A stretch of DNA of 15,664 nt, from positions 1 to 15,664 of the forward strand of contig JBBRLI010000040.1 in assembly GCA_038231455.1 (NCBI GenBank), read 5' to 3'. The position numbers and the translations under genes were made by a program. The notes beneath the pieces were generated by a model, which did no database searches, was not told the DNA's origin, and saw only the letters and a list, made by a program, of their open reading frames with translations. The stretch comes from Vulcanimicrobiales bacterium (GTDB lineage Bacteria > Vulcanimicrobiota > Vulcanimicrobiia > Vulcanimicrobiales > Vulcanimicrobiaceae). Positions 1 through 15,664 of this stretch are shown here, in pieces; the first letter of the stretch is position 1; each line of letters starts with the position of its first letter.

Positions 1-141
1 ACGCACGCAACCCCGAGCGCTTCGTGCATGGCACGCCGGAACCGCCGGCCCTCAAACCCATCGTGTTCATCAATCCGCCCGAGCCCATCGCGGCATAGAA
101 TTTCTTCCTAAAAATGGCCTCAAACAGATTGACACATTCCG
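1..141 (+). mobile_element. Right end of an IS element, probable terminus ...CTCAAACAGATTGACACATTCCG
   Basis: The transposase-like tail is followed by a ..CTCAAA....TTGACAC.TTCCG motif recalled as a typical end for this IS group. The partner end is not in the window, so the boundary is inferred. Confidence 0.5.
3..98 (+). CDS. C-terminal fragment of an IS3-family-like transposase (runs in from the window edge)
   Basis: Manual translation ARNPERFVHGTPEPPALKPIVFINPPEPIAA* resembles the HPERF..PP.PP.LP..VWINPP tail I recognise from a group of IS3-family transposases. The catalytic core is outside the window. Confidence 0.65.
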   Translation, partial: ARNPERFVHGTPEPPALKPIVFINPPEPIAA

Positions 142-647
142 GTTTGCCATCGTATCCCATTATAGCAAAAAACGTCGATTAAATCAGACTTGCCCTAGTT
201 GTCTTCGTACTAATCTCGGCGTCGATTTTCTGGCAACTCGGCAAGCGTATTTTCACCAAAGTCGAGACACGAGTCGTCGACGAAAGCGATTGGATCTACA
301 AATTTATCGGTGTTATCTTCCCGACCGTAGCGTTAATCTATTTGACCTCAAACGTTTACTCCATGGGCTACGCTTCCGCCAAAAATCAGATCTGGCATTA
401 TATCTTGCCGGGCACGCATCACGAACTCGTGCTGTTTCAGTCGGGAGACGGCTTTGCCACTGCCGAGTATGACATACCGCAAAAAAGGCTTTTCGCAAAT
501 TACAGGTGGCATGAATGGAAAGAACATCGGCTTTTAATCAGGACTCGCACTGGACCGTTGTCTTCGATTTCTGAAATGAGGCCTGACGACGGTCGATTCC
601 TTATCGAAGATCCGAGTCTAAAGAAAACCGAAGAGCCGAAGAGTTAG
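141..647 (+). pseudogene. Truncated/disrupted membrane protein gene (lower GC)
   Basis: The frame of the 342..647 ORF stays open upstream to 183 with no canonical start and encodes two hydrophobic segments (IRLALVVFVLISASIFWQLG; WIYKFIGVIFPTVALIYLTSNVYSMG). There is an in-frame TAA at 180-182, and the frame otherwise continues to the IS end. The region is visibly more AT-rich than the rest. Confidence 0.45.
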
Positions 648-745
648 CATAAGGAATCGGGACCTGACCTTTCCGCTTCCGCAACTCCGCAGGCGTGCAG
701 CGTGGTCGTAACCAAGGTCAACGCTCGCACGTATCTGGAGAATTC

Positions 746-1603
746 ATGACTGTTTCCCGTTCGCCGCTCTCGCGTCGCGATTTCACGCTGGCGCTTATCG
801 CTTCGGTTGGCGCGCTTGCGCTTCCGATCGGTGCTTTTGCCGCTGACGATCTGCGTGTAGCCTTCATCCCCGAAGCCGGTGCAAGCCCCGATCAAATCGC
901 GGCAAAACAGCCGTTGATCGACATGATCGCCAAAGCGACCGGGCGCAACGTCAAGCTTTTCGTCACGACCAGCTACGCGGCGACCGTCGAGGCAATCGGC
1001 AACGACGGCGTGGACATCGCGTATCTCGGCGGCCTCACGTACGTGAAAGCGCGCGAGAAGTATGCCGTGAAGCCGCTCGTTCAGCGCACCGAGGACAAGC
1101 TGTACCACTCGCTCTTTATTACGGCTAATCCGGCCATTAATTCGATCAAGGACCTTAAAGGCAAGACGTTTGCTTTTGGTGACATCAACTCGACTTCGGG
1201 CCATTTGATCCCGGCAAAAGAGATGTACGAAGTCGGCATCGACCCGAACAAGGATCTGAAGACGAGTTTTACCGGCAACCATCCGGCGACGGCGCAAGCG
1301 GTCGCTTCGGGCCAGGCCGACGCAGGCGCGCTCGATGAGGGCATTTACCGTAAGCTTATCGCCGACAAGACGATCGACCCGGCAAAAGCCCGTGTGTTCT
1401 ACACGAGCAAGCCTTTCGTCGACTACGTCTGGGTCGCAGCGAAGAGCGTCGATGACAAAACGGCACTCGCGGTAAGCCTCGGCTTCCAGTCTGAGGTGAA
1501 CCCGGCATTCCTCAAGCTCCTGCGCGCGACCAAGTTCGTGAAAGCCGACGATAAAGAGTACGACGGCATTCGCGAGATCGCGCGCAAGGAAAAGCTGCTC
1601 TAA
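746..1603 (+). CDS. phnD: PhnD-like phosphate/phosphite/phosphonate ABC substrate-binding protein with Tat signal peptide
   Basis: ATG 746 preceded by GGAG (737-740). N-terminal SRRDF twin-arginine motif, then a hydrophobic stretch and AFA cleavage site. Family motifs SYAATVEA, DIAYLGGLTYV, FAFGDINSTSGHLIP, DAGALD. Exact substrate is uncertain. Confidence 0.8.
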   Translation: MTVSRSPLSRRDFTLALIASVGALALPIGAFAADDLRVAFIPEAGASPDQIAAKQPLIDMIAKATGRNVKLFVTTSYAATVEAIGNDGVDIAYLGGLTYVKAREKYAVKPLVQRTEDKLYHSLFITANPAINSIKDLKGKTFAFGDINSTSGHLIPAKEMYEVGIDPNKDLKTSFTGNHPATAQAVASGQADAGALDEGIYRKLIADKTIDPAKARVFYTSKPFVDYVWVAAKSVDDKTALAVSLGFQSEVNPAFLKLLRATKFVKADDKEYDGIREIARKEKLL

Positions 1604-1604
1604 G

Positions 1605-2321
1605 GTGATCGCCTACGAGGGGGTCACGCAGCGCTTCGGCGCACGCGTGGCCCTCGACGGGATCTCCTTGACGATCGCTTCGGGCGAACGGGTCGCGCTC
1701 GTCGGCCCGAGCGGCTCGGGCAAGACCTCGCTCTTTCGGTTGGCGTACGCGGCATTTGCGCCGACCGGCGGCCGCGTGGTTCTCGACGGCCAAGATCTCG
1801 CTTCGCTCCACGGGGCGCAACTGCGCGCGGCCCGCGCCAAAATCGCGGTCATCTTTCAAGCCCACGGCCTCGTCGATCGATTGAGCGCCGGGCAAAACGC
1901 GATCGCGGGGAGTTTTGGGCGACGCGGAACCTTCGACTCGATCCGTGCCATCCTCGCCCCGACCGCCGCCGAACGGGCGGCTGTGCGCTCGGCGCTTGAC
2001 CGCGTTGGTCTCGCCGATCGCATCGATGATAGCGTCTTCAACCTCTCCGGCGGCCAACGCCAGCGGGTCGCCGTCGCTCGGGCGATCGTGCAAGAGGCGC
2101 ACCTCGTCCTCGCCGACGAACCGGCCGCGTCGCTGGACCCGGAACTGGCTCGCGAAATCGTTGGCCTTTTGCTCGACGATGCGGCCGCCCGTGGCGCGAC
2201 CCTCGTGTGCACGCTGCATCAACCCGAGCTAACCGTCGGCTTCGACCGCGTGATTGAGCTCGAAAACGGCCGCATCGTCGGGGACGGGTCCGCTGCCAGG
2301 TTCGTCCTCGAAGCGGGATGA
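1605..2321 (+). CDS. phnC: PhnC-like ABC transporter ATP-binding protein
   Basis: GTG start 1 nt after the phnD stop. Walker A GPSGSGKT, Q-loop IFQ, signature LSGGQRQR, Walker B LVLADEP followed by ASLDP, H-loop TLHQ. Confidence 0.85.
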   Translation: MIAYEGVTQRFGARVALDGISLTIASGERVALVGPSGSGKTSLFRLAYAAFAPTGGRVVLDGQDLASLHGAQLRAARAKIAVIFQAHGLVDRLSAGQNAIAGSFGRRGTFDSIRAILAPTAAERAAVRSALDRVGLADRIDDSVFNLSGGQRQRVAVARAIVQEAHLVLADEPAASLDPELAREIVGLLLDDAAARGATLVCTLHQPELTVGFDRVIELENGRIVGDGSAARFVLEAG

Positions 2322-2608
2322 GGGAGCGCCGGATCGTCCGCCTGGCGGGTCGCGTCCAGGGGGTCGGCTTTCGGGAACGGATCCTCGAGATCGCCCAAGA
2401 CCATGAAGTCTTCGGGTTTGTCCGCAACAGCGGGGCGGATCTGGAGATCGATGTTGAGGGCCGCCCGGGCGACGTCTCACACTTTCTGTCCGATGTTCTA
2501 AAGAAGAAGCCGGCCGGGGCGAACGTCAGCGCCTCGACAATCGCGCCTGGAAAGGCGCTCGGCCGCTCGAATTTCATCCGGGAAACGACCCAACCCGAAA
2601 CGCCGTAG
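2318..2608 (+). CDS. acyP: Acylphosphatase
   Basis: GRVQGVGFR signature and GFVRN (catalytic Arg/Asn), 96 aa, ATGA overlap with phnC. Confidence 0.88.
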   Translation: MRERRIVRLAGRVQGVGFRERILEIAQDHEVFGFVRNSGADLEIDVEGRPGDVSHFLSDVLKKKPAGANVSASTIAPGKALGRSNFIRETTQPETP

Positions 2609-2642
2609 TCCGTGGATAGGTCGGGCCCTCCGACCGGAGCAT

Positions 2643-2671
2643 TTGACAGAGTTCCTCACACTTGGTATTCT
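2643..2671 (+). promoter_or_regulatory. sigma70-type promoter of the ribosomal protein operon
   Basis: Perfect TTGACA (2643-2648), 17-nt spacer, TATTCT (2666-2671) preceded by an extended -10 TGn (TG 2663-2664), about 100 nt upstream of rplC. Confidence 0.8.
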
Positions 2672-2677
2672 CTACGG

Positions 2678-2769
2678 GTTGTGGTCCACGTCGCCCACGC
2701 ATATTTTGCGTGTGCGGCGAAAGGCAAAGAACAAACGCCTGGATCCGTGGTATTGAGGACCGAGAAACG
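2678..2769 (+). promoter_or_regulatory. Structured 5' leader of rplC (candidate r-protein autoregulatory leader)
   Basis: Pairings visible: CACGCA 2696-2701/TGCGTG 2707-2712, TCGCC 2691-2695/GGCGA 2716-2720, AGGC/GCCT, CCACG 2686-2690/CGTGG 2746-2750. Confidence 0.45.
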
Positions 2770-3405
2770 ATGAAAAACATCATCGGCCGTAAGGTTGGGA
2801 TGACAAGTGTGTTTACTGCCGACGGGCGCTACGTTCCGGTCACCGTGATCGAAGCGGGCCCGTGTACTGTCGTGCAGCGCAAAACGATGGCGACCGATGG
2901 CTACGAAGCCATTGCCCTTGCGTTTGGCGATCAGAAGAAATCACGCGTCAGCCGCGCCCTCGCCGGACATTACAAAGTTGCCGGCGTCGAGCCGAAAAAA
3001 CACATCCGCGAGTTCCGCGAAGGCATTGATGGCCTTGAAGTGGGCGCCGTTGTTAGCGTCGATGGATTCGCCGAAGGCGATCACGTCGATGTTGTCGGCA
3101 TCTCCAAAGGTCACGGCTTCGCCGGCGGTATCAAGCGCCACAACTTCCATGGCGGTAGCCGCACGCACGGTCAGATGATCCATCGTCAGCCGGGTTCCAA
3201 CGGCGACACGAACGCGGGCCACACGCCCAAGGGTTCGCGTCGTCCCGGTCACTACGGTGTCGATCGCACGACGCACCAGAATCTGCAAGTGATTCGCGCC
3301 GATGCCGAACGCAACGTGCTGCTGGTTCACGGTCCGGTCCCCGGCCCGAAGAACTGCCTCGTCATCGTGACGCTCTCCGTGAAAACGAAAGCGGTGAAAG
3401 CCTAA
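2770..3405 (+). CDS. rplC: 50S ribosomal protein L3
   Basis: MKNIIGRKVGMTSVF..PVTVIEAGPC, SKGHGFAGGIKRHNF, GPVPGPKN. The true start is ATG 2770; the ORF-track start at 2662 lies inside the promoter. Confidence 0.97.
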   Translation: MKNIIGRKVGMTSVFTADGRYVPVTVIEAGPCTVVQRKTMATDGYEAIALAFGDQKKSRVSRALAGHYKVAGVEPKKHIREFREGIDGLEVGAVVSVDGFAEGDHVDVVGISKGHGFAGGIKRHNFHGGSRTHGQMIHRQPGSNGDTNAGHTPKGSRRPGHYGVDRTTHQNLQVIRADAERNVLLVHGPVPGPKNCLVIVTLSVKTKAVKA

Positions 3406-4061
3406 TGCCGCAAGTCATCGACGCGTCGGGCAAGGTGCTCCGCGAACAAGAGATCCACGATCTCTTCACGGTCGACGCCACGACCAAGACCAATCTTCTT
3501 TTCCGTGCCGTTCATCGCGAACAAGCGAATCCGCGCGCCGGTACCGCATCGACCCTGCGCCGTGATGAAGTTCGCGGCGGTGGTCGTAAACCGTGGAAGC
3601 AAAAAGGCACCGGCCGCGCCCGTCAGGGCTCGATCCGTTCGCCCCAGTGGCGCCATGGCGGCGTGGTGTTCGGCCCAAAGCCGCGCAGCTACGTCACGAG
3701 CCTCAATAAGAAAGAGCGCCGCGCTGCGTTTATCGCCGCGCTGAGCGATCGGTTCCAAGGTGGAGCGGTCACGCTCATGGACGCCTCGACCTTCGCGCTC
3801 GAGAAGACGCGCGATTTCGCGACGTTGTTCTTTGGTTCGGCGAAAGCCGCGCGCACCGGTCCGACCACGCTCATCGTGTTCGCGCCCAGCGAAGAAGAAA
3901 TTGGAAACAAGATGGCCCGCGCTGGCGGCAACCTCCAGAAGATCGGCATCACGCACACCGACGCGCTCGATGTGAAAGACGTGCTCGGCTTCAACCGTAT
4001 CGTCCTCACGACCGCCGCGTACGACGCGATCGTCAACCGCCTTGCACCGGAGACCAAATAA
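3405..4061 (+). CDS. rplD: 50S ribosomal protein L4
   Basis: GGGRKPWKQKGTGRARQGSIRSPQWRHGGVVFGPKPR; TAATG overlap with rplC. Confidence 0.98.
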   Translation: MPQVIDASGKVLREQEIHDLFTVDATTKTNLLFRAVHREQANPRAGTASTLRRDEVRGGGRKPWKQKGTGRARQGSIRSPQWRHGGVVFGPKPRSYVTSLNKKERRAAFIAALSDRFQGGAVTLMDASTFALEKTRDFATLFFGSAKAARTGPTTLIVFAPSEEEIGNKMARAGGNLQKIGITHTDALDVKDVLGFNRIVLTTAAYDAIVNRLAPETK

Positions 4062-4369
4062 TGGTAGCCCGCGACATCGTCATCGCGCCGCTGATCACCG
4101 AGAAATCGATGACCGGTACCGCGGTGCAGCAATACTCATTTGAAGTTCATCCGCAAGCGACCAAGACCATGATCAAAATCGCGATCGCCGAAATCTTCTC
4201 GGTGAAAGTCATCAAGATTAACACGACAAACGTCATGGGTAAGGTCAAGAACTTCGCACGCAAGGGCAATCGTACAACCGGCAAACAGTCGGATTGGAAA
4301 AAAGCCATTGTCACTCTCGCTCCCGGCCAAAAAATTGAGCTGGGCGGCGTGAATTACTTCGAGCAGTAA
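4061..4369 (+). CDS. rplW: 50S ribosomal protein L23
   Basis: PLITEKS, WKKAIVTLAPGQKI; synteny. Confidence 0.97.
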   Translation: MVARDIVIAPLITEKSMTGTAVQQYSFEVHPQATKTMIKIAIAEIFSVKVIKINTTNVMGKVKNFARKGNRTTGKQSDWKKAIVTLAPGQKIELGGVNYFEQ

Positions 4370-4372
4370 ATC

Positions 4373-4480
4373 ATGACATTCGCGATGGGATTCAAGAAGA
4401 TGTCGACGGCTGCGGAGGCGCCACGCGTGGCGCTCGCCCCCCGTTGCGTCTCGAAGGGACGCAACTACTATGCCAGTTAA
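4373..4480 (+). CDS. Putative 35-aa bridging s[38 protein letters not shown]
   Basis: ATG 3 nt after the rplW stop. Open across the whole spacer; TAA 4478-4480 overlaps the rplB start by 11 nt. Translation is not proven. Confidence 0.4.
4416..4449 (-). repeat. Divergent partial inverted copy of the intergenic repeat
   Basis: The reverse complement acgcaacggggggcgagcgccacgcgtggcgcct aligns with copy 1 5376-5411 acgcagcggggggcgcgcagcgtgagcggagcgcct (16/18 identical over the first 18 nt, shared GCGCCT end). Confidence 0.5.
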
Positions 4481-5297
4481 AAAATATAAGCCGACTTCAG
4501 CCGGCCGACGCTTTATCACGACGATGGACTTCTCCGACCTCTCGAAGGTCGCGCCGGAACGTTCGCTCATCGAGGTCAAGAAGAAGCACAGCGGCCGCAA
4601 CAACAACGGACACATCACCGTTCGCCACAAGGGCGGCGGCTGGCGCAAGCAATATCGCATCATCGATTTTAAGCGCCAGAAAGATGCGATCCCGGCCAAG
4701 ATTGCGACGATCGAATACGATCCCAATCGTTCGGCTCGCATTGCGCTGCTCAATTATCGCGACGGCGAGAAACGCTACATCCTCGCGCCGGTTGGCGTGA
4801 AGATCGGCGACATTCTTGAGTCCGGTGAGAAAGCCGACATCAAGACCGGCAACTGCTTGCCGATCAAGAACATCCCGCTCGGTACGGTGATTCACAACAT
4901 CGAACTGCGCCCGGGTGAAGGCGGCAAGCTCGTGCGCTCGGCCGGTGGTTCGGCGCAGCTCATGGCCAAAGAAGGCGAATACGCCCAAGTGCGTATGCCC
5001 TCGGGCGAAGTGCGAAAGATCTTGATGGTCTGCCGCGCGACGATCGGCCAGCTCGGCAACGTCGAGCACGAAAACGAAGTGATCGGTAAAGCCGGACGTC
5101 AGCGCCACAAGGGCAAGCGTCCGTCGGTTCGCGGTATCGCGATGAACCCGGTCGACCATCCGCACGGCGGTGGTGAAGCGCGCTCGACTTCGGGCCGCCC
5201 GCCGACGACGCCGTGGGGCCAGATGACCATGGGCAAAAAGACCCGTCGCAACAAGCGCACGGCGTCGATGATCGTCAGAAAGCGTAATTCCAAGTGA
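4470..5297 (+). CDS. rplB: 50S ribosomal protein L2
   Basis: [45 protein letters not shown]. Confidence 0.99.
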
Positions 5298-5302
5298 GCA
5301 AT

Positions 5303-5416
5303 ATGGTGATGGAGCGAGCGCAGCAACATGAAGCCCGTGCCGCAATGAAAAATGCGAGCTCGATCTGGGGGCCCCACGCAGCGGGGGGCGCGCAGCGTGA
5401 GCGGAGCGCCTTCTAA
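5303..5416 (+). CDS. Putative 37-aa bridging s[40 protein letters not shown]
   Basis: ATG 5 nt after the rplB TGA; stop TAA 5414-5416 overlaps the rpsS ATG (TAATG). Confidence 0.5.
5305..5411 (+). repeat. Intergenic repeat copy 1 (rplB-rpsS)
   Basis: GGTGATGGAGCGAGCGCAG, then 29 nt variable (5324-5352), TGCGAGCTCG, CTGGGGGCCCCACGCAGCGGGGGGCGCGCAG, CGGAGCGC. Blocks shared with 10168-10273 and 13572-13683. Confidence 0.9.
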
Positions 5417-5691
5417 TGGGACGTTCGCTTAAAAAGGGTCCGTTCGTCGCGGACCATCTGCTTGTCAAAGTCGAGCGCATGAATGCATCGCGCGAGAAAC
5501 GCGTCATCAAGACGTGGAGCCGCGCTTCAACTATCGTTCCGGCGATGGTCGGGCATACGATTTCCGTCCACAACGGAAAAGCGCACATCCCGGTGTTCGT
5601 GACCGAGAACATGGTCGGGCACAAGCTCGGTGAGTTCTCGCCCACGCGCAACTTCCGTTCGCACGCCGGCGACAAGAGCTCGGTGAAGTAA
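5416..5691 (+). CDS. rpsS: 30S ribosomal protein S19
   Basis: [32 protein letters not shown]. Confidence 0.99.
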
Positions 5692-6194
5692 TGCAGATGC
5701 AAGAACGTACCGAAGCTGTCGCGCACCTCAAGTTCGCTCGCATGGGCCCGCGCAAACTGCGCCGTGTCGCCGATGCGATTCGCGGCAAGACGGTTCGCGA
5801 AGCCCTCGTGCTCCTCAAATTTGCCGGTGTTTTTGCCGCCGAGCCCATGGAAAAGTTGCTCCGTTCGGCCGTTGCCAACGCGGAAAACAACCACAACATG
5901 GACACGGAAGGCCTCTTCATCACGCGCATCACCGTTGACGGTGGTCCGGGTGGTGGCTTCACCAAGCGTCTGGATCCCCGCGCGCAAGGCCGCGCGGCAT
6001 TCAAACGTAAGCGCATGTCGCACGTCACGATCGCCGTGGGCGCAACGCCGCCGAAGCGTCTTGCACGTCAGCGTGCCGGCGCCTCGATTGCGATGAGCAC
6101 CACAACCTCACGCGGCGCACAAGTCGCCGCATCGAAACCAGCTGCCGCACCGCGTAAGAAGAAGGCCCCCACCAAACCGGAGGCCTCGGAGTAA
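5691..6194 (+). CDS. rplV: 50S ribosomal protein L22 with C-terminal extension
   Basis: [38 protein letters not shown]; Ala/Lys/Pro-rich tail. Confidence 0.97.
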
Positions 6195-6195
6195 T

Positions 6196-7305
<1,110 letters not shown>

Positions 7306-7317
7306 GAAACAGAAGCA

Positions 7318-7743
7318 ATGCTGACACCAAAACGAGTCAAATGGCGCCGCGTTCACCGCGGACGCATGACGGGCAAAGCCCAAACCGGAAACGCGCTGAC
7401 GTTCGGCGAGTTCGGTTTGCAGGCGCTCGAGCCGTGCTGGATGACCAACCGACAGATCGAAGCCGCCCGTATCGCCATGACTCGCCACATCAAGCGCGGC
7501 GGTAAGGTCTGGATCAAAATCTTCCCGGACAAGTCCGTTACGAAGAAGCCCGCGGAAACGCGCATGGGTTCCGGTAAAGGCAATCCCGAGGGTTGGGTCG
7601 CCGTGATTCACCCCGGCCGCGTCTTATTCGAGATCGCTGGCGTGCCGGAATCGGTCGCGAAGGAAGCCATGCGTCTCGCATCGGCCAAATTGCCGATCGG
7701 TACCAAGTTCATCTCGCGCGCAACCGATGGTATCGCCGTATGA
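7318..7743 (+). CDS. rplP: 50S ribosomal protein L16
   Basis: [37 protein letters not shown]. Confidence 0.99.
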
Positions 7744-7961
7744 AGAAGAACGATCTGCGCGCGCTGCGCGACCTGACGATCGCCGAGCTTGAAACGAAAG
7801 CGCGCGAAACCAAGGAAGAACTGTTCAACCTGCGCTTCTCACTGCGCACGGGCCACCTTTCGGATTTTTCGAAAGTGAAAGCCACCCGTCGTACGTTCGC
7901 GCAAATCCAGACTGCGATCAGCGAAAAGCGGATCGTCGAGGCACGTAATGGAGCAGCCTAA
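7740..7961 (+). CDS. rpmC: 50S ribosomal protein L29
   Basis: ATG 7740 (ATGA overlap with rplP); [26 protein letters not shown]; synteny. The ORF-track start at 7593 is too early. Confidence 0.95.
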
Positions 7962-8235
7962 CACCGCAGCGGCACCGGATGCCGCCCGCCACCGTCGTCG
8001 TATCAAACAGGGCCGCGTCAAGAGCGACAAGATGGATAAGACCATCGTCGTCGTGACCGAAACACGCGTTCCCCACCCGGTGTACAAGAAGATCGTCCGC
8101 AAGTCGGTCACCTTCAAAGCACACGATGAAGCCAACACCGCCGGAATCGGCGACTTGGTCCGCATTGCCGAGTGCCGCCCGATGTCGAAAGACAAACGCT
8201 GGCGCCTCGTCGAGATCGTCGAAAAGGCGAAGTAA
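7948..8235 (+). CDS. rpsQ: 30S ribosomal protein S17
   Basis: [38 protein letters not shown]. Confidence 0.98.
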
Positions 8236-8241
8236 GAGTAC

Positions 8242-8619
8242 ATGATCCAGCAAGAGACGCGACTCAAAGTCGCAGACAACTCCGGGGCACGCGAATTGCT
8301 CTGCATCCACGTCAGTGGCGGCAGCCGGCATCAGTATGCCCACGTCGGAGACATCATCGTCGGAACCGTGAAGAGCGCGATTCCGGGTGCTGCTGTGAAA
8401 AAGGGCCAGGTCGTGAAAGCGGTCGTGGTTCGTTGCAGCCAGCCGATGCGCCGTCCCGATGGCTCGATCATCAAGTTCGATGATAACGCGTGCGTGATCA
8501 TCAAAGGCGAAAAAGACAACCTCGACCCGCGCGGCACGCGCGTGTTCGGGCCCGTCTGCCGTGAACTCCGCGACCGCGGCTTCCTCAAGATCGCATCGCT
8601 CGCGCCGGAGGTGTTGTAA
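8242..8619 (+). CDS. rplN: 50S ribosomal protein L14
   Basis: [45 protein letters not shown]. Confidence 0.99.
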
Positions 8620-8972
8620 TGCCTCTCGCAGCGATCGCAAAACCGAACATCGTCAAAGGCGACACCGTCATGATCCGCCGCGGCCGTGAAAAGGGCAAAC
8701 GCGGAATCGTGAAGGCCGTGTTCCCCAAAGACGGTCAAGCGACGGTTGAGGGACTCAACGTCGTCAAGCGCCACACCAAGCAAGGTCAGGACGGCTCCAA
8801 GGCCGGCGGCATCTTCGAAAAAGAAGCCCCGCTCCCGATCTCGGCACTCCAGTACGTCTGCCCCAAGTGCAACGTGCCGGCGCGTATCAAAAAGAATGTC
8901 ACCGCCACGGGTTCGCAGCGCGTCTGCGGCAAGTGCGGCGAGCCGGCTGCTGAGTCGGCGAAGGATCGTTAG
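8619..8972 (+). CDS. rplX: 50S ribosomal protein L24
   Basis: KOW-like [39 protein letters not shown]...CGKC motif. Confidence 0.97.
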
Positions 8973-8974
8973 TC

Positions 8975-9544
8975 ATGGCAGAACGTCTTAGAGAAAAATA
9001 CCAGGCCACGGTCCGTCAGTCGATGACGGAGAAGTTCGGCTATAAGAATTTCCACATGGTTCCCAAGCTCGACAAAGTTGTCATCAACATGTCGGTCGGC
9101 GATGCCATCACGAATTCGAAGATCCTCGATGTCGCCGTGCGTGAACTCGAAGTGATTTCGGGTCAGAAGCCGATCATCACCAAGGCCAAGAAGTCGATCG
9201 CGGCATTCAAACTGCGCGAAGGCATGAACGTGGGCTGCAAAGTCACGCTTCGTGGCGAGCGCATGTACGTGTTCCTCGATAAACTCTTCAACATCGTGCT
9301 CCCGCGCATTCGCGACTTCCGCGGTCTCTCGCGTAAGTCGTTCGACGGTCGCGGCAACTACAACATGGGCCTCAAAGAGCAGTTGGTTTTCCCGGAAGTC
9401 AACTTCGATAAGGTCGAGAAAGCTCGCGGCATGGACATCGTCATCGTGACGACGGCCAAGACCGACGAAGAAGCGACGGAATTTCTCACGCAAATGGGCC
9501 TGCCGCTGCAGAAGCCCACGACTACGGCTGGAGCAACTGCGTAA
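8975..9544 (+). CDS. rplE: 50S ribosomal protein L5
   Basis: [46 protein letters not shown]. Confidence 0.99.
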
Positions 9545-9729
9545 TGGCGAAAACCGCCCTCGTCGAACAATCCAAGCATCCGCAAAAGTTTGCGGTGCGC
9601 AATCACAATCGCTGCAAGATTTGCGGACGTCCGCGTGGATATCTCCGCAAGTTTGCGATGTGCCGCATTTGTTTCCGCGAAAATGCGCATCGCGGTTTCG
9701 TTCCCGGTGTGACCAAGGCGTCTTGGTAA
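9544..9729 (+). CDS. rpsN: 30S ribosomal protein S14, short zinc-binding (type Z) form
   Basis: 61 aa, [26 protein letters not shown]. Confidence 0.98.
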
Positions 9730-9755
9730 CTGCCGAGAGTTAAAGGGAATATATT

Positions 9756-10157
9756 ATGGGCGTTATCACCGATCCGATCGCTGACATGTTGACCCGTATC
9801 CGCAACGCGAATACGGCCAACCACCAGACGGTCGACATTCCGGCCTCGAAGATGAAGAAGGCGGTCGCCGTCATCCTCAAAGACGAAGGCTTCATCACCG
9901 ACTTTGCGATGGTTTCCGAAGGGCCGCAAGGCACGCTTCGCGTCACCCTAAAGTACGGTCCGGAAAAAGAGAAAGTCATTACCAACTTGCGCCGGATCAG
10001 CCGGCCGGGTCTGCGCGTCTACACGACCAAAACGGAAATCCCGCGCGTTCTCGGTGGCCTTGGTCTTGTCATCATCTCAACTTCAAAGGGCATCATGTCG
10101 GGCAAGCGCGCGAAGCGCGAAGGCTTCGGCGGTGAAGTCCTCGCGTACGTGTGGTAA
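9756..10157 (+). CDS. rpsH: 30S ribosomal protein S8
   Basis: [40 protein letters not shown]. Confidence 0.99.
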
Positions 10158-10162
10158 GCGAG

Positions 10163-10279
10163 ATGCCGGTGATGGAGCGAGCCCAGTCAATTCTTCAGCT
10201 AAGCAACACGTTAGTTGCGAGCTCGTCCTGGGGGCCCCACGTAGTGGGGGGCGCGCAGGCTGGGCCGGAGCGCATTTAA
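10163..10279 (+). CDS. Putative 38-aa bridging sORF MPVMERAQSILQLSNTLVASSSWGPHVVGGAQAGPERI
   Basis: ATG 5 nt after the rpsH TAA; stop TAA 10277-10279, 1 nt before the rplF ATG (10281). Confidence 0.5.
   Translation: MPVMERAQSILQLSNTLVASSSWGPHVVGGAQAGPERI
10168..10273 (+). repeat. Intergenic repeat copy 2 (rpsH-rplF)
   Basis: GGTGATGGAGCGAGCCCAG, 29 nt variable (10187-10215), TGCGAGCTCG, CTGGGGGCCCCACGTAGTGGGGGGCGCGCAG, CGGAGCGC. Confidence 0.9.
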
Positions 10280-10280
10280 A

Positions 10281-10829
10281 ATGTCACGTATTGGTAAAGT
10301 ACCCGTCGCTGTTCCCGCTGGCGTTGATATCAACGTCAAGCCCGGATTCGTGCACGTCAAAGGCCCCAAGGGTGAACTCAACCAGCACATCCTCGATCAC
10401 GTCACCGTGACCGTTACCGATGGCCACGTGCAAGTCGATCGCAAGGGCGATGACAAACCGTCGCGCTCGGCGCACGGCCTCACGCGCACGCTGATCTCGA
10501 ACATGGTCGAAGGCGTCACCAAGGGCTTCCGCAAGAGCCTCGAGCTCCAAGGCGTCGGCTACCGCGTTGCCAAGGCCGGCGAGAAGATCAATCTGTCGCT
10601 TGGGTTCTCGCATCCGGTGAGCTACGATCCGCCCAAGGGCATCGCGTTTACCATCGAGGGCACGACGAAGATTCACGTCGATGGGATCGACAAACAGCAA
10701 GTCGGACAAGTTGCCGCTGAAATCCGCGACCTTCGTCCGCCCGAACCCTACAAGGGCAAAGGCGTTCGTTATGAAGGCGAAGTCGTGCGTAAGAAGATGG
10801 GCAAGGCCGGTAAGGCCGGGAAGAAATAA
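10281..10829 (+). CDS. rplF: 50S ribosomal protein L6
   Basis: [35 protein letters not shown]. Confidence 0.99.
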
Positions 10830-11197
10830 TGGCTCGTCAAGTATCGAAAAATATCTCGCGCGTCAAGCGCCATGGCCGTCTTCGCAAGAAGGTCATCGGC
10901 ACGACGGCCCGCCCGCGCCTGCAGATCTTCCGCTCGCTCCACCACATCTACGCAGCCGTGATCGACGACACGAAGGGTCACACCCTCGTCGCCGCGTCCA
11001 CGCGCGAGAAGTCGGTCGCAGGCGGCCTCGACTCGCGTACCAACATCGAAGCTGCCACCAAAATCGGCACGACGATCGCGGAAAAAGCCAAAGCCGCCGG
11101 CATCACCGCCGTCGTCTTCGATACCAGTGGTCTCAAGTATCACGGCCGCGTCGCAGCACTCGCTGCGGCCGCGCGTGAAACCGGTTTGGAGTTTTAG
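10829..11197 (+). CDS. rplR: 50S ribosomal protein L18
   Basis: [38 protein letters not shown]. Confidence 0.98.
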
Positions 11198-11200
11198 GCT

Positions 11201-11707
11201 ATGTACAATCGTGGTCGCGAACGCGACAACTCCGGTTTCGAAGAGACCGTGGTCCGCATCAACCGCGTTGCTAAAGTCGTCAAGGGCGGCAAACGCTTTA
11301 GCTTCAGCGCACTCGTCGTCGTCGGCGACCGCAAAGGCAAAGTGGGCTTCGCCATCGGCAAAGCGGGCGAAGTCCCCGAAGCCATTCGCAAGGGTGTGGA
11401 GCAGGCCCGCAAGGCCCTCGTCACCGTGCCGATGGTCGAACGCACGATCCCGCACGAAATCACCAAGCAAGTCGGCGCGGGCCGCGTGATGCTTAAGCCC
11501 GCCTCGCCCGGTACGGGCGTTATCGCCGGCGGCGCGATGCGCGCGGTGCTCGAACTCGCCGGCATACACGACATTCTTACGAAGTCGCTTGGAACCGCGA
11601 ATCCGATCAACGTCGTGTACGCGACGATCGAAGCCCTCAAATCGCTGCGGACCGCCGAGCAAGTCGCAGCCTTGCGCGGCAAAACGGTCTCGGAACTCTT
11701 TATTTAA
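11201..11707 (+). CDS. rpsE: 30S ribosomal protein S5
   Basis: [33 protein letters not shown]. Confidence 0.99.
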
Positions 11708-11709
11708 TT

Positions 11710-12273
11710 ATGGCAAAAGCAACAACGAAGAAGGCTTCGGCCTCAGCCTCGTCAGCCGCCGTCGCACCGATCGCCTCGGCGACCGGATCGCTTGTGACGC
11801 TTGCGGGTCTCAAACCCAATAGACATTCCCGTCCGAAGCGTACGCGCGTCGGCCGCGGACACGGTTCGGGCATGGTCAAGACCGGCGGCGAAGGCGGCAA
11901 AGGTCAGACCGTGCGTTCGGGCGGCGGTAAGGGACCTGCGTTCGAAGGCGGACAGACCCCGTGGGCCCGTCGTCTTCCGCAACAACGCGGTATTTCGCAG
12001 CGTGCACGCGACATCGGCCACTTCGGTCAGGTGTTCGCCGTGATCAACCTTGCGGATCTCGCCGACTGGGACACCTCGGTTGAAGTATCGCCGCAGTCGC
12101 TGAAGGCAGCAAAGAAACTCAAAGATCTTCGCGACGGCGTGAAGATTCTTGGCGGATCCAAGTCCGGCAAGTCGCTTCCGACCGGCCTGAAATTCCGCGA
12201 TATCGCCTTCTCATCGACGGCCCGCGAAGCACTCGCCGCCGCCGGTGCGAAATTCGAAGAGATCGAAGGTTAA
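11710..12273 (+). CDS. rplO: 50S ribosomal protein L15 with N-terminal Ala-rich extension
   Basis: RVGRGHGSGMVKTGGEGGKGQTVRSG, FEGGQTP, VINL, GVKILG, FS..AREAL.AAG. Confidence 0.96.
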   Translation: MAKATTKKASASASSAAVAPIASATGSLVTLAGLKPNRHSRPKRTRVGRGHGSGMVKTGGEGGKGQTVRSGGGKGPAFEGGQTPWARRLPQQRGISQRARDIGHFGQVFAVINLADLADWDTSVEVSPQSLKAAKKLKDLRDGVKILGGSKSGKSLPTGLKFRDIAFSSTAREALAAAGAKFEEIEG

Positions 12274-12279
12274 CTTCAC

Positions 12280-13569
12280 TTGCTGACAACGCTGCGCGCG
12301 GCGCTGCTCGTCCCGGACATCCGTAAACGCATCGGCTTCGTGTTCGCTGCGTTTGCGCTTTTCGTGTTCATGATCCACGTTCAGATCCCGAACGTGAACG
12401 CGCAAGTCTGGGAACGGCTCCTCGCACAGGGCACGTTCTATAACTTCCTTGGGTTCCTCTCGGGCGGAGCGCTTCAGCGCCTTTCCGTCATCGCGATGGG
12501 AATCACGCCGTACATCAACGCCAGTATCATCATGCAGCTGATGACCGTGGTCATCCCGCAGCTCGAAGAGATGGCGAAGAAAGGCGGCGAGGAAGGTCGC
12601 AAAAAGATCAGCCAGTACACGCGCTGGCTGACGATCGTGCTTGCCGTCGTGCAAGCAACGACCATGACGATCGCTATGAAGAACTCGGGCGTCTTCTACG
12701 ACACCTCGATCTTCTTCGTGCTCTACGTGATCGTGGCGATGGTCTCCGGTACGCTTTTCTTGATGTGGCTCGGCGAGCAGATCACGGACAAAGGCATCGG
12801 CAACGGTATCTCGCTGATCATTTTTGTCGGCATCGTGCTGCGCTTTCCCTCACAGCTGGGCAAGACGTTTCAGCTTGCGGGCAAGGGCGCCGAAGTCAAT
12901 TATCTTGGGCTCTTGCTCTTCATCGCGATCGCGTTGATCACCGTCGTCTCGATCGTCTTCATGTATCAAGGACAGCGCCGCATTCCGGTGCAGCAAGCGC
13001 GTCGCGTCGTCGGCCGTAAGATGTTCGCAGGTCGTAGTTCGTACATTCCGTTACGCCTCAACAACGCCGGCGTCATCTCGATCATTTTCGCGATCTCGAT
13101 TTTGCTCTTGCCGCAACAGGCGCTCTCGTGGTTCCAGCACGGCAACACGGGCCCGGGTTCACAAGTCTCGCTGTTCTTGCAGACCTACTTTGGTCCGAAC
13201 ACGTTCTTGTACAATCTCGTGTACTTCATCTTGGTCGTCGTGTTCACGTTCTTCTACTCGGCAATCGTCGTCAACACGCGCGACATCGCGGATAATTTGA
13301 AGAAGTCGGGTTCGTTCATCCCAGGCATCCGTCCGGGCCAGCCGACGGTCGATTATATCAATAAGATTCTGCTTCGTATCACGACGGCCGCCGCCGTGTA
13401 TCTCGGTCTGCTCGCCGTCTTGCCGTCGCTCCAGCGCGACCTCGGCGTCGGCCAGCTCTACATCGGCTCGACCTCGCTGCTCATCGTCGTCGGCGTGGCG
13501 CTCGACTCGATCACGCAAATCGAAGCGCGCCTGGCAATGCGCGACTACCGCGGTTTCATCAAAAAGTAA
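12280..13569 (+). CDS. secY: Preprotein translocase subunit SecY
   Basis: TTG start; multiple TM segments; [55 protein letters not shown]. Confidence 0.99.
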
Positions 13570-13710
13570 ATGGCGATGGAGCGAGCGCAGCAGATTGTCG
13601 CCTCTGCAGTCCGGCTCATTGCGAGCTCGGGCCGGGAGCTCCATGCTCTGCATGTGGAGCGCGGAGCCTTGGGCGGAGCGCCTTTCAGCGGCACGAGCAG
13701 ATCGTCATGA
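13570..13710 (+). CDS. Putative 46-aa bridging s[49 protein letters not shown]
   Basis: ATG immediately after the secY TAA; stop TGA 13708-13710 overlaps the adk ATG (ATGA). Confidence 0.5.
13572..13683 (+). repeat. Intergenic repeat copy 3 (secY-adk)
   Basis: GGCGATGGAGCGAGCGCAG, 29 nt variable (13591-13619), TGCGAGCTCG, a divergent hairpin GCTCCA..TGGAGC, CGGAGCGCCTT. Confidence 0.85.
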
Positions 13711-14354
13711 TTCTCGTTCTTCTCGGTCCTCCGGGCGCGGGCAAAGGCACGCAAGCGAAGGTGCTCGAGGAAAAGTTTGGCATGCGCCAGATTTCGACCG
13801 GCGACATCCTGCGGCACAATCGCCGCATGGGCACGCCGCTCGGCAAAGAAGCGCTGTCGTTCATGGATGCGGGCCAACTCGTGCCCGATGACCTCATCAT
13901 TCGCATGATGGAGCCCGAACTTGCAAGCGAGGGCGGCAAGTTGCTCGATGGGTTCCCGCGCACGGTCGCGCAGGCCGAAGCGCTCGATGCATTGCTCGCC
14001 AAACACGGCGCCGATGCCGCGACGGCGATTCTGTTTTCCGTCGACATCGACGTGATGAAAGAACGCCTCTCGGGTCGCTGGACCAATCCGCGCACCGGCC
14101 GTACGTATCACGAGAAATTCAATCCGCCCAAAGTCGCCGGTGTTGATGATGAAGACGGCGGTGCCCTCGTGCAGCGGGATGATGACAAACCCGAAGCCGT
14201 CGCTACGCGTCTTGACGTCTACGAAAAGCAGACGACTCCGCTGATCGGTTACTACGAGAAGTCCGGCCGACTTTCCAAGATCGATGCGCTCGCCCCGATT
14301 GTCGATGTCTCCAAGGAGATCGTCGCGCTGGTTGACGGCGTCAAATCCGTATGA
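13707..14354 (+). CDS. adk: Adenylate kinase
   Basis: [36 protein letters not shown]. Confidence 0.98.
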
Positions 14355-15154
14355 TTACGATCAAGAGCACGCGCGAAATCGAGATTATGCGCCGTAGCGG
14401 TAAGGTCACATCGAAGACACTCGAGATGCTCATCGCCTCGGTCAAGCCCGGCATGACGACCGCGCAAGTCGACAAGATGGCCGAGGACTCGATCCGCTCG
14501 ATGGGCGGCATCCCGACCTTTATCGGCTATCACGGCTACCCGTCGACGATTTGCGCCTCCGTCAACGAAGAAGTCGTCCACGGCATGCCCGGTCCGCGCG
14601 TGCTCAACGATGGCGACCTGCTTTCCATCGACATCGGCACGACCCTCGACGGCTACGTCTCGGATTCGGCTGTCACGATTGCGATCGGCAACGTGTCCCT
14701 GGAAGCCAAGCGCTTGATGCGCGTGACCCAGGAATGCTTGATGCATGGCATCGCCCAGATGAAGCGCGGTAATCGGCTTTCGGATATCGGCCATGCGGTG
14801 CAAACTCATGCCGAGAAAAACGGTTATGGTGTGGTGCGCGATCTTGTCGGGCATGGAATCGGTACCAAGATGCACGAAGAGCCGCAAGTGCCCAACTACG
14901 GCCCGCCGGGCCAGGGCCCCGAACTGCGCGTCGGCTTGTGTCTTGCGATCGAGCCGATGATCACCGAGGGAACTTGGCAAGTCGAAACGCTGCAAGATGG
15001 CTGGACCGTCGTGACGGCGGACGGCAAGCTCGCCGCTCACTTCGAACATACGATTGCGATCATGGATGACGGTCCGCGGATCCTCACCCTGCGCAACGCC
15101 TACGAACATCCCGATGTCGAGAAGTTCCGCCCCAAAGAAGAAGTTGCAGCGTAA
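14351..15154 (+). CDS. map: Methionine aminopeptidase type I
   Basis: [49 protein letters not shown]. Confidence 0.98.
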
Positions 15155-15194
15155 TTCGCTGCCGCTAAACTATCACCGATAAAGAGAAAGTGCT

Positions 15195-15311
15195 ATGAAA
15201 GTTCGTCCGTCCGTTAAACGTATCTGCGAGAAATGCAAAGTGATCCGCCGCGAAGGCAAAGTTCGCGTCATTTGCGACGTGAATCCTAAACACAAACAGG
15301 TGCAAGGCTAA
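15195..15311 (+). CDS. rpmJ: 50S ribosomal protein L36 (zinc-binding form)
   Basis: Not in the ORF track. Manual translation [38 protein letters not shown]. Confidence 0.98.
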
Positions 15312-15664
15312 TGGCTCGTATTTCCGGTATCGATCTGCCGCGCGAAAAGCGCATCGAGATCGCCCTCACGTATATCTTCGGGATCGGCGTGCCGACAGCG
15401 AAGCAAATCCTCGCCGATACCGGTGTGGATCCGAACATCCGCGTCAAAGATCTTTCTATGGAAGACGAGCAGAAGGTTCGCGAAGCGATCGATGGCCGGA
15501 TCAAGGTCGAAGGCGACCTCCGCCGTGAAATCGCCGGCCACATCAAACGTCTGACGGACATCGGTTGCTACCGCGGCCTGCGTCACCGTCGCGGCCTGCC
15601 CGTGCGCGGTCAGCGTACGAAGACCAACGCGCGCACGCGCAAGGGTCCCAAGCGCACCGTCGCC
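15311..15664 (+). CDS. rpsM: 30S ribosomal protein S13 (partial, runs off window)
   Basis: [26 protein letters not shown]...[35 protein letters not shown] overlap with rpmJ. Confidence 0.99.

Follow-up and report, generated by a model that had tools for sequence, protein, structure and literature searches.

A structured intergenic repeat of Eremiobacterota whose small open reading frames may carry ribosomes between operon genes

The window analysed here, a stretch of 15,664 nucleotides from an Eremiobacterota genome (G000), harbours a ribosomal-protein operon in which the gene names from rplC to rpsM are confirmed by NCBIfam profile matches. From rplC to rpsM the spacers measure -1, -1, 100, 118, -1, 1, 12, -4, -14, 6, -1 and then 2, -1, 26, 123, -1, 3, 2, 6, 137, -4 and 40 nt. 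The TAATG and ATGA overlaps on which a first-pass annotation had based its picture of a tightly coupled operon thus hold, and there are just four spacers of about 100 nt or more: rplW-rplB (100 nt), rplB-rpsS (118 nt), rpsH-rplF (123 nt) and secY-adk (137 nt). As that annotation had likewise stated, each is spanned by an ORF running from ATG to stop and abutting or overlapping both neighbouring genes (Table 1).

Table 1. Small ORFs, spacer and repeat features in the window
Feature	Position	Strand	Remarks
sORF 1, 35 codons	4373..4480	+	ATG 3 nt past rplW TAA; stop 11 nt into rplB
sORF 2, 37 codons	5303..5416	+	conserved ATG-GTG-ATG, 5 nt past rplB TGA; TAATG with rpsS
sORF 3, 38 codons	10163..10279	+	5 nt past rpsH TAA; TAA-A-ATG with rplF
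sORF 4, 46 codons	13570..13710	+	0 nt past secY TAA; TGA in ATGA with adk
rplW-rplB spacer	4370..4469	+	singleton sequence, two predicted hairpins; outside repeat family
Type A repeat copy, rplB-rpsS spacer	5303..5415	+	nhmmer E=1.6e-24
Type A repeat copy, rpsH-rplF spacer	10166..10280	+	nhmmer E=2.3e-23; GGAG at 10267-10270
Type A repeat copy, secY-adk spacer	13570..13687	+	nhmmer E=1.8e-23; then 19-nt tail 13688-13706
Helix P1, rplB-rpsS copy	5312..5361	+	GAGC...GCTC around variable region
Helices P2 and P3, rplB-rpsS copy	5372..5410	+	P2 CCCC..GGGG; P3 GGCGC..GCGCC

Taken alone, the open frames of the window would be weak evidence for selection. When whole spacers were dinucleotide-shuffled, 10%, 7.6%, 1.7% and 12% of the shuffles were bridged by chance for the four spacers, and when the ends were kept and the interior was shuffled, the frame was still open in 39-67% of trials; as, in addition, the spacers include three copies homologous to one another, the window by itself is suggestive only. 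The list of ORFs also contains earlier GTG starts at 5294 and 10151, and a second frame is open across the rpsH-rplF spacer (10054-10410).

A structured intergenic repeat of ~115 nt accounts for three of the four long spacers, each of which holds one copy. The proposal in the first-pass annotation that a repeat element sits in the operon is correct for these three and not for rplW-rplB, which was rejected as a copy: a search of the genome and 60 relatives gave no second copy of it beyond weak 30-40-nt matches. This spacer, found ungapped in contigs from four other runs, is an unrelated single-copy insertion whose ORF is laid out like those of the repeat copies. G000 holds 13 copies, five of which are full type A elements, and three of those five lie in the ribosomal-protein operon. 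Within family f1, 48 of 71 genomes matched the repeat model R1, compared with none of 79 genomes from 20 other families, so that, among the genomes searched, the repeat is found only in this family of Eremiobacterota (WPS-2); at the Rfam gathering score there were no matches in the window or in eight loci (81,397 bases) with other copies. Named flanking genes include atpH-atpA, argR-argG and a nitrogenase-like pair. Tandem arrays are the exception (G006 has a 289-nt array spanned by one ORF), copies occur at the same junction before rpmJ in several genera, and in-frame fusion of a copy with the gene before it is seen in some cases, such as that of a nitrogenase-like ORF on contig C8.

The repeat has a conserved start motif, ATG-GTG-ATG in type A and ATG-TTG-TT in type B, located at or a few bases past the upstream stop codon. 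A credible upstream ORF precedes 32 type A copies, and for 24 of these its stop falls between -1 and 14 nt ahead of the second ATG, as read from the table of copies. The motif GGTGATGG of the repeat contains a TGA overlapping ATG. The start motif is followed by helix P1, enclosing a variable stretch, by the hairpins P2 and P3 with an SD-like GGAG inside P3, and by an A/T-rich tail, in which the small ORF terminates at the start of the next gene with TAA, TAG or an NTGA overlap. Folded as single sequences, the four spacers are no more stable than shuffles (z-scores -1.1, +0.8, -1.0 and -0.9, in order). The helices emerge from the alignments: (i) the P1 pair 12:59 is C-G in 27 of 46 copies, G-C in 18 and broken in one, (ii) 94.5% of cells are paired in the type A alignment, as compared with 31-56% when partner columns are slid, and (iii) both-side changes occur at 12 of 24 predicted pairs in type B. 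Such covariation, together with a strong preference for the sense orientation (52 copies with both flanking genes on the element strand versus five with both opposite, based on rough gene calls) and the shared rpmJ junction in several genera, would also be expected if the repeat acted at the nucleic-acid level, be it as structured RNA or single-stranded DNA, serving as a signal for processing, for stability or for its own mobility, or as a site of protein binding, with the ORF being a by-product of G+C-rich composition and a single consensus. Open frames are indeed common here by composition alone: antisense-strand frames are open across the element in 66% and 55% of cases, which, along with the shuffled interiors described above, provides a high baseline in favour of this explanation. 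We nonetheless consider it rather unlikely, in view of the frame tests presented below.

The location of the GGAG bears on a further possibility, namely that the element acts as an attenuator or a tunable brake, whose helices terminate transcription or block the next start while the ORF sets the passage; it would then adjust the stoichiometry of operon products instead of simply being tolerated. In the repeat the GGAG precedes the start by 9-11 nt, a rather long distance for a Shine-Dalgarno sequence (28 nt in the secY-adk spacer; 9 nt 5' of the rpsS ATG, at 5403-5406, in the rplB-rpsS copy), and since it overlaps the 3' strand of P3, folding of the element would conceal the start region. Elements are, moreover, kept at some junctions across genera. 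Yet the window contains 21 terminator-like sites versus 20.7 expected, none of them on the + strand of a long spacer, and the G+C-rich stem with T run of an intrinsic terminator or attenuator is found in none of the four; no ligand-binding Rfam family matched, and operons of essential genes that are nearly identical differ in the presence of elements, which argues against a needed regulator. The attenuation alternative raised by the first-pass annotation thus gains nothing from the spacers, which have no terminator-like site, and we regard it as quite improbable.

The congener G001 is devoid of the rplW-rplB, rplB-rpsS and rpsH-rplF insertions exactly between stop and start: its rplW-rplB spacer is 1 nt long, rplB and rpsS overlap as TAATG and have no repeat copy, and 6 nt (CGCCTG), likewise with no copy, separate rpsH and rplF. 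Its orthologous secY-adk copy, identical at 126 of 137 positions, carries a C-G to U-A change in P2. Element-free joints were also found in run X2 for rplB-rpsS (5290>5414, with four letters between), in runs X2, X3 and X17 for rpsH-rplF (CGCCTG joining 10157>10281), and in runs X17 and X18 for secY-adk (13562>13707). Judged from these junctions, the elements appear to come and go between close relatives. Comparison of filled and empty junctions revealed neither a target duplication nor flanking direct repeats, and at rpsH-rplF the 6-nt CGCCTG is replaced outright by the element. The consensus ends (ATGGTGATGGA... and ...GGAGCGCCTTTAGA) are not inverted copies of each other, that is, no terminal inverted repeats were seen. 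With neither these nor a target-site duplication seen, the repeat was rejected as a MITE. Identity with REP/REPIN elements was rejected as well: the Y1 (IS200/RAYT-type) transposase profile PF01797 had no match in G000 (93.7% complete) and matched in 6 of 14 control genomes.

What the nucleic-acid explanation leaves unaccounted for is the behaviour of the reading frame across the family. In the variable region of type A, which is not conserved, 48 copies contain 2, 13 and 9 stops in the three frames, the fewest being in the frame of the conserved 5' ATG (5, 18 and 15 over whole elements). For 17 type B copies with a downstream gene start the corresponding counts are 1, 20 and 13, and 16 of 17 copies have an open ATG frame as compared with 5 and 8 of 17 for the other frames; for the six type B copies without a downstream gene the counts are 3, 4 and 2, and the frame bias is lost. 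The position of the stop codon likewise tracks the phase. The first-pass annotation had called for a comparison of abutment with controls, and the ATG frame indeed ends in the short junction in 45 of 48 copies, the mean for permuted phases being 23.3 and the maximum 35 (20000 permutations, P<5e-5), although counts over copies or orthologous loci overstate independence because the copies descend from one ORF-holding consensus. Where the phase misses TAG or TAA, the next gene starts with NTGA; in the window, the stop of sORF 2 agrees with its phase (a phase 0 copy). Stops of the small ORFs range from -10 to +1 of the start, with five copies at -13, -10, -8 or -7.

Replication in a second set was weaker for the phase-tracking stop (14 of 22 copies, P=0.008), and full bridging by the ATG rule was found in 13 of the 22. 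The first set was chosen by its exact 3' motif, which may favour well-kept copies, and the ATG-based tests leave out copies having no ATG by the rule, namely 19 of 42 type B copies in the first set and, in the second (51 elements), 14 type B and four untyped ones. A test blind to the start codon gave the same picture: of the frames with a stop in the junction, 78 of 89 are open, versus 70 of 133 among the remaining frames (P=2.4e-8; 29 of 38 versus 24 of 58 in the second set, P=8.5e-4), and a spanning frame stopping in the junction is present in 70 of 74 copies (second set 25 of 32). Beyond the repeat, 17 of 27 spacers of at least 40 nt in the ribosomal operons of the window and 20 relatives, other sequence families included, are bridged as compared with 4.95 expected, and a copy lying antisense in G025 nevertheless has a spanning ORF, which runs from ATGA to GTGA. 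As far as comparison of the copies can tell, the family shows a frame that is kept open only where a gene follows, and a stop codon that moves with the reading phase. Frame-specific depletion of stops, the phase-tracking stop, the lost bias in the absence of a downstream gene, and the bridges found across unrelated spacers and across an antisense copy are all unexplained if the ORF is a by-product of a nucleic-acid signal. The suggestion in the first-pass annotation that selection acts on a frame open from stop to start, rather than on a peptide, is thus partly supported by comparison, through the frame depletion and the phase-tracking stop across the family, their replication, and the spacers of relatives.

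Could the peptides nevertheless matter? If the small ORFs encoded micro-proteins with a function of their own, the repeat would amount to a small gene family, and conservation of the N-terminus M-V-M-(D/E)-R-A-Q-Q and retention of the start codon in most copies are in line with this idea. In the window, the three repeat-copy ORFs begin with MVMERAQQ.., MPVMERAQ.. and MAMERAQQ..; the shared M-x-MERAQ reported in the first-pass annotation fits two of them, the remaining one reading M-x-x-MERAQ. The middle of the peptide, however, is not conserved, compensatory base changes alter residues, and the 3' module is read in phases 1, 2 and 0 in 22, 8 and 1 type A copies, respectively, which implies that no peptide is conserved; that the block CGGAGCGC is read in three frames in the window had been recognised correctly. 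Searches gave no Pfam family for sORF 1 and no homologue of sORF 4 among proteins of 25-81 aa, and the in-frame fusions to upstream genes are a further point against micro-proteins, which we deem extremely improbable.

Based on the comparison of sequences collected here, we thus consider it probable that the repeat is a ribosome-relay element, in which a small ORF reaching from the upstream stop to the downstream start allows ribosomes to pass over the inserted sequence. On reaching the end of the upstream gene, a ribosome would start again on the small ORF, melt P1 to P3 on its way, and halt at the next start codon to reinitiate there or, alternatively, leave the start site unfolded for a new ribosome. 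Translational coupling as well as ribosome cover of the mRNA would then remain unbroken by an insertion of 100-140 nt, and the peptide itself would be of no importance. Coupling by RNA unfolding or by reinitiation is established, according to the account in PMC12548453. One may even speculate, though we hold this to be rather doubtful, that the repeat is more than a tolerated parasite, namely a movable natural 'bicistronic-design' cassette that bacteria of the family use and reshuffle to adjust how strongly genes are coupled in ribosomal and other operons. Its conserved multi-helix fold would hide the next start unless the small ORF has just been read, its start motif would catch ribosomes whatever the frame in which they terminate, given the TGA overlapping within ATG-GTG-ATG, and it would land or be exchanged at stop-start junctions without inverted repeats, target duplication or a known transposase.

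ERIC and Correia elements are likewise small intergenic repeats that fold as RNA, are co-transcribed and are occasionally fused to ORFs. As described in PMC3184786, MITEs and REP/BIME elements share with the f1 repeat a small size, an intergenic, non-coding nature, folding at the RNA level, co-transcription and sometimes fusion to ORFs. The idea of ribosomes crossing an insertion is not new: mycobacterial MIRUs are described in the same way, their internal ORF overlapping the neighbouring genes and being read as a coupling that makes the insertion harmless (Supply et al. 1997, as recounted in PMC12548453 and PMC3184786). By these descriptions, MIRUs and the f1 repeat alike are short, occur in tens of dispersed copies per genome, occupy positions within operons flanked by genes of the same orientation, exhibit filled and empty sites between relatives, and have ORF ends that overlap neighbouring genes. 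The f1 repeat, likened to MIRUs by description and not by sequence, differs in (i) its occurrence in a different phylum, (ii) its greater length (~115 nt), with four to five covariation-supported helices, a variable core and an SD-like motif, (iii) a variable stop position where the MIRU spacing is given as fixed at -4, (iv) tandem arrays being exceptional, and (v) the tetranucleotide direct repeats that flank filled MIRU sites in the account of PMC3184786, none of which were seen here. Membership in the MIRU family by descent is unlikely, because the host belongs to Eremiobacterota and not to Mycobacterium. Neisseria REP2, as presented in PMC3184786, resembles the f1 repeat in having internal stem-loops, no terminal inverted repeats, and in placing a ribosome-binding site immediately before a wide variety of genes; REP2, however, is described as having a promoter and an ATG of its own that is fused to the gene, whereas the f1 repeat resides within operons, its ORF ends with a stop codon, and no promoter was found within it. 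Synthetic bicistronic designs and natural ribosome-delivering short ORFs (outlined in PMC12548453), as well as mgtQ between mgtC and mgtB of Salmonella (PMC8092293), similarly place a short leader ORF at, or overlapping, the next start, and there, as proposed for the f1 repeat, translation of the leader is described as opening the structure around that start. The bicistronic designs and mgtQ are engineered parts or single loci rather than dispersed repeats that come and go, and mgtQ is said to work by aborting translation (PMC8092293).

Survival in an operon by carrying ribosomes across has been proposed once before, for MIRUs in the accounts cited above, and the literature searched yielded no comparative test of this idea across many copies of a repeat. 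The f1 repeat would represent a second family of such kind, from an uncultured phylum. ORFs of 35-46 codons, and C-terminal 'extensions' of genes fused to elements, will be called or missed inconsistently in the annotation of family f1 genomes. Finally, the repeat would offer a natural system for studying the reach of termination-reinitiation, the interplay of ribosome passage and RNA structure between cistrons, and the way in which essential operons tolerate insertions.

The genome (G000) is a 3.71-Mb draft of 106 contigs and 61% G+C, in which contig C40, covered in full by the 15,664-base window, carries the genes rplC through rpsM without a break, secY, adk and map being at their usual positions (NCBIfam naming), consecutive genes being separated by -14 to +26 nt at all but five junctions. 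Across each of the four longest spacers extends an ATG-started ORF at exactly the position proposed in the first-pass annotation, and the junctions are likewise as described there, with TAATG at rpsS, TAA-A-ATG at rplF, ATGA at adk and 11 nt shared with rplB; the reading of the common block CGGAGCGC in three frames is also borne out. The M-x-MERAQ start ascribed to three of the peptides has to be corrected for the third, which begins MPVMERAQ, and the grouping of all four spacers holds for the ORF layout but not for descent, since the rplW-rplB spacer is not a copy of the repeat: the other three spacers can be aligned with one another, and this one cannot. Two of the four bridging ORFs also have earlier GTG starts, and in the rpsH-rplF spacer a second reading frame is likewise open from end to end. 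A Pfam search with the four peptides returned no family, and a search with the 46-residue peptide among proteins of 25-81 residues found no homologue.

Features of the window, with the corresponding junctions of the congener G001 and sense-strand members of the repeat family in relatives (other G codes)
Feature	Window coordinates	Spacer in G000	Junction in G001	Family member or remark
Upstream of rplC	695-2608 and 2662			rpsJ absent; instead phosphonate-type ABC binding protein, ABC ATPase, acylphosphatase-like ORF
Promoter-like site	2643-2671			TTGACA-17-TATTCT with TG
rplD-rplW				G012
rplW-rplB	4373-4480 (ORF)	100 nt	1 nt	
rplB-rpsS	5303-5416 (ORF)	118 nt	TAATG overlap	G017
rplV	5691-6194			167 aa, long extension past family model
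rpsC	6196-7305			369 aa, long extension past family model
rpsH-rplF	10163-10279 (ORF)	123 nt	6 nt (CGCCTG)	G006, tandem pair
rplR-rpsE				G025
rplO	11710-12273			187 aa, long extension past family model
secY-adk	13570-13710 (ORF)	137 nt	orthologous element, 126/137 identical	
map-rpmJ	15155-15194	40 nt	40 nt	no infA between map and rpmJ in either genome
5' of rpmJ				G008, G010, G013; weaker match G014 (E=0.023)

In most relatives examined, the map-rpmJ 'spacer' measures 266-425 nt and encodes an IF-1-like ORF. The rpmD gene is absent between rpsE and rplO in the window.

For shuffled sequences we defined a bridge as an ORF whose start lies -4 to +6 nt from the upstream stop and whose end lies no more than 12 nt from the next start. 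Dinucleotide shuffles of the whole spacers, taken in operon order, yielded a bridge in 10%, 7.6%, 1.7% and 12% of trials, and when only the interior was shuffled (12 nt kept per end) the frame was still open in 39-67% of trials. The last three spacers are, moreover, not independent, because all are copies of one repeat. Inside the window alone, bridging exceeds chance weakly; given this and the homology of the spacers, the case must rest on other copies and other genomes.

Iterated nhmmer searches recovered 13 copies of the element, a structured repeat of about 115 nt, in G000: five full-length copies of type A, three of which sit in the ribosomal operon of the window, and eight of type B, which have the 3' half in common with type A and a different 5' half. 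A 3'-half pattern run against bacterial and archaeal genomes, one per species, matched at least 120 stretches; among the matches listed, 62 of 80 loci are titled Eremiobacterota (Vulcanimicrobiota, WPS-2, Baltobacteraceae, Elarobacter etc.), 8 of 80 are titled otherwise and hold the full element, and 10 of 80 are chance matches. Contigs titled Limnocylindria or Binatia that carry complete copies (L065, L094, L115) may be mis-binned. When 151 genomes of the phylum were searched with a covariance model of type B, 48 of 71 in the window's own family within Eremiobacterota (WPS-2) gave a match, as did 0 of 79 across 20 other families, and up to 25 or more copies per genome were scored with this model. 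Rfam, at gathering score, has no match in the window or in eight other loci. Tandem arrays of at least two copies occur at L060, L033/L043, L118 and L167; at L060 the ORF of the first copy continues in frame into the second, and in G006 a single ORF spans a 289-nt array. On contig C7 of G000, two type B copies in inverted orientation share an intergenic region (33790-34191), with about 170 nt between them. A different repeat, GCCCTCAGGC...AACCGGCA[CT]GCCAC, is present as short tandem units 3' of some type B copies (C7 from 109453 on, C3 from 83509 on).

Type A opens with ATG-GTG-ATG-GA(C/G)-CGAGCGCAGCAG, followed by about 28 barely conserved nt and then by GTTGCGAG(G/C)TCGG, and the outer pairs of its helix P1 covary (C-G in 27, G-C in 18 and broken in 1 of 46 copies). 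An inner register for this helix (columns 17-22 with 51-56), 84% paired with zero compensatory changes, is at most tentative. Type B opens with ATG-TTG-TT; the sequence of its P1 varies freely with pairing retained, and 12 of the 24 pairs predicted from its alignment show changes on both sides. Common to both types are a hairpin P2, CCCCACGC-loop-GCGTGGGG, and a helix P3, GGCGC...GCGCC, which contains a small inner hairpin where 6 of 36 copies have U-A in place of C-G; P2 of the orthologous secY-adk copies reads CCCC/GGGG in G000 and CTCC/GGAG in G001. Directly 5' of the 3' strand of P3 both types have GGAG, and the tail of the element (e.g., TTTAGA, TTTAAA or TTCAAA) leads into the start codon of the gene. 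Since single-sequence RNA folds of the four spacers are no better than those of shuffles (z -1.1 to +0.8), the case for structure is made by covariation alone. A type A variant with the P1 strands in swapped order, GTTGCGAGGCCGG...GGGCCGAGCGC, occurs at L031, L061, L066 and L074. The idea that the variable stretch of type A is a guide, pairing with or copying flanking DNA, was rejected at a crude level, the longest complementary match to the 150 nt upstream and downstream averaging 6.09 and 5.93 in 44 copies versus 5.97 and 6.11 in mismatched pairs.

The ribosomal proteins of G001 are 95-100% identical to those of G000, with DNA identities of 95.2% for rplB and 94.1% for secY, and the same junctions in 19 relatives mostly measure -4 to +20 nt, long spacers being sporadic. 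Contigs from four other sequencing runs (X2, X3, X17, X18; at least 88% alike and evidence of sequence presence only) join rpsH to rplF by CGCCTG in three runs, rplB to rpsS by a four-letter joint in one and secY to adk by a three-letter joint in two, and they hold the rplW-rplB spacer free of gaps in all four; those of X17 and X18, from RNA libraries and again indicative of sequence presence only, span parts of the relatives' operon including rplW-spacer-rplB. Filled and short junctions among relatives thus argue that the spacers are insertions or losses placed precisely between stop and start, on a short time scale. Because copies inside G000 are just 70-85% alike, transposition, exchange by recombination between relatives and precise loss are all possible. 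A link to a transposase was pursued and dropped, the copies on contig C11 lying amid argB, argF and argR and that on C8 beside nitrogenase-like subunits, with no transposase; a search of G000 for Y1 transposase (PF01797) gave no match, no terminal inverted repeats were seen in the element alignment, and no target duplication was present at the junctions compared. At the C8 locus (L001 3741-6973) two genes for nitrogenase-like oxidoreductases lie side by side, and the second has a C-terminal domain of the protochlorophyllide-reductase type (BchN/BchB-like); the pair points to chlorophyll synthesis genes.

Both flanking genes lie on the strand of the element for 52 copies and both on the opposite strand for 5, by rough gene calls; neighbours that were named include atpH-atpA, argR-argG, a DnaJ-like gene, rpmJ and rplF. 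A relaxed 3' motif gave 144 matches, about 17 of them spurious; in 83 of the 144, a start codon with an open frame of at least 60 codons comes 2-15 nt after the match.

With frame 0 set by the conserved ATG, 48 distinct type A copies contain 2, 13 and 9 stops in frames 0, +1 and +2 of the variable stretch and 5, 18 and 15 over the whole element; of the five copies whose ATG frame contains a stop, four, by inspection, are not followed by a gene start. For type B the frame was set by the nearest ATG upstream of P1, and the 19 of 42 copies lacking such an ATG were excluded. The 17 type B copies with a downstream start contain 1, 20 and 13 stops by frame, the ATG frame being open in 16 and the other frames in 5 and 8, and all 16 open ATG frames end -4 to +5 from the next start; the six copies without a downstream start contain 3, 4 and 2. 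Because the element varies in length, the ATG frame enters the junction in any of three phases, and the stop varies with the phase: TAG/TAA in one, TAA/TAATG in another and an NTGA overlapping the start codon in the third. Of 48 copies, 45 have a stop of the ATG frame in the short stretch between P3 and base 4 of the next gene; when the phases were permuted among copies 20000 times, the average count was 23.3 (sd 2.95) and the highest 35. At the other end, a credible upstream ORF precedes 32 type A copies, and in 24 of these its stop is placed -1 to 14 nt ahead of the second ATG; frequently this stop overlaps the first ATG or is supplied by the TGA within GGTGATGG. In some cases the upstream gene continues in frame into the element: the first, BchN-type ORF on C8, for example, reads across a type A copy and overlaps the second gene by ATGA.

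A second set, 51 new elements from 60 further model matches in 11 genomes, gave a weaker result than the first. Where a downstream start is present, its type B copies, 22 by the ATG rule, contain 9, 21 and 22 stops by frame; the junction stop is found in 14, versus 8.9 on average in permutations (P=0.008), and 13 are complete bridges. A start-independent test compared junction-stopping frames with other frames for openness across the element: the former were open in 78/89 cases versus 70/133 in the first set minus one copy of an unpublished genome (P=2.4e-8), and in 29/38 versus 24/58 in the second (P=8.5e-4), on a high baseline of 66% and 55% open antisense frames, respectively. A spanning, junction-stopping frame is present in 70/74 copies of the first set and 25/32 of the second.

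Ribosomal operons in the window and 20 loci of relatives provide 27 spacers of at least 40 nt with homology-supported starts, and 17 of these are bridged versus 4.95 expected from shuffles, a number reached in 0 of 200000 simulations; such P values overstate independence, because orthologous and homologous spacers are counted separately. Bridged spacers unrelated to the repeat include rplW-rplB in G015 and G002, a 42-nt rplB-rpsS in G006, and secY-adk in G006 and G014, and an antisense copy in G025 is still spanned, from ATGA on secY to GTGA on adk. The rplW-rplB spacers of G012, G015 and G002 (L042, L050, L053; three genera) share another element of 120-274 nt, which starts TTCGCATGCATC... 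and is spanned by an ORF.

The peptide itself is not conserved: its middle is variable, the 3' module is read in differing frames, and base changes that restore RNA pairing alter amino acids. Three features are conserved instead: a start near the stop of the upstream gene, a frame that is open, and a stop near the downstream start; the open frame and the junction stop are retained solely where a gene follows. The earlier suggestion that selection acts on an open frame from stop to start, and not on the peptide, thus gains support from the comparison of copies and genomes, in which the phase-correct frame is kept. A scan of the window found no terminator-like sites that would back the alternative of an attenuator.

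[quoted passage not shown] Compared with MIRUs so described, the MIRU-like element differs in host phylum and size, has a conserved multi-helix fold and coupling motifs at both ends, shifts its stop with phase and is without flanking repeats. A second relative in kind is the family of Neisseria REP2 repeats, which place a ribosome-binding site together with stem-loops in front of many genes (PMC3184786). The literature searched, supplementary files aside, held no description of this Eremiobacterota repeat, and MIRUs were the sole coupling-ORF repeats found.

P3 and its inner hairpin, which lie 5-7 nt before the start, enclose the Shine-Dalgarno-like GGAG, so that an untranslated element would tend to hide the start region, while a ribosome on the small ORF could open the fold and terminate on the next start codon. 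The two models of coupling discussed in the literature, RNA unfolding and reinitiation (PMC12548453), both fit the element. The simplest reading of these sequences is the one first proposed, namely that ribosomes would be carried across the insertion.
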